DNA of 64,000 nt from positions 718 to 64,717 of the forward strand of contig JBBAFS010000002.1 of the NCBI GenBank assembly GCA_041655255.1. The letters run 5' to 3'. How positions within the stretch are numbered: position 1 is the stretch's first letter; each line of letters opens with the position of its first letter. Positions 1-64,000 of the stretch are shown here, piece after piece. A program made the translations under genes and the position numbers. The DNA is from Sphaerochaetaceae bacterium (GTDB lineage Bacteria; Spirochaetota; Spirochaetia; Sphaerochaetales; Sphaerochaetaceae). Under the pieces are notes generated by a model. It had not been told where the DNA came from. It searched no databases and saw nothing but the letters and a program-made list of their open reading frames with translations.

Positions 1-2
1 AC

Positions 3-257
3 GGTGGTTATACCATTGCTTCTAAAGCCTACTATGCTGGTGCTGGTGTTACATACAAAGTTGACGAATTCACTGCTGCTCTTAAAGGAAAATACAGTGA
101 TAACGTAGATGCTTCTGACGCTAAACTTGAGATGGAAGCTTCTATTGCTTCTGATGCTCTTGTTGATGGTGCTAATCTTTATGCAAAATGGAAATCAGGA
201 AACCTTCTTGATTCCAAAATTGGTAAATTCACCGTTGGAGCAAAAATTGAATTCTAA
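3..257 (+). CDS. 3' end of a window-truncated outer-membrane beta-barrel/porin-like protein
   Basis: The frame is open from the window edge to TAA at 255-257. The translation ...GAGVTYKVDEFTAAL...GKFTVGAKIEF* has an alternating beta-strand pattern and a terminal Phe typical of OMP C-termini. A strong terminator follows. Confidence 0.5.
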   Translation, partial: GGYTIASKAYYAGAGVTYKVDEFTAALKGKYSDNVDASDAKLEMEASIASDALVDGANLYAKWKSGNLLDSKIGKFTVGAKIEF

Positions 258-280
258 TCTAACCTTTATCGGTTAATACA

Positions 281-310
281 AAAGGTCGTCCTTCGGGGCG
301 ACCTTTTTGT
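281..310. terminator. Rho-independent terminator, probably bidirectional (OMP gene on +, rlmL on -)
   Basis: Stem GGTCGTCC / GGGCGACC closed by a TTCG loop, flanked by an A-run 5' and a T-run 3', so either strand reads hairpin plus U-tract. Confidence 0.8.
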
Positions 311-343
311 TTGGTATGTTGGTATTGTAATTGGTAGTTAGTG

Positions 344-2575
344 TTACTTCCTTCTCACTATCTTCTTAGTGAGTTCTTTTGTTGGTGCTTTAACTATTGC
401 CTTAGGGTGAGTTATTTCCCAACAGTAGTGGATCTTTAGATTTCGTTTGAAGTCTTCACCAATAGTTGAATCGGTAATCTCTTTAATAGAGTAGGTCTCT
501 TCTAACTCAGGGTGGAGAGTGAACTTTCTAAAGTTTGTTGAAAAGATAAGCTTTCCACCTTTAGAGAGACGATTCATACATAGATGAATAAGGATTCTTT
601 GATCTCTGTATACATCAAAGGTTTCTCTCATCTTTGAGTTACTAAAGGTGGGAGGGTCACAGAAGATAAGGTCAAAGGTATCATTACTGTTTTTAAGCCA
701 TTGAATAGCATCATCTTTATAGTAGAAATGATTCATGGTTCTGAAGTTATTCATCTCCATGTTCTTCATTGCCCAATCGAGATAGGTTGCTGAAGCATCT
801 ACACTGACAGTACTAAGAGCACCGCCTTGAGCAGCATGTACTGTTGCAGTACCTGTGTAACAAAAGAGGTTTAAAAAGCGCTTCTCGTTGGCTTGCTCTT
901 GAATCATCTTTCTCACAGGGCGGTGATCTAAAAAGATACCAGTATCTAAGTAATCACTGAAATTCACACTGAACATCAAATCATGCTCGCGTATGATATA
1001 AAATTTACCACGATCACTTAACTTTTCGTATTGACTGAGCCCTTTTTGTTCTCGTCTTTGTTTTACAAAGATGAGATCACGATCAACTAAGGTAACACGT
1101 TCAGTTGCATCAATGAGTTCATCTAAGCGTCTTTGTGCATCTTCTGGATCTATTGAAGAAGGGGGAGCATACTCTTGAAGGTGAATATATCGTCCTTCAT
1201 AAAAGTCGATAGCGGCAGCATACTCTGGCATATCGGCATCATACAATCGATAGGAAGAGACTCCCTCTTTTTCCATTAAAGGGGTGAGTCTTTCTAGGTT
1301 CTTTTTCAACCTATTGAAGACCATTTGACCACCTTCACTTAATGGTTTAGATAAGCGCTCTTCTCGCTCTCTTATCTTCTTTTGAATGCGTTCGTCTTTC
1401 TCTTGTTGAGTGAATACTCGGTAGTGAGCTAATTGGGCTTCAATAGGACCATTATAAAAGGAGTTAGTCCTCTCTGGTTTCATATCAACAAAACTCAGGA
1501 GTTCACTACTACCAGTAAGAATGGCAACATTCCACCCCTCAAAGAGGGTGTTAAACTGTTTTCCCATACTGGTATACAGTTTATATAAAGAGGCACTCTC
1601 TTCCATTCTAATCCCATAAGGTGGGTCGGTTACGACATACCCTATGGTGTGAGGGACGTCCTCTTTAGTGATTTGGGTAAAGTCTTTTACTTCGAATGTT
1701 ATAAGATGATCAACTTTGGCCTCTATAGCATGCCTATGAGCAAGTTCAACAGCATCAGGATCAATATCCCAACAGGTGATACTGACCTCTTTTTGTTTCC
1801 CTTTCTCATGTCGATCATGTGCCTCTTTAAGTACTTCTTCCCAGATCTCTTGATCATGAAGATCGAGTTTTAAAAAAGCAAAGTCTTCATGGTTATCTAA
1901 TAAAGGTGCTTTATCTGTTGCCATAAAAGCAGCCTCTACAGCAATAGTACCTGCTCCACAAAAAGGATCAAGTAGTGGAGCTACACTCTCTTGGGTAATA
2001 CTTTTATACCATTCACTTCGCATTAAGATGGCCGAAGCGAGGTTCTCTTTTAAGATAGCATCAGTTGAGTCGACTCGATACCCACGTTGGTGTAAAGAGC
2101 GACCTGAAAAATCGAGATACCAAGAGACCTCATCACGATCAATGTGGAGGTGGAACGTCACATCAGGGTTATCAAATTCGACTGAAGGGCGCTCTTGGTC
2201 GTAGTGTTGTTTCACTCGATCAACGATAGCGTCTTTTAATCGAATAGCAGCATAGGTGCTTTTTTTGATCCAAGGACACTGAATAGTAGTCACGGTGACA
2301 CTGAAGGTTTTCTCGGGATTTACATACTCTTCCCAAGGGATTTGCATAGAAGAGGCATAAAAGTCATCACTGGTATAAATACCTTCATCTTGGGCAAGAC
2401 CAAGTAATAATCGTGAGGCTATTCTACTATGGAGACAAAAGCGATACGCACTTGCTAAATCGGAGGTGAACTCGACACCAGAACTGACAAGTTGAACTTC
2501 CTCAGCTCCTGCTAATCGTGCTTCTGTTGCTACTAAGTCATTCATATTAGCAGCTGTTGCTGCAAAAAAGATCAT
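344..2575 (-). CDS. rlmL: Bifunctional 23S rRNA methyltransferase RlmKL (THUMP domain plus two SAM methyltransferase domains)
   Basis: 743 aa, the length and architecture of RlmKL. N-terminal THUMP-like region, motif VTDPPYG (DPPY), and a C-terminal second MTase with FCDPPTF. Confidence 0.9.
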   Translation of the reverse strand: MIFFAATAANMNDLVATEARLAGAEEVQLVSSGVEFTSDLASAYRFCLHSRIASRLLLGLAQDEGIYTSDDFYASSMQIPWEEYVNPEKTFSVTVTTIQCPWIKKSTYAAIRLKDAIVDRVKQHYDQERPSVEFDNPDVTFHLHIDRDEVSWYLDFSGRSLHQRGYRVDSTDAILKENLASAILMRSEWYKSITQESVAPLLDPFCGAGTIAVEAAFMATDKAPLLDNHEDFAFLKLDLHDQEIWEEVLKEAHDRHEKGKQKEVSITCWDIDPDAVELAHRHAIEAKVDHLITFEVKDFTQITKEDVPHTIGYVVTDPPYGIRMEESASLYKLYTSMGKQFNTLFEGWNVAILTGSSELLSFVDMKPERTNSFYNGPIEAQLAHYRVFTQQEKDERIQKKIREREERLSKPLSEGGQMVFNRLKKNLERLTPLMEKEGVSSYRLYDADMPEYAAAIDFYEGRYIHLQEYAPPSSIDPEDAQRRLDELIDATERVTLVDRDLIFVKQRREQKGLSQYEKLSDRGKFYIIREHDLMFSVNFSDYLDTGIFLDHRPVRKMIQEQANEKRFLNLFCYTGTATVHAAQGGALSTVSVDASATYLDWAMKNMEMNNFRTMNHFYYKDDAIQWLKNSNDTFDLIFCDPPTFSNSKMRETFDVYRDQRILIHLCMNRLSKGGKLIFSTNFRKFTLHPELEETYSIKEITDSTIGEDFKRNLKIHYCWEITHPKAIVKAPTKELTKKIVRRK

Positions 2576-2579
2576 ATAT

Positions 2580-3506
2580 TTATCCTTGTAAAAGTACTTC
2601 TAATTCGTCTTTCTCAAATGGGTAGATGGAATTACAGTTAAAGCAGTGTAACTCTAAAGGAAATGGACCGTGTTCTAAAATCTCTTGCTTCTCTTTTATT
2701 GGTAAAGACTCCAGATATTGGGCAAAGCGATTACGATCACAGGGACAACTAAAACCATATAATAACGAGTCGAGAAACTCAGGTTGAGCGTCACTAAAGA
2801 TTTCTTCCATGAACTCTTTACCAGTTTTCCCCTCTGAAAGATACTTACCAATAGAGGGCATGGAGTGTAACTTTTTCTCTAACTCTTCAATGTGATCACT
2901 TTTTTCACCTGGGAGTTTTTGTAAAAATAGAGCACCCGAACCGACAACGTTTCCTTGTGTATCAAATTGGATAGAGAGAGTTACTGCAGTTTCTGTTTGT
3001 TCGCTCTTTAAAAAGTAGTTGGCCAAATCTTGTCCAATTTCACCATACTCAAGCATTACTTGTCCTGTGAACGGAGACTTTTTACCTTCAAGTAGTTTGG
3101 TTACTGTTAGAAATCCTGGTCCAAAGAACGGCGAGAGATCAAAACTCTCTAGCGGTTCATGAATTGGAATTGGTACTTCTTGTAAGTATCCTCTTACAGC
3201 TCCAACAGCCCATGCTTCAACATAGACACCTTTAATAGGTCCACCACACTCAATGTTCAGTTGGACTCGATCATCACCTTTCACTGTGGACGCAAGCACT
3301 CCAGCAGCTAAGTAGGCATGTCCTAATACTAAGGTCTCTAAGATGCCAAGATCGAAGTTCGCCCTCATTTGGTTAATAGTGTGAGTTCCCTGGATAATAG
3401 TGGCACGAACTTGCCCATCATATAATAAAAAAACATCTCGAGAATCATCACTTAATGTTGCTAGATGTTTTTTTAGTTGTTCATCTTCAATTGGTTTACG
3501 AATCAT
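2580..3506 (-). CDS. hslO: Redox-regulated chaperone Hsp33
   Basis: 308 aa. C-terminal zinc centre CPCDRNRF ... HCFNCNSIY (CxC...CxxC) diagnostic of Hsp33. Confidence 0.9.
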   Translation of the reverse strand: MIRKPIEDEQLKKHLATLSDDSRDVFLLYDGQVRATIIQGTHTINQMRANFDLGILETLVLGHAYLAAGVLASTVKGDDRVQLNIECGGPIKGVYVEAWAVGAVRGYLQEVPIPIHEPLESFDLSPFFGPGFLTVTKLLEGKKSPFTGQVMLEYGEIGQDLANYFLKSEQTETAVTLSIQFDTQGNVVGSGALFLQKLPGEKSDHIEELEKKLHSMPSIGKYLSEGKTGKEFMEEIFSDAQPEFLDSLLYGFSCPCDRNRFAQYLESLPIKEKQEILEHGPFPLELHCFNCNSIYPFEKDELEVLLQG

Positions 3507-3589
3507 AGGTCTTCAATGTATGCACTAAGAGGGAAATTTTCAAGAGAGCGAACAGTGACAAAAGTTTCTACTTCAATTATATTCACCGT

Positions 3590-4327
3590 ATGAACACCAA
3601 CAAAGTTGCCGTTATTACTGGTAGTAGTGAACGACTGGGAAGAGAGCTTGCTTATCTTTTAAGTAAGGGAGGCTATCACATAGTTGTCCACTATGTCTCT
3701 GATGATATCGAAGCTCAAAAAACGGTTAAAAGTATTACTAATCGTGGTGGTGAAGCTATCAGCGTGAAAGCAGATCTCTCAAAATCTCAAGATGTGCAAC
3801 ACCTTGTTGATGCTACGTTAAAAGCATGGGGTAGGTGGGATGTTCTTATAAACAATGCTTCAGTGTTTCACTCTACTGGCTTTGAAGATGTGGATGATCA
3901 AAAGTGGGATTATGATTATGCTATTCATGCAAAAGCACCTTTTTTCCTCACTCAAGCATTATATACTCATCGTAAAGAACACTCCTACAAAGAGAGTGGA
4001 GTTGTCATTAACATCACCGATACACAAGTACAAAGACCTACGATAAGTAGACCATCGTACTATCTCTCTAAAGCTGATCTCTCATACCAAGTCTCCTTAT
4101 TAGCTAAAACATGTGCTCCTTATGTGAGAGTGAATGGAGTAGCTCCTGGTCCTATTATCCCAATGAGTGAGAAAGATCTCCCTTATTTCAACAAAAGAGA
4201 AGAACTTAATCCACTTCACCACTTAGCGAAAGTAGAAGATGTCGTACAAGCTGTAGACTTTCTTATCTGTAATCAAAGCATTACCGGAGTTGTTATACCT
4301 GTTGACGCAGGGGAACACCTCTTGTAA
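3590..4327 (+). CDS. Short-chain dehydrogenase/reductase (pteridine-reductase/FolM-like)
   Basis: Rossmann motif VITGSSERLG, NNAS motif, YxxxK (YYLSK), 245 aa. Confidence 0.8.
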   Translation: MNTNKVAVITGSSERLGRELAYLLSKGGYHIVVHYVSDDIEAQKTVKSITNRGGEAISVKADLSKSQDVQHLVDATLKAWGRWDVLINNASVFHSTGFEDVDDQKWDYDYAIHAKAPFFLTQALYTHRKEHSYKESGVVINITDTQVQRPTISRPSYYLSKADLSYQVSLLAKTCAPYVRVNGVAPGPIIPMSEKDLPYFNKREELNPLHHLAKVEDVVQAVDFLICNQSITGVVIPVDAGEHLL

Positions 4328-4341
4328 ATTAAACGAAGGTG

Positions 4342-4360
4342 GTGTGAAAATATTTCACAC
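4342..4360. promoter_or_regulatory. Perfect inverted repeat GTGTGAAA-ATA-TTTCACAC, candidate enhancer (UAS) for the sigma-54 activator encoded downstream
   Basis: 8+8 bp perfect palindrome centred about 95 bp upstream of the -24 element. A near-copy of one half-site (ATATTTACACAC) lies at 4414-4425. Confidence 0.5.
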
Positions 4361-4444
4361 TAAAAGTAACAATAAATTCGTTAAACATCTAACCATTTCT
4401 TGTTTTTATTGTTATATTTACACACATAGCGTATAAGCCTTCCT

Positions 4445-4461
4445 TGGCACGCAATATGCTT
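4445..4461 (+). promoter_or_regulatory. Sigma-54 (-24/-12) promoter
   Basis: TGGCACGCAATATGCTT matches the consensus TGGCACG-N4-TTGCW, with GG and GC separated by exactly 10 nt. It lies about 36 nt upstream of the ATG at 4497. Confidence 0.75.
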
Positions 4462-4496
4462 TGATAAAAACAAAAGGTACATAAAAGGAAACCTGA

Positions 4497-6005
4497 ATGA
4501 AATTACGCCAAATTATATTACTTCTTGTGCTCATGTTCCTCATATTAGTCCCCCTTTCATCAATGCCACTTGAGAGTATTATGAAAGAGGCAAAACACAA
4601 CAGTAGCTCTATGCAACTTATTGAACTCAGTAGAAGTCAAAATAATGTGACTATTGCTCTTAGAGAATTAGATGATGAGTTGTTTGTCGGTGTTGAGGGA
4701 GAGACCTCTTACTCAATGGAAGAACAAGAAATTAAGACCAATCCATCTGTTACTATTGTACTCCCTAATGATGGAGATACAACGATTACACTCTCCACAG
4801 GAGATCTTACAGTTGATACATCTCAAGCGAATAGTTGGGAAGTATATCCAGATGTGAGTGTGAGTCACACACTCCATTTTGGTGATGTCAAAGATGTGTT
4901 AAGTGACTTAACTCTTGCAAGAAACAAACTCTCGTTTGAACAAGCATATCAAAAGAGTCTTTTAGGGTTTGAAGATTCACTCTATACAAAAATTATTGAA
5001 CTTCTCTCCACTGAGAAAACAATGCTTATTAATGAGAAGAACCTCTATGTAAAACAAACAGATATCGATAACGATCGAAAGTTAGGTAAAACAGCAATTG
5101 GTTCAGTTGCATACCAAAAACAAGAACTCGATTTAGCATCTCTGAAATTGGCAAAAGAACGGACCCTTCAACAATATGAATTACAAAAAAGACAATACTT
5201 CCAACTTACCTCATTAGAGTGGGATGGAGTCGATACAATCAAAGAGGCCTCTTTGGCATATAGAGTTTCCCCTTTAGGAGATACCTCAGTTGTGATTGCC
5301 TCATTGGATTTAGAGATTGCTAAAGAACAATTAAAACAGCAACAACACACATCTCAATACTCTACTCGCCCACAAGTTCCTCAGTTGAACATAAGTGGTG
5401 GGGGAGGTTTGGGATATAAACAAACCGGAGCAAATAGTTCGTCCTACTCATATAAAGCTGAAGCTGGTGTAGCATACGAAGATAAGAGTTTTGGATCTGG
5501 TTTATCCTTTAATTATGATAGCAAGAAGGGTTCAAGTTTTGGTGGAAGTGTGAGCTACTATGGGAAAAACTTTACAACAACTGGGTCTGTGAATGTAGGA
5601 CTCACAAAAGATTGGGATGTGAAAAGACCTACTTTCACTATTAAAGGAGAGTGGAATAACGGTGTTGGAACAAAAAGTGATACTCTCAAACTCCAATCAG
5701 CAAGTAATGATGTAGCTACTGCTACCTTACAATACCAAAACGCCATGTTAGATTACCAACTCAGTTCTCAAAAGTTGGAATCTGATGTGTTAAGTTTTAC
5801 CAATGATATTGCTCAATTAAAAGAGCAGGAAGTGTATGTGAACGACTCATTAGCTAAAACAATAGAAGCTTTTGATCGAGGACTAGTAAGACAAACTGAT
5901 GTCGATTTAGCTCGATTAGAAGTTGAGTTACTCTCATACGATAAAAAGATTCAAAGCTTGAATGCCCTTATATTAGAAAACCGAGTGAAAGCTCTTCAAC
6001 TGTAA
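4497..6005 (+). CDS. TolC-family outer-membrane efflux protein
   Basis: Signal peptide, long helical repeats flanking Gly/Ser/Tyr-rich beta segments. It is the first gene of an operon with a HlyD adaptor and a MacB-type pump. Confidence 0.7.
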   Translation: MKLRQIILLLVLMFLILVPLSSMPLESIMKEAKHNSSSMQLIELSRSQNNVTIALRELDDELFVGVEGETSYSMEEQEIKTNPSVTIVLPNDGDTTITLSTGDLTVDTSQANSWEVYPDVSVSHTLHFGDVKDVLSDLTLARNKLSFEQAYQKSLLGFEDSLYTKIIELLSTEKTMLINEKNLYVKQTDIDNDRKLGKTAIGSVAYQKQELDLASLKLAKERTLQQYELQKRQYFQLTSLEWDGVDTIKEASLAYRVSPLGDTSVVIASLDLEIAKEQLKQQQHTSQYSTRPQVPQLNISGGGGLGYKQTGANSSSYSYKAEAGVAYEDKSFGSGLSFNYDSKKGSSFGGSVSYYGKNFTTTGSVNVGLTKDWDVKRPTFTIKGEWNNGVGTKSDTLKLQSASNDVATATLQYQNAMLDYQLSSQKLESDVLSFTNDIAQLKEQEVYVNDSLAKTIEAFDRGLVRQTDVDLARLEVELLSYDKKIQSLNALILENRVKALQL

Positions 6006-6024
6006 CAAGGAGATAATAATTACC

Positions 6025-7140
6025 ATGGCTGAGAAAAGACAAGATACTGAACAACGAGTAAGAGCCTCATTAAGAAAAAAATTAAGAAGAAAGAGAATTA
6101 AGAACTTTATTACCTGGATTATTATTCTCGGTATTATCATGACGGGTATGTATACATACCAGTTTTATAAACAAAACGGACATCTCCCTTTTATAGATCA
6201 AGAGGTCTTAGAAGCAGCTACTGCTGTGAGAATGGTGGAAGAGCCAGTACGACTCATTGAATTTACTCAAACAATCGATATCAGCGGTGATGTCGAAGCC
6301 TATAATCGACAAAACGTCGTATTTAGATCCACCGGTGCTGTCACCAACGTCTTTGTGAAAGAGGGTGATTATGTCAATAAAGGGGATCTATTAGCCACCA
6401 TTGACGATACTCGTCAATCATATGCTTTAGCTAACATTGAGAGCTCTATTGAAGAGGCCGAATTACAAGGCTCTAAAAGAGCTTTAGAGTTATTAGAGCG
6501 ACAACGTAAAGAGGCAGAAAGCAACTTAGACTACACTCGAGCATATGCTAACTTTGATGGAGTGGTTGCTGTAGTGAATGTCGATGAGGGAGATTACTTT
6601 GAGGCAGGAACTGCCGCTATCATTGTAATCGATCGTAGTAAATTAAAAGCAACTGTAGAAATTGATGAAATAGATATTCAATCAGTGCATACAGGGATGA
6701 AAGCAGAACTCACCTTTGATGCTCTTCCTGGTAGAACTGTTGAAGCCTACGTCTCTTATATCCCGATGCTTGGAAGAACTACTAACCAAGGTATTGGAGT
6801 GTTGGATGTTGAAATTGTGATTGATGATCCTCCTAGTGCTTTAGTACCAGGGTTTACCTTTGCGGGTGAAATTAGAGCTGATGAAGTAAAAAAGATGCTT
6901 GTCATTCCCTCTGCAGCTGTGACCTCTTCACGAAGAGGACCCGATTCAGTTCGTAAAAAAGCTACTGATGGATCAATACAAACAATTCAAGTTACCACAC
7001 ACTACCTTGGCGAGGGGATGAGTGAGATTGTCTCAGGAGACCTTAAAGAGGGAGACATTGTTGTTTACGGTGGAGATAACAACCCATTTAGAAGTCTTGG
7101 GATTCCAAGCAGTGGTGGCATGATGAGGATGGGCTTTTGA
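6025..7140 (+). CDS. HlyD/MacA-family periplasmic adaptor (membrane fusion protein)
   Basis: N-terminal TM anchor, lipoyl-like hairpin (VKEGDYVNKGDLLATID), coiled-coil region, beta-barrel domain. Lies between the TolC-like and ABC genes. Confidence 0.85.
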   Translation: MAEKRQDTEQRVRASLRKKLRRKRIKNFITWIIILGIIMTGMYTYQFYKQNGHLPFIDQEVLEAATAVRMVEEPVRLIEFTQTIDISGDVEAYNRQNVVFRSTGAVTNVFVKEGDYVNKGDLLATIDDTRQSYALANIESSIEEAELQGSKRALELLERQRKEAESNLDYTRAYANFDGVVAVVNVDEGDYFEAGTAAIIVIDRSKLKATVEIDEIDIQSVHTGMKAELTFDALPGRTVEAYVSYIPMLGRTTNQGIGVLDVEIVIDDPPSALVPGFTFAGEIRADEVKKMLVIPSAAVTSSRRGPDSVRKKATDGSIQTIQVTTHYLGEGMSEIVSGDLKEGDIVVYGGDNNPFRSLGIPSSGGMMRMGF

Positions 7141-7814
7141 TGGGACGTGAAGTTATTACCTTAGTGGGTGTAAGACGCTACTTTGTGATGGGTGAATTTG
7201 TCGTTAAAGCGTTAGATGGGATTGATCTGACCATTAGCGAAGGAGAATTCACTGCCATTATGGGACCATCGGGCTCTGGTAAATCGACACTGATGAACCT
7301 CATAGGGTGTTTGGACACCCCTACCGATGGAATTATCTCCATCGATGGGGAGCACACCGGTGGGATGAGTGAGGCCGAATTAGCGTATATCAGGAACCAA
7401 AAAGTGGGATTTGTCTTCCAACAATTTAACCTCCTTGGAAAAATGAGTGCTTTAGATAACGTCATGACTCCCTTGTTGTATGGTGGAGTGGGGGTACGGG
7501 AACGACGAGAGCGAGCTAAAACTGCTTTAGAGCGAGTTGGCTTAGCTGATCGGATGCGTCACCGACCGAATGAGTTATCTGGTGGACAAAAACAACGTGT
7601 TGCTATTGCTCGAGCTTTAGTGAATAACCCCTCAATCTTATTAGCAGATGAACCCACTGGTGCCTTAGATACACAAACAGGCAATCAGATTATGGAGTTA
7701 TTTGAAGAGCTTAATAGTGAGGGGAGAACTGTCGTTATTGTCACTCACGACCATGATGTTGCTTCTCGTGCTAAAAGAGAGATTTTAGTTCGAGATGGGA
7801 AATTGGAGGCTTAA
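7137..7814 (+). CDS. MacB/LolD-type ABC transporter ATP-binding protein
   Basis: Walker [10 protein letters not shown], signature LSGGQKQR, Walker B LLADEPT. The start overlaps the stop of the upstream gene. Confidence 0.92.
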
Positions 7815-8996
7815 ATGATTTGGGAAAATATTAAATTAGCCTTCAAAAGCATGATGGCAAGTAAAATGAGAACACTGTTAAGTCTCTTAGGCATTGTCAT
7901 TGGAGTGGGGTCGGTTATTGCCATTCTCACCCTTGGTGAGAGTGCTACTAAAAGTATCACCCAAACCATTGTCGAAGGGGGATTAGAGATGGTGACCATC
8001 TTCCCTGTTCGATCAGAGAAGGCTGCTAATGAGTTTACCGAAGACTTTGGTGATCGTCTGATGGCTAATGTCGATCACATCAAAACAGTGCTTCCTGTGA
8101 ACTCTTCCACAGCTCGATTAAGAATTGGTCAAAAGAGTTACTCAGCGAATGTTTCAGGTGTTCAAAGCATCTATGCCAATATTCTCGATTACCATGTGGA
8201 AGATGGAGAGTTTTTCACCTTAAGTGATAACCTCGCTTCTCGACAGGTTGTTGTGTTAGGTAGTGATGTTGCCGATGAGTTATTCCCCAATGGAGATGCT
8301 ATTGGACAATACCTCTCTATTTTTAGAAACCAAGCAAAAAGTTATTTAGTTGTAGGAGTGATGGAGAGTAAAGATGCCTCTTTTAACCTTCAGTTTAATA
8401 ACAGTGTCTACATCCCTTATAACACGTATGCTCAACGGTTTATTAAACCAACCATTGTTGGTTCGTATGTGGTACGAGTAGCAGATGGGGCTGACTCACT
8501 TGTAGTCAGTGATGCCATTACCGATTATTTAGACTCCTCAATTGGTAGTGATGCCTATATGTTATTCTCACCAGCTACCTTAGCTGAGATGGCTGAACAA
8601 ATTACTGGAACCTTTAGTAGTTTTTTAGCAGCTATTGCTGCTATCTCACTGCTCGTTGGTGGTATTGGGATTATGAACATCATGTTAGTCTCAGTTGCCG
8701 AGAGGACTCGAGAAATTGGGATTCGTAAAGCGATGGGAGCTTCTCCATGGACGATCATGGGACAGTTTATTACCGAAGCTATTGTGTTAACCATCACCGG
8801 TGGTATCATTGGTATAGCACTAGGAACAGCGCTTAGTTATGCTGTAGCTAACTTACTTGAGTGGGGGCTTTATATTAAATATAGTGCTTTTGTCTTTGCT
8901 ACAGGATTCTCCATGCTCGTTGGTATATTCTTTGGATGGTATCCAGCTATGAAAGCATCAAAGTTAGACCCCATTGAGGCATTGAACTATGAATAA
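7815..8996 (+). CDS. MacB/FtsX-family ABC transporter permease
   Basis: 393 aa. TM1, a large periplasmic domain and three C-terminal TMs. Conserved ERTREIGIRKAMGA motif of the FtsX-like family. Confidence 0.9.
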   Translation: MIWENIKLAFKSMMASKMRTLLSLLGIVIGVGSVIAILTLGESATKSITQTIVEGGLEMVTIFPVRSEKAANEFTEDFGDRLMANVDHIKTVLPVNSSTARLRIGQKSYSANVSGVQSIYANILDYHVEDGEFFTLSDNLASRQVVVLGSDVADELFPNGDAIGQYLSIFRNQAKSYLVVGVMESKDASFNLQFNNSVYIPYNTYAQRFIKPTIVGSYVVRVADGADSLVVSDAITDYLDSSIGSDAYMLFSPATLAEMAEQITGTFSSFLAAIAAISLLVGGIGIMNIMLVSVAERTREIGIRKAMGASPWTIMGQFITEAIVLTITGGIIGIALGTALSYAVANLLEWGLYIKYSAFVFATGFSMLVGIFFGWYPAMKASKLDPIEALNYE

Positions 8997-10293
8997 CAAA
9001 AGAAGGTGGATGTTCGTTGATGGCAAAGAGCCGCTTTTTGTCATCTTAGGACTTCTCTTCCTTTTTGTACTGTTAGTAACCTTAGTGTTGTTTCTTTCAC
9101 AATCAATTATCGATAAAGAAAATACATTAATGCAATTTGAGGCAGAGCGGGGCTTTGCCTCATCGACATTAATGCTTCTTCAACAAGAACACTCTCAGGC
9201 CCTCAGTGCCATGGAAGAGTTATCCATTAGAGGAATAGGCGTTTATACAAGCGAAGGGCGTCTTCGATTGGGTTTAGGTTCTATTCCTAATATTCTCCCT
9301 TTAGAGAAGTTTCATGAAGCTCTTCATCAAAGAGGAGCAAGCCAATCAACTCAAGGGGTAGCACTTTATAACAAAGAGAGTGGTCTTATTGAGTATTTTC
9401 GTTTCAGTCGAGTAAGTGTTCAAGTTGAAACAGGAAACTTCTTATTAGAAGAGAGTGGGTATTTACCTTCTCCTCTTTATTTCCCCGATTTGTTATATAT
9501 CCTTTTTGATGGGAAGCAATACCATCAAAAAATTGTAATGGTACGATTCTTTAGAGTCGTTGCTATCTTCTTATTATTCTTTTTTCACCTTATGGTATTT
9601 CATATCTACCGAAGTAACCGTATCTACCGTGAGCGGTTGGCAAAACAAGAGAACTTGGTCAATTTAGGAGAAGCGGCACGAACACTCGCTCATGAAATTA
9701 AAAACCCCTTAAGTGCTATCACTCTTCAATTAGCTCTTTTAAAGAAAACCCTTCCCAAAGAGTCAGTTGAAGATCTCTCTGTGATTAATCAAGAAGTTGA
9801 TCGTCTTACCCAATTAACAAACAAAGTCTCTGACTTTCTCCGTAATCCCATCGGACAACCTGAGGTTGTCGATGTCATTGCCTTGTTAGAGAGTATTATA
9901 AAAGTCTTTAGTAGCGAAGTTCACTTTCTTCCCCCTAAGATGCAATCAGTATCTATCCTCTTTGACCCTGATCGAGCTCGATCGGTATTTGAGAACCTCA
10001 TTAAAAATGCCATAGAGAGCACCCAAGAACGTGATCCGCACGTCGAGGTTGAACTCATCAAAGGGAAAAGAAAACATATCCACATATTTATTCGTGATAG
10101 AGGAGATGGCATCGTTGAAGCAGAGATGTCAAAGATATTTGACCCATTTTATACAACAAAGATTCACGGCTCGGGTATTGGTCTTTCAATAAGTAGACAA
10201 TTTATCCAAGCACGAGGGGGAAATCTGAAATTGTATCATCGTGAAGGTGGTGGAACGATTGTTGAAGTTATTTTACCTCTTCATCACCAGTAG
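8989..10293 (+). CDS. Sensor histidine kinase (NtrB/AtoS-like)
   Basis: Two TM segments flank a periplasmic domain of about 150 aa. H-box HEIKNPLSAI, with N and G boxes (DRGDGI, GSGIGLS). Overlaps the permease gene by 8 nt. Confidence 0.88.
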   Translation: MNNKRRWMFVDGKEPLFVILGLLFLFVLLVTLVLFLSQSIIDKENTLMQFEAERGFASSTLMLLQQEHSQALSAMEELSIRGIGVYTSEGRLRLGLGSIPNILPLEKFHEALHQRGASQSTQGVALYNKESGLIEYFRFSRVSVQVETGNFLLEESGYLPSPLYFPDLLYILFDGKQYHQKIVMVRFFRVVAIFLLFFFHLMVFHIYRSNRIYRERLAKQENLVNLGEAARTLAHEIKNPLSAITLQLALLKKTLPKESVEDLSVINQEVDRLTQLTNKVSDFLRNPIGQPEVVDVIALLESIIKVFSSEVHFLPPKMQSVSILFDPDRARSVFENLIKNAIESTQERDPHVEVELIKGKRKHIHIFIRDRGDGIVEAEMSKIFDPFYTTKIHGSGIGLSISRQFIQARGGNLKLYHREGGGTIVEVILPLHHQ

Positions 10294-10301
10294 GAAAGAT
10301 T

Positions 10302-11657
10302 ATGAGAATTTTAATAGTTGATGATGAACAAAACATTCGTGAGTTAATGGCTAAGTATCTTCAGCTGGAAGATCTACAAAGTGATGCCGCTGAAAATGGA
10401 TTATCAGCACAGCGCCTTTTAAGAGAACACTCGTACGACGCATGTCTCATCGACTTAAAAATGCCAGGAATGGATGGCATCTCTTTAATTAAATGGATTC
10501 GATCAGAAGGCTTTATGATGCCTCTTATTATGATGAGTGCCCATGGAGAGATTCGGGATGCTGTCACAGCTCTTAAAGAGGGGGCTCAAGATTATGTTGT
10601 CAAACCATTTGATCCTGAGGAACTGACAATACGATTACGTACCCTCTTAGATGCCCATAAACTATGGGCTCGCTCCGAAAGTGCAAAATCTCAAGATGAA
10701 GATGAACTTGTAGGTGAAACTCCAAGTATGAAAAAGATCAAAGAGGTGATCTCTCGTATTGCCCACACCCAGGCAACAGTGTTAATCACTGGTGAAAGTG
10801 GAACAGGTAAAGAAGTCGTTGCTCGTCAGATCCACGCTCAATCACAAATGAGTGAGGGTCCTTTTGTTGCGATTAATATTGGAGGAGTCCCTGAAACTCT
10901 TTTAGAGAGTGAACTGTTTGGATATGAGAAAGGGGCTTTCACTGGAGCCGTTGGTCGTAAAATTGGGATGTTCGAACTCTCTAGTGGGGGGACACTTTTT
11001 TTAGATGAGATTGGAGATATGCCCATTGCACTACAGGTGAAACTTCTTCGAGTGCTACAAGAGCGGAAGATTATGAGATTAGGCGGTACCGATCCAATTC
11101 CCATCAATGCCCGTATTGTCGCTGCTACCAATAAAGATATTGAACAACGAGTTCGAGAAGGATTATTTCGAGAAGACCTTTTTTATCGTTTAAATGTGGT
11201 TCGTATTGAACTACCTCCCCTGCGTGAACGGAGAGAGGATATCCCCTCCTTAGCTGGAGTAATTTTAGGAAAACTCCATCGCCAGATGGGTCATAAAATT
11301 GAACGTATTTCCCCTGAGGCCTTAGAAGCGCTACAAAATCACTCATTTTATGGAAATGTTCGTGAGTTGGAAAATATGTTAGAGAGGGCTGTGATCTTTG
11401 CCCAAGGGACAACGTTAACTCTCTCTGATGTAGATCTCAGAGAGAGTGTCTCCTCATTTCACCAACAACAAAGTCATTCTCACACTCCTTTAGTAGGGGA
11501 TGACCAAGAGGCGAAGAGTCTTAAAGAGTTAGAAGTAGAAGCAATTATTAGAAGCTTGCACAGGTGGGAAGGAAATCGCACCCATGCAGCACAAGAGTTG
11601 GGTATCTCACGTAGAACGTTGATTAATAAAATTGCCGATTATGAACTCGATCTTTAA
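10302..11657 (+). CDS. Sigma-54-dependent response regulator (NtrC/AtoC family enhancer-binding protein)
   Basis: Receiver domain (DLKMPGMDG), AAA+ Walker A GESGTGKE, GAFTGA loop, C-terminal Fis-type HTH. Confidence 0.93.
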   Translation: MRILIVDDEQNIRELMAKYLQLEDLQSDAAENGLSAQRLLREHSYDACLIDLKMPGMDGISLIKWIRSEGFMMPLIMMSAHGEIRDAVTALKEGAQDYVVKPFDPEELTIRLRTLLDAHKLWARSESAKSQDEDELVGETPSMKKIKEVISRIAHTQATVLITGESGTGKEVVARQIHAQSQMSEGPFVAINIGGVPETLLESELFGYEKGAFTGAVGRKIGMFELSSGGTLFLDEIGDMPIALQVKLLRVLQERKIMRLGGTDPIPINARIVAATNKDIEQRVREGLFREDLFYRLNVVRIELPPLRERREDIPSLAGVILGKLHRQMGHKIERISPEALEALQNHSFYGNVRELENMLERAVIFAQGTTLTLSDVDLRESVSSFHQQQSHSHTPLVGDDQEAKSLKELEVEAIIRSLHRWEGNRTHAAQELGISRRTLINKIADYELDL

Positions 11658-12031
11658 AATGAACAGATAACTGAAATCTCAACTAACGCATCTTTGGGTA
11701 AACGAGCAACTTCGACGCACTCACGAGCTGGAGGGTCTTGGGTAAAATAGGTCCCGTACACACTGTTAAAGAGGGAAAAGTTGTTCATATCCTCTAAAAA
11801 ACAGGTCGATTTCACCACTGAATCGAGTGTTAAACCCGCTTCATCTAACACCGCTTTAATATTCTTCATCACCTGGTGTGTCTGTCCTTCAATATCTGAT
11901 GAGGCAAACTCTCCAGTGACTGGGTCAATGGGTAGTTGTCCTGAGACAAATAGTAAGCCATTGGCTATAACGGCTTGTGAATAGGGCCCCACAGCTTTTG
12001 GAGCCTCTACTGAGTGAATAATTTTTTTCAT
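11654..12031 (-). CDS. ridA: RidA/YjgF-family reactive-intermediate deaminase
   Basis: GPYSQAV...LFVSGQLPIDP...PARECVEVARLPKDALVEI. I prefer the start at ATG 12031, preceded by GGAGGAGAG. The ORF track extends the frame to 12058. Confidence 0.9.
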   Translation of the reverse strand: MKKIIHSVEAPKAVGPYSQAVIANGLLFVSGQLPIDPVTGEFASSDIEGQTHQVMKNIKAVLDEAGLTLDSVVKSTCFLEDMNNFSLFNSVYGTYFTQDPPARECVEVARLPKDALVEISVICSF

Positions 12032-12136
12032 CTCTCCTCCTATACAATACAATAACAAGAGAATACTAAAGAAGAGGACCTTTACTCAATTGGCTTAGGC
12101 AAAAGGTGTGTGATACACTGAAATTTAAACCATCAA

Positions 12137-13924
12137 TTGGAGATGAATATGAGTGCATTACCACATTGGGACCTCAGTTCCATTTACCCCTCACTTGAAA
12201 GTGAGTTATTTATTGCAGATATGAAAAACTTAGAGACCTTAGCCACACAGCTAGAGAAGCAACTTTCACAAGTGGAGCTTTTAGACGCCTCTTCATTACA
12301 AGAGATTTTAGAGACATACCAAAAGCTTTTTGATACTGCTTCAACACTGTATGCTTACACTCAAGCGATTGTGACAGTAAACACAAACGATGAGTTCGCT
12401 CTACGAAAACTTGGAGATGTCGAAAAAGCACTCTTAGATGTGCGAGCGAAACATGTAAAACTTCTCTCTTTTTTAGCTCATCATCAAAAAGAGATTCAGC
12501 CCCTCATCAAAAAAGGGGGAGATGTACACGATTATCGCTATGCTCTTGAAGAATTACTCCAAGAACAAAGTCACACCCTCAGTGAAAAAGAAGAGTCTCT
12601 TGCTGCTGATTTAAATAGAAGTGGCACCGAAGCATGGTCTCGCTTACAAGAGGCTATTAGTTCAAATGCCTCTACCATATGGGATGAGAAAAAAGGGATT
12701 GAAAAAACAGTGATTCAACTGAGATCTCTCGCTTTTGATCCTGATCGCTCAATTCGCAAAAAAGCGTTTGAGAAAGAGCTCTCAATATGGAAGCAACACG
12801 AAATAGCGTTCGCCTCAGCTCTTAATGGGGTAAAAGGGACAACTATTACATTAGATGGCAAAAGAGGCTACGCATCGCCTTTAGAGCGCTCTATGATAGA
12901 TTCACGAATTGATCAAACCATTTTAGATGCTCTTATTGGAACGATTGAACAAAATCTTGAAGTGTTTAGAAGATACCTTCGGGCAAAAGCGAACTATTTA
13001 GGTGTTCCTTCTCTCGCTTTTTACGATCTCTTTGCTCCAGTGGGGAAACATACAACAACATATAGTTATGCCCAAGCTCAAACTTTTATCGTTAAAGAAT
13101 TCACCCGCTTTCATCCACCGATGGGATCTTTTGCTCAAGAGGCGTTTGATCGCAATTGGATTGATAGTGAGCCTCGTAGTGGTAAAGTAGGGGGAGCGTA
13201 TTGTACCTCATTTCCTTTACGGCAAGAGAGTCGTATCTTAGCGAATTACGATTACACATTTGATGGGTTATCGACAATAGCTCATGAACTAGGGCATGCA
13301 TATCATGATCATGTGACAAACTCATTACCCTACTTATTACGCCAATACCCAATGACTCTTGCTGAGACCGCTTCAATTTTTAGCCAAGTAGTTATCTTTC
13401 AAGGTGCCTTACAAGATGCCGATGTCGATGCCTCTTTATCACTCATTGAGAGTTTCTTACAAGACTCGACTCAAGTGTGTGTCGATATCCTCTCACGTTA
13501 CTACTTTGAAAAAAATCTTTTTGAAAAGCGTGAGAAAGGGGAACTCCTTGCAAAAGAGTTATCTCAATTAATGATTGATGCTCAAAAAGCCTCATATGGT
13601 GAAGCTTTAGATGAGAGTGCCTTACACCCATACATGTGGGCAGTAAAAGGACACTACTACCGTAGTGATCTCTCCTTTTACAACTATCCGTATGCCTTTG
13701 GCCAACTCTTTGGTCTTGGGGTGTACCATCTAGCACAACAAGAGGGAGATAGCTTTGGCTCTCGATATGATGAACTACTTCGTCACACAGGACGCTCTAG
13801 TGCCCAAGATGTTGCTTCAACTGTTGGTATAGATATTACTAAGGCCTCTTTTTGGCAACAAGGAATTGATCTCATTAGTTCATATGTCGATCAATTTTGT
13901 AACCTCGTTGGCTACTCTGAGTAA
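12137..13924 (+). CDS. pepF: Oligoendopeptidase F, M3B family
   Basis: 595 aa, zinc motif HELGHAYH, typical PepF length. Confidence 0.88.
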   Translation: MEMNMSALPHWDLSSIYPSLESELFIADMKNLETLATQLEKQLSQVELLDASSLQEILETYQKLFDTASTLYAYTQAIVTVNTNDEFALRKLGDVEKALLDVRAKHVKLLSFLAHHQKEIQPLIKKGGDVHDYRYALEELLQEQSHTLSEKEESLAADLNRSGTEAWSRLQEAISSNASTIWDEKKGIEKTVIQLRSLAFDPDRSIRKKAFEKELSIWKQHEIAFASALNGVKGTTITLDGKRGYASPLERSMIDSRIDQTILDALIGTIEQNLEVFRRYLRAKANYLGVPSLAFYDLFAPVGKHTTTYSYAQAQTFIVKEFTRFHPPMGSFAQEAFDRNWIDSEPRSGKVGGAYCTSFPLRQESRILANYDYTFDGLSTIAHELGHAYHDHVTNSLPYLLRQYPMTLAETASIFSQVVIFQGALQDADVDASLSLIESFLQDSTQVCVDILSRYYFEKNLFEKREKGELLAKELSQLMIDAQKASYGEALDESALHPYMWAVKGHYYRSDLSFYNYPYAFGQLFGLGVYHLAQQEGDSFGSRYDELLRHTGRSSAQDVASTVGIDITKASFWQQGIDLISSYVDQFCNLVGYSE

Positions 13925-13930
13925 AAGTGC

Positions 13931-15049
13931 ATGATTGTAGAGTTAGTTGTTGAAAAAGTAGTCTCCCACGGTGAGGGCTTAGCTCGTTATAATAACGAAG
14001 TGGTCTTTATCAGTGATGTGCTTCCCGGCGAGCACATCACTGTAGAACTACGTGAGGAGAAAAAAGGGTTATACCGAGGGACTCTTCTCTCTATTGATAA
14101 GCCTTCATCACACAGAGTAACACCTCCATGCCCTTACTATGGGGTGTGTGGTGGGTGTGACTTTCAATATGTAGAGAGTTCTTACCAAGTAGAGCTCAAA
14201 GAGGAGATTGTTAAAGAGAACCTCAAACGGATTGGAAAAGTCGATTACAGATACACCTTTCTCCCCTCAGAAGTTGATCATCCATGGGCTTATCGTCATA
14301 GAGTTAAATTTCATAGAGATGAACAAAGCGGAGCTATAGGATTTTTAGGGAGAAAAAGTCACACGGTAATCGATATCGCATCTTGTCCAATATTAGTAGA
14401 GAACCTCAATAGGTTGTTATCTGAAAAACGGGAGATCTTACAACAGCAAAGTAGTTCAACCATTGAGGTGTTATCAAATCAAAGAGAACTCTCTTTTGAT
14501 GATACAACAATCCCATTTTACCTGAATGGAAAGACAATCTACGGTAGTGGAAATCTCTTTTTCCAATCTCACGCTTCACTTATTGAGCCGATGATTGACT
14601 TTGTTCAAAGACACACAGAAGGTGATCACATTGTTGATTTATACAGTGGAGTAGGAATGTTTGCCGCCTTTGTTGAATCAGCAGATAACAATGTCGTAGC
14701 TGTGGAGCGAGACAAAAAGGCTCTTAATGTTGCGAAAAAGAACCTCTCATACACCACCTTTTTTACTCAAAAAAGTGAATCATGGGCTCGTTCACACTCA
14801 CTAGCACAGTGCGATACCCTTATTGTTGACCCTCCACGGGTGGGAATAGATAACAAAGTGATTCAAGCTATTGGGAAGTTACAACCTAAAAAGATTATCT
14901 ACGTCTCATGTAACAGTGCCACTCTCGCTCGTGATATTCATCGCCTCAGAACGTACGGTTATGTTACAGAGATAGTACAACTGTTTGATCTGTATCCTCA
15001 GACAACACATGTGGAGACGATAGTATTGATGTCGAGGGTTAAGACCTGA
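13931..15049 (+). CDS. rlmD: 23S rRNA (uracil-C5)-methyltransferase RlmD/RumA family
   Basis: N-terminal TRAM-like domain, Fe-S cysteines CPYYGVCGGCDFQ plus a later Cys, SAM motif DLYSGVGMF, catalytic YVSCNSATLARD. Confidence 0.88.
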   Translation: MIVELVVEKVVSHGEGLARYNNEVVFISDVLPGEHITVELREEKKGLYRGTLLSIDKPSSHRVTPPCPYYGVCGGCDFQYVESSYQVELKEEIVKENLKRIGKVDYRYTFLPSEVDHPWAYRHRVKFHRDEQSGAIGFLGRKSHTVIDIASCPILVENLNRLLSEKREILQQQSSSTIEVLSNQRELSFDDTTIPFYLNGKTIYGSGNLFFQSHASLIEPMIDFVQRHTEGDHIVDLYSGVGMFAAFVESADNNVVAVERDKKALNVAKKNLSYTTFFTQKSESWARSHSLAQCDTLIVDPPRVGIDNKVIQAIGKLQPKKIIYVSCNSATLARDIHRLRTYGYVTEIVQLFDLYPQTTHVETIVLMSRVKT

Positions 15050-16641
15050 TAGGCGTTAAAATCTTAAACATAAAACTGCGTGTCATTTATCAGGATGAGT
15101 GCTGCCTGGATTAGCTACGAGAGGTTTTGTCATTGTATGAGCCTGCCTGCTTAGAGACTGGTACGGTGGCTTCGGTAATAGCAACCTCTCTTTATGAGAT
15201 TGGCCTTCGTCATAGGTTGCACACTCCATCGTTAGTATTTCTTGACAGAGGATGTGGAAGCTGCTAGCGCAGTTCCAATGAAAAGAAGATAGAGTAAACC
15301 AATAAATCCATAGTATAGTCTAGGTACATGGGCCACCAAGTGTCCGAGTGTTTTTACACTCCTGAACGAGACTTATTGGATATGTACTGGACAGCTATCT
15401 GTTACAAGGTCTCTCACTGATACATACAGACGAGAACTATCACATCTTTGAGACGGATGGAGTTATCGAGTAATGAAAAATGAGTATAAGGGAGGTGATA
15501 CCCAGTGAATAGCGATCCCTTTAAGGAATATGTTAAAGAGTCTGAACCGGACAAGCGGGACAAAGGTTATGCATGGCATACGGCCATTGTTCTGCAGGCG
15601 GTTGACGGACTTAAGACGTCAGAATACTTGGTACACACTGCAATTCGCAACATCGAAGGTGAAATTTCCTTTGAGCAAGCTAATACCCTTTTGCAGAGCT
15701 ATTATGAGGAGAACCCTGCCCGCGAAGCAGATGATCGTACTGAGGAGGCGGATAAAGTTTCGGCCAGAATTGCTGCACTTCTTTCAGAGAAAGCCTTCAG
15801 CTTTACTCCCAATGAGTACTTTTCCATTCACAGAAAGCTATTCACCGGCATCTATTCCCATGCGGGCGCGCCAGGGATTATAACATTACCAAAAAAGAGT
15901 GGGTGCTCAACGGAGCTACAGTGCTTTACGGAACTGCCACGGAGCTAAAAGCGACACTGAATTACGATTTCTCCGAGGAGAAAAAGTTCTCCTACAAGAA
16001 TCTTTCAATGGATGATATTATTCATCACCTTGCAGTCTTTATATCCAGGTTGTGGCAAATCCACGTCTTCGGTGAAGGCAATACCAGAGCGACTGCAGTG
16101 TTCTTTATCACATATCTTTGCACCCTTGGCTTTGATGTAACAAACGACATCTTTGCTGAGAATGCGTGGTATTTCCGCAATTCCCTTGTCAGGGCAAACT
16201 ATAACGACTTACAAAACGGGATCCACAAGACAACGAAGTTTCTTAAGCTGTTCTTAAGAAATTTACTGCTAAACGAAAAACATCAACTCCATAACCAGAC
16301 ATTACATATCAGCGAAACCTATATGGCACCGAGAAAAGTGAACATTGAGAGAGGAAAAGCGAACATTCAGGCCTCCTTTACAGCTAAGACGGCTTCTCAT
16401 GTGTGCACATTGCTAGAGGAATACGGCTTTCAGACGATCTTTGGAAGATCGAATGTTCAGGAAATCCTCGATCTGAAACCGACCAGAAGTAGTGCGCTAG
16501 TGAAAGAGATGGCAGAGAAAGGATTTGTCGAACCGGTAACTGGACACGGAAAAGGAAAGTACAGATTCATATTGCATAAGATTTGAGACGATGAAAGTCT
16601 CGCCTCTTGAAAAAGTCCCATGTTATGCGGGCTTCTAAACA
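15050..16641. mobile_element. Decayed integrated element inserted at the 3' end of rumA (no recombinase left)
   Basis: Visibly higher G+C than the flanks. It carries only a frameshifted Fic gene and a 455-nt ORF-free stretch. A diverged second copy of the rumA 3' end lies at its right edge. The left boundary may lie inside the last codons of rumA. Confidence 0.4.
15505..16586 (+). pseudogene. Fic/DOC-family protein, frameshifted
   Basis: GTG start with AGGGAGG SD. The N-terminal VbhA-like segment (LQAVDGLKTSEYL, NIEGEIS) is in one frame. DYNITKKEWVLNG..., the Fic motif HVFGEGNTRATAVF and a C-terminal wHTH continue in another frame. The frame switch is near 15865-15880. Confidence 0.75.
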
Positions 16642-16734
16642 TATGAATTTATTTCAGCGAACGTCGATGGTAGAAGAGATCACATGGACGTGTCGGGCCA
16701 CCTAGAGTGTGAGGTGGTAGTTCTGGCTCTTTAG
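16642..16734 (+). pseudogene. Displaced remnant of the original rumA 3' end
   Basis: Translation (T)YEFISANVDGRRDHMDVSGHLECEVVVLAL* aligns with the intact gene end TYGYVTEIVQLFDLYPQTTHVETIVLM (TY-x-[YF]-[VI]-[TS], D-x3-x-[ST]-x-H-[VL]-E). Its stop overlaps the convergent stop of the neighbouring minus-strand gene. Confidence 0.35.
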
Positions 16735-16946
16735 TGGGTAAAGAACCAGTATAAGAACCAAACAATCCCAATAAGTAGAAGAATGACAGGGGTAAAGACA
16801 ATAAATGCGCTGATAATCATCGCTAATATGTCTCCCTTCTCTAACTCCTCTTTTTTGATTGAGTCTTTCTCTTTTTTCTCAATCTCATCGACATCGAGAA
16901 CACGTTTAATTTTCCGTGGAAAGAGCATCGCTCCTCTCCTTATCAT
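16731..16946 (-). CDS. Small tail-anchored membrane protein, unknown function
   Basis: 71 aa (65 aa from the internal Met). Charged Lys/Glu-rich N-terminus and one C-terminal TM helix (ILAMIISAFIVFTPVILLLIGIVWFLYWFF). Overlaps the 3' end of oppF. Confidence 0.45.
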   Translation of the reverse strand: MIRRGAMLFPRKIKRVLDVDEIEKKEKDSIKKEELEKGDILAMIISAFIVFTPVILLLIGIVWFLYWFFTH

Positions 16947-18495
16947 CCCCTAGTAGTGGGTGGTGACACGCCACAAAGTGGTCTTTTTCAAGTTCTCTCC
17001 ATTGTGGTTCAACAACAGTACATATCTCTGTTTTATAACGACAACGGGTGTGGAACTTACACCCCTTAGGTGGATCAATTGGAGATGGTATATCTCCTTC
17101 TAATAATACTTCTTCACTTTTTTGGCTTCGATCGGTGGTCGGAATTGCAGCTAATAACGCTTCAGTGTATGGGTGCATTGTTCGAGTGAAGATCTTCTCA
17201 GTGGGAGCAAGTTCTACAATGTTTCCTAAATACATCACTCCAATACGATCACTGATGTATTTCACCACAGCTAAATCGTGACTAATAAAGAGGTATGTGA
17301 GATTAAGCTTCTCTTTTAAATCTTTTAATAAGTTAATAATTTGAGCCTGAATGGAGACATCCAGTGCACTGACAGCCTCATCACACACGATGAACTGAGG
17401 TCGTAGTGCTAAAGAGCGGGCAATCCCAATACGTTGACGCTGACCACCTGAGAATTGGTGAGGATAGCGGTGAATCATATATGGAGCTAGGCCACACTCT
17501 TTCATCACCTGCATTACATACTCTTGCATCTCTGGCCCATCTTGTTTAAAGAACCTGTGGGCTAAGAGCCCTTCTCCAATGATTTGTCCAACAGTCATTC
17601 GTGGATTCAGTGAAGAGTAGGGGTCTTGGAAGATCAATTGGATATCTCGTCGGAGGAGCCGCATCTCATTAAAGGTGAGACGACTGAGGTCTATACCACT
17701 ATCTCTCAACTTTTCATGTTTTTGAAACTCTTCATCATCGATATATTCAACTCTTTTAGCTTCAAGTTTCTCATGTGCCTGTATAAGTTTTTCTGTTACC
17801 TTCTCTAAGGCTTCCTCTTTTTGTTGTTTCATAAAAAGCAGTGAAGTAAGACGCTTTTGCTTTGCATCACTACGACGTTCTTTTTTTTGAGTTCGTGCAA
17901 GAGAACGCTCTAATTCAGCAATATGTAATTCAAGATCTTTTATCTCTTCATCGACAGAGTGTCGCTCTCTACTTAAACTGTACCAGTTGATAAGTAGTGG
18001 TATTACCGATGAAAGATCTTCAACGGTGATAAATCCTCCCACTAATTGAACGATATCTAAGTAGGCATTACGATACTCTTTCTCTTTTTCAAGTGATGTG
18101 TTTTGAGCAATAAAGATTGTTTCAGAGAGTTGTGCAGGGTCATCTTTCAGTCGCTCAAACTCTTTTACTGCTTCGTGGTACTCTTTTTCTAAAGAGTGAA
18201 GATGCTCTTTGTGTTTCACTAAACGTTGATACGTCTCTCGTACATACGCAGGGGCAAGGTCTTCTAACTTGCGTCCATAGTACATCGTCTTACCGTCAGT
18301 TTGACGATACAGTTGTAATAACACTCTTCCAAAAGTCGATTTTCCACATCCACTTTCACCAACTAACCCAAGAGTTTCACCTTGTATAATATCGACATTA
18401 ACACCATCGACAGCTTTGACACTTAACCCTTTGGTTTTTAAAGGAAAGTGTTGTTTGAGGTTTGTTATCTTAAATAGTGCTTGATCGTTACGCAT
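16906..18495 (-). CDS. oppF: Oligopeptide/dipeptide ABC transporter ATP-binding protein (OppF-like) with a large coiled-coil insertion
   Basis: Walker [22 protein letters not shown], signature FSGGQRQR, Walker B IVCDEAVSALD, C-terminal oligopeptide-ABC Cys motif. Likely start is ATG 18495, overlapping the oppD stop (ATGCGTAA). Confidence 0.88.
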   Translation of the reverse strand: MRNDQALFKITNLKQHFPLKTKGLSVKAVDGVNVDIIQGETLGLVGESGCGKSTFGRVLLQLYRQTDGKTMYYGRKLEDLAPAYVRETYQRLVKHKEHLHSLEKEYHEAVKEFERLKDDPAQLSETIFIAQNTSLEKEKEYRNAYLDIVQLVGGFITVEDLSSVIPLLINWYSLSRERHSVDEEIKDLELHIAELERSLARTQKKERRSDAKQKRLTSLLFMKQQKEEALEKVTEKLIQAHEKLEAKRVEYIDDEEFQKHEKLRDSGIDLSRLTFNEMRLLRRDIQLIFQDPYSSLNPRMTVGQIIGEGLLAHRFFKQDGPEMQEYVMQVMKECGLAPYMIHRYPHQFSGGQRQRIGIARSLALRPQFIVCDEAVSALDVSIQAQIINLLKDLKEKLNLTYLFISHDLAVVKYISDRIGVMYLGNIVELAPTEKIFTRTMHPYTEALLAAIPTTDRSQKSEEVLLEGDIPSPIDPPKGCKFHTRCRYKTEICTVVEPQWRELEKDHFVACHHPLLGDDKERSDALSTEN

Positions 18496-19477
18496 TACGG
18501 GCCACCTTATCGGGATAGAAACAGCGAATGGTATGCTTTTCTCCAACTTGTTCTAATTGTGGATGTTCATTGTGACACTTATCAGTTGCATACTTACATC
18601 GAGGAGAGAAAAAACACCCTTTAGGTAAATCGAGCGGGTGGGGGACGCTCCCTGGAATGACTTCTAGTTTGGTTCCCCCTTGTGTATCTAATCGGGGAAT
18701 TGAGAGCATTAACCCTTCGGTGTAGGGATGGCTGTATCTCCCATCTGAGAAAATAACTTCAACAGGAGCCATCTCTACAACTTCGCCACTATACATCACA
18801 GCGACATCATCAGCCATTTGGTTGATCACGCCAAGATCATGGGTGATAAATAAAATAGCGGTCCCTTTCTCTTTTTGTAGATCATTCATTAACTTGAGAA
18901 TCTGAGCTTGAATGGTAACATCCAATGCTGTCGTAGGCTCATCAGCAATGAGTAAATCGGGCTTACATGCTAAAGCCATAGCAATCATCACTCGTTGGCG
19001 CATCCCGCCAGAGAGTTGGTGAGGGTACTGCTTTGCTACTTGTTTTGGATTAGGAATCTTTACATCAGCGAGCATCTTTACCGATTGAAGAGCTGCCTCT
19101 TTTTTAGTCATCTCTTGGTGAACCATAAAGGCTTCACTAATTTGTCGTTCAATAGTAAACACAGGGTTTAAGCTTGTCATCGGTTCTTGGAAGATGACCG
19201 AAATAGCATTACCACGAATATGATATAATTCGCTTTCAGAAAGAGTAGTAAGTTCTTGACCTTTGAATATGACCGATCCTTGAGCAATGTACCCATTGCC
19301 ATCAAGAAGCTGTAAGATCGACATAGCCGATACCGATTTACCACAACCGCTTTCACCTACAACTCCCAACGTGCGTCCCTCTTCAACAGCGTAGGAGACT
19401 CCGTTTACAGCCTTTACAGTACCTCTTTTGGTTGTAAAGTAGGTATGTAGATCTCGTAGTTCTAATAATATTGCCAC
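18488..19477 (-). CDS. oppD: Oligopeptide/dipeptide ABC transporter ATP-binding protein (OppD-like)
   Basis: [29 protein letters not shown]-terminal [16 protein letters not shown] motif. Confidence 0.92.
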
Positions 19478-19488
19478 ACTAAATCTCC

Positions 19489-21285
19489 TTACCTATCGTT
19501 TGTTTTTGGGTCGATTGCATCACGCATTCCATCACCCACCATGTTGATACTCACTGTAGCTAAACTCAAAGCAATAGCTGGGAAGATCCATCTCCATGCG
19601 TAGTTCGCCATGACAGTCGAATCGTTACACCCATATAACATATTTCCCCATGTTGCATTTGGTTCATTCACCCCAAAACCTAAGTAACTAAGTGAAGACT
19701 CATACAACATACATAGCGCAAAACTGAGAGTGAGGTTCACTAATATTACCGTTATCACATTCGGTAGAATGTGTTTAAAGATAATTTTAAGTTCAGTAAT
19801 TCCCATCGCTTTCGCAGCTGTAACAAACTCTTGTTCTCGAGCTGCCAACATCTGACCACGTACCAAGCGTGCTAAGGGGGGCCAAGAGAGGAGACCTAAG
19901 ATCACCATGATCATCGAAATTCGTCCCGTCTCACTAATTCTACTTCCTATAATAGCCGAAAGAATCATCGCTAAAGGTAGAAACGGAATCGCATTTACCA
20001 CTTCAGCAATCCTCATAATCAGCATATCGGGCTTTCCTCCGTAATATCCAGAAAATGCCCCTAAGATAATTCCTATAAAGGCACTGATGATGACAGCAAT
20101 CGCTCCGATGGTTAAGGTGACTCGTCCACCACTGAGTAATCGAGTTAACAAGTCTCGACCATATTGGTCAGTTCCCATCAGGTACCCTTTTAATCCCCAG
20201 CTATGAATCTTGCCGTCTGCATCAATTGCGTAGTTTTGAAAATATGAAGAAGTAATACCCACAATGTTATTCAACTTAGGAGCTTTACTTTGTTTGTAAT
20301 TATTTCTCCCCCATGAAACAACACTCCCATCTGAAAGCAGTGCTGTGAAGTGTCCTCTTCCTGCACTTACGGCAATAGCGTTTCCTTGAGCAAGGGAAGG
20401 GACTTGTTGCACGCCATAATCATCTCCACCCCATACATGAATAACACCATCATCAGTGACGGCAGCAGCTGATCGCTCGGTGATAGCAACATCAACAATA
20501 GAGCCTTGAATCTCTTGTGGGATATAACTAAAGGGGGTCTCACGCGAAGAGAGTGTTACGGCCTCTCCTTGAGTTGTGAGGGCAACCGCCAAGGTTGTAT
20601 TAGCACTTATTTTACTAAAAGAGCCTTGTCTCTCTTCAGGAATGGGGATATTTATAAGGTTTGTATTTCCCCAAAAGAAGATTCTTCCATCCTCTGTTAG
20701 TGCTAAAGAGATCTGATGACCAGCTAAGACTTGTTTCACTCGAGAGCTTTGTACTTGGGGAGGAATGTTACTTAACATAAATCGATCATTTCCCCAGGTG
20801 TAGACTTTACCATTCTCATCTAATGCCAAGGCATGGTCCAATCCTGCTGAGACTTGAATCACTTTAGCATTAATTTGAGGAAGATTTTGTAACTTAGGAG
20901 TGAGAGTTCCCCACTGACGAATCACTCCATCACTACCAACACCGAGGCCGTATACAGAGCCTTGATCAATTGAGACGACATTGCCTGAAATCTCTTTGGC
21001 ATACTTCATATATGATAACGTGGGTTTCGTGTTTTTCTGAGTTGGGTCTTGGAATTGAAGGTCCAAGGGGAAAAAGAGCGGTAAGATAAAGACTGCTAAG
21101 AAAATTGCGAAAAACACATAAAGGCCTAACATGGCACTCCAGTTTTGTCGAAAATTACGTAGCATCGTCCGATAAGGACTTTGAACTTGCTCCTCTTCAA
21201 AAATTGAGAGAGTTGCTGTACGACGACCAAAAAAGAGACTTTTAAGGACATCAAAGAAATGTGAACCGTAGGTACGTTTTGCCAT
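19489..21285 (-). CDS. oppC: OppC/DppC-type ABC permease with an inserted seven-bladed RCC1-like beta-propeller
   Basis: TM1 at aa 50-73. Seven repeats ending in xxDGxxxxWG span aa 100-365. Then canonical GTDQYGRDLL and the BPD-transport (EAA-loop) core. Confidence 0.85.
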   Translation of the reverse strand: MAKRTYGSHFFDVLKSLFFGRRTATLSIFEEEQVQSPYRTMLRNFRQNWSAMLGLYVFFAIFLAVFILPLFFPLDLQFQDPTQKNTKPTLSYMKYAKEISGNVVSIDQGSVYGLGVGSDGVIRQWGTLTPKLQNLPQINAKVIQVSAGLDHALALDENGKVYTWGNDRFMLSNIPPQVQSSRVKQVLAGHQISLALTEDGRIFFWGNTNLINIPIPEERQGSFSKISANTTLAVALTTQGEAVTLSSRETPFSYIPQEIQGSIVDVAITERSAAAVTDDGVIHVWGGDDYGVQQVPSLAQGNAIAVSAGRGHFTALLSDGSVVSWGRNNYKQSKAPKLNNIVGITSSYFQNYAIDADGKIHSWGLKGYLMGTDQYGRDLLTRLLSGGRVTLTIGAIAVIISAFIGIILGAFSGYYGGKPDMLIMRIAEVVNAIPFLPLAMILSAIIGSRISETGRISMIMVILGLLSWPPLARLVRGQMLAAREQEFVTAAKAMGITELKIIFKHILPNVITVILVNLTLSFALCMLYESSLSYLGFGVNEPNATWGNMLYGCNDSTVMANYAWRWIFPAIALSLATVSINMVGDGMRDAIDPKTNDR

Positions 21286-21296
21286 TGAATCTACTC

Positions 21297-22286
21297 CTAA
21301 TCTAATTTGACACGAGGGTCGGCAAACCCATAGGAGAGATCCATCAAAAGGTTGCCAATTAAGCTCAGAACAAGATAGAACATCACCATTGCCAACGAGA
21401 CGGCAAAGTCTTGTTGATTCAGAGCGTCAATGATGACTTTCCCCATCCCATTCCATAAGAAGGTCCGTTCAATAACAACTGAACCGCTGAATATAGAGAT
21501 GAACCAGCCAGTCATAATTGTAATAAAAGGAATCAACGCATTACGAAAAGCATGAGAGTAGATGACTACTTTCTCATTTAATCCTTTAGCTCGAGCTGTC
21601 CGAATATAATCCATCGAAAGAGCTTCAATCATCGTCGCTCTTACATACCGAGTTAATCCGCCAAGTGAAGTAAAGACCATCACCAATAAAGGAAGGGCCA
21701 TGTGGTACATCTTATCGAAGAACATCCTCATAGGAGTTCCCCTTAAAGCGGGAGTTTGCACTCCACTGATGGGAAAGATTGGTAACTTAACCGCAAAGAG
21801 GAAAATAAACAGAAGTGCAATAACAAAAAATGGGAGACTATAGCCGATAATTGTTACCACTTGAACAGTTGAATCAAATTTAGTGTTTCGCCTCACTGCA
21901 GTAGCTATACCAAGTGGTATGGTGATAGCAAAGACAGGAATTAGCGACCACACATTGAGCATGATGGTGTTTTTCATAGGAACACCTATCATCTGCCTGA
22001 CGGGCATCTTATACGTCAGAGAGTAACCAAAATCGCCTTTGAGCGTGTTGAGCAACCAGGTGAAATATTGGACAACAATTGGTTTATCTAAACCGAGTTT
22101 TTTTACAGCATCTTGGTAGCGAGCTTCATACTCTTCGGGTTTCATACTAGTTTTACTCCCCTCTAACATCATTCTGGCAGGATCACCAGGTACTGATTTA
22201 TAGAGTGTGAAAAGTAGTACCGATGCAATTAAAAAGACAACCACTATGTATAAGAGGCGCCTTAAGACATACTTTAACATGGTCAT
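21297..22286 (-). CDS. oppB: OppB/DppB-type ABC permease
   Basis: N-terminus MLKYVLRRLLYIVVVF, six TM segments, EAA loop DYIRTARAKGL. Confidence 0.92.
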   Translation of the reverse strand: MTMLKYVLRRLLYIVVVFLIASVLLFTLYKSVPGDPARMMLEGSKTSMKPEEYEARYQDAVKKLGLDKPIVVQYFTWLLNTLKGDFGYSLTYKMPVRQMIGVPMKNTIMLNVWSLIPVFAITIPLGIATAVRRNTKFDSTVQVVTIIGYSLPFFVIALLFIFLFAVKLPIFPISGVQTPALRGTPMRMFFDKMYHMALPLLVMVFTSLGGLTRYVRATMIEALSMDYIRTARAKGLNEKVVIYSHAFRNALIPFITIMTGWFISIFSGSVVIERTFLWNGMGKVIIDALNQQDFAVSLAMVMFYLVLSLIGNLLMDLSYGFADPRVKLD

Positions 22287-22365
22287 GATTCCTTTGGTGA
22301 GATATATCTAGGGCAACACAAGTGTTGCCCTAAGTTGAGTATATGCATCAAAAGTTCGTATGTGA

Positions 22366-24195
22366 CTATTTTACGTCAGCTCGAACGATAGCATATGGGA
22401 AATCCCACGTTGAAGACGAATCGTAGTTGACAATCTTTGGGTTAAAGAAGTCGTGGTAGATGTCTGAATACAGTGGAATATCTGGAAGTAAGTAGTTCCA
22501 TCTCTTTTGGAATCCGATCCATTTGTTCACCCAGCCTTGAAGGTCTTGAGGATCAGTTCGTTTCATATCTAAAGAAATCCTCTCAAGTTCAACGTCTGAG
22601 ATGAAGTTGGAGTTGTAATCACCAAAGTACTCTGGATCTGTTGAGTAGTAGTACCAGTATGCCTGTGTGGTAGCAAAACCGGTTCCTAAGTTAAACATAC
22701 CGTAGACAGGCTTATCGATATTCTCTTTGTAGAGGTGATCGAGAAGAACTGCAAAGTCGACAGTTGTTCCGTTGATTTGCATTCCAATCTTTCGTACTTC
22801 AGGAACGAGCATAGCTGAGATAAGATCACTAACAGGGTTATTAGCTGTGTTTGCCCACTCAATAATCAGTGGCATTAATTGGCCATCAACTCGTTTGTAA
22901 CGGAGGGTATCAACACCTTTTTGGTAGTTTCTACCATCTTTGTTATAAATCCAACCATCATCGATGAGCTCTTGCTCAGCTTTCTGTAAGTTGTATGGAT
23001 AAGCATTAAGCTCTTTGTCTAAGAGATCTGCATTTTCCATATATTCCCACATTGAAGCGCCGTAGTAACCGTTGACGATGATTCCATAACCACCGGTGTA
23101 CTGTCGTGCAAATTCGTTTCGATCAAGGCTGTATGCGATAGCTCGACGAACTGCGTCATATTGAGTTGGTCCAAAGTCACAAGCAAAAGCAATTTTTCCA
23201 TATCCATAACGTGGGTATGAAGCATAATCAACACGCCCTTCATCATGAAGGTCTAAACCACGGGTAATTTGATCGCCACCACTGATACCTTGAAGCATAT
23301 CAATAGCGCCGGTTCTCAGTTCGTCCATTTGAGTGGCTGTGTTGGTCAGTTTGATGATGATTCGGTAAATTGATCCTTTTGCACCATCATATGAGCCTAA
23401 GAAGTTAGGGTTTAACACAACACTAGCAGTTGAGTCTGCTGGGTTGAAGTTTTCAAATTGGTAAGGGCCACTTGTTACCATTGGTTTGTAACGATAGCCA
23501 GTGTTGGTATCTAAGATGGTCTTTCTTAAAAGATCAACATTATAACCAGAGGTGAGAGAAGCACCACGACCTGAATCGACAACATCGACTCCAGGAGCAA
23601 GAACTGCTAAGGGAAGTGGTCCAACTGAGACTAATGAGAGGTCAAAGAAGTAGGGGAGCTCTTCAGCTTCAATGGTAATGGAGAATGAGTAATCTCCGAG
23701 AAGTCTGACGCCACTGAAGACATTGCTCTCTCCTTTGTGGAAAGCGTCATAACCGACATATTCTGGACCTACACCATATTGGGCACCAATTTCAGTTGCC
23801 TCAGGGGATGCCATGTATAAAAGTCCAAAGACGTAATCTTTAGCAGTGATTTTGGATCCATCGTTGTAGACGAGATTATTTGCGATGTTGAATGTGTATG
23901 TCTTCGAACCGTCAGCGTTGTCCACTGCATCCCAAGACTTTACTGCTATAGGGTTAATCTCATAGCGACCTTCTTTGGTCCACGATACTGTTTCATAGCC
24001 ACTCATCAATAATTTGAGGTAGTGGTTAGTTGCACTGTTTGTCCATCCATCAAAGAAGTCGGCATTCAATTGAGTTGAAGATCCCAAGATTACTTGAGAT
24101 TCAACTTGAGGAGCCGCCTCTTGTGCACCTTTAGCAAATGCACCAGATAAGAACACAACAGTAATGAGTAATAGAACTAATAGTTTTTTGCTCAT
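22366..24195 (-). CDS. oppA: Family-5 extracellular solute-binding protein (OppA-like)
   Basis: 609 aa, signal peptide. Size and position at the head of the oppBCDF genes. Confidence 0.85.
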   Translation of the reverse strand: MSKKLLVLLLITVVFLSGAFAKGAQEAAPQVESQVILGSSTQLNADFFDGWTNSATNHYLKLLMSGYETVSWTKEGRYEINPIAVKSWDAVDNADGSKTYTFNIANNLVYNDGSKITAKDYVFGLLYMASPEATEIGAQYGVGPEYVGYDAFHKGESNVFSGVRLLGDYSFSITIEAEELPYFFDLSLVSVGPLPLAVLAPGVDVVDSGRGASLTSGYNVDLLRKTILDTNTGYRYKPMVTSGPYQFENFNPADSTASVVLNPNFLGSYDGAKGSIYRIIIKLTNTATQMDELRTGAIDMLQGISGGDQITRGLDLHDEGRVDYASYPRYGYGKIAFACDFGPTQYDAVRRAIAYSLDRNEFARQYTGGYGIIVNGYYGASMWEYMENADLLDKELNAYPYNLQKAEQELIDDGWIYNKDGRNYQKGVDTLRYKRVDGQLMPLIIEWANTANNPVSDLISAMLVPEVRKIGMQINGTTVDFAVLLDHLYKENIDKPVYGMFNLGTGFATTQAYWYYYSTDPEYFGDYNSNFISDVELERISLDMKRTDPQDLQGWVNKWIGFQKRWNYLLPDIPLYSDIYHDFFNPKIVNYDSSSTWDFPYAIVRADVK

Positions 24196-24406
24196 GTTCT
24201 TTTCTCTCCTTTAGAGTATTTTGTTCATCATACAGAACATATGTGAAACATTGTAGACAATATGGGGGCGAATGTCATCACTTTTCTTGAGAGCGCAATG
24301 TAGTGGAAAAAGTGGTATGGAATGAATAGAGGCTCATTTCTATGACATTGGGGGAACTCTTGTCTATATAGACACTGAAGAACTATATGTAGGAGATGAG
24401 GTAGTA

Positions 24407-26314
24407 TCATTTTTGTATAAGACGACTTGCTAAAAAGTCGGCAAGATTTTGATCAGTACAGTAGATATAACACCCCTTTAAGCCACGACTCATCAATGTC
24501 TTATAGGTATTACGAATAATCTCATCAGCTTCTTTAAGAGCCTGTTGATCCCCATTTCTTATTGGTCCAATAAGACCATGAAGTGATGTGTCTGTTTTAG
24601 CTCGTTTGGTGAAATCGGTAATCACTTTGTTATCTTCGTATCTTAAATCATCTCCAATAATCACACCAACGTAGTTAAACTCGAGCCCTTGAGTTGTATG
24701 GATACACCCTACTTGGTTAATAGAGCCTGCACTTATTGCATAGGTGCTATCATTTGATAAATTCCACTGCATCGCAAAATCATCGATCACAATATCTGCT
24801 TCATCTGGGGAATCCTTTTTGCTAATCCATGGCCAACAATACCCAGCAACTACGCGAGATTTGTTATCTTCTCTATTTTTCTCAAAGATCTGTTGTTGCA
24901 TTTTTGTGGGGTTGTCAAAAATCTTAAAGTCGTACTCGTTGGTGTGTAAAAAAGGATGAGCTGTCTGATCTCTGATTCCCAATACATCATCTAACCACAT
25001 CAGATACCCATCTGAACCGTTACATCTGAATTGAGAAGGGAGTTCTCCTTCTGTGACTTCAGCATCAAAGTAATGTGCCCAGTGGATAATAGAGTCACGT
25101 CTTCCATAATCTTTTGCTGTCACTTTTTGATCTTCATCTAAAAAGAAAAAGCTACACGTTGCTGCGTTGATAATCTCTTTAATTTGGTTCTCTCCTACAA
25201 TACGTGGACCGTATTGAGATCGTTCATTTAACCGGTGAGCTTCATCAACAATCAGTGTGCCATAATCACCACTTTCAGCATCGATAAAAGCTCCTGAACT
25301 TTTAAAGAGGGTAGAGATATGTTTTTTGGTATACCCCTCTTTTAATTTCGCTTCAAAGACATTGCGAGGTGCACTATTTTTTGTCACATAGGCCACCACT
25401 TGATCTCGTTTTGTTAACTGAACAAGAAGATTGATTGCTACAACAGTCTTTCCTGTCCCCGGTCCCCCTTTGACAATAAAGACCCTCTTTTTGTTATCGA
25501 GAGCACTTTGCTCACTTAAAGCGAGCATCTGTTCATACACAATCTTTTGTTCATCAATGAGGCGAAACTCCTCTTTCCCTTGTAACATTGCCATAAGGCT
25601 ATCTTGTAAACTCTTAGAGGGACGAATCTCTCCGTTTTCAATAAGGTAGAGAGTGTGCTTGTCATCACCTTTACGGATATATCGTTTGATAAAATCTTGA
25701 AGTTTCTTTCGATCATCACGGGTATATAAAGGGGAGTCTTCTAAAAGTTCTTCAAAATAGGGTTGAAACAGCGGATCGTTTTTAACGGGTCGGTAGTTAT
25801 GTAAATAGGCACAACTTGATAAGTGAATTGGGATAGTGGCAATGTGGGTGTTAAAATCACTTAAAAAAGAGCGATACGAAGAGACTTGGTACGAGGGGTG
25901 AGGTGTCTTTACTAAAGAACCACCCATAGCTGTTTCAATCTCGGTCACTTCATGTTCGGGATTATATTGAAGTAGTTGCTCAACCCCTTTAAGAGGTTGT
26001 ACTTTCTCCCACTGTTTTAACTCAATGATCAAAGCTCGTTTGTTATCATGTTCATCTAAGCCACTGAGGATAAAATCGATCCGTTTTGATGTGTGAGGAA
26101 TATTAAATTCAATAGCCACTCCAGTATTGGATGGGATTTCTTGATCGTTGAGTAGATGAAACATAAAGTTCTGAGAGTTCATCCATGATCGTCTTTCACT
26201 AGCACTCACTTTTTTAGCAAGTTTCTTTAACAGCTGTTGTTCAATTTTTTTATCGATTGAGCTATCTTCAACATCTTTGAGAAACTGTTTTTTATCAGCG
26301 GTGTATACAAGCAT
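24407..26314 (-). CDS. PD-(D/E)xK nuclease-like N-domain fused to a DUF2075 (Schlafen group-III type) SF1 helicase/ATPase
   Basis: N-terminal E69 / D80 (RIDFIL) / E98-x-K100 (IIELKQW). Walker A GGPGTGKT (283-290), Walker B LIVDEAHR (355-361). C-terminal IHTTQGLEFNYVGVIIG helicase motif. Confidence 0.8.
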   Translation of the reverse strand: MLVYTADKKQFLKDVEDSSIDKKIEQQLLKKLAKKVSASERRSWMNSQNFMFHLLNDQEIPSNTGVAIEFNIPHTSKRIDFILSGLDEHDNKRALIIELKQWEKVQPLKGVEQLLQYNPEHEVTEIETAMGGSLVKTPHPSYQVSSYRSFLSDFNTHIATIPIHLSSCAYLHNYRPVKNDPLFQPYFEELLEDSPLYTRDDRKKLQDFIKRYIRKGDDKHTLYLIENGEIRPSKSLQDSLMAMLQGKEEFRLIDEQKIVYEQMLALSEQSALDNKKRVFIVKGGPGTGKTVVAINLLVQLTKRDQVVAYVTKNSAPRNVFEAKLKEGYTKKHISTLFKSSGAFIDAESGDYGTLIVDEAHRLNERSQYGPRIVGENQIKEIINAATCSFFFLDEDQKVTAKDYGRRDSIIHWAHYFDAEVTEGELPSQFRCNGSDGYLMWLDDVLGIRDQTAHPFLHTNEYDFKIFDNPTKMQQQIFEKNREDNKSRVVAGYCWPWISKKDSPDEADIVIDDFAMQWNLSNDSTYAISAGSINQVGCIHTTQGLEFNYVGVIIGDDLRYEDNKVITDFTKRAKTDTSLHGLIGPIRNGDQQALKEADEIIRNTYKTLMSRGLKGCYIYCTDQNLADFLASRLIQK

Positions 26315-26321
26315 CCCTATC

Positions 26322-26663
26322 TTACTCCAGCTCAGTATATTTTTTACTACTACCGTAGGTCTTCTCTACTGCGTAATGCTCTTCATTGGTCTGTAACTTC
26401 TCTTTGATGATCGTTGGGATATCGAGTCCAAGAGCATCGGCAAACTGAACAGCATAGATGAACACATCGGCAAGCTCTTGAGCCATCTGCTGTTGTTTCT
26501 CTTTGACTATTAAATCATCTGAAGACCACTGAAAGCACTCAAGGAGTTCAGATGCTTCTAAACTTAAGGAGATAGCAAGATCTTTAGGGTTATGGAACTG
26601 TTTCCAAGAACGCTTATCTCGGAACGCTAAAATTTCGTCTACGGGTAAATATGTCTCTTTCAT
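26322..26663 (-). CDS. MazG-like (all-alpha) nucleoside-triphosphate pyrophosphohydrolase
   Basis: About 113 aa from MKETY. EASELLE ... ELADV matches the ExxE...ExxD metal-binding pattern of the MazG/DCTPP1-like family. The ORF-track N-extension to 26720 is probably spurious. Confidence 0.75.
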   Translation of the reverse strand: MKETYLPVDEILAFRDKRSWKQFHNPKDLAISLSLEASELLECFQWSSDDLIVKEKQQQMAQELADVFIYAVQFADALGLDIPTIIKEKLQTNEEHYAVEKTYGSSKKYTELE

Positions 26664-26736
26664 ACCACCAAGTGTAACATAAAAGAGACACTTCGGTGAA
26701 AGAACAAAAGAATAACACATCCTTTTTTTTAAAAAG

Positions 26737-27396
26737 GTGTGCTACTATATACACATGGTTATGGACGATGTATTAGACCCACATATGTTTATGATGTGTG
26801 AGAGTCTCGATTTGGAAGTCGCCTCCTCTTTAGATGAGGGTTATAGTATCTCCTTGTTACAAAAAGATGAGTTACCTTTATTGTTTGACTTAGTGACAAG
26901 AAATCGTGCTTTAGTGCAAGACGAAGAGGCTCACTTCTATTATGATCGAGTCTTTCGTAAAGATGAGAAACAATTCTTCTCTCAGTGTTACTTACTCCGT
27001 GATGATCAGAGCTCTCAAGTCATTGGCTCTATTGCCTTATGGAAAGCGTATAACGTTTTTCATTCGATTCAATGGTTCTCAGTTGAGCGAGCGTATCGAG
27101 AGAAGGGTCTAGCACGCTCTCTTTTTTCACACGTTGTGAAACAACTTAGTGAGAAAGATATGCCCCTCTATTTCCACAGTAGATTAACCCACTTTCAAGC
27201 AGTGAACCTCTTTTTAGATTTTGGTGGGAAATTTATTAAAGATCAGTATCTGGGAAATAAAGAAAATGGTGTATTTGAAAATGTTCCAGCATTGATGAAG
27301 GTATTACCTCTTAAGAGTATTAACCGAATGCAATTTGTTGCAGCTCCTCAAGAGTTCTTAGATGCGTTATCTCCCAAAGAGGAGTTAGAGATCTAA
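26737..27396 (+). CDS. GNAT-family N-acetyltransferase (putative)
   Basis: WFSVERAYREKGLARSLFSHVV resembles the acetyl-CoA-binding Q/RxxGxG/A segment. The start codon is uncertain. Confidence 0.5.
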   Translation: MCYYIHMVMDDVLDPHMFMMCESLDLEVASSLDEGYSISLLQKDELPLLFDLVTRNRALVQDEEAHFYYDRVFRKDEKQFFSQCYLLRDDQSSQVIGSIALWKAYNVFHSIQWFSVERAYREKGLARSLFSHVVKQLSEKDMPLYFHSRLTHFQAVNLFLDFGGKFIKDQYLGNKENGVFENVPALMKVLPLKSINRMQFVAAPQEFLDALSPKEELEI

Positions 27397-27397
27397 C

Positions 27398-27727
27398 ATG
27401 GCTCAATTCTCAGATTTTGAAAAACTCGATATCAGGGTAGGGGAGATTCTTGAAGCAAAAGAGTTTAAAGAGGCGAAAAAACCAGCTTATATCGTGACGA
27501 TAGACTTTGGCCCTGAAGTGGGTATAAAGCAATCGAGTGCTCAATTAACTGAGTGTTATACACCTCAAACTTTGGTAGGGCGACAGATTTTGGCTATCGT
27601 CAACTTCCCTGTTCGACAGATAGCCAACTTTCACTCTGAAGTATTAGTGCTAGGAACCTACTCAGATCAAGGAGTAGTATTAATCCAACCAGAACAAGTT
27701 GTCTCACCAGGAGACAAACTTGGTTAA
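27398..27727 (+). CDS. csaA: tRNA-binding-domain chaperone CsaA
   Basis: FEKLDIRVGEI...IKQSSAQLT...NFPVRQIANFHSEVLVLG closely follows the CsaA/EMAP-II-like tRNA-binding fold sequence. Confidence 0.88.
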   Translation: MAQFSDFEKLDIRVGEILEAKEFKEAKKPAYIVTIDFGPEVGIKQSSAQLTECYTPQTLVGRQILAIVNFPVRQIANFHSEVLVLGTYSDQGVVLIQPEQVVSPGDKLG

Positions 27728-28713
27728 TATGCTGCCACTTGGATAATAGCTTCTCTTATTTTTTCTGGTGTTGGGACGACCAAAGATTCTAATGTTTTGT
27801 TAAAGGGGATAGGTACATCTAAACCCGCAACTCGAAGAATTGGTCCTTTGAGGGTGAAAAACGCATCACTTTCGACAATAGTAGAGACAATCTCAGCGCC
27901 AAAACCACCAGTTTTAACAGCTTCGTGAACAACAATGACTCGTCCTGTCTTTGTAGCTGATTGAAGAATCGTAGTGACATCAAGTGGAACAAGCGTACGA
28001 ATGTCGATGACTTCAACATCGATATTCTTCTCTTGTTTTAAAGAGTAAGCAACATCTAATGAGCGTTGGACCATTCTTCCGTAGGTAATGAGCGTGACAT
28101 CCTCGCCACCTTTTTTAATGTCGGCTTGTCCAAAGGGGATCGTATACTCCTCATCAAGTGGGGGGACTTCCCCTTTGGTGGCATACAGTAACTTTTGTTC
28201 GTAGAAGATAACGGGGTTGTTATCTCGAATTGCTGTTTTCATTAACCCTTTTGCATCATACGGGGTAGAAGGAATCACTACTTTTAAGCCAGGAACATGG
28301 GCTACCCACGCTTCAAGTGATTGGCTGTGTTGAGCTGCAGCTCCAGTACCTGATCCACTAGCTCCTCTGAAAACCATAGGGACCGATGTTTGTCCACCAA
28401 ATTGATACCGGTTCTTTGCAGCTTGGTTGACCAGAGGATCCATCGCTAAGGTAATGAAGTCACTAAACATCACTTCCACAATGGGTCTAAGACCTGTCAT
28501 CGCTGATCCAACAGCAGCTCCTGTGAAAGTGAGTTCACTAATGGGGGTTTCGATAATTCGACTTGGACCAAATTCTTCAATAAGACCAAGAGGGACTCCA
28601 AAGCCTCCCCCGTATATACCAATATCTTCACCGAGAAAGATCACAGAGTCATCTCTTCTCATCTCTTCTCGTATCGCTTCGTTTATTGCTTCTTTAAAAG
28701 TTATTTCACGCAT
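27724..28713 (-). CDS. 2-oxoacid (pyruvate/acetoin) dehydrogenase E1 component beta subunit
   Basis: 329 aa. FLGEDIGIYGGGFGV, transketolase-like pyrimidine-binding and C-terminal domains. Confidence 0.9.
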   Translation of the reverse strand: MREITFKEAINEAIREEMRRDDSVIFLGEDIGIYGGGFGVPLGLIEEFGPSRIIETPISELTFTGAAVGSAMTGLRPIVEVMFSDFITLAMDPLVNQAAKNRYQFGGQTSVPMVFRGASGSGTGAAAQHSQSLEAWVAHVPGLKVVIPSTPYDAKGLMKTAIRDNNPVIFYEQKLLYATKGEVPPLDEEYTIPFGQADIKKGGEDVTLITYGRMVQRSLDVAYSLKQEKNIDVEVIDIRTLVPLDVTTILQSATKTGRVIVVHEAVKTGGFGAEIVSTIVESDAFFTLKGPILRVAGLDVPIPFNKTLESLVVPTPEKIREAIIQVAAY

Positions 28714-28724
28714 AATTTCTCTCT

Positions 28725-29684
28725 TTAGTCGGCATACACATCTTCGAAAATAGATTCAAAGGTAGGTTCGGGGCTCATTTGTGCAAATTCAAGAGAGTCT
28801 TGAATCTCTTGTGCAACAAGGGAATCGATCTCTTGAAGCTCTTGTGTCGTCAAAATGGAGTGTTCAAGGAGGTACTTACGATGTCGATCGATGGGACATT
28901 TGAGTTTCCACTGCTTAACTTCATCTTGAGAGCGGTACACTTGAGCATCACTTTTTGAGTGACCTAACCATCGGTAGGTTTCAAGGACCATCAACATAGG
29001 ACCATGTTCTAAGACATACTCTTTTGCTTTGAGAGTCTCTTGATAGACCCGAATAACGTCATTGCCGTCGATGGTGAGTCCTTTGATTCCGTAGCTGATT
29101 GCACGCTTTGAGATATCATCGATATTCATCGACTCGTGTTGAGGGGTACTCATTCCGTATAAGTTGTTTGTACACACAAAGATGATAGGAAGCTTTTTCA
29201 CTGAAGCTAAGTTTAATGCTTCATGAAAGGCTCCTGTATTAGAAGCACCATCTCCAAAATAAGAGACAACAATATTACCAGTTTGGCGATACTGTTGTGT
29301 GATGGCTGCTCCTGTGGCAATGGGGATTCCTCCACCAACAATACCGTTGGCTCCTAAAGAGCCTAAGGCAAAGTCAGCCATATGCATGCTTCCCCCTTTC
29401 CCTTTACAATAGCCATCTGCCTTTCCGAAGAACTCGGCCATCATCCTTTTTACACTCATCCCTTTGCCAATTGATTGAGCATGACCTCGGTGTGTTTGGG
29501 TAATGTAATCTGAATCACTAAGTGCTACACCAACTCCAACACCTGTTGCCTCTTCTCCGACGCAAAAATGACTTGTCCCATGCATTTTTTTAGCACGAAA
29601 CAACTCATCAGCAGCAAGTTCGAATTGGCGAGTGAGCACCATTCTATAATAGAGTTTTTTGTGTATATCTATTGTTAGTTCCAT
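28725..29684 (-). CDS. 2-oxoacid (pyruvate/acetoin) dehydrogenase E1 component alpha subunit (TPP-dependent)
   Basis: TPP motif YFGDGASNTGAFHEALN...NN. The start at MELTIDIH (29684) gives the usual length of about 320 aa. The ORF-track extension to 29813 is unlikely. Confidence 0.88.
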   Translation of the reverse strand: MELTIDIHKKLYYRMVLTRQFELAADELFRAKKMHGTSHFCVGEEATGVGVGVALSDSDYITQTHRGHAQSIGKGMSVKRMMAEFFGKADGYCKGKGGSMHMADFALGSLGANGIVGGGIPIATGAAITQQYRQTGNIVVSYFGDGASNTGAFHEALNLASVKKLPIIFVCTNNLYGMSTPQHESMNIDDISKRAISYGIKGLTIDGNDVIRVYQETLKAKEYVLEHGPMLMVLETYRWLGHSKSDAQVYRSQDEVKQWKLKCPIDRHRKYLLEHSILTTQELQEIDSLVAQEIQDSLEFAQMSPEPTFESIFEDVYAD

Positions 29685-29885
29685 TAAAAACAATCCTTTT
29701 TGAGAGTCTTGGTATAACACAAACGCACCAACAATCATCTTCGTTGGTCTAAGAGTGTGTGTACACAGTGCCTTGTAGATTGTACTTGAGAGATGAGAGT
29801 TGTCAAGCACCACAGATGTATCTTAAAGCGAGCAAGCACCAGATGGAGGCTCTCTCTCTTGTTGTTTAGCTATTGATTAGATAGA

Positions 29886-30548
29886 TTGTCTTCTATGGAA
29901 AAAGAGAGAAGTCTCAACATCATACGACTATTTCAATACCTTATACCCATTGTCCTTGTCGTAACTGTCTCTTATTTTGTGGTGTTTCACAGTAAATCAA
30001 GCATCTCCATGTTAGAAGAACTTCATCAAAACCACCCCATAGTGACAGTAGTGGCGTTTTGGGGGTTGTACTTGTTGAAGTCGGTCTCTTTTGGCTTACC
30101 ATTTATGGTGCTATATGCAGCTGTTGGAGCTCTCTTTCCCCTTGGGTGGGCACTATTAATTAACATATGTGGCATTCTAATTAATATGCAAATCCCTTAT
30201 CTCTTTGGCCGTTATGCGGGTCAAGCTGTGGTACAAAAAGTGATTGTGAGATTTCCTAAGTTACAGTATATTGAGCGCTTTAGCCATGAGTCGGCTTTTA
30301 CTTTTTCTTTCATGGTGAAATTTATTGCTAAAATTCCCCATGAGATTACCAACTTGTTTTTAGGATCTCTCAAAGTTCCATACGCCGCTTATATAAGCGG
30401 CGGGTTATTAGGCTTACTCCCAACGATGGCTACAGCTACCTATGCGGGAGTTCACCTCTCAAATCCCACCTCATTAGAGTTCATTATCTCCTTTTCAGCT
30501 TTTGTCCTTATTACCCTTGGTTCTCTTTTCCTTTTCAAACGCCGCTAA
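29886..30548 (+). CDS. TVP38/TMEM64 (DedA-related) family membrane protein
   Basis: About 220 aa, multi-TM, with a VTVVAFWGLYLLKSV...P segment typical of the SNARE-associated/TVP38 family. Confidence 0.65.
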   Translation: MSSMEKERSLNIIRLFQYLIPIVLVVTVSYFVVFHSKSSISMLEELHQNHPIVTVVAFWGLYLLKSVSFGLPFMVLYAAVGALFPLGWALLINICGILINMQIPYLFGRYAGQAVVQKVIVRFPKLQYIERFSHESAFTFSFMVKFIAKIPHEITNLFLGSLKVPYAAYISGGLLGLLPTMATATYAGVHLSNPTSLEFIISFSAFVLITLGSLFLFKRR

Positions 30549-30613
30549 GATATGCAGAGGACCCATTATTTGTTATACTTTTGACCAGTATTATCAATGT
30601 CGGAGGCATGTAA

Positions 30614-31150
30614 GTGGATTTTCTTCAAAATATGGGACCTTGGATTTATGTCGTTATCTTTTTTGGTAAAATATTAGAGGTAACAGTGTCCACGCTTCGA
30701 ATGGTCTTAATCAACCGTGGAGAGCGTATGAAAGGGACGATTATCGCCTTTTTTGACATTCTTCTTTGGTTGATAATTACAGGAACTGTCTTACAAGGGT
30801 ATCAAGAAGATCCTTTGAGAATCTTTATCTTTGCCTTTGCTTTTGCTGTTGGAAATTACACTGGCTCTTGGTTTGAAGATAAACTTGCCTTTGGGCTCAG
30901 TTCGATGCAAGTTATTGTACCAGTGGTAGAAGAGCAAGAATCACTAGCAACACTTCTTCGATCTCGAGGGTATGCTGTGACTGTATTGATGGGCACTGGA
31001 CGCAATGGGCCAAGAGAGATTCTCCTTCTACATGTAAAAAGGAAACAGATTTTAGATGCTGAACACTTTATTAAAGAGAACTCCCCTGATGCAGTGATGG
31101 TTGTGTCTGATTCGAAAGTTATTAGTGGTGGATATATCGCACGAAAGTAA
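30614..31150 (+). CDS. UPF0316/DUF2179-family membrane protein
   Basis: 178 aa. N-terminal TM helices with EVTVSTLRMVLINRGER and a C-terminal soluble DUF2179-like domain. Confidence 0.65.
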   Translation: MDFLQNMGPWIYVVIFFGKILEVTVSTLRMVLINRGERMKGTIIAFFDILLWLIITGTVLQGYQEDPLRIFIFAFAFAVGNYTGSWFEDKLAFGLSSMQVIVPVVEEQESLATLLRSRGYAVTVLMGTGRNGPREILLLHVKRKQILDAEHFIKENSPDAVMVVSDSKVISGGYIARK

Positions 31151-31182
31151 GAGTTGTCGTTCTCTTTCGCACAAGGAGTCAA

Positions 31183-33078
31183 TTGATGACTAACGGGTTT
31201 ATAAGAGTTGGGGTTGCCACCCCATCACTGAAAGTAGCTTCTCCATCTTACAATAGCCAACAAACTATTGGCTTGATGAATCAAGCCGATAAAGAGGATC
31301 TCGCTTTAGTGGTATTTCCTGAATTAGGATTAACATCCTACACAGCGGGAGATCTTATTCTTCAAAGCACCCTTATTCAAGGAGCTTTACAAGAGTTATT
31401 AGTTATTGTAGAGGCTTCAAAGAGTGTAGAAGTTATCTCGGTTGTTGGTCTTCCTCTCTTACATCGCCAAAAATTATATAACTGTGCAGCTGTAATTCAT
31501 AAAGGGGAGATTCTAGGAATTATCCCTAAAACTTACATCAGTGATTACCAAGAGTACCAAGAAAGTCGTTACTACCAAAAAGCGCCACAAGAACATACCA
31601 CAGTGATGATCAACGACAAACGTATCCCCTTTGGGACAAAGTTGCTGTTTCAATCAAAACATGTCCACTCTTTCACCTTTGCAGTAGAGATCTGTGCCGA
31701 TATGTGGGCACCATCGACTCCTTCAACGACCCATGCTCTACATGGAGCTACCATCATAGCTAACTTATCTGCAAGTAATGAACTTATTGGGAAAAAGGAA
31801 CTTCGACGCTCGTTGGTGACAAACCTCTCATATAAAACAATCAGCGGCTACCTCTTTGCCAGTAGTGGCATAGGGGAGTCTACAACCGATGCAGTATTTG
31901 GTGGTCACAACCTCATTGTTGAACATGGAAACTTACTAGCGGAATCTCCTTTCCCTTTTGAAGGGTTGATTAGTAGTGAAATAGATACTGAGTATCTTCT
32001 TCATAAACGAGCCCTTATTTCACTATTTGCTTCGTCCGAAGATCAAGAGTATCACACAATAGTATTTGACCAACCACCCAAAGAGACTTCGTTAACTCGA
32101 GTAATTGAGTCTCACCCTTTTGTCCCATCACACAACAAAGAACAAGAGTTAGAAACAGCTTTAACAATTCAAAGTTTAGGTTTGGTAAAAAGATTACAGC
32201 ATCTGTCGATGAAAAAGATTGTGATAGGAATTTCAGGAGGCTTAGATTCTACCTTAGCAGCCTTGGTAGCCGTTCGAGCTTTTAATACCTTGAAATTACC
32301 TTTAAGTGGGATTATTGGGATAACGATGCCCTGCTTTGGAACAAGTAAACGAACATACGAAAATTCACACCGTCTAGCAAAGCTCTTGGGTATTACCCTT
32401 AAAGAGATTGATATCACAGAAAGTGTGCGCCTCCACTTTAAAGATATTGGGCACGACCCAAAACTCTTAAATGCGACATACGAGAATGCCCAGGCACGAG
32501 AACGGACCCAAGTTCTCATGGATATAGCAAATAGTGAAGATGCGTTAGTTCTCGGTACTGGAGATCTCAGTGAGCTAGCCTTAGGGTGGGCTACATACAA
32601 CGGCGATCACATGTCGATGTATGCGGTGAACACCTCAGTTGCTAAAACATTAATTCCACATCTTATTCGTCATGAAGCAGGCATCTTACAAGATGACGAA
32701 TTACGTGAATTATTAGAAGACATTATTGCCACTCCAGTGAGTCCTGAATTACTTCCCGACTCTCAAGAGACCGAAAAACTCATTGGGCCTTATGAGTTAC
32801 ACGATTTTTTCTTATACCGGATGGTGGAACGAGGTGATAGTCCAACAAAGATTGTACGAGTAGCAGAACATGCTTTTAAAGGCTCTTATACAAAAGAGAC
32901 GATCGTACAGTACCTCACCTTATTTTATAAGAGATTTTTCTCTCAGCAATTTAAGCGCTCTGCCCTCCCCGATGGACCAAAAGTGGGAGTTGTTTCTCTC
33001 AGTCCCAGAGGAATATGGAATATGGCGAGTGATAGTGATGTCTCATTATGGCTTGAGGAGTTAAAAGCACTCTCTTAA
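31183..33078 (+). CDS. nadE: Glutamine-dependent NAD+ synthetase (CN-hydrolase domain plus NAD synthase domain)
   Basis: 631 aa. Nitrilase-type FPELGLTSY / EICADMW residues, PP-loop GISGGLDS. Confidence 0.9.
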   Translation: MMTNGFIRVGVATPSLKVASPSYNSQQTIGLMNQADKEDLALVVFPELGLTSYTAGDLILQSTLIQGALQELLVIVEASKSVEVISVVGLPLLHRQKLYNCAAVIHKGEILGIIPKTYISDYQEYQESRYYQKAPQEHTTVMINDKRIPFGTKLLFQSKHVHSFTFAVEICADMWAPSTPSTTHALHGATIIANLSASNELIGKKELRRSLVTNLSYKTISGYLFASSGIGESTTDAVFGGHNLIVEHGNLLAESPFPFEGLISSEIDTEYLLHKRALISLFASSEDQEYHTIVFDQPPKETSLTRVIESHPFVPSHNKEQELETALTIQSLGLVKRLQHLSMKKIVIGISGGLDSTLAALVAVRAFNTLKLPLSGIIGITMPCFGTSKRTYENSHRLAKLLGITLKEIDITESVRLHFKDIGHDPKLLNATYENAQARERTQVLMDIANSEDALVLGTGDLSELALGWATYNGDHMSMYAVNTSVAKTLIPHLIRHEAGILQDDELRELLEDIIATPVSPELLPDSQETEKLIGPYELHDFFLYRMVERGDSPTKIVRVAEHAFKGSYTKETIVQYLTLFYKRFFSQQFKRSALPDGPKVGVVSLSPRGIWNMASDSDVSLWLEELKALS

Positions 33079-33145
33079 ATGTATCTTTTTGTGTTAAGAG
33101 TTGTTTACCTACGTGGATGATAGTATTACATCAAAGGAGATAACT

Positions 33146-33754
33146 TTGACCCATTTTCGTAGAATATTCATTCTTATATGCCTATTGTTGCTTACAGTAA
33201 CAACTCTTTCAGCTCGAGACCTCTTTGAAGTGAGCTTAGGAGTCAGTGGTGTGTACGACGTAAGAGACTACCCCCTTATTGAGGGACTTGGTGAGAGTTC
33301 TCATTGGACATTAGGCGTTGGCTTGCACACTCGAGTTTCACTGTTAGAGACCTCATTTGAGGCACTCCTTCCGTACAGTAACGGAGGTGATGGAGAAATA
33401 GTATCGCTATTAACAAGTGCAGCTCTTAGTTTCCCACTTATAACCGATACACTCTATATGAATATAGGAGGGGGACTCACAACCGAGTTTTCCTACTCTG
33501 ATGACTCACCTCAAACCTTTATTAATGGAGTAGAAGCTGATTCGATCACTTTTGAAGATGCTATGAATTCTTCCACACTCCATCTGAAATTTGCCATCGA
33601 CTTTTTATTGGGGAAAGCCAAAATTGGTATGTACTATATCATGAACAGTGCCACTACGTTATCACACGTAACTGATGCAGGAGGGTGGTTAAACCTGTTA
33701 AGGTCCTCAAAAAAGGATAAAATTGGCATAGGAATTCAGTTAGCTTTGTTTTAA
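33146..33754 (+). CDS. Putative small outer-membrane beta-barrel protein, paralog 1
   Basis: TTG start 7 nt after AAGGAG, signal peptide, beta-strand-rich sequence, C-terminal ...GIQLALF. Confidence 0.6.
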   Translation: MTHFRRIFILICLLLLTVTTLSARDLFEVSLGVSGVYDVRDYPLIEGLGESSHWTLGVGLHTRVSLLETSFEALLPYSNGGDGEIVSLLTSAALSFPLITDTLYMNIGGGLTTEFSYSDDSPQTFINGVEADSITFEDAMNSSTLHLKFAIDFLLGKAKIGMYYIMNSATTLSHVTDAGGWLNLLRSSKKDKIGIGIQLALF

Positions 33755-33835
33755 TATTTAATTAATGAAACCTTTTAGGTTTACTACTGTTTCTATATAA
33801 GTGAGGCCCTCGGGCCTCCGTAAGGAGAAATGTTC

Positions 33836-34438
33836 ATGAAAAGGGTAGTTATACTAGCGATTGTCTTGTTTTTCATCCTTCCAAGTGTTCTATTTGCAAG
33901 CATAGCTTCATTGAATGTTGGAGCAACAGCACAATTTAAGCTTGCTACTGGAGAGGTGGAAGCAGACCGACTCTCTGAATTAGAGAACTGGGATTTTGGA
34001 CCCGAACTTCGTTTTAGATTCCTTTTTGCCGAAGTGGTTGCTGCAGGATTATATAGTGGAACCGAAGATGACGGCCATAAGATTAGCGGAATTCTTACCG
34101 GTGGAGTCTCATTAGATGTCCTTGGATTTTTACGAGTAGGTTTAGGAATGGGGCCAAGGATGGGCGTCTCTTTTGATAAAGATTTCGGAAATCCACAAGT
34201 GATAACCCCTTTAGGACCTACTAGCACATTAGAGGGATTTGGTGATGCATTTATGAATGCACCGATGACCTTTAGAGCTACTGCTGATCTGAAGTTGGGG
34301 AAATTTCTTATGGGTCTTACCTACATGATTGACAGTAATGGCTTTACTTTTAGTGATGCCGATTATGATAAACTTCTTCCAGACTTTGAAAACACTCAAG
34401 GAAGAGTTGGAGTTTCGTTGTTGTATAACTTGTTTTAA
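33836..34438 (+). CDS. Putative small outer-membrane beta-barrel protein, paralog 2
   Basis: Signal peptide MKRVVILAIVLFFILPSVLFA, shared motifs with its neighbours (NW..G.E.R; GF(T)[FY]S...LLPD[FW]...G..G), C-terminal ...LLYNLF. Confidence 0.6.
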   Translation: MKRVVILAIVLFFILPSVLFASIASLNVGATAQFKLATGEVEADRLSELENWDFGPELRFRFLFAEVVAAGLYSGTEDDGHKISGILTGGVSLDVLGFLRVGLGMGPRMGVSFDKDFGNPQVITPLGPTSTLEGFGDAFMNAPMTFRATADLKLGKFLMGLTYMIDSNGFTFSDADYDKLLPDFENTQGRVGVSLLYNLF

Positions 34439-34450
34439 GTAGGAGTTGTT

Positions 34451-35092
34451 GTGAAGCGGTTAGTGACTCTTTTGTTCATCATTTGTTTGTTTCTCGTCCC
34501 ATTAACAGCTGGTAGATTGTTCTCTGTTGGATTTGGTTCTATGAGCCAACTCCAAATTGATCTCACCGATTCAAATGTACAACCCGCTTCAATCATCGAT
34601 GTTCATAACTGGGCAACTGGGTTTGAAGTAAGAACAACAGTGTTAGGTATGAACACTGAAGCTTATATGCTTATTCAACAAGGTGACATTATTGATGTAA
34701 CTGAGGGGGGGATGCCTGTGTATGCCGATGACGTCGCCCAAAAGCTATTTGGGATGGTTGCTGTCGGCTTTACGACCAAATCATCTCCCCTGACAACGTT
34801 AAGCTTTGGAGCTGGAACTCGGTTAGGAATGAATGTCTCTCCCGATTTTGGAGTTGAGTTCTGGGCAGGAGATGAATCAAACCTGTATACTCAAAAGAGC
34901 ACTGAAGAGTTTTTCTCCGATATGATGATTGCTTATCGAATACGACTCGATCTCAATATTAAGAAGATTTCATTTGGCCTACACTACGAAGTTCCCTCTA
35001 GTGGATTTACCTATTCGCAGCCTGAAACCGAACTCCTTATTCCCGACTGGAGTCAAGGAAAAATTGGGGCTGCAATGATTGTGAGTTTATAA
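34451..35092 (+). CDS. Putative small outer-membrane beta-barrel protein, paralog 3
   Basis: GTG start after GGAG, signal peptide, same motif order as paralogs 1 and 2. Confidence 0.6.
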   Translation: MKRLVTLLFIICLFLVPLTAGRLFSVGFGSMSQLQIDLTDSNVQPASIIDVHNWATGFEVRTTVLGMNTEAYMLIQQGDIIDVTEGGMPVYADDVAQKLFGMVAVGFTTKSSPLTTLSFGAGTRLGMNVSPDFGVEFWAGDESNLYTQKSTEEFFSDMMIAYRIRLDLNIKKISFGLHYEVPSSGFTYSQPETELLIPDWSQGKIGAAMIVSL

Positions 35093-35094
35093 GT

Positions 35095-35514
35095 ATGAGC
35101 TCGGTAGCCTCTTTTATAAAAGCTATTATTGTTGCCCTTGTTCTCTTTTTCCTCATCTTCTTTTTCTTTCCCGAGTATTCAGAGCGATACTTTGGTTTTA
35201 GTTATGAGAGTGAACAATACCTTACATTAGTCAAAGAGAGTGCTACCTCCCCCAATGTTATCGATGTGAGAGGCTCTGTATTAGAAGAGTATAAAAAGAG
35301 CATTGAACATGAATTTGTGAGTGAAGAGTTACGCCATGCAGTAGGAACTGAGGAAGTTGTACAACTGTTTGGCTCGTATTGGCAACGATTTGGATTTGAA
35401 AAAGAGCTCACTCGAAGCGAATATGAGAGGGCATTAGAAGCTCACTTACGCAATGAAACCCTTTTTTCTCCCCGCCAGGTTAATACCTTAAGACGCTTGT
35501 TGTGGTCGCTGTAG
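35095..35514 (+). CDS. Membrane-anchored hypothetical protein
   Basis: 139 aa, one N-terminal TM helix. Begins 2 nt after paralog 3. No recognisable motif. Confidence 0.45.
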   Translation: MSSVASFIKAIIVALVLFFLIFFFFPEYSERYFGFSYESEQYLTLVKESATSPNVIDVRGSVLEEYKKSIEHEFVSEELRHAVGTEEVVQLFGSYWQRFGFEKELTRSEYERALEAHLRNETLFSPRQVNTLRRLLWSL

Positions 35515-35568
35515 GAACATCTGGTCGCTTTATCCATTGTGTCGTATGATGAAGTGATGGAGAATCCT

Positions 35569-38286
35569 ATGAGTAACAAGAAGAAAAACCTATATATTAT
35601 AGATGGCTATTCGCTTATCTATCGCTCCTATTTTGCTTTTATGAATCGCCCTTTGCGAGATATGGAAGGAAATAACGTCTCTGCCTTATTTGGATTTTTC
35701 AATACATTGTTGATGATCGTGCGAGAATACCCTGTCGATTATCTTGTTATTGCTATGGATACTAAAGGGCCAACGTTTCGTCATGAGCTGTATAGCCAGT
35801 ATAAAGCGAACCGTGATGCAGCTCCTCAAGATCTTCATGACCAAGTCCCTAAAATTCAAGCTATCTTGGATGCAGCACACATTGCCCACATTGGCATCAG
35901 TGGCAATGAAGCCGATGATATCATCGCTTCACTCTCCCGTAGTGCCACCAACCAAGGCATTCATACGGTGATGGTCACCGGTGATAAAGACCTTCTTCAA
36001 TTAGTTAATGAACATGTATCAGCCTTACGACCTCCTAAAAAAGGAGAAAGTCGCTACCGAGAAGTTGGCACTGATGAAGTAATTAAAGAGTTTGGCATCT
36101 CCCCTGATCAGATTATCGACTTTTTAGCCCTTACTGGAGATTCATCAGATAATGTGCCAGGAGTGAGTGGAATAGGACCCAAAGGGGCACTGAAGCTCCT
36201 TGAGCAATACCCAACTCTTCAAGAGATCTACGACCACATTGAAGAGCTCTCTCCGGGGGTAGCCAAAAAACTCACTGAATCCAAAGAGATGGCTTTTTTA
36301 AGTAAAGAGTTAGTCACACTCAAAGATGATGTCTATCCAGTTCATTCTTTTGAAAAAAGTGAATATAGAGTTGAAGATATCAAGTGGGATCAGGCGATAC
36401 CTCTTTTTGAACAAGCACAAGCAAAATCTCTTATCGCAGCTATTGAAAACTTAGGTCATTCATCTACTGACTCTGTTCAAAGTGAACCAGTACAAAAGAA
36501 GGGGACGTACCACCTCATTGATGATATTGCAACACTGAAAGAGGTCTTTGGCCAGATGTCCCAAAGTAGTGCAATCGCCTTTGATCTAGAGACTACCAGC
36601 ACCAATGAGATGGAAGCTGATATTGTCGGTTTCTCTTTTACCAACAAAGCGTATGAGGCGTGGTATGTCCCTTTTGTTGCCCAACATAAAGAGATGTTAG
36701 ATCCCGAAGAGGTAAGACCTCTTTTAATGGAACTTCTCGTAGAGAAGAATATCCCCCTTATTGGGCAAAACCTTAAATATGATTATAAGGTGCTTCGCAA
36801 TTGGGGAATTCCAAAGATGAACCTCTTTTTTGATACCATGGTGGCAGCTTGGATTATCGACTCTGCCTCTCCTCAATATAATATCGATTTTCTAGCTCAA
36901 AAATATCTCGATGGATATACCACTGTTCCCTTCTCTTCTTTGGTAGACAAAGGGGGGACATTCAAAGATGTCCGTCTAGAAGATGCTGTATTGTATGGAG
37001 CAGAAGATAGTGATCTCACCTTTAGGTTATATGAGATCTTTCACTCCCAATTAGAAGAGCGTAACCTCCTTTCACTGTTTCAAGACATTGAGATGCCATT
37101 GGTAACTATTCTCAGTGAGATGGAACTCAAAGGGATCTTATTAGATACGCAACGTCTAAAGGAGTTTTCTCAAGAGGTAAACACACGTATTAAAGCAATT
37201 GAAGAGGAGATCTACGACGAGGTTGGTTTCCCCTTTAACATTAATTCAACGAAACAACTTCAAGAGGTTCTTTTTGAGATGCGAGGTCTTACCCCCATTA
37301 AGAAGATTAAAACGGGGTATTCTACCGACACCGATACCTTAGAGCAGTTAGCACACCTAGATGCAGTTCCTGCCCTTATTTTGCAAAACAGGACGTTAGT
37401 TAAATTAGCCAATACCTACATCGAACCACTTCCCGCTCTTGTCGATGAAAAAACCCATCGTCTTCACACCTCATATACCCAAACAGGAACTGCAACAGGA
37501 CGCCTTTCAAGTCGGAATCCAAACTTACAAAATATTCCTGTTCGTAACGAAGATGGGAAAAGGATTCGTGAAGCATTTGTTGCTCCAAAAGGATCGCTAT
37601 TATTATCAGCAGACTACTCTCAAATTGAGTTAGTTGTCTTAGCTCATCTCTCTCAAGATAAACAACTGATGCAAGCCTTTGTTGATGGAGAAGATATTCA
37701 CACCCACACAGCTTCAATCATCTTTGAGATGATGAAAGAGTTAGTAACCCCTGAACAGCGTCGTATTGCAAAGACAATCAACTTTGGGGTGATGTATGGA
37801 ATGAGTGCCTTTAGACTCTCAAATGAGCTTGGTATTACACGCAAACATGCCCAGCAGTTCATCGATGACTACTTTAACCGCTTTAGTTCTGTGAAAGCCT
37901 TTATGGCATCTATTATTGAAAAAGCACAAAAAGAGGGGAAAGTTCACACAATGTTACAACGTGAACGATTTGTCCCTGAAATTAATAGTCGTAATAATGT
38001 AGAGCGCTCACAAGGAGAGCGTATTGCTGTTAATACAGTAATTCAAGGTTCTGCTGCCGATATTATGAAACTAGCGATGATCAAAGTTGTTGATGAGATG
38101 GAACAAAAGAACCTTCACAGTAGACTTTTATTACAAGTCCACGACGAATTAATCTTTGAAGTTCCTGAAGATGAACTTTCTCAGATGAGAGATCTCGTTG
38201 TCTCAACGATGGAAGGAGCTTACCCACTTTCAATTCCTCTTAAAGTGAGTGTGGAAGTTGGACCTTCGTGGGGAGAGATGAAGTGA
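35569..38286 (+). CDS. polA: DNA polymerase I (5'-3' exonuclease, 3'-5' exonuclease-like and polymerase domains)
   Basis: LYIIDGYSLIYRSYFA, DLETTS, polymerase motifs RRIAKTINFGVMYG and QVHDELIFE. I prefer the start at MSNKKKN (35569). Confidence 0.95.
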   Translation: MSNKKKNLYIIDGYSLIYRSYFAFMNRPLRDMEGNNVSALFGFFNTLLMIVREYPVDYLVIAMDTKGPTFRHELYSQYKANRDAAPQDLHDQVPKIQAILDAAHIAHIGISGNEADDIIASLSRSATNQGIHTVMVTGDKDLLQLVNEHVSALRPPKKGESRYREVGTDEVIKEFGISPDQIIDFLALTGDSSDNVPGVSGIGPKGALKLLEQYPTLQEIYDHIEELSPGVAKKLTESKEMAFLSKELVTLKDDVYPVHSFEKSEYRVEDIKWDQAIPLFEQAQAKSLIAAIENLGHSSTDSVQSEPVQKKGTYHLIDDIATLKEVFGQMSQSSAIAFDLETTSTNEMEADIVGFSFTNKAYEAWYVPFVAQHKEMLDPEEVRPLLMELLVEKNIPLIGQNLKYDYKVLRNWGIPKMNLFFDTMVAAWIIDSASPQYNIDFLAQKYLDGYTTVPFSSLVDKGGTFKDVRLEDAVLYGAEDSDLTFRLYEIFHSQLEERNLLSLFQDIEMPLVTILSEMELKGILLDTQRLKEFSQEVNTRIKAIEEEIYDEVGFPFNINSTKQLQEVLFEMRGLTPIKKIKTGYSTDTDTLEQLAHLDAVPALILQNRTLVKLANTYIEPLPALVDEKTHRLHTSYTQTGTATGRLSSRNPNLQNIPVRNEDGKRIREAFVAPKGSLLLSADYSQIELVVLAHLSQDKQLMQAFVDGEDIHTHTASIIFEMMKELVTPEQRRIAKTINFGVMYGMSAFRLSNELGITRKHAQQFIDDYFNRFSSVKAFMASIIEKAQKEGKVHTMLQRERFVPEINSRNNVERSQGERIAVNTVIQGSAADIMKLAMIKVVDEMEQKNLHSRLLLQVHDELIFEVPEDELSQMRDLVVSTMEGAYPLSIPLKVSVEVGPSWGEMK

Positions 38287-38876
38287 AAGTAATTGGACTC
38301 ACAGGTCGATACAATTCAGGAAAGAACTATATTGCCTCCCTCTTAGAACAAAAAGGGGCTACCCTGATTGATGTTGATACCTATGGCTATGAGGCACGAG
38401 AGAGTGCAAAAGAGCGATTAGTTGAAGCCTTTGGAAGTGAAGTTCTCACTTCCACTGCTGAAATAGATCGCTCGTTTTTACGAGAAATAGTCTTTTCTGA
38501 TTCAAAGAACCTTAAAGTCCTTGAATCAATTGTCCATCCTCAGATGGTAAAGATGGTACAAAAGCAGATCAAAGAGCACAAACAAAGAGGGACAAAAGCT
38601 CTTGTTATAAACGCTGCCCTGTTACAACGGATGAATTTACACAAAGAGTGCGATGCTATTATCTATCTCTATGCCCCTTGCTTTGGGCGTCTCTTTCGTG
38701 CGATAAAACGAGATAGCATCTCTTGTAGCTCTTTTGTACGTATAGAGAAAGCACAAAAAGATATCACCAAAAAGGGACTTAAAGGGACCTTTAGTGTTAC
38801 CAAAGTGACGAATTGGGGGCCTAAGGCATTTATTTATCGACAAGTCGATAAGTTTTGGGCTAGTATGGACGCATAG
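38283..38876 (+). CDS. coaE: Dephospho-CoA kinase (divergent P-loop)
   Basis: VIGLTGRYNSGKN...IDVD...IVHP pattern of CoaE. GTG start overlaps the polA stop (GTGA). Confidence 0.7.
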   Translation: MKVIGLTGRYNSGKNYIASLLEQKGATLIDVDTYGYEARESAKERLVEAFGSEVLTSTAEIDRSFLREIVFSDSKNLKVLESIVHPQMVKMVQKQIKEHKQRGTKALVINAALLQRMNLHKECDAIIYLYAPCFGRLFRAIKRDSISCSSFVRIEKAQKDITKKGLKGTFSVTKVTNWGPKAFIYRQVDKFWASMDA

Positions 38877-38889
38877 GAAGACGCAATCT

Positions 38890-39423
38890 ATGAGACGAAC
38901 AGGTATTTTTATTACATTGGGATTCACAATCTCGCTGACCATATTTATTATGGCGGGGATTATCTATTTTCATGAAGTGGGAGAGTATGAACCGAAGGTT
39001 ATCACTTCTCCAATAAAAGAGGTACCAGTTGTCACCCCACTTGAAGTAGAAGTTGTTGTTGAAAAAGAGGTTTCACCTGAAGTTGAAATAACTGAAAAAC
39101 CAACACCAGCAGTGAAAGAAGAGGTGGTAATCACTCCTCCTCCAGTGGTGAAAGAAGAGGTAATGGTTGAACCTGTAAAGGTTGTAAAACCTGTGGTAGT
39201 CGAACCAGTGAAGGTCGTAACACCTCCACCAGTAGTAAAAGAAGAGATAACAGTAACACCTGTAGAAGAGAAAAAAGTTGTTGAAGAGTTAAAGTCGATT
39301 ATCATCGAACCACCTGTGGTGGATGAAGCATTCGACTTCATTGACCCCATTACATTTAATGAGAAAGCATTCCAGCTTCGTAAAGAGGCGGTCGATGACC
39401 TTTTTGATAAACTGTTATGGTAA
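38890..39423 (+). CDS. Membrane-anchored Pro/Val/Glu/Lys-rich repeat protein
   Basis: N-terminal TM helix followed by reiterated PPPVVKEE / VEPVKVV units. No recognisable C-terminal domain. Confidence 0.6.
   Translation: MRRTGIFITLGFTISLTIFIMAGIIYFHEVGEYEPKVITSPIKEVPVVTPLEVEVVVEKEVSPEVEITEKPTPAVKEEVVITPPPVVKEEVMVEPVKVVKPVVVEPVKVVTPPPVVKEEITVTPVEEKKVVEELKSIIIEPPVVDEAFDFIDPITFNEKAFQLRKEAVDDLFDKLLW
39010..39318 (+). repeat. Imperfect in-frame tandem repeats encoding PPPVVKEE(V/I) / VEPVKVV
   Basis: Repeated cctcc(a/t)cc(a)gt(a/g)gt(a/g)aaagaagag units are visible at the DNA level. The repeats lie inside a coding region and are not a CRISPR. Confidence 0.7.
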
Positions 39424-39426
39424 GAA

Positions 39427-39458
39427 TAAAAAAGCCACCTCAATGAAGGTGGCTTTCT
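39427..39458. terminator. Bidirectional rho-independent terminator between convergent genes
   Basis: AAAAAAGCCACCT-caatga-AGGTGGCTTTCT: an 8-bp GC-rich stem flanked by an A-run and a T-run. Confidence 0.8.
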
Positions 39459-39467
39459 CATATACTC

Positions 39468-40778
39468 TTACGCTTCTAAAGCGTCGTCTTGGGGTTCTCC
39501 TCTTGTCACTTTACCCATAAGGAAAAAAGCAACAATCATACACAGTGCAGCAAAGATAAAGAGTGATCCATACCCAAAGAGGTCAATAAGTCCTCCTGTA
39601 ATTGGTGGAGCAATAATAGAAGCGAGCTGTGAGAAGAAATAATACAACCCCGTGTAAATACCCATATTTTCATAACTAGCCATTTGCCATAGCATTGGAA
39701 ATGAGTTTGTGACAATGCTCACCCAGAAGGTTCCAAAGAGGAACATCAGTGCCCAGAAGCTGACAAGTTTCACAGTTTGTCCCACAGCAGGTCCTGTAAA
39801 TGTAACACTGTGGATAAACACTGCAGTCAATACCAGAGCTAAAATGATTAAAGAGGTTCGAATAGTCTTTTTACGCCCATGGTGGTGGGCAATAATGCCA
39901 CTAGGAATAGCGAATATTGCATACGCAACTCCTACCATTCCAGCAGCTAATGCTGCATTTCCACTGGATGTGTGAAGAATCTCAACTGAGTACTTCCCAA
40001 TAAAAGGGAGCACCCCTTGGTAGCCGACAAACCAAAATAGAAGCGAAAGGAGGATATAAAAGGCACTTTTATCCTCTTCTTGAAAGATCTGTTTTAATGA
40101 TTGGATGATAGGAACTTTCTCTTCTTGTTCTGAATCTACTGCTTTACCACGCTTCTCTTTAATAAAGAAGAATAGAAGTAGTGCAGCTACAAATACTAAT
40201 AATCCTGCTAAGGGGAAAGCTAAAATGTTATCTGTAGGACCACGTGAAGGTAAGGTGATATGAACGTCCATTAATCGAGCTAATCCAATAGTACCCACTA
40301 TGGCAGCAATACCACCCATGGTGTTAATTACTCCATTCGCTTCAGAACGTATCTCTCCTGGTATCATATCGGGCATCAGAGCCACAACAGGTCCACGTGC
40401 AGCTTGTTTAAATAAGTTTAATGCAAAGATAAGAATAATGAGTAATACCAGTGATGAGAGTGCGGCAAAGGGGATAAGACCGAATGTGAATGCACTTAAC
40501 GGAAGGAGGGTGATGATATACGGCATCCTTCTACCGATGGGAGTACGGGTACGATCACTGAGGGCTGAAAACACTGGAATTAAGAATATGGCAAAGACAT
40601 TATCTAGGGTCATAATCGCCCCAATAATTGCATTAGAAGAGATATAACGACCTAAGAAGATGGGAATATAGGTGTCATATAACGGATCCATGAGTCCCAT
40701 TGTGAAAAATCCGAGGCCAATTAAAAAGGTAGTCAGGTAATACCCTTTCATGCTTTTACGTTCTCTTTTCTCTTTCAT
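39468..40778 (-). CDS. MFS transporter (12 TM)
   Basis: 436 aa, 12 predicted TM helices, DRTRTPIGRRMPY loop (MFS motif A-like). Confidence 0.8.
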   Translation of the reverse strand: MKEKRERKSMKGYYLTTFLIGLGFFTMGLMDPLYDTYIPIFLGRYISSNAIIGAIMTLDNVFAIFLIPVFSALSDRTRTPIGRRMPYIITLLPLSAFTFGLIPFAALSSLVLLIILIFALNLFKQAARGPVVALMPDMIPGEIRSEANGVINTMGGIAAIVGTIGLARLMDVHITLPSRGPTDNILAFPLAGLLVFVAALLLFFFIKEKRGKAVDSEQEEKVPIIQSLKQIFQEEDKSAFYILLSLLFWFVGYQGVLPFIGKYSVEILHTSSGNAALAAGMVGVAYAIFAIPSGIIAHHHGRKKTIRTSLIILALVLTAVFIHSVTFTGPAVGQTVKLVSFWALMFLFGTFWVSIVTNSFPMLWQMASYENMGIYTGLYYFFSQLASIIAPPITGGLIDLFGYGSLFIFAALCMIVAFFLMGKVTRGEPQDDALEA

Positions 40779-40976
40779 ATCTACCTCACTTCAATTGACA
40801 AAATTGTATCAGCTAATGAGAGGTGATGCAAAACAAAAAAAGGAATCAAAGAGAGTCTTAAAGGAGCACTATCTCTACTAAATCACCATGTCGGAGATTT
40901 GAAAAGAGGGTTTTAGTGGAGATAACACTACAAGTGAAGTAAAAAGGTGTTACCTGTAGTGTGTTGATAAAAGAGT

Positions 40977-41010
40977 GTGAGCCAGTACATTCACCGTGTA
41001 ACTGGCTCAC
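40977..41010 (-). terminator. Hairpin terminator downstream of the beta-helix lipoprotein gene
   Basis: GTGAGCCAGT ... ACTGGCTCAC, a perfect 10-bp stem. On the minus strand it is followed by CTCTTTTAT. Confidence 0.55.
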
Positions 41011-41026
41011 TGATTAAGTGTTTTGC

Positions 41027-41848
41027 TTATTTACTATCAGAAATATCTCCGATTGTAACTTCTACGCTCTGTTTATTGACCGTATTACCCTCAAGGTGAG
41101 TTTTTACACTCAAATCTTCAACCCACATTGCAAACTGAGGAGGAGGAGAGCTTTCACCATTATTTCTAGAGTTATCTAACACAGCATTATCTTCGATAGT
41201 CACTGTCCCACTTGCATAGAGCGAATTTGACTCTCTCTTTTCTCCTCCATTTAATGCTGCATGTTTATTCTCAAAAGTATTGTTTGTGATTGTCGTGGTG
41301 CCACGTAAAGCGGTAAACAAGAATATTCCTTGATTTGCTATATCGGTAGACTCTCCACCTTGAAAGGTATTACCTGAGATAAGAAGATCTTCGATATAAT
41401 CACTCTCGTTTGTAGAGGTAGAGTCATTGCCTCGAGCTATACCATGTTTTTGTGAATCAATGGTATTATTTTTAATGGTTATTTTTGAAAATCCTTTTGT
41501 CTTATTGTGAGTAATGGTAATACCTTTTTCATGTGTGTTGATGTAAAACCCTTCAATGAAGACATTACTACTATCGATGATTACAGAGCCAATGTGAGGC
41601 TTGTTATACCCAATAAGGGTGATAGGCTTTGAAAGTGTGACACTTTCATTCCACGTTCCTGGTCCAACACCTATAGTGTCACCCTCATTTGCCTCCCCTA
41701 AGGCAGCACTCATTGTTTCATATTCAATGTTTTGAGTTAGGTTGCGAACTCCAATGATAGGTGGGATTATTGAAATCTCTTGATCACAGGAAACGAAGAT
41801 AAGAACACTTAAAAGCACGACTAGAATAAAAACACGAAAATTTTTCAT
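41027..41848 (-). CDS. Right-handed parallel beta-helix repeat lipoprotein
   Basis: Signal peptide with lipobox-like FVSC. Repeated I(T/E)(I/N)xNNT / GN(T)F turns typical of pectate-lyase-fold beta-helices. Confidence 0.65.
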   Translation of the reverse strand: MKNFRVFILVVLLSVLIFVSCDQEISIIPPIIGVRNLTQNIEYETMSAALGEANEGDTIGVGPGTWNESVTLSKPITLIGYNKPHIGSVIIDSSNVFIEGFYINTHEKGITITHNKTKGFSKITIKNNTIDSQKHGIARGNDSTSTNESDYIEDLLISGNTFQGGESTDIANQGIFLFTALRGTTTITNNTFENKHAALNGGEKRESNSLYASGTVTIEDNAVLDNSRNNGESSPPPQFAMWVEDLSVKTHLEGNTVNKQSVEVTIGDISDSK

Positions 41849-41969
41849 TCCTTCCTCCTAGAATAATGAGATGTTTGCAATAATTGATGAATAGCTTTTC
41901 CTGTTATGAAGTAGAAAGGTTATGTTCATGAAAAATTGCTGATTACAAGTGTATCCAATTCTTACGAGT

Positions 41970-41983
41970 TTGCAATATTGCAA
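41970..41983. promoter_or_regulatory. Perfect 14-bp palindrome TTGCAATATTGCAA (candidate operator)
   Basis: Lies about 120 bp upstream of the beta-helix gene start. Half-site-like TTGCAAT / ATTGCA copies also occur near 41875 and 42005. Confidence 0.35.
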
Positions 41984-42110
41984 CTAAAAGAAGACCTAGA
42001 AATTGCATGATTTGTTATTTCTCTTCATTGATAGCAAGCTCTTGGCATGGAAGATCTAAGAGCTTCGTTGCTACGTCAGATTCAACGTTAGGTGTTACCG
42101 TAACATGTTC

Positions 42111-42377
42111 TACCCCCGAAGTACCCCCGAAGTCACCCCTGAAGTGATGATGCTATTGCACCATCTCAAAAAAGAGATGAGTTAAGTGGAATTACAACAC
42201 GCTATGAATCTCCGAGATGAGAAACATTTCCGAAGATCTTATCTACATCCGGCTCTTCAACTCAAAGTTATAGAAATGACAATTCCTGAAAAGCCCACTA
42301 GTAGCAAACAACGATACCGTGTTAGTGAAAGTGCTAAACACATGGTAGCAAACACCGATAATGACCATAATCAGTGA
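42111..42377 (+). pseudogene. C-terminal remnant of a Fic/AlbA_2-type putative transcriptional regulator, interrupted by a stop
   Basis: In one frame: YPRSTPEVTPEVMMLLHHLKKEMS*VELQHAMNLRDEKHFRRSYLHPALQLKVIEMTIPEKPTSSKQRYRV. From memory, the (T)PEV repeats and the LIEMTIPDKPxSxxQKYRLT-like tail are the hallmark C-terminus of that family. The N-terminal 80-90% is absent. Confidence 0.6.
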
Positions 42378-42611
42378 CGACTGAAGTAGATCTTCTTCTC
42401 TTGTATGTCCAAGGCTCTAAAACCTCATTGATGGATTTTATATACTAATAGTTGTCTCATGAATGTACCTCTTGTTTCTTACACCTCAGATTGATGATGA
42501 TATTGCCTTAAGGCTAAAGCGTTTTGTTAAAAGGCTTATCGATGGGTCATGTGGTATTGAACACCAAGGAGGTCCTAGACGATAGACTCTTATCTGTGGT
42601 AAGAAAAGTCG

Positions 42612-43667
42612 ATGGAAAAAGAGACTCTCATTTCAGATTACAAAGAACTTGAAAAATATATCACCCTGACAGAGCAAGAGCGGGCTTACTTTGAGCACAC
42701 TCAACAACGACTCCCATTTTTAGTGAGTAGGTATTTTCTCTCTCTTATCGATACAAACGATCCCTTTGATCCGATACGACTTCAGGTGATTCCATCAATG
42801 AGAGAGCTGGAATTCTTAGATAAAGAGAGTCATGATCCGCTCTTAGAGCTTAATTACTCTGTCACCAATCGCCTGATCCACCGCTATGCCAACCGAGTGG
42901 CACTGTTACTCACCGATAAGTGTGCCACCTATTGTCGTCACTGCTTTAGACGACGATTTACGGGAGGGGAGAATTCTCACATCAGTGACTCTGAATTACA
43001 AGAGGTCGCCTCATATCTTAAAGAACATCCCACCATTACCGAAATTCTTATCACCGGTGGAGATCCTCTTATGGTCAGTGACACTCTATTACATAAAGTT
43101 ATCTCAACACTAAGAGAGGCGTCTCCTTCATTAGTGATCCGCTTAGGAACTCGGATGGTTGCTACCTATCCAAAGCGTATTACTACTCAGCTTATCAAGA
43201 TGTTACACTCTTTAAGTACACAAGCTCCTATGTACATCATGGTTCAATTTAACCACCCCCGAGAACTCACTTTTCAAAGTACCGCAGCTTTACAAATGTT
43301 TTCAGATAAAGGTTTTCCCCTTATGAACCAAAGTGTCTTACTGAAAGGGGTAAACGATGATGTTGAAACCTTAGTTGAATTGTGTAACACCTTAATAGCA
43401 CACAAAGTAAAACCATATTACCTTTTTCAAGGTGATTTAGTATCAGGAACGCACCACCTTAGAGTTCCTCTTTCTAAAGGATTAGCTTTAGAAAGAGAAT
43501 TAAGAAAAAGAGTCAGTGGTTTAGCAATGCCTCAATATGCTCTTGATTTACCTGAAGGAGGAGGAAAAGTTCCACTCAGTGGCTCATATGTTGATCACTA
43601 TGATCCTGTAAAGAAGATGTGGGTGTTTCGCACCCTCGATGGAACGCTACGCTCTTATCCTGAGTAA
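42612..43667 (+). CDS. epmB: EF-P beta-lysylation protein EpmB (KamA-family radical SAM lysine 2,3-aminomutase)
   Basis: 351 aa, CATYCRHCFRR (CxxxCxxC) radical-SAM cluster. KamA-like length. efp and epmA are nearby. Confidence 0.85.
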   Translation: MEKETLISDYKELEKYITLTEQERAYFEHTQQRLPFLVSRYFLSLIDTNDPFDPIRLQVIPSMRELEFLDKESHDPLLELNYSVTNRLIHRYANRVALLLTDKCATYCRHCFRRRFTGGENSHISDSELQEVASYLKEHPTITEILITGGDPLMVSDTLLHKVISTLREASPSLVIRLGTRMVATYPKRITTQLIKMLHSLSTQAPMYIMVQFNHPRELTFQSTAALQMFSDKGFPLMNQSVLLKGVNDDVETLVELCNTLIAHKVKPYYLFQGDLVSGTHHLRVPLSKGLALERELRKRVSGLAMPQYALDLPEGGGKVPLSGSYVDHYDPVKKMWVFRTLDGTLRSYPE

Positions 43668-43673
43668 CTCAAT

Positions 43674-44216
43674 TTAAAGTGCCCACAGTAAACCTGCTCG
43701 GGTGGTAAATATCCCAAGCAGAGGAAGTCCTGGATCTATAATTGAATTACTTGTCTCTTTGGTAGCCATGTAGGCCCAAAAAGGGACGTCCATGTGGAAA
43801 AATAATCCCACCTTTTTTTGTGGAAGCCAATATTCACCTTTTATCATAGCCCCTACAGTTCCCATAATCCCCTCTTTGAAATCAGTACCGGCTAAGGTAC
43901 TTAATCCAAATTTAAGATCAAAGTTCTCTCCTATTGCAATGGGATACGAAAGATCCGCACTAACCATCATAAAAGGGATCACGTCTGTGATAAAACTTTC
44001 TCCAGCGAGAAACTCGATGTATTTCACTAATAGTGGGTAGTTGATTCCTCCGCTTATCGCAAGCGGCCCTGCAGGGACATCCACCAACACACCAGTGGCC
44101 ATAGCTCCTATTTGGGCCCCAAGAGCGATTCCTTTGGTGGGTCGAGCACTTAAAGAGAATGAACATACCACTAATAAAAGAGCAATGATTGCAATAGTAA
44201 CGACTCTTTTGACCAT
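43674..44216 (-). CDS. Putative small outer-membrane protein
   Basis: Signal peptide, Gly/aromatic-rich beta-strand pattern, 180 aa. Confidence 0.5.
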   Translation of the reverse strand: MVKRVVTIAIIALLLVVCSFSLSARPTKGIALGAQIGAMATGVLVDVPAGPLAISGGINYPLLVKYIEFLAGESFITDVIPFMMVSADLSYPIAIGENFDLKFGLSTLAGTDFKEGIMGTVGAMIKGEYWLPQKKVGLFFHMDVPFWAYMATKETSNSIIDPGLPLLGIFTTRAGLLWAL

Positions 44217-44359
44217 ATGAGCCTCCTTATGATGACAAAAAGAGTGATGAAGGTCTTCCTATCTTGAAATTAACCCTGTTCTTTGTAAAACGCAACCAAT
44301 TAAAAAAGAGAGCTTAGTTCTTATTGTTCACTTTTTAAAAACAGAGTATATGTATCGGT

Positions 44360-45625
44360 GTGAGTAACACCCTGCAGAAAAAAAACATATTTTCATTGTA
44401 TCGTGGACTGGGAAAAAGCGTATATGTCCTTTTCATTGCCACGGTATGTAATGCAATGGGAAGTTTTGTCTACCCATTTCTCATTCTCTTACTCACACAA
44501 CGTCTTGGTTATAGTGAAGTGAAGGCTGGCCTTTTTATGACTCTTACAGCTGTAGTCTATCTTCCTGGTTCACTCATTGGTGGAAAATTAACTGACCACT
44601 ATGGTCGTAAAACCGTCATGGTTATAAGCCAAATAGTAGCGTTAAGTATGTTTGTCATCTGTGGGTTTATCGGAGATTCTCCTTTTATCCCTCTATATAT
44701 TCTTTTTAATCTCTTTTTTGATGGCATCACTGATCCTGCTCGTAGTGCACTACTCACCGATGTGACAAACTCAGAAAATCGCCAAGCTTCTTTCTCGTTT
44801 AATTATCTTGGGCATAATCTCGGATTCGCCTTTGGCCCCATTGTAGCGGGGTTATTCTTTTACACACATCCTCAGTGGATATTCTTTGGAAATGCAATTG
44901 CCTCAGCAGTTGCTGTTGGTTTTGTGATGATGTTTGTCCCTGAATCAAAACCATCTCAAAGTGTTATTGAACAAAGTAAAAATGAAGAAGGCCCAGAGAA
45001 ATCAGAAGAGGGTGGACTTCTTAAAGCACTATTAGCTCGTCCTCATTTACTCTTATATGGAGTGTGTGCCACCTTTTATAGCTTTGCCTATAGCCAAGCT
45101 CTCTTTGCCCTCCCTTTATATACAACCTCTCTTTTTGGAAAAGGGGGTGCTGCACTTTACGGGCGGATGATGAGCGTGAATGCACTGGTAGTTATTGTGA
45201 GTAACTCATTGTTAGTTGTTACTCTTAGGCGATTTCATCCACTGAGAAATATTGCTATTGCAGGATTATTTTATGCTGTTGGTTTTACCCTCTTAGGTTG
45301 GGCTCACTCGCCGCTCTTTTTATATTTATTAAGTGTTGTCTATACGATTGGAGAAGTGATTGATGCCACAAATAACAATTTTTATGTGGCAAATAATACT
45401 CCGTTAAGTCATCGTGGTCGATTTAGTTCCTTTTTCCCTTTGTTGATGGGAGTGGGACATGCCATCGCCCCCGCAGTGGGAGGACTTTTGAGTTCTCGTT
45501 ATAACTTACACGTTGTGTGGCTCAGTGTAGGAGTCTCTGCGTTGATTGGTAGTGGAGGAACTTTTTTTCTGTATATGCGAGAACAAAAAAGAGCAATCAA
45601 GGTAACACATGTAAGTAATCAATAA
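44360..45625 (+). CDS. MFS transporter (drug/H+ antiporter-like)
   Basis: 421 aa, 12 TM, GKLTDHYGRK motif-A loop. Confidence 0.8.
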   Translation: MSNTLQKKNIFSLYRGLGKSVYVLFIATVCNAMGSFVYPFLILLLTQRLGYSEVKAGLFMTLTAVVYLPGSLIGGKLTDHYGRKTVMVISQIVALSMFVICGFIGDSPFIPLYILFNLFFDGITDPARSALLTDVTNSENRQASFSFNYLGHNLGFAFGPIVAGLFFYTHPQWIFFGNAIASAVAVGFVMMFVPESKPSQSVIEQSKNEEGPEKSEEGGLLKALLARPHLLLYGVCATFYSFAYSQALFALPLYTTSLFGKGGAALYGRMMSVNALVVIVSNSLLVVTLRRFHPLRNIAIAGLFYAVGFTLLGWAHSPLFLYLLSVVYTIGEVIDATNNNFYVANNTPLSHRGRFSSFFPLLMGVGHAIAPAVGGLLSSRYNLHVVWLSVGVSALIGSGGTFFLYMREQKRAIKVTHVSNQ

Positions 45626-45627
45626 AA

Positions 45628-45651
45628 AAGCTGCCGTATAAGAGGCAGCTT
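45628..45651 (-). terminator. Rho-independent terminator of efp
   Basis: AAGCTGCC-gtataaga-GGCAGCTT. On the minus strand the hairpin is followed by TTTTTTATT. Confidence 0.8.
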
Positions 45652-45661
45652 GTGTGTAACA

Positions 45662-46225
45662 TTACTTGTTTATTCGTTCCAGATACTCTTTAGTTTCTGT
45701 ATTTACTAAGATTCTTTCACCCTGTTTAATAAAAATAGGGACTCGGACAACAAGGCCAGTTTCGGTTGTGACGTTCTTTGTAGCTCCGGTGACGGTATCA
45801 CCTTTGATGGCCTCTTCGGCTTCGGCAACTTCAAAAATGACTTTTGTAGGGATTTGGATTTCGAGTACTTGGTTCTCCCAAAATGTCACTCGGTAGGTCT
45901 CTCCCTCTTTAATGAGATATTGGTAATCTTCAAACGATGCCATAGGAACTTCAAGTTGATCAAATGTCTCATTATTCATGAAGTGGAAGTTCTCCCCATC
46001 ATTGTATAAATATTGGCAATCACGATCTTCAACGGTGATATTCTCAACGTTATCTTGTGTTTTAAATGTCTCTCGTAATACTTGCCCTGTGGAGGGACTT
46101 TTGAGTCTGACGCGGACAAATGCCGAACCTTTCCCTGGGTTTACAAACTCCCTCTCTACACATATAAATGGTTGTCCCTTAAAGAGTAGGGCGGTCCCTT
46201 TTTCAATTTGTCCTGCTTTAATCAT
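45662..46225 (-). CDS. efp: Translation elongation factor P
   Basis: 187 aa. VNPGKGSAFVRVRLK with the modifiable Lys (K32) in the PGKG loop. Confidence 0.95.
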   Translation of the reverse strand: MIKAGQIEKGTALLFKGQPFICVEREFVNPGKGSAFVRVRLKSPSTGQVLRETFKTQDNVENITVEDRDCQYLYNDGENFHFMNNETFDQLEVPMASFEDYQYLIKEGETYRVTFWENQVLEIQIPTKVIFEVAEAEEAIKGDTVTGATKNVTTETGLVVRVPIFIKQGERILVNTETKEYLERINK

Positions 46226-46240
46226 TGTATACCTCTATGT

Positions 46241-47287
46241 TTATCGAATCGGGTGTATCATATCAGAAACGTTGAATAACATCAAATCCCCAACACGATT
46301 ATAACCACCTTGGAGCATCAAAAGTCGATCAAATCCGAGCGCTACACCCGAACATTGAGGAAAGTGTTCATCAAAGATTTCAATGAAATCTAAATCGATA
46401 TCTGGGATAACTTCATCACTGTTTGATCGTTGATGAATCAACTGAGCATACTGTTGTGTATAAAATTCACGCACCTTCTCTTTGTCGGTTTGTTCATCAT
46501 AACAATTGGCTACTTCAATCCCACCAGCATACAATTCCCACCTCTTTTTATACGGTTTGTTAGGCACCTGTTTTGCTAAACACTCAATTTGCATTGGGTA
46601 GTCGTATAACACAAGAGGTTTCTCTTGTGGGAGATTTGGTTCAACAAATTGTAAAAAAATACGGTGAAACGTCTCTTCCCAACTCTCACTTTGTTCGGGA
46701 AGAGATAAACCAAGACGTTGTGCTTCTTGTTTCAGGGAGTGAAGAGACTGTGTTTTTTCTAAGTCTACTTGAGCATACGTATACATCGCCTCAGAGACGC
46801 TCATAGTGTTAAAAGGGGGAAGAAGGTGCTCTTGTGTCCCCTCTAAAGCCGTCTCTTTCATCAACTGCTCGGTGATTGCAATAGAATCGACTTCATCAGC
46901 ACCAACGGTGTAATACTCTAACATGGTGAACTCAGGATTGTGGTGGGAACCAATTTGTTCTCGGTTACGAAAACACTGAGAAATTTGAAAGATACTTGAT
47001 TGAGTCTCTCGGATAATGTGTTTCATATGAACTTCAGGAGAGGGGACTAAATAGAGATCTCGTTGTTGATAAAACTCGCTGATATAACGGGTGGAAAAAT
47101 GGGCAATAGTAGGCTCTGGAATAAGATGTGTTGATAACACAGGGGTACTTACTTCTAAGTAGTTATGATCTTCAAACCATGAACGGATGTTCTTTGCCAA
47201 TAAAGAGCGTTGCTTGATTGAATTAATATCCATGAGGCGACTATACAAAAGAGAGCTCTTCTTTGTAAAGAGTTGCCTTATAGACAC
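46241..47287 (-). CDS. epmA: EF-P--(R)-beta-lysine ligase EpmA (PoxA/GenX, LysRS class II paralog)
   Basis: Class II aaRS core lacking an anticodon-binding domain (YLEVSTPVL, FRNRE, GVALGFDRLLML). The true start is more likely Met19 (47233). Confidence 0.85.
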   Translation of the reverse strand: MSIRQLFTKKSSLLYSRLMDINSIKQRSLLAKNIRSWFEDHNYLEVSTPVLSTHLIPEPTIAHFSTRYISEFYQQRDLYLVPSPEVHMKHIIRETQSSIFQISQCFRNREQIGSHHNPEFTMLEYYTVGADEVDSIAITEQLMKETALEGTQEHLLPPFNTMSVSEAMYTYAQVDLEKTQSLHSLKQEAQRLGLSLPEQSESWEETFHRIFLQFVEPNLPQEKPLVLYDYPMQIECLAKQVPNKPYKKRWELYAGGIEVANCYDEQTDKEKVREFYTQQYAQLIHQRSNSDEVIPDIDLDFIEIFDEHFPQCSGVALGFDRLLMLQGGYNRVGDLMLFNVSDMIHPIR

Positions 47288-47316
47288 ATATGATGCACCT
47301 CTTTATACTGAAGTAT

Positions 47317-48684
47317 ATGGTAAAACAGAGTTACGATACCGATGATACGATCTTTGCTTTGGCAACAGGTTCTTTAACCTCTCCCTTAGCAGTTATTCGA
47401 ATCTCGGGGAATCAAACAATAGAGTTATTAGCACATCTGTTCTCTCGACCGAAAGCCCTTTTAGAGGGTAAAAGTCATACTCTTGTCCACGGCTTTATCG
47501 TAGACCCCACCAGCGGTGAGCGTGTTGATGAGGTTCTAATTTCCCTGTTTAAAGATGGGCGTGGGTATACAGGAGAAGAGAGTGTTGAAATAAGTTGTCA
47601 TGGAAGTCAAATTGCTATTTCTTCCATATTCGCACTATTAAAGCGTTCTGGTTTTCGAGAGGCGAGTGCAGGGGAGTTTACATATCGTGCCTTTATGAAT
47701 GGGAGAATGGATCTTACCCAAGCTGAAGCAGTACATGAAATCATTAGCTCTCAATCTTCAAAAGCTCATCACTTAGCGCTTAATCGTTTACAAGGCTCAT
47801 TGTATGATTTGATTGAATCGATCAAAATACGGGTTTTAAGTGTCTTAGGAGAAGTTGAGATCCAACTCGATTATGCTGAAGATGACATTATCGACGATGT
47901 TCATTTCCCACAATCAGAAGTTGAGGCGATAGTTGAACAACTCTCAGCTTTAATTGCTACGTACTCGGTGGGAAGACTCTACTCAGATGGAGCCGTAGTT
48001 GTCTTAGCTGGAGCGACGAATGTAGGAAAATCGACTCTCTTTAATCTCTTACTGAAACAAGAGAGATCTATTGTCACCGATATTCATGGAACCACTCGTG
48101 ATTTCATCGAATCAAAAGGGGAGATTGAGGGTATTCCTATCACCTTTTATGATACAGCGGGCTTACGCTTAAGTGACGATGTTGTCGAACAAGAGGGGAT
48201 TAAGCGGACTTATCAATTACTTGATCGAGCCGATGTGATTGTATTGTTATTTGATGGAAGTGTTCACGATGAGACTACACTTAAAGAGTATCACCAGTTT
48301 TTGGATGATAAGCGGGTTATTGTTGTGACCAATAAAAGTGATATTGCAACAAAAGAGCCCATTAAAGGGAGTATTGTCTTAAGTGCGAAAAAGGGGGAGG
48401 GGTTTATTCAACTTCAAAAGGCGATGATTAAGCGTCTTACTTCCCATCTCCCCACTTACGATGAAGGGGCCCTCATTATTGAGTCTCAGCGGCAAAAAGA
48501 GGAACTTGAACGTGCTCAAGAGGCACTTAAACAAGCACTGTATCTTCACAAAGAGAATTTTGCCTTAGATGCTGTGGCTGTTGAGTTACAAGAAGCTCTT
48601 CATGCACTAGGAGCACTCACCGGGGAGGTCTCCTCTGTTGAGATGCTCACTCATATGTTTAGTCAATTTTGTGTAGGTAAATAA
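47317..48684 (+). CDS. mnmE: tRNA modification GTPase MnmE
   Basis: DTIFALAT N-terminus, G-domain GATNVGKST / DTAG / NKSD, C-terminal FCVGK tetrapeptide. I prefer the start at Met10. Confidence 0.95.
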
Positions 48685-48685
48685 G

Positions 48686-50503
48686 ATGGATTATCAAGCG
48701 ATAGTGATAGGAGGAGGGCATGCAGGAATTGAAGCTGCATTAGCTCTCTCACGATTGGGGGCAAACACCCTCATGATTACTCAAAACCTCGACGCTATTG
48801 GGCGTCTGTCATGCAACCCAGCTGTTGGTGGATTAGCTAAAGGGAACATGGTGCGTGAAATTGATGCTCTTGGGGGAGAGATGGCAAACATCATCGACTC
48901 TTCTATGATTCAATTTAGAATGTTAAATCGAAGCCGTGGCCCTGCTGTTCAAGCCCCCCGAGCTCAAGCAGATAAATATATCTACCACCTCAGAGCAAAA
49001 GAGACTCTCGAGTTACAAAAGAACCTCTCTTTGTATCAAGACACCGTAATCGATATCTTACTGAACAAACAACAAGATACAATTGTAGGAGTCGTTACTG
49101 AGCGGGGACATAAGATCTCTTCAAACGTAGTTGTCCTTACCACAGGGACATTCATGGAGGGGAAGATTTTTATTGGAACGTGGGAATCGAGTAGTGGTCG
49201 CTTAGGTGAACCTGCTGCCATCGGCTTAGGGACAGCATTACGATCTAAAGGTTTCACTCTTGGAAGAATGAAAACAGGAACTCCCGCTCGTGTTGATAAA
49301 TCTACATTGGATTTAGATGCGATGGAAAAACAAGAGGGTGAAGAGATTATGATGAGTTTCTCTTTTAAAAATGAAGAGATTGATCATCCACATCTACCGT
49401 GTTACATCACTTATACTAATGAAAAAACTCACTCAATTATTCAAAACAATATTCATCTCTCTGCGATGTATAGTGGTCAAATTAGTAGTAAAGGACCTCG
49501 ATATTGTCCCTCAATTGAAGATAAGGTTGTCCGATTCACCGACCGAGGACGTCACCAAGTCTTTGTTGAACCTGAAGGACTAGAGACCCAAGAGATGTAT
49601 CTCAACGGTTTAAGTACCTCTTTTCCTGAAGATGTACAACTTGAGATGATTCACTCAATTAAAGGTCTTGAAAAGGCACAGATGATGCGCCCTGCCTATG
49701 CAGTTGAGTACGACTATATCGATCCACTACAACTAAGACCTTCGTTAGAGACAAAAAAGGTGAACAACCTTTTTGTAGCTGGTCAAACAAATGGGACTAG
49801 TGGATACGAAGAGGCAGCTGCTCAAGGGCTCTTAGCAGGGATTAATGCAGCTCAAAAGTTGTTTAACGAAAAACCCTTTATGTTACATAGAAGTGAGTCG
49901 TACATAGGTGTTCTTATCGATGATTTAGTGACCAAAGGGACTAAAGAGCCGTATCGGATGTTTACCAGTCGTGCTGAGTATCGTTTAAATATGCGTCACG
50001 ATAGTGCTGATCAACGTCTCACACCCAAAGGGTATGCTCTTGGGCTCCAAACTCAAGAAGCGATGAATCGCCTTGAAAGTAAACTTCATGACATTGATTT
50101 AGTAAAAACGCTCTTAAAACAACACTCATCTGGTGGTAAAAAAGCATATGAAGCTCTTAAGATGCCCTCTGTTTCAATGGAGGCTCTTACAAAGGAGATT
50201 CCTGAGTTAGAAAACTATCCTTTGTACATTCGTCACCAAGTAGAGTTAGATGTGAAATATGATGGGTATATCAAACGGCAAATGAGACAAGTCGATCGAT
50301 TTTTAAAAATGGAGCGATTAGCGATTCCCTCTACGTTTGATTATAACAAAGTGGATGGATTGTCTACTGAGGGGCGAGAACTCCTTCTTTCGGTACTTCC
50401 TGCCAGTGTAGGACAAGCACAAAGAATTAGTGGAGTACGCTCTAGTGATATCGCTTTAGTGATGATAGCTCTCAATAAGAGAGGAAAGACTCGCCATGGA
50501 TGA
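48686..50503 (+). CDS. mnmG: tRNA uridine 5-carboxymethylaminomethyl modification enzyme MnmG (GidA)
   Basis: FAD motif [12 protein letters not shown]. 605 aa, conserved GidA core. Confidence 0.95.
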
Positions 50504-51167
50504 TATCGATTTGCTGTTACAAGGGTGTGAGCAACTCTCTCTCTCCCTTAATGATACTCAAGTACAACAACTAACATCGTACATTGAAGAGATCTCTTTA
50601 TTTAACGAAACGTATAAACTTGTGGCAGCTACCAAAAGAGAATTTGTTATAAAACACCTACTTGATTCACTTGTGGCAGCAACACACATACGAACACTTT
50701 TAGGAGAGAATAAGAGTTTAGCAGATCTAGGTTCAGGAGGGGGCTTACCTGGGATTCCGTTAGCCATTGTATTAGAAGATGTACATGTTACACTGATAGA
50801 GCGATCATCTAAGAGGGTCGACTTTTTACACAACGCCATTGCAATGTGTAACCTCACCGACCGCGTAGTGGTTCATAATAAGGACCTCTTTCATATTGAT
50901 GAAGCATTTGATGTAGTCACCTTCAGAGCTTTGAGTCCTTTCATTGAACTGTATAAAGCTTTTGACTCACTTGTGAAACCTGGGGGAGTGATTTGTGCTT
51001 ATAAAGGGCTCAAAGAGAGTGCAGAGCGCGAAGTTGAAGAGTTGAGGAACAAAGAGAGGCTATTTGATACGATGTGGTCTGTTACATATGAACATATGAG
51101 AGTCCCTTTTTTAGAGGGGGAAAGAACGTTAGTGGTGTTACACAAACAAAGGAGAGAAGGCCAATGA
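50496..51167 (+). CDS. rsmG: 16S rRNA (guanine527-N7)-methyltransferase RsmG (GidB)
   Basis: [18 protein letters not shown] motif. Position after mnmG. Confidence 0.9.
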
Positions 51168-51961
51168 TGAGTCTATTTGAAGCTATCGTATTGGGAGTGA
51201 TTCAAGGGGTTACTGAATTTTTACCTGTATCAAGTAGTGCCCATTTACTGTTGTTCCGCTCCTGGTTCTCTATAGGAGACGTTCCTCTCTTATTTGATAT
51301 CTACTTACATCTTGCTACGATAGCGGTCATTGTTTTTACCTTTAGAAAAAGGATTCTTTCTTTATTAGGTTCTTTGTTACGTCTTTTTAGTGCCCCTATT
51401 AAGGAACAAGATAAAGAGAACTTAATGATGATTCTCTCTTTATTGTTAGCAACTGTGATGACGGTGATTGTGGTATTCATTCTCCGCTACTTCGATCTTG
51501 AAGTGAGAAATGTGAAACACGCCAGTGCTTTATTATTAGTCAGTGCCCTCATTGTAGGATCGATGAAGTGGGCCCCTTCTCGTCACAGTGGTGTCTATTT
51601 AAAAAACTCAGCACTCATTGGTGTGGCTCAAGGTCTAGGAAGTCTTACCGGAATTAGTCGCTTAGGGATTACCGTCAGTAGTGCCCGCCATCTTGGAATC
51701 AAAGAGAGTGAGGCTGCTGAGTTTTCGTTGTTACTCTCTGTGATTGCTGTCGTAGGAGCATTAGTTCTTACATTAAGTGACTCTTCTAGTCAAAGCATGC
51801 AGGTAGGAACTGCTTCTATTGTAGCGGGGATGGTGAGTGCTTTTATTGTTGGACTGGGGGTGATTCAACTCTTTATCCGACTTGTAAAGAGTAAAAAACT
51901 CTATCTGTTTAGTTTTTACTTGTTCGTAATTGGGTTGTTGGGAGTGTTCACTACCGTATAA
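51164..51961 (+). CDS. uppP: Undecaprenyl-diphosphate phosphatase
   Basis: GVTEFLPVSSSAHL signature, 8 TM, 265 aa. Confidence 0.9.
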   Translation: MMSLFEAIVLGVIQGVTEFLPVSSSAHLLLFRSWFSIGDVPLLFDIYLHLATIAVIVFTFRKRILSLLGSLLRLFSAPIKEQDKENLMMILSLLLATVMTVIVVFILRYFDLEVRNVKHASALLLVSALIVGSMKWAPSRHSGVYLKNSALIGVAQGLGSLTGISRLGITVSSARHLGIKESEAAEFSLLLSVIAVVGALVLTLSDSSSQSMQVGTASIVAGMVSAFIVGLGVIQLFIRLVKSKKLYLFSFYLFVIGLLGVFTTV

Positions 51962-51987
51962 GATAGAAGATGTAAGAGGGTGTACGA

Positions 51988-54441
51988 TTGAAAAAAGTAT
52001 CGCTGTTTTTTAGTATTGTGTCTCTAGTTTTAGCTGTTGTGGCTCTGTTGCCAATCTTTGTCCCCGAAGATATCTACCACATGATCCCTCTTACTGGAGA
52101 ATTAGATCACCTATTAGCTCTAGTACATAACGCTGTTATCCCTTATGGAGCGGGTGAGTTTATCCAATTATACCTCATCTCTATCTACCTTGGTGTTGTG
52201 GCACTTTTTTTTGTACTTGTACGATCTCACTTTTTCTACTGGTGGATTGCCCCTTACAGTGCTTTAATCTATTACTCACTATTTTTAATCTTTCAACTGA
52301 TTGGCGGATACAACGAACCAAAAAGGTTCTTAGATCGCTTAGTTGACCAACCTGTGGTTGGCCTTATTTTTATTGGCTTATTGATTCTCATTGAGTTACT
52401 GATAGGGACTCTCTTATTAATTGGTTCAATGAAGATCCAACGTTCTATACAGAGAAAAAGGAGTCAACGAGAGTTAGAGAATAAACGAGTTACTCCAAAA
52501 GTTGTCACAAAAAGAGAGAAAAAACGGTTAGAGAAAAAAGAGGCACAAAAGACTAAAAAAGAGAAGAGTTCCAACACACACAAAAAGAGAGATAAAGAGG
52601 TTACTGATCCAGTTGACATACCATCTACTACTACTTCTACTGAAGTCTCGTTTCCAGAAGTCAAAGAGACCCCCATATTTAAAACATTTGGCTCTCCTGT
52701 AGAACAAGAGAAGGAAGTTGTTATTGAGCCTGTACAAGAGAGTAAAGCATTTCATTTATCGGCCTCTTTAAGAGAGAGATTACAAAAAGAGCGTCAAGCA
52801 GACACCTTTGTCGTCCCCTCTTCTATTCCTCAAGTAAATGTTCCACACGTTAGTTCTCCCTCTGTAGTTCCACCAACTTCTGATACTACCACTGAAGTTG
52901 AGCCACCTGCACCTGTAGCGGTACCACCAAAAGTAGAGGAAATTCAAATCACTCAAGAGGATGATGATGTCGATAGTGTTAGCGGTGTAGGAGGCTTAGT
53001 CTCTTCTGCACTTCTAAGTAGACATAAAACTCGTTATAACAATCCTCCTGAAGAGTTGTTAGATACCTACCCTGATCACTCAACGGCTGTTGATGAATCG
53101 GTAAGAGCATCAGGGGAAGATCTCATTAACACCCTTAAGCAATTTAAAATTGAGGCAACACTCTTAAATATTGTCAAAGGTCCCACTGTGACTATGTTTG
53201 AAGTCTCTCCCGCCCCTGGGGTGAGAGTGAGTTCAATTATTGGTCTTTCAGATAACATCGCATTACAGCTTGCTGCAAAACAGGTGAGAATTGTCGCCCC
53301 TATTCCAGGTAAGCAAGCTGTAGGAATAGAGGTGCCTAACAAAAATCGCTCAATCATTGGATTTAAAGATCTCCTTTCTACAGTCGATTCAAAACAATAC
53401 AACATCCCAATGATTCTAGGACGAAAGATTACTGGAGAGCCTGAAGTTATTGAACTAACCCAAACTCCCCACCTCCTGATTGCAGGAGCCACCGGTAGTG
53501 GTAAGTCTGTGTGTGTGAATTCACTTATTAGTACGATTTTGTATCGTCGATCTCCCAAAGAGGTCCGTCTCATTTTAGTTGACCCTAAGATTGTTGAACT
53601 GAGAGTGTATAACGGCATTCCTCACCTGTTAACTCCAGTAATTACCGAACCAAAAAAGACCATTAAAGCACTTGAGTTTTGTTTGTATGAGATGGAGAGG
53701 CGTTACAAACTCCTTAATGGGTTAGCTGTTCGTAACATCAGCGCATACAATAAGAAAGTGAAAGAGTTAAAACTTGCTCGAGAACAACTTCCTTATATCG
53801 TGGTGATTATCGACGAGTTTGCCGATTTAATGACCACGGTAGGAAAAGAACTCGAAACGTTATTAGCTCGCTTAGCTGCGATGGCTCGAGCTATTGGAAT
53901 TCACTTAGTGTTAGCCACCCAGCGCCCTTCGGCCAATGTTATTACAGGAATTATTAAGTCAAATATTCCAACAAGAATTGCATTTATGGTTGCCAGCCAA
54001 GTCGATAGTCGAATTATTATTGATGAAGTTGGAGCTGAAAAACTTCTAGGGCGAGGAGATATGCTGTTTGCCAGTGGGTGGGATCCTAATTCGATTCGGA
54101 TTCAGGGGGCATTTTTAAGTGATGAAGAAGTTGAACGTATTGTCGAATATGCTAAAACACAAGGTGAACCTGATTATCTTGATGAGGGATTTTTCGAAGA
54201 TGATGAGGTTGAAGACGACGACCTAGATACAAATGATGGTGATGATAGTGATGATGTGTTGTATGAAAAAGCAAAAAAGATCGTCACTGAGCGACAAAGT
54301 GCGTCGGCTTCCTATCTTCAAAGACGATTAAAAATAGGGTATAACCGAGCTGCTCGACTCGTTGAGCAGATGGAAGAAGAGGGGATTGTTGGTCCAGCTC
54401 GAGGCAGTAAGCCACGAGAGTTACTCCGCTATCCAGATTAA
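51988..54441 (+). CDS. ftsK: DNA translocase FtsK/SpoIIIE
   Basis: N-terminal TM domain, Lys-rich and Pro/Ser/Thr/Val-rich linker, motor domain AGATGSGKSV / VVIIDEFADL, C-terminal wHTH gamma domain (SASYLQRRLKIGYNRAARL). Confidence 0.93.
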   Translation: MKKVSLFFSIVSLVLAVVALLPIFVPEDIYHMIPLTGELDHLLALVHNAVIPYGAGEFIQLYLISIYLGVVALFFVLVRSHFFYWWIAPYSALIYYSLFLIFQLIGGYNEPKRFLDRLVDQPVVGLIFIGLLILIELLIGTLLLIGSMKIQRSIQRKRSQRELENKRVTPKVVTKREKKRLEKKEAQKTKKEKSSNTHKKRDKEVTDPVDIPSTTTSTEVSFPEVKETPIFKTFGSPVEQEKEVVIEPVQESKAFHLSASLRERLQKERQADTFVVPSSIPQVNVPHVSSPSVVPPTSDTTTEVEPPAPVAVPPKVEEIQITQEDDDVDSVSGVGGLVSSALLSRHKTRYNNPPEELLDTYPDHSTAVDESVRASGEDLINTLKQFKIEATLLNIVKGPTVTMFEVSPAPGVRVSSIIGLSDNIALQLAAKQVRIVAPIPGKQAVGIEVPNKNRSIIGFKDLLSTVDSKQYNIPMILGRKITGEPEVIELTQTPHLLIAGATGSGKSVCVNSLISTILYRRSPKEVRLILVDPKIVELRVYNGIPHLLTPVITEPKKTIKALEFCLYEMERRYKLLNGLAVRNISAYNKKVKELKLAREQLPYIVVIIDEFADLMTTVGKELETLLARLAAMARAIGIHLVLATQRPSANVITGIIKSNIPTRIAFMVASQVDSRIIIDEVGAEKLLGRGDMLFASGWDPNSIRIQGAFLSDEEVERIVEYAKTQGEPDYLDEGFFEDDEVEDDDLDTNDGDDSDDVLYEKAKKIVTERQSASASYLQRRLKIGYNRAARLVEQMEEEGIVGPARGSKPRELLRYPD

Positions 54442-54455
54442 AGGAGAGCTCTATC

Positions 54456-55271
54456 ATGATTAAACACGCAATAGTAAATGGTCATCTCGTTGCTGCACAC
54501 GAAGCATCCCTCCCTATTAGTGATCGTGAGATGCAGTATGGCTTTGGAGTGTATGAGTCACTGAGGGTAATCCAAGGGAAGATTGTCTATCCTCATCAAC
54601 ACATTGAGCGCCTCTTTTTCTCAGCAGCTGGAATTGGGCTACGCCATCACTACACTCATGACGATGTACTGTTGTGGATGAGACAGCTCCTCGAAAAAGA
54701 TTCACTTCAAGAGGCAACTCTTCGTATTGTGATGCTTGGTGGAATGGAAGAGCGACTGTTTATCACCGCCTTAGCACCAACAATCTACCCCGAAAGTTTT
54801 TACACCCAAGGGGTGAAAGCAATTAGCTATCACGGAGAGAGGTTTTTACCTCGTTATAAAACATGTGCTTTATTGATGAACTACCTTGCTCTCAGAGAGG
54901 CAGGCTCTCATGGAGCTTTTGAATCTCTTTTAGTAAATAGTTATGGTGAAGTTATCGAAGGGACACGAAGTAATATCTTCGCTTGTGAAGAGAATCGCCT
55001 CTATACAGCTCCATCAGAGTTGGTTTTAGAGGGAGTGACTCGACACAAGGTCATCGAAGCTGCCCAGCAGTTGGGCTATAGTGTTATCTATGAGAGTCCT
55101 AAACTGAAAGATCTCCACCGTGGGAGATATAGTGAGTTATTTATCTCCTCCACGAGTATGGGGGCTATGCCCATAAGTAGCTTTGATGGGCGAATCTTCT
55201 CATCTCCATTTGAGATTACTTCTCACATCCACCACCTGATTCGTCAGTGGGAAGAGGATAGACTACACTAA
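54456..55271 (+). CDS. Class IV aminotransferase (D-amino-acid / branched-chain aminotransferase or aminodeoxychorismate-lyase family)
   Basis: 271 aa, fold-type IV pattern (ERL..SA..., EGTRSNIF, LEGVTR). Confidence 0.75.
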   Translation: MIKHAIVNGHLVAAHEASLPISDREMQYGFGVYESLRVIQGKIVYPHQHIERLFFSAAGIGLRHHYTHDDVLLWMRQLLEKDSLQEATLRIVMLGGMEERLFITALAPTIYPESFYTQGVKAISYHGERFLPRYKTCALLMNYLALREAGSHGAFESLLVNSYGEVIEGTRSNIFACEENRLYTAPSELVLEGVTRHKVIEAAQQLGYSVIYESPKLKDLHRGRYSELFISSTSMGAMPISSFDGRIFSSPFEITSHIHHLIRQWEEDRLH

Positions 55272-55298
55272 AAATAGCAATTCTAGTATAGTTCGTAT

Positions 55299-56798
55299 AT
55301 GAAATGTACAGAATTACCCCTACACGCCGATCTTCTTAAAGGCTTAGATGCCGCTGGCTTTAAAACATGCATGCCAGTACAACAAAAAGTGCTTCCTACA
55401 ACGCTAGAACGCAAAGATGTCATGGTCCAATCAAAAACGGGATCAGGGAAGACGGCTGTCTTTCTTATCACCTTATTACAACACTATCTCTCTAAGAAAC
55501 AACGTGATAACTCCTTTGGCTTAGTGATAGCTCCCACTCGTGAATTAGCAGTTCAAATAGAACAAGATGCTCGTCTTCTCTCTCAGTTTATCCCCTCATA
55601 TAGAATTGGATGTTTTTACGGAGGAGTTGGGTATGCAAAACAAGATGCCCTTTTAGAGAAGGGGCTCGATGTGATGATTGCTACCCCAGGGAGAATCTTA
55701 GATTACCAGCGAATGGGCAAAATAAACTTTAAACACATCGATACTTTTGTGATTGATGAAGCCGACCGCCTCTTCGATTTAGGTTTTTTTCCCGATATTC
55801 AAAAAATGTTTTCAATGATGGGAAGTAGCAAAAAAAGGCAAACAATGCTCTTTAGTGCCACCTTAAGTACCAAAGTACGTACCTTAGCGTGGCAGTATAT
55901 GAATGAGCCAGTTGAGTTTGAAGTTCAACCTGAAGAGGTGACAGTTAAGGCAGTTGACCAAGAGTTGTACCATGTCGCTAAAAGTGATAAGTTCCACCTC
56001 TTTCTTCGACTGATGAACCACTACCACCCAAAAAACGCCCTTGTGTTTACCAACACCAAGGCGATGGCTATTGAGTTAAGTAAACGATTGAATCTCAATG
56101 GATATAAGACTCAATATTTAATGGGAGATCTTCCACAGCAAAAAAGATTGAGTATTATTAACCGGATGAAAAGTGGATCGTTAAAATTCCTCATAGCAAC
56201 CGATGTTGCTGCTCGAGGATTGCAGATTGATGATTTAGAGTTAGTGGTGAATTACGACCTACCTGAAGATTATGAGAGTTATGTTCACCGTATTGGACGT
56301 ACAGCACGGGCAGGAAAAAGTGGTAAAGCTGTTTCACTAGCTTGTGAACAATACGTGTATAGCTTAGAAGCCATTGAAGAGTTTATTAAAATGAGTATTC
56401 CCGTGGTGTGGGTAGATGACGATGTAGTCAAAGATGTAGAAGATAAAAGTGAACACATTAGTTTTAGAAATCTTCTTAACGATGCCGAGTATCGTCAAAT
56501 CTTCCCCTCTCGCAAGCGCGAGCGAACACCTCAAAAACCTCGACCCAAGAGATCAAAAGCATTAGGCATTGATCGTAAGAGGGTCGCTAAAGTAAGTTCT
56601 CAACAAAAAAAGCGTTACTCAGATATCCAACATATGGATTTAGATCAACGAATGGCTTTGTATAAACAAGAGTATAGTGGTGCTATTGAACCAAAAAAGA
56701 AAGTGGTTTTACCCGAGACAAAAGTCAAACCCAAAAAGAAAAAAAGAAAGAAAGGAATATTTACTCAGTTCTTAGGCAAAGGGAAAAAGGATGCTTAA
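55299..56798 (+). CDS. DEAD-box ATP-dependent RNA helicase with basic C-terminal tail
   Basis: Q-motif region, SKTGSGKT, DEAD (VIDEADRL), SAT, HRIGRTARAG, Lys/Arg-rich C-terminus. Confidence 0.93.
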   Translation: MKCTELPLHADLLKGLDAAGFKTCMPVQQKVLPTTLERKDVMVQSKTGSGKTAVFLITLLQHYLSKKQRDNSFGLVIAPTRELAVQIEQDARLLSQFIPSYRIGCFYGGVGYAKQDALLEKGLDVMIATPGRILDYQRMGKINFKHIDTFVIDEADRLFDLGFFPDIQKMFSMMGSSKKRQTMLFSATLSTKVRTLAWQYMNEPVEFEVQPEEVTVKAVDQELYHVAKSDKFHLFLRLMNHYHPKNALVFTNTKAMAIELSKRLNLNGYKTQYLMGDLPQQKRLSIINRMKSGSLKFLIATDVAARGLQIDDLELVVNYDLPEDYESYVHRIGRTARAGKSGKAVSLACEQYVYSLEAIEEFIKMSIPVVWVDDDVVKDVEDKSEHISFRNLLNDAEYRQIFPSRKRERTPQKPRPKRSKALGIDRKRVAKVSSQQKKRYSDIQHMDLDQRMALYKQEYSGAIEPKKKVVLPETKVKPKKKKRKKGIFTQFLGKGKKDA

Positions 56799-58509
56799 AC
56801 GATTTATTTCATACTACACACCATATAAAAAACTTTTTATCCTCGATATGAGTGCAGCGGTTATTGGCTCACTATTAGCCATCATCTTCCCTCAGCTTAC
56901 CCGTGAGTTACTACGAACCTACATCCCCAATCATGATTGGCGCATGATGATTATGATCTTTGTGGTGATGTTAGCTATCTATATTATCCAAACCTTTACC
57001 ACGTACATTCGAGTACGATGGGGGCATCACTTGGGAGTGTTGATGGAGAGTGATATGCGTCAAGATCTCTTTAACCACCTCCAACGACTCAGTTTTGGCT
57101 ATTTTGATGAGACTAAAACAGGACACTTAATGAGTCGTTTAACAAATGACTTATTTATGATTACTGAAACAGCTCACCATGGACCTGAGGATTTACTGAT
57201 CTCTGCTGTGGTGATTATTGGAGCGTATACGGTGATGTTCTCCAATAATGTCTATTTAGCAGCGGTGAGTTTAATCCCTCTTCCGTTCATGCTCTTTTAT
57301 GGGATGCGTTTTGGCAAACGGCTTAAAGCTGGCTTTAGAGCAGTGAGATCGACAGTAGCCGATGTGAACTCGATGGTAGAAAACTCAATTCAAGGGGTGA
57401 GAGAGATTCAATCATTTACCAGCGAAAGTTATGAGAAACAAAAATTCAAACAGGTAAATACCATCTTTAAAGATGCACGGTCGAATCAATACAAAGTGAT
57501 GGCTCGTTATGAATCGACAATGATCTTATTGAGAGAACTCTATTACTTCACTACCGTAGCCGGGGGTGCGATCCTGATTTATAAAGGCCTTGTGCCAGTG
57601 TACGACTTAGTCGCCTTTATTTTATATGTTGGAGTTGTACTACCCCCCATTGATCGTCTCATTAATTTTATGGAACAACTGCAACAGGGAATGACTGCAT
57701 TTGAACGATTTATTGAAGTGATGGATATTGAAAGTGATATTGAAGATACCGAAGGAGCTACACCTTTAGAGATTACCAATGGTTCAGTTCAATTTAACCA
57801 TGTACGGTTCAAATACCGCACTTCAACTGAAGATGTGTTAGCCGATCTCAACTTTGAAATTAGAGGTGGAAGTACTGTTGCTATTGTTGGAGAGTCGGGA
57901 GCTGGAAAAAGCACCCTCGTGTCTCTCATTCCTCGATTTTATGAACCGATTGAAGGGAAAGTGTGTATCGATAATCAACCGGTTGAGGATGTACAAAAAA
58001 AGTCACTACGCCAAAATATCGGCTTTGTTCAACAAAACGTCTTCTTATTTGATGGAACCATCCGTGAAAACCTTAAATATGGTAAAAGTGATGCCACCGA
58101 TGAACAGATGCTCGATGCTTTAGAGAAGGCAAACTTAGGAGCTTTTATCCGCTCACTTCCTGATGGGCTAGACACCGAAGTAGGAGAGAGAGGAACACGC
58201 CTATCTGGGGGTCAAAAACAACGTATTAGTATTGCTCGAGTCTTTTTAAAAAATCCTCCATTATTAATCTTTGATGAAGCGACAAGTTCACTAGATAGTG
58301 AATCAGAAGCGCAAATTCAAGAAGCATTTGGGCGTTTGGCAACAGGAAGAACTGCCATTGTGATAGCTCACCGCCTCACTACGGTCCAAGGGGCTGACAC
58401 CATCTTTGTGTTAGAGAACGGTCGTATTGTTGAACAAGGTAAGCACGAAGAACTTATTGCACTAGGTGGTGCATACAGTCGTCTTTATTACAACCACGCA
58501 TTGAAATAA
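56791..58509 (+). CDS. ABC exporter, fused TMD-NBD (MsbA/MdlB-like)
   Basis: Six N-terminal TMs, [28 protein letters not shown]. Confidence 0.9.
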   Translation: MLKRFISYYTPYKKLFILDMSAAVIGSLLAIIFPQLTRELLRTYIPNHDWRMMIMIFVVMLAIYIIQTFTTYIRVRWGHHLGVLMESDMRQDLFNHLQRLSFGYFDETKTGHLMSRLTNDLFMITETAHHGPEDLLISAVVIIGAYTVMFSNNVYLAAVSLIPLPFMLFYGMRFGKRLKAGFRAVRSTVADVNSMVENSIQGVREIQSFTSESYEKQKFKQVNTIFKDARSNQYKVMARYESTMILLRELYYFTTVAGGAILIYKGLVPVYDLVAFILYVGVVLPPIDRLINFMEQLQQGMTAFERFIEVMDIESDIEDTEGATPLEITNGSVQFNHVRFKYRTSTEDVLADLNFEIRGGSTVAIVGESGAGKSTLVSLIPRFYEPIEGKVCIDNQPVEDVQKKSLRQNIGFVQQNVFLFDGTIRENLKYGKSDATDEQMLDALEKANLGAFIRSLPDGLDTEVGERGTRLSGGQKQRISIARVFLKNPPLLIFDEATSSLDSESEAQIQEAFGRLATGRTAIVIAHRLTTVQGADTIFVLENGRIVEQGKHEELIALGGAYSRLYYNHALK

Positions 58510-58521
58510 GGAGATGATGCT

Positions 58522-59256
58522 ATGATAAAGATACAAATCGCTTTAGCGTTAATAATCGTTGCACTTACGTTTGTCCTCTCAATCGTAGTGGCAATGATAC
58601 CTGCGTTCATCCTCCGCATCTTTGGAGCACATAAAGCTGCCGATAAGTGGATGCGTTATAACGGAACTAATATTGCAAAGATTATCATGTTTGTCTTACA
58701 TACTGATGTGACTGTCATCGGTAAAGAGCTCATTCCCGAAGAGGGGGCCCCTTTGTGTTTTATCGCAAACCACCAAAGTATGCTCGACATTCCTATAGTC
58801 TTAGCAAAATTAGGAATATGGGTCGGCTTTATTGCTAAAAGTGAATTGAAGAAAGTCCCTATTTTGAATGTGTGGATTCGAGCTATGAATTGTGTCTATA
58901 TCGATCGTAAAAGCCCCCGCTCCTCTATTGAAGCCATTTTACAAGGGGTGAAACAGATTCAACAGGGGACTGCTATGTTTATCTTCCCTGAAGGGACTCG
59001 AAGTAAAACAGGTGCTTTAGGTACGTTTAAAACTGGGAGTTTAAAATTAGCTACCAGGGCTAAAGCAATTATTGTCCCCATTACGATTGATGGAACTCGA
59101 GATGCATTTGAGCATAGAACCAGTGTGAGAAAAACCCCTATTCGCCTTAGCGTCAGTGAACCTATCGACACAGCCACTATGAGTGAAGAACAACTCAAAG
59201 ATCTCCCCGAGGTAGTATTCGGTCAGATTCAACAACACTACCAAATTGAAGGTTAA
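58522..59256 (+). CDS. plsC: 1-acyl-sn-glycerol-3-phosphate acyltransferase
   Basis: NHQSMLD (HX4D) and FPEGTRS motifs. Confidence 0.88.
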   Translation: MIKIQIALALIIVALTFVLSIVVAMIPAFILRIFGAHKAADKWMRYNGTNIAKIIMFVLHTDVTVIGKELIPEEGAPLCFIANHQSMLDIPIVLAKLGIWVGFIAKSELKKVPILNVWIRAMNCVYIDRKSPRSSIEAILQGVKQIQQGTAMFIFPEGTRSKTGALGTFKTGSLKLATRAKAIIVPITIDGTRDAFEHRTSVRKTPIRLSVSEPIDTATMSEEQLKDLPEVVFGQIQQHYQIEG

Positions 59257-60682
59257 ACAGGTGGTTAATCTACGAAATATCTCTTTTAGTTACCATCGCT
59301 ACGATGGCAAAGAGGCATTACCTCTGTTCTCTGATCTTAATTTCTCTTTAGGTTCTTTAGAAAATGCCCTTATTGTCTCACCTCCCGATAGCGGGAAATC
59401 GACTCTCTCACGTATATTATGCTCTTTAGCCACACGTCATAACGAGGGAGTAGTGACAGGAGAGATGAGTATCTTCAACACAAATCTTCTTACAACTATG
59501 CCATGGGATCTCACCGATATTGTTACCTTAGTAAGTCAAAATAGCAGTGAACAACTGATGATGAGTAGTTGTGGCGAAGAGATTGCCTTTCCACTTGAGT
59601 CGTTAGCTCTCCCACAAAAAGAGATTCATCGACGAGTCGATGAGGCATTACACTCGTGGGATCTTCTCCGTTACAAAGAGCGTAACCCTCAAGAACTCTC
59701 AGGAGGGGAACAAAAAAGATTGCTTTTGGCAGTGGCCGATGCGTTAGATACGCCTTTGTGGGTCTTAGATGAACCATTTGATAACCTCGATACACAATGG
59801 CGTGAGAAATTAGTAGATCTTCTTACATCAAAAAAGCGTTCAGTAATTGTGTTTGCTTCTCGTTTTCTTCCTATCTATGAAGAGTTGTTTCACGCTTATT
59901 ACTATCTCGATGAGAAGGGACTACATCACTCTGATTCAAAGCAGCTTTCTGAGATGGATCCTCTTATGCCACTTCCAAAGGTAACAACGAGTGTTCCACA
60001 TCTTTCGAATATTCAGATGAAGACTCTACAGTGTAAAAACGTACACATTGATCACACAACCCCATCTTCTGACTCTAAAGCCCTTTTTCATCTGAGTGTT
60101 CCCCATTTTGAGTTACATAAAGATGAAGTAGTTGCTTTAGTAGGTCCAAATGGATCAGGAAAAACAACCTTCAGTCGTCATCTTTGTGGTCTCCAAGCTT
60201 TACAAGAGGGAAGCATTACCATAAACAATGAATTAATAGATCAATTTCGTCTTAAAAGAGAAGTAGGGTATCTATTTCAAAATCCCGATTTTGGCCTTTT
60301 TTTACCTACCGTAAGAGAAGAGCTTATCTATGCTCATCGATTCAATAAAGATCTCACTTCTCAACAAAAAAAAGAGATGGTACACACATGTGCATCGATG
60401 TATCACCTAGATGTCGATGCACATCCTACGATGATGAGTTACGGCTCCCGTAAAGGTGTACAAGCTGCTATATACCACCTGTTGAATCGACCTTTCATTA
60501 TCTTGGATGAACTTGATAGCGGAGTAACATACCAACGTGCATGTGAGATTGTCTCACTATTGCGTAGTCGTGGATCAACACTGTTGGTCATTACCCACGA
60601 TCCGATGTTTGCTCAACACATTGCTGATCGACAATACTCCATTGTCGATGGTGCGATGATTGAAACAGAGGTGGGATCATGA
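59246..60682 (+). CDS. ECF transporter ATPase, fused duplicated EcfA-EcfA'
   Basis: Two ABC domains (PPDSGKST...LSGGEQKR...LDEP and GPNGSGKTT...LDELDSG). Followed by T and S components. Confidence 0.85.
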   Translation: MKVKQVVNLRNISFSYHRYDGKEALPLFSDLNFSLGSLENALIVSPPDSGKSTLSRILCSLATRHNEGVVTGEMSIFNTNLLTTMPWDLTDIVTLVSQNSSEQLMMSSCGEEIAFPLESLALPQKEIHRRVDEALHSWDLLRYKERNPQELSGGEQKRLLLAVADALDTPLWVLDEPFDNLDTQWREKLVDLLTSKKRSVIVFASRFLPIYEELFHAYYYLDEKGLHHSDSKQLSEMDPLMPLPKVTTSVPHLSNIQMKTLQCKNVHIDHTTPSSDSKALFHLSVPHFELHKDEVVALVGPNGSGKTTFSRHLCGLQALQEGSITINNELIDQFRLKREVGYLFQNPDFGLFLPTVREELIYAHRFNKDLTSQQKKEMVHTCASMYHLDVDAHPTMMSYGSRKGVQAAIYHLLNRPFIILDELDSGVTYQRACEIVSLLRSRGSTLLVITHDPMFAQHIADRQYSIVDGAMIETEVGS

Positions 60683-61440
60683 ACACAAACCTCTATATCA
60701 ATCAAAGTGGAGTGTTGTATCGCTTCGACCCTCGAGCAAAACTGTTGATGTTAGTTGTGTTATCAATAGTGTTGTTTCTCCCACTTTCACTTCATGTGTT
60801 GTGGCTCTGTGTTGTTATTTCGATGCTCACTGCTTTGGTTGTAGGGAGATTTCGCTCTTCTTTACGTCCATTAAAAACAATTCTATTGTTATTAATCCTG
60901 ATGGTCATATTTGCCCCATTGAGTGAGCGGGGTGGAACTATTGCCTTTGTCATCTACCGTAATATCTACGTCACCAATGAAGCACTAGAGGCATTAAGTC
61001 GTTTAGCTTCTCGATTAATTACGATCACCTATTTATTTACAATTGTGATGTGGACCACTACAATAAGTGAGATGAACCTCGCGTTCCAATGGTACGGTCT
61101 CTCGTATAAGGGTTCACTTATTATGAGTCTTGCGTTTCGCTTTGTCCCCTCTATAGCCGACTCGTTTACAACTATCCAACAAGCCTTTGAGCTACGTGAA
61201 GAGGGCCCTGAGAAGAGAAAAAAGAGGATGAGAGACGTCCTACCTACAGTCATTGCAGCTTTAGTGGTAGCGATTAAATCGATTCCGTATGTTGCAATGA
61301 ATCTTGAACATCGTGGTTTAGGAAGAGATCAGAAGCGTTCTCGATATAAAGAACTTGAAACAAAAAGGTCTCTTGTTGTACACCTTGTTATCGCTTTAAT
61401 AATCCCAGCGTGTATCGCATTCGTGGGAATCTGCTGGTAG
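60679..61440 (+). CDS. ecfT: ECF transporter transmembrane (T) component (EcfT/CbiQ family)
   Basis: 253 aa, DPRAKLL start region, AxRxR-type coupling helices (ALELRE... context), operon position. Confidence 0.8.
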   Translation: MNTNLYINQSGVLYRFDPRAKLLMLVVLSIVLFLPLSLHVLWLCVVISMLTALVVGRFRSSLRPLKTILLLLILMVIFAPLSERGGTIAFVIYRNIYVTNEALEALSRLASRLITITYLFTIVMWTTTISEMNLAFQWYGLSYKGSLIMSLAFRFVPSIADSFTTIQQAFELREEGPEKRKKRMRDVLPTVIAALVVAIKSIPYVAMNLEHRGLGRDQKRSRYKELETKRSLVVHLVIALIIPACIAFVGICW

Positions 61441-61450
61441 GAGAGTTGAT

Positions 61451-61996
61451 ATGAGAGTATCTACATCAAAGAGTCTAAGCGCAACTCACATTGCCTTAAC
61501 AGCTGTATTAACTGCAGTTGTTGTTGTATTTACCTTAATAGTGAGAGTTCCAACTCCCATTAAAGGGTATATTAGTTTATGTGATGTTATTATCGCATTT
61601 TCTGCATATTTATTTGGTCCATGGGTGGCATTTGTCGCTGGAGGACTAGGAACCGGCTTAGCCGATTTTATTGGTGGATATCCGCAGTGGGCTCCGCTCT
61701 CTTTTGTTATTCACGGTGTTCAGGGCCTCCTCATTGGTCTTATTGCACGAAAAAAAGACAACGTGGGAATGTTTATCGATGCAAAGTTAATACGATTGGT
61801 GTTTGCAGGAGTTGTTGGTGTTGTTGTGATGAGTGGAGGATACTACCTCGCTGGCGGGGTACTGTATGGATTTAAAACAGCTTTAGTTGAAATTCCTCTT
61901 AACGTGTTACAATCGACCGTCGGCTTTATATTTGGAATTATTGTTATGAAGGCACTATTAAAAGCCTATCCTGCTGTTCGTCTCTTACGACGCTAA
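61451..61996 (+). CDS. ECF transporter substrate-specific (S) component, substrate unknown
   Basis: 181 aa, six hydrophobic helices, directly downstream of ecfT. Confidence 0.7.
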   Translation: MRVSTSKSLSATHIALTAVLTAVVVVFTLIVRVPTPIKGYISLCDVIIAFSAYLFGPWVAFVAGGLGTGLADFIGGYPQWAPLSFVIHGVQGLLIGLIARKKDNVGMFIDAKLIRLVFAGVVGVVVMSGGYYLAGGVLYGFKTALVEIPLNVLQSTVGFIFGIIVMKALLKAYPAVRLLRR

Positions 61997-62008
61997 AAGA
62001 GGAACCTT

Positions 62009-63229
62009 ATGAGCGAATCTACATTTGACACCATCTTAATCTATAATCCAGAGGGCAATGAACGCGAGCAACTGACTCGTTTTATACGCAGTTGTGAAGT
62101 CTATTGCGAAGTGGTGTTTAACCCCAAAGAAGTTGATCATGCTGTAGGGCTCATTGAAGTAAGTGATATCCCCTCCTTAAAAGAGGGTATCACGATCCCT
62201 TATTTGAATGTATCACCACATCACATTGATGAGAGCCAAGTAAAAGAGTTTCTCTTTGAGGTGTGTAAAGCTCAAAGAACATGGAGTGTAGAGAACATCA
62301 TTACTGATCAGATCAGGCAACTTCAAACACAATTGGGAAAGCACAACGTCTTATGTGGATTATCAGGTGGAGTGGACTCATCGGTAACAGCTGCTCTTTT
62401 ACAAAAAGCTGTTGGGAAACAAGTTCATTTGATGTTTGTAAATACCGGACTTCTTCGTAAAGGGGAAGTTGAAGAAGTTCACTCTCTATTTGGAGGAGAG
62501 AACTTTCACTACATCGATGCACAAAAAGAGTTTCTCTCTTCTTTGAAAGATGTCACTGATCCTGAAAAGAAGCGAAAGATTATTGGAGCTTTGTTTATTG
62601 AGATCTTTGAACGTGAAGCTAAAAAGTTAAATAACATCACCTTTTTAGCTCAAGGGACGTTATACCCCGATGTGATTGAATCATTACAACACCAAGATGG
62701 TTCATCAGTTGCTGTAAAAAGTCACCACAATGTTGGAGGGCTCCCTGAAAAGATGAACATGGTGTTAGTCGAACCACTGAAGCAACTCTTTAAAGATGAG
62801 GTACGGCTAGTGGGTCGTGCTTTAGGTCTCCCCGCGGAAGTGGTAGATCGTCACCCCTTTCCTGGTCCCGGTTTAGGTGTTCGTTGTATTGGTGCTATCA
62901 CCCCTGAGCGCTTAGAGACATTACGAGAAGTTGATGCAATCTTTATAAAAGAGTTACGAAAAGAGAACTTGTATGATCAGATCTGGCAAGCTCTGGCAAC
63001 ACTACTGCCAGTAAAAAGTGTCGGCTTAAGAGATGGTAGGCGTAATTACCAAGAGGTGTGTACCATCAGAGCAATTACCAGTGTCGATGCTATGAGTGCC
63101 ACAACCTATCCATTTACCCATCAGTTTTTACAACACCTCTCTGAAAAGATTGTGCGAGAGGTTCCACTAGTCAGTCGTGTGTTATACGACATCACAGATA
63201 AACCTCCCGCAACGATTGAGTGGGAGTAG
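62009..63229 (+). CDS. guaA: GMP synthase ATP-pyrophosphatase/dimerisation domains with a vestigial N-terminal amidotransferase remnant
   Basis: PP-loop GLSGGVDSSV, SHHNVGGLP, HPFPGPGLGVR, C-terminal KPPATIEWE. The N-terminus is only about 92 aa and lacks the GxCxG nucleophile region. Confidence 0.9.
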   Translation: MSESTFDTILIYNPEGNEREQLTRFIRSCEVYCEVVFNPKEVDHAVGLIEVSDIPSLKEGITIPYLNVSPHHIDESQVKEFLFEVCKAQRTWSVENIITDQIRQLQTQLGKHNVLCGLSGGVDSSVTAALLQKAVGKQVHLMFVNTGLLRKGEVEEVHSLFGGENFHYIDAQKEFLSSLKDVTDPEKKRKIIGALFIEIFEREAKKLNNITFLAQGTLYPDVIESLQHQDGSSVAVKSHHNVGGLPEKMNMVLVEPLKQLFKDEVRLVGRALGLPAEVVDRHPFPGPGLGVRCIGAITPERLETLREVDAIFIKELRKENLYDQIWQALATLLPVKSVGLRDGRRNYQEVCTIRAITSVDAMSATTYPFTHQFLQHLSEKIVREVPLVSRVLYDITDKPPATIEWE

Positions 63230-63360
63230 TTAAAAATAAACAAGAAAGATGATAAAGCCAATATTTGTAGAGGGTTAAGGTTCTCGACTGGAACGAAATT
63301 GGGTAAAAAAATTTTTTTGAATAACTCAAGAAATAATATCAAGTGGATTGCAAATAGGAA

Positions 63361-63399
63361 CACCATAGAAATCTTATTAAAAGAATCTATGGTGTTTTT
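63361..63399 (+). terminator. Rho-independent terminator about 130 nt downstream of guaA
   Basis: CACCATAGA ... TCTATGGTG, a 9-bp stem followed by TTTTT. Confidence 0.6.
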
Positions 63400-63495
63400 G
63401 CGTGTAAATTTATTTTTCAATAGATTTATTCCCTTCTAATTTCTTTAAAGTGGAGTTGTTTAATAGGGATTTTAATTGAAATCTAGCCATTTGAT

Positions 63496-64000
63496 TTAAT
63501 TTTTTTTTAGTCTTTCAGCTTGTGGTATATTCTCTGCAATGAATTGAGCATTAGTAGATTCAAGATTTGCCATTACTATTAATTCTTCTATGGTGGCGTA
63601 GTCTCTCATATTTCCTTCTTTATTAGGATTATTAGTTTTCCATTCCTTAGCAGTTAAGCCGAATAAGGCGACATTAAGCATATCTGCTTCATTTGCATAG
63701 GTAAATCCAATTTGGTTCTTGGTTAGCTTATTATGGATTAGGTTTTCTTTAATGGAATCAGTGTGGATATGATAATTTGTCTTTGATAATTCTCTTCTTA
63801 AATCCCAGGCTAAAGATAATCTATACTGTTCTTCTTCTCTTAATCTCTGATAGTCTTTAATTATATATAGTTTAAACTCTGGTGAAATCCAGGAGGCGAA
63901 TTCAAAGGCTATATCTTTATGTGCATATGTTCCTCCATACCTACCTGCCTTTGATGTAATGCCTATAGCACTAGTTGATTCTATCTATTGCTTAGGAGTT
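63496..64000 (-). pseudogene. KilA-N domain protein (phage/island-associated DNA-binding protein), amber-interrupted and running off the window
   Basis: Minus-strand frame reads ...TPKQ*IESTSAIGITSKAGRYGGTYAHKDIAFEFASWISPEFKLYIIKDYQRLREEE...ERLKKN*. There is an in-frame TAG at 63985-63987, where from memory homologs have Trp (PKQW). The local context is AT-rich. Confidence 0.6.

Follow-up and report, generated by a model that had tools for sequence, protein, structure and literature searches.

A BLIP-II-type beta-propeller inserted in the OppC permease of an Opp/Dpp-type ABC importer from Sphaerochaetaceae and gut Clostridia

What does a whole beta-propeller do in the loop between the first two transmembrane helices of an Opp-type permease? 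Opp/Dpp importers are among the best-studied bacterial uptake systems for nutrient and signalling peptides, with first full structures in 2024-2025, and to our knowledge a folded domain on a permease loop is part of no solved or described Opp/Dpp system. Here we analysed a 64,000-nucleotide stretch of DNA from a Sphaerochaetaceae bacterium (the window; contig JBBAFS010000002.1), in which a first-pass annotation made from the sequence had noticed seven RCC1-like repeats within an OppC gene. We found that many gut Clostridia share the design, among them the cultured Pseudoflavonifractor capillosus and Sellimonas intestinalis, and that it crossed a phylum boundary into the spirochaetes. The features of the window on which our analysis draws are as follows.

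12137..13924, plus strand: gene for an oligoendopeptidase F-like M3 peptidase (Pfam Peptidase_M3 and Peptidase_M3_N)
16731..16946, minus strand: small tail-anchored membrane protein (assigned from its sequence; kept after OppF in nearly all loci)
16906..18546, minus strand: OppF ATPase with a coiled-coil insert (Pfam ABC_tran in two stretches, and oligo_HPY)
18488..19477, minus strand: OppD ATPase, 329 aa (Pfam ABC_tran and oligo_HPY)
19489..21285, minus strand: OppC permease with propeller, whole gene, 598 aa (Pfam OppC_N, RCC1_2 and BPD_transp_1; AlphaFold model)
19489..20190, minus strand: OppC residues 366-598, the canonical TMD with GTDQYGRD, TM2-TM6 and the EAA coupling loop (8z21_B match, Pfam BPD_transp_1)
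20191..20988, minus strand: propeller region, OppC residues 100-365, BLIP-II-type RCC1_2, predicted seven blades of three strands each
20989..21066, minus strand: OppC residues 74-99, post-TM1 motif and then the lead-in to blade 1 (OppC_N profile end, invariant columns)
21067..21285, minus strand: OppC residues 1-73, basic cytoplasmic N-terminus and TM1 (hydropathy, K/R count, model helix)
21297..22286, minus strand: OppB permease, 329 aa (Pfam BPD_transp_1_N and BPD_transp_1; NCBIfam Opp4B, 2e-84)
22366..24195, minus strand: binding protein (SBP), 609 aa, SBP_bac_5, cluster C (Pfam E=8e-42; 9p48_A match)

Judged from these gene products, the operon appears to encode a working Opp/Dpp-type (PepT family) ABC importer with all of its parts intact. 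Walker A and B, Q-loop, signature and H-loop are readable in both OppD and OppF, and the C-terminal four-cysteine motif of OppD is spaced 6/7/18, as are Cys284/290/297/315, which bind [4Fe-4S] in E. coli DppD (PMC12136057). The solved structure closest to the SBP is an OppA (9p48_A, 5e-27). In common with the solved systems (E. coli OppBCDF, 8z21; E. coli DppABCDF, 8z1v; M. tuberculosis OppABCD, 8j5q, and DppABCD, 8wd9; TC 3.A.1.5, type I) the operon has an SBP_bac_5 protein, OppB and a pair of ATPases whose oligo_HPY tails are rich in Cys, and its OppC shares with canonical OppC/DppC the OppC_N region with TM1, the GTDxxGRD motif, the BPD_transp_1 core and the EAA loop. Type VII mechanotransmission systems (MacB, LolCDE, FtsEX) have a four-helix FtsX/MacB-type TMD with a large periplasmic domain between TM1 and TM2 and no SBP. 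The window system is of another kind; its TMD is BPD_transp_1, with TM2-TM6 and a match to E. coli OppC, and an SBP gene heads the operon. The true start of OppF is probably the ATG at 18495, and orthologues suggest that the small membrane protein starts at Met7 (16928), giving 65 aa. This small protein carries a conserved PLEKxDxxAM motif followed by a TM helix; its match to the VraH family (E=0.0014, 18.5 bits against a cut-off of 40) probably reflects composition and was rejected. An Rfam search of window positions 15000-27000 returned no riboswitch or leader.

From the family assignment of all parts and the PepF context, we infer that the importer transports oligopeptides. Oligoendopeptidase F (M3B) is known to cleave medium-length oligopeptides. 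In about 30 Clostridial loci its gene immediately precedes that of the SBP, and 3 further loci have it close to the operon; this frequent neighbour points to peptide import. We found no PepF adjacency in the spirochaete loci, so the PepF link comes from the Clostridial loci only; in the window the peptidase gene is 2.8 kb past the operon end, convergent and divergent in sequence, and its link to the operon is uncertain.

Solved OppC and DppC proteins are 287-302 aa long with a loop of ~20 residues between TM1 and the GTD motif, whereas the window OppC has a propeller of ~276 residues inserted there. The flanking parts are clearly those of OppC. The OppC_N (residues 36-88, E=2e-9) and BPD_transp_1 (residues 405-595, E=5e-33) matches are both over their Pfam cut-offs, the EAA-type sequence AAKAMGITELKIIFKHILPN is readable in the translation, and residues 366-595 match residues 80-301 of E. 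coli OppC (8z21_B, E=3e-49), with E. coli residue 80 aligned to residue 366. By Foldseek, the window OppC compares with solved OppC/DppC at a target-normalised TM of 0.66. NCBIfam equivalog models were not reached (Opp4C, 301 bits against a cut-off of 350), as expected because the protein is interrupted by the insert. TM1 was placed at residues 53-71 by hydropathy and as a helix at 49-71 in the model, and the next TM segment at 393-411. After TM1 comes a conserved motif, FQDPTQxNxxP, in which Q83, N85 and P88 are invariant, and the insertion begins after P88, where the OppC_N profile stops. The propeller is a clean insertion in the short TM1-TM2 loop, between P88 and the GTDxxGRD that precedes TM2. 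A second OppC paralogue in the same genome carries an unrelated helical insert of ~250 aa in the same loop, which is conserved in Sphaerochaetaceae; the OppC TM1-TM2 loop is therefore insertion-tolerant.

The proposal that the insert is a seven-bladed RCC1/BLIP-II propeller was borne out by both sequence searches and structure prediction. Positions 20191-20988 correspond exactly to OppC residues 100-365 in the ORF translation, which contains all seven of the motifs listed by the first-pass annotation (GSDGVIRQWG, DENGKVYTWG, TEDGRIFFWG, TTQGEAVTL, TDDGVIHVWG, LSDGSVVSWG and DADGKIHSWG). The seven repeats, of ~40 residues, start at OppC residues 101, 140, 181, 221, 261, 301 and 339, and WG is found at residues 125, 164, 205, 285, 325 and 363. 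Pfam searches gave a significant RCC1_2 match (E=1.4e-27, 95 bits against a cut-off of 22) and an RCC1 match of 24.8 bits against a cut-off of 21.7; a WD40_RLD match (E=3.6e-33) falls under that family's own cut-off of 150. Among PDB sequences the propeller matched BLIP-II first (1e-17), with RCC1 and UVR8 next. The AlphaFold2 model of residues 100-365 (pLDDT 85-94) has 21 strands, that is seven blades of three, and in this predicted structure the insert is a closed seven-bladed propeller. Its closest fold by Foldseek is again BLIP-II (1jtd_B/3qi0; TM 0.78-0.79, rmsd 2.4-3.1 Å, 28-31% identity). Since the blades are three-stranded, we assign the domain to the BLIP-II type and not to the four-stranded eukaryotic RCC1 type.

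BLIP-II from Streptomyces exfoliatus (1jtd, 3qhy, 3qi0) likewise has seven three-stranded antiparallel blades in ~270 residues of RCC1_2 type and is extracytoplasmic. It is, however, a free secreted protein that binds class A beta-lactamases tightly through defined interface residues, whereas the OppC propeller is an internal insert of a membrane permease, and we assign the OppC propeller to the fold and repeat family of BLIP-II only and do not class it as a beta-lactamase inhibitor. The ectodomain of CRINKLY4 (ACR4; 7a0j) is an extracellular seven-bladed BLIP-II-like propeller on a membrane protein (TM 0.76 to the OppC propeller), and its authors also reported BLIP-II as its top structural neighbour (10.1101/2020.08.10.245050). 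ACR4 differs in being a plant receptor kinase and no transporter, with a pore-filling N-terminal strand and conserved disulfides; identity to the OppC propeller is 18%.

The TM1-TM2 region of E. coli DppBCDF is located in the periplasm, where the DppB scoop motif, equivalent of the OppB TM1-TM2 region, fills the DppA cleft, and DppC partners DppF (PMC12136057). The N-terminus of the window OppC has 8 K/R within its first 49 residues. By homology with the solved OppC/DppC proteins and by the positive-inside rule, the TM1-TM2 loop of OppC is most probably periplasmic and at the SBP-docking face, which agrees with the placement originally proposed. By pseudo-symmetry the loop would correspond to the scoop motif of OppB/DppB, the element that enters the SBP cleft, and OppC would be the half-transporter that couples to OppF. 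Because it is placed in the scoop-counterpart loop, the 45-Å propeller would have to stand beside the docked SBP. A large periplasmic domain of comparable setting is found in the E. coli maltose importer MalFGK2-E, where MalF P2, which is Ig-like and about 180 aa long, has a demonstrated SBP contact. MalF P2 and the OppC propeller both emerge from a TMD loop of a type I importer, and the propeller would, like MalF P2, stand beside the docked SBP; their fold and position differ, MalF P2 lying in the TM3-TM4 loop and the 270-aa propeller in the TM1-TM2 loop.

The first-pass annotation knew of no characterised ABC importer with this architecture, and had allowed for the fusion being widespread and already functionally assigned. 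Widespread it is, with at least 80 species genomes from Sphaerochaetaceae and gut Clostridia and 13 of 300 sampled Clostridia carrying it, but we found no functional assignment, no characterised importer of such architecture and, in the literature, no paper describing the OppC-propeller fusion. The fusion is thus not rare; its single origin, the losses of the OppF arm, the presence of the small protein in plain sister operons, the frequent PepF neighbour and the rate covariation are new. Gene content was taken from an all-ORF search, and the gene order SBP-OppB-OppC-OppD-OppF-small membrane protein is fixed in 80 species loci; the small-protein profile identified exactly one copy per genome. 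When the insert alone was searched against a library of 1.84 billion representatives, 79,011 RCC1_2 clusters were returned at E<=1e-3 with top matches of 1,400-7,000 aa, a number which reflects the abundance of RCC1_2 and does not count fusions, because the scores of giant multi-propeller proteins add up over their repeats.

The propeller is present in all 64 of the sampled operons, from two phyla (44-80% identity), and is under purifying selection. The fusion arose once; on a tree rooted on the propeller-less sister operons, gain of the propeller is one change with 100% SH-aLRT. Spirochaete copies form a single clade beside the Clostridial ones, and the propeller was kept after transfer into the Sphaerochaetaceae, which are diderm and whose SBP no longer has a lipid anchor. 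The window SBP has a signal peptide that ends at AFA, before KG, with no lipobox cysteine, and the lipobox is absent from 16 of 16 spirochaete orthologues; the Clostridial orthologues all have a lipobox plus a Ser/Thr/Glu-rich tether. One sequence (P0361), a plain OppC of 304 aa, groups with a propeller form (99/93) and has a TMD 88% identical to that form's. Its contig is 1.5 kb long with 2.6x coverage, and in N-terminus and TM1 it bears no relation to its sister; since it may be a recombinant or chimera, we did not score it as a case of secondary propeller loss. The apparent three-piece split of OppC in another locus (L088) was traced to runs of N in the scaffold rather than to frameshifts.

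Four plain sister operons from the sampled Clostridia (L090, L091, L092 and L094) have the same order SBP-OppB-OppC-OppD-OppF. Identity to the window is 53-60% for OppD, 57-60% for OppF, 44-46% for the OppC TMD and ~25% for the SBP, but their OppC proteins (299-301 aa) have no propeller, their OppF proteins (~325 aa) no arm, and their SBPs lack several loops. Three of these plain operons are followed by the small protein, which for L092 was picked up by profile search only (G208 match). The arm of the window OppF is a coiled-coil insert of ~200 aa between Walker A and the Q-loop, and OppF orthologues come in two sizes, long (490-608 aa) and short (334-376 aa). The arm was lost at least twice with the propeller retained, once in a clade of 36 members and once in another lineage. 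The arm-less clade and the propeller-less sister operons offer natural controls.

We tentatively favour the reading that this is a peptide importer in which the propeller is a platform for protein docking next to the SBP landing site and most likely contacts the SBP itself. The Opp system, often with a PepF gene adjoining, would import oligopeptides, and the propeller would be a fixed platform at the rim of the landing site that captures, orients or retains the SBP through the transport cycle, in a role possibly analogous to that of MalF P2 in holding MalE. Finding the partner of the propeller would show how an importer gains an extra extracellular interaction surface, and could reveal a new recruitment route for binding proteins or for cargo-producing enzymes. 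Comparison of propeller-type with plain sister SBPs showed that loops at window SBP residues ~200-235 and ~420-435 are present in the former and missing from the latter, and revealed no extra SBP domain that would be an evident handle for the propeller. Covariation of rates, a weak method, was measured for 62 operons on a fixed tree and recovered the known contacts (OppD-OppF, rho 0.53; SBP-OppB, 0.50; OppB-OppC TMD, 0.44). With the same weak method and operons the propeller covaried less with the SBP (0.20) than with OppF (0.26) or the small protein (0.34), its value with the SBP was -0.40 under a concatenated baseline, and no support for a specific propeller-SBP contact was obtained.

This weak covariation speaks for a possible but doubtful alternative, in which something other than the SBP docks on the propeller, so that the production of peptides is coupled to their uptake; a secreted or wall-bound protease or peptidase, a cell-wall enzyme of PBP/beta-lactamase fold or a cell-envelope structure would be candidates. 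Its closest solved fold, BLIP-II, is a secreted protein-binding propeller, RCC1_2 propellers abound in giant extracellular proteins, and a gene for an Amidase_3 cell-wall hydrolase lies near one locus. However, apart from the six genes and the cytoplasmic PepF, no gene for a partner or an extracellular enzyme recurs in the 80 neighbourhoods, and the whole genome has no RCC1 protein besides OppC. In its more specific form, with the propeller a dedicated receptor for a second extracellular protein, such as an enzyme of PBP/beta-lactamase fold or another that releases peptides, in the way that BLIP-II binds beta-lactamases, and not a holder of the SBP, we regard the idea as rather unlikely; if true, it would tie the importer physically to the enzyme that makes its cargo, a principle new to ABC importers.

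The central face of a propeller is often a site of peptide binding, and the OppC propeller might itself bind peptide or polypeptide cargo, either concentrating long peptides beforehand or holding their overhanging ends, and hand it to the SBP or the channel. The PepF neighbour is in keeping with this, since a frequent neighbour that cleaves medium-length oligopeptides suggests that longish peptides are imported. We nevertheless consider cargo binding quite unlikely, as the SBP, being complete and conserved, should be enough for capture, the sequence gives no conserved non-structural pocket, and we know of no precedent. Mean column identity over the propeller is 62% (18 sequences, two phyla), and conservation is highest at the generic signature positions of RCC1_2 (AGxxH, WG, P) rather than at an evident binding patch.

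Conservation that lies mostly at fold-determining positions would also suit a ligand-free propeller, a structural decoration which stabilises the TM1 cross-over or assembly, or has a shielding role, and is kept since its removal would disrupt folding; the unrelated insert of the second paralogue, in a loop tolerant of insertions, speaks for it as well. Retention in 64 of 64 operons of two phyla despite a change of cell envelope exceeds what is expected of a neutral passenger, though, and with a single doubtful propeller-less derivative seen we judge mere decoration distinctly improbable. A transmembrane relay such as MacB, LolCDE or FtsEX, in which propeller, OppF arm and small protein would jointly serve the signalling or mechanotransmission that had at first been suggested, is highly improbable: propeller and arm would sit on the same half-transporter by DppC-DppF homology, and covariation of the propeller is weakly positive with OppF (0.26) and the small protein (0.34), but the TMD is paired with an SBP and has the type I importer fold of six helices, not the four-helix FtsX/MacB fold, SBP and both ATPases are intact, PepF is a frequent neighbour, neither a regulator nor a kinase gene is a recurrent feature of the 80 neighbourhoods, and the three accessory parts, although all present, are not one package, the arm having been lost in the 36-member clade and one more lineage with the propeller kept, and the small protein occurring also in plain operons that have neither propeller nor arm.

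The segment 20191-20988, which corresponds exactly to OppC residues 100-365, had been read in the first-pass annotation as a propeller of seven RCC1/BLIP-II repeats, and all seven repeat motifs quoted there were found in the OppC translation. This reading is borne out by Pfam, by sequence matches in the PDB, by an AlphaFold2 model and by Foldseek. Profile searches of OppC were significant for both RCC1_2 (95 bits, cut-off 22, E=1.4e-27) and RCC1 (24.8 bits, cut-off 21.7), and the whole-domain model WD40_RLD matched with E=3.6e-33, yet under its high cut-off. Among PDB sequences the insert matched BLIP-II first (1e-17), then RCC1, UVR8 and HERC2. The AlphaFold2 model, built with 41 homologues as input, has a pLDDT of 85-94 over residues 100-365 and contains 21 strands, which fall into seven triplets. 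Its top Foldseek match was again BLIP-II (TM 0.78-0.79 normalised to BLIP-II, rmsd 2.4-3.1 Å, 28-31% identity), followed by UVR8 and the ACR4 CRINKLY ectodomain propeller, while the C-terminal part of OppC matched E. coli OppC (8z21_B). Since BLIP-II is the best match and each triplet makes one blade, the model points to a compact BLIP-II-type domain with three strands per blade, which narrows the original label. The likeness is one of fold, within the RCC1_2/BLIP-II family, and does not imply BLIP-II activity. No other RCC1 protein was found in the 1.74-Mb genome. The gene belongs to a set of six closely spaced genes (16731-24195, minus strand), listed here with a nearby peptidase-like gene:

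22366-24195, minus strand: SBP_bac_5 substrate-binding protein (SBP), 609 aa
21297-22286, minus strand: OppB
19489-21285, minus strand: OppC, 598 aa
18488-19477, minus strand: OppD
16906-18546, minus strand: OppF, 546 aa, probable start 18495
16731-16946, minus strand: small tail-anchored membrane protein
12137-13924, plus strand: gene resembling oligoendopeptidase F (PepF), divergent in sequence

Orthologues suggest that the small protein starts at Met7 (16928). OppD and OppF keep the Walker A, Q-loop, signature, Walker B and H-loop motifs, and each has a four-cysteine motif at its C-terminus. Because the OppD spacing (6, 7, 18) is that of the E. coli DppD [4Fe-4S] ligands Cys284/290/297/315, both ATPases probably bind iron-sulfur clusters. 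No RNA element was found near the operon.

The OppC of the window has the defining features of the OppC/DppC family. The OppC_N profile matches residues 36-88, TM1 spans residues 53-71, the next hydrophobic helix spans 393-411, and the N-terminus carries 8 K/R in 49 residues. Residue 80 of E. coli OppC pairs with residue 366, and both canonical loop flanks are preserved, FQDPTQxNxxP upstream and GLKGYLMGTDQYGRD downstream, with ∼276 residues inserted between them. In E. coli DppBCDF/DppABCDF each permease has six helices and a periplasmic TM1-TM2 region, that of DppB forms a scoop motif occupying the DppA cleft, and DppB pairs with DppD and DppC with DppF (PMC12136057). By homology, we infer that the propeller is periplasmic, is the pseudo-symmetric counterpart of the scoop motif and sits on the half-transporter that couples to OppF, which itself bears a coiled-coil insert (the arm). 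We regard the system as a known kind of importer of variant architecture, an OppC/DppC permease with an RCC1_2/BLIP-II-fold domain. Outside the window, the genome encodes another OppC paralogue (P0399, 536 aa; contig 27, L089:6153-7763, minus strand) with an insert of ∼250 aa in the same loop, which is charged, probably helical, without a Pfam match and unrelated to the propeller; this type of insert is conserved across 64 protein clusters, almost all of them belonging to Sphaerochaetaceae or other Spirochaetia. The loop between TM1 and GTDxxGRD is therefore a recurrent site for accessory domains.

The OppC-propeller fusion is real, widespread and unstudied. All 120 best database matches (53-99% identity) combine RCC1 with BPD_transp_1 and, if the source names them at all, go under no more specific label than ‘ABC transporter permease subunit’ or peptide/nickel permease. 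One genome per species was scanned, most of the genomes compared being metagenome bins, and 223 relatives were found; in the best 80 of these the linker, propeller and GTD junction were all covered. Hosts among the best 80 were Sphaerochaetaceae, Spirochaetales, one ‘Treponema’ bin and many Clostridia (Oscillospiraceae, Ruminococcaceae, Lachnospiraceae), and cultured clostridial carriers include Pseudoflavonifractor capillosus ATCC 29799, P. intestinihominis, Sellimonas intestinalis and S. catena. Of 300 evenly sampled Clostridia genomes 13 carry the fusion, as do 4 of 24 further genera of Sphaerochaetaceae. A literature search found no paper describing it, in line with the earlier statement that no characterised ABC importer of this architecture was known. 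One 5.6-kb contig with the operon (L081, CAKXAF010000178.1) is filed in an ‘uncultured thaumarchaeote’ MAG; since its place in the tree described below is with a Clostridia bin, the label almost certainly stems from misbinning.

The order SBP-OppB-OppC(propeller)-OppD-OppF-small protein was constant wherever the contig was long enough, except for two loci with the SBP gene at the operon end. OppF occurs in a long form with the arm (490-608 aa) and a short form (334-376 aa). The arm is present in all spirochaete and the early-branching Clostridial forms, and absent from one further lineage and a clade of 36 operons (Pseudoflavonifractor, Acutalibacter, Roseburia, Eisenbergiella and others). The small protein, from a well-conserved family of 61-71 aa whose motif PLEKxDxxAM precedes a TM helix, comes after OppF of either form in nearly all loci. 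Genomes matched by its profile each have a single copy. Among the 300 sampled Clostridia, 20 have it; in 11 of the 13 propeller genomes it is on the propeller's contig, 3-4 kb downstream, and several other matches sit after plain Opp operons. In these operons (L090, L091 and L094 among them) OppC has 299-301 aa without propeller and OppF ∼325 aa without arm; OppD is 53-60% and OppF 57-60% identical to those of the window. They are the closest relatives lacking the propeller. The small protein is older than the propeller.

We rooted a tree of concatenated OppB, OppC membrane core, OppD and OppF core (1,209 columns, 68 operons) on these plain sister operons; the trees derive from quick searches and the outgroups sit on long branches. 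On it the propeller requires one change (clade SH-aLRT 100%) and the arm three, most simply one gain on the propeller's stem and two losses. One of these losses spans the clade of 36 operons, and the propeller was kept through at least two. Because the spirochaete copies form a single well-supported clade, beside the Clostridial arm-bearing forms, and are patchily spread within Sphaerochaetaceae, one transfer from Clostridia fits the data, the direction being inferred from the much greater Clostridial diversity. All Clostridial SBPs have a lipobox followed by a long Ser/Thr/Glu-rich tether, whereas in each of the 16 full-length SBPs from spirochaetes the signal is of the signal-peptidase-I type and the lipobox cysteine is missing. 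The propeller therefore survived a change from a lipid-anchored to a free SBP, which looks like an envelope-type adaptation after inter-phylum transfer. On a 1.5-kb metagenome contig (L087, coverage 2.6x), a plain 304-aa OppC (P0361) has a membrane core 88% identical to that of a propeller-bearing form and an unrelated N-terminus and TM1; either a natural replacement has taken the propeller out, or the contig is an assembly chimera.

All operon parts belong to the peptide/nickel (PepT) family; NCBIfam matches were best for Opp4B, Opp4C and OppF/DppF, and among solved SBPs an OppA comes closest. In ∼30 Clostridial loci (about half; e.g. L044:1176-3440) a gene for the M3B peptidase PepF, without signal peptide, lies directly upstream of the SBP gene, and in 3 further loci PepF is close downstream; no other recurrent neighbour was found in the operon neighbourhoods compared. 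The association speaks for a system that probably imports oligopeptides for cleavage in the cytoplasm. We gave the window's own PepF-like gene little weight as an operon partner because it is convergent and 2.8 kb past the operon end.

Judged by tree length, the propeller (12.3) changes at about double the rate of the OppC membrane core (5.8) and at much the same rate as the SBP (11.6), and none of the 64 sampled operons has lost it. Within it, conservation is strongest at the generic repeat signature (AGxxH, WG, linker Pro); the canonical residues flanking the insert on both sides form a conserved stalk. The popular idea of the propeller as a holder of the SBP was put to an evolutionary rate covariation test, in which branch lengths of seven components were fitted to one fixed tree of 62 operons and their residuals correlated. 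Known contacts ranked highest (OppD-OppF rho 0.53, SBP-OppB 0.50, OppB-OppC membrane core 0.44), so the method has signal. Values for the propeller were 0.34 with the small protein, 0.26 with OppF, 0.20 with the SBP (negative with a concatenated baseline) and 0.04 with the OppC membrane core; as weak evidence, this does not favour a specific propeller-SBP interface. The geometry opposes this result: with most of the periplasmic face of both permeases covered by the docked SBP (PMC12136057), a 270-residue domain anchored at the TM1-TM2 connection would almost inevitably stand against the SBP. In addition, propeller-type SBPs have a few loops that are missing from the plain sister SBPs. We therefore favour, tentatively, a platform for protein docking that lies at the rim of the SBP site and most likely engages the SBP. 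That the propeller docks a different extracellular partner is rather unlikely. Direct binding of cargo is improbable, and a ligand-free structural role slightly more so. The signalling or mechanotransmission machine of the MacB/LolCDE kind proposed in the first-pass annotation is the least probable, since the system has a type I importer fold, can do without the arm and includes a small protein that predates the propeller. The nearest functional analogy for the OppC propeller is MalF-P2, from which it differs in fold, position and evidence.
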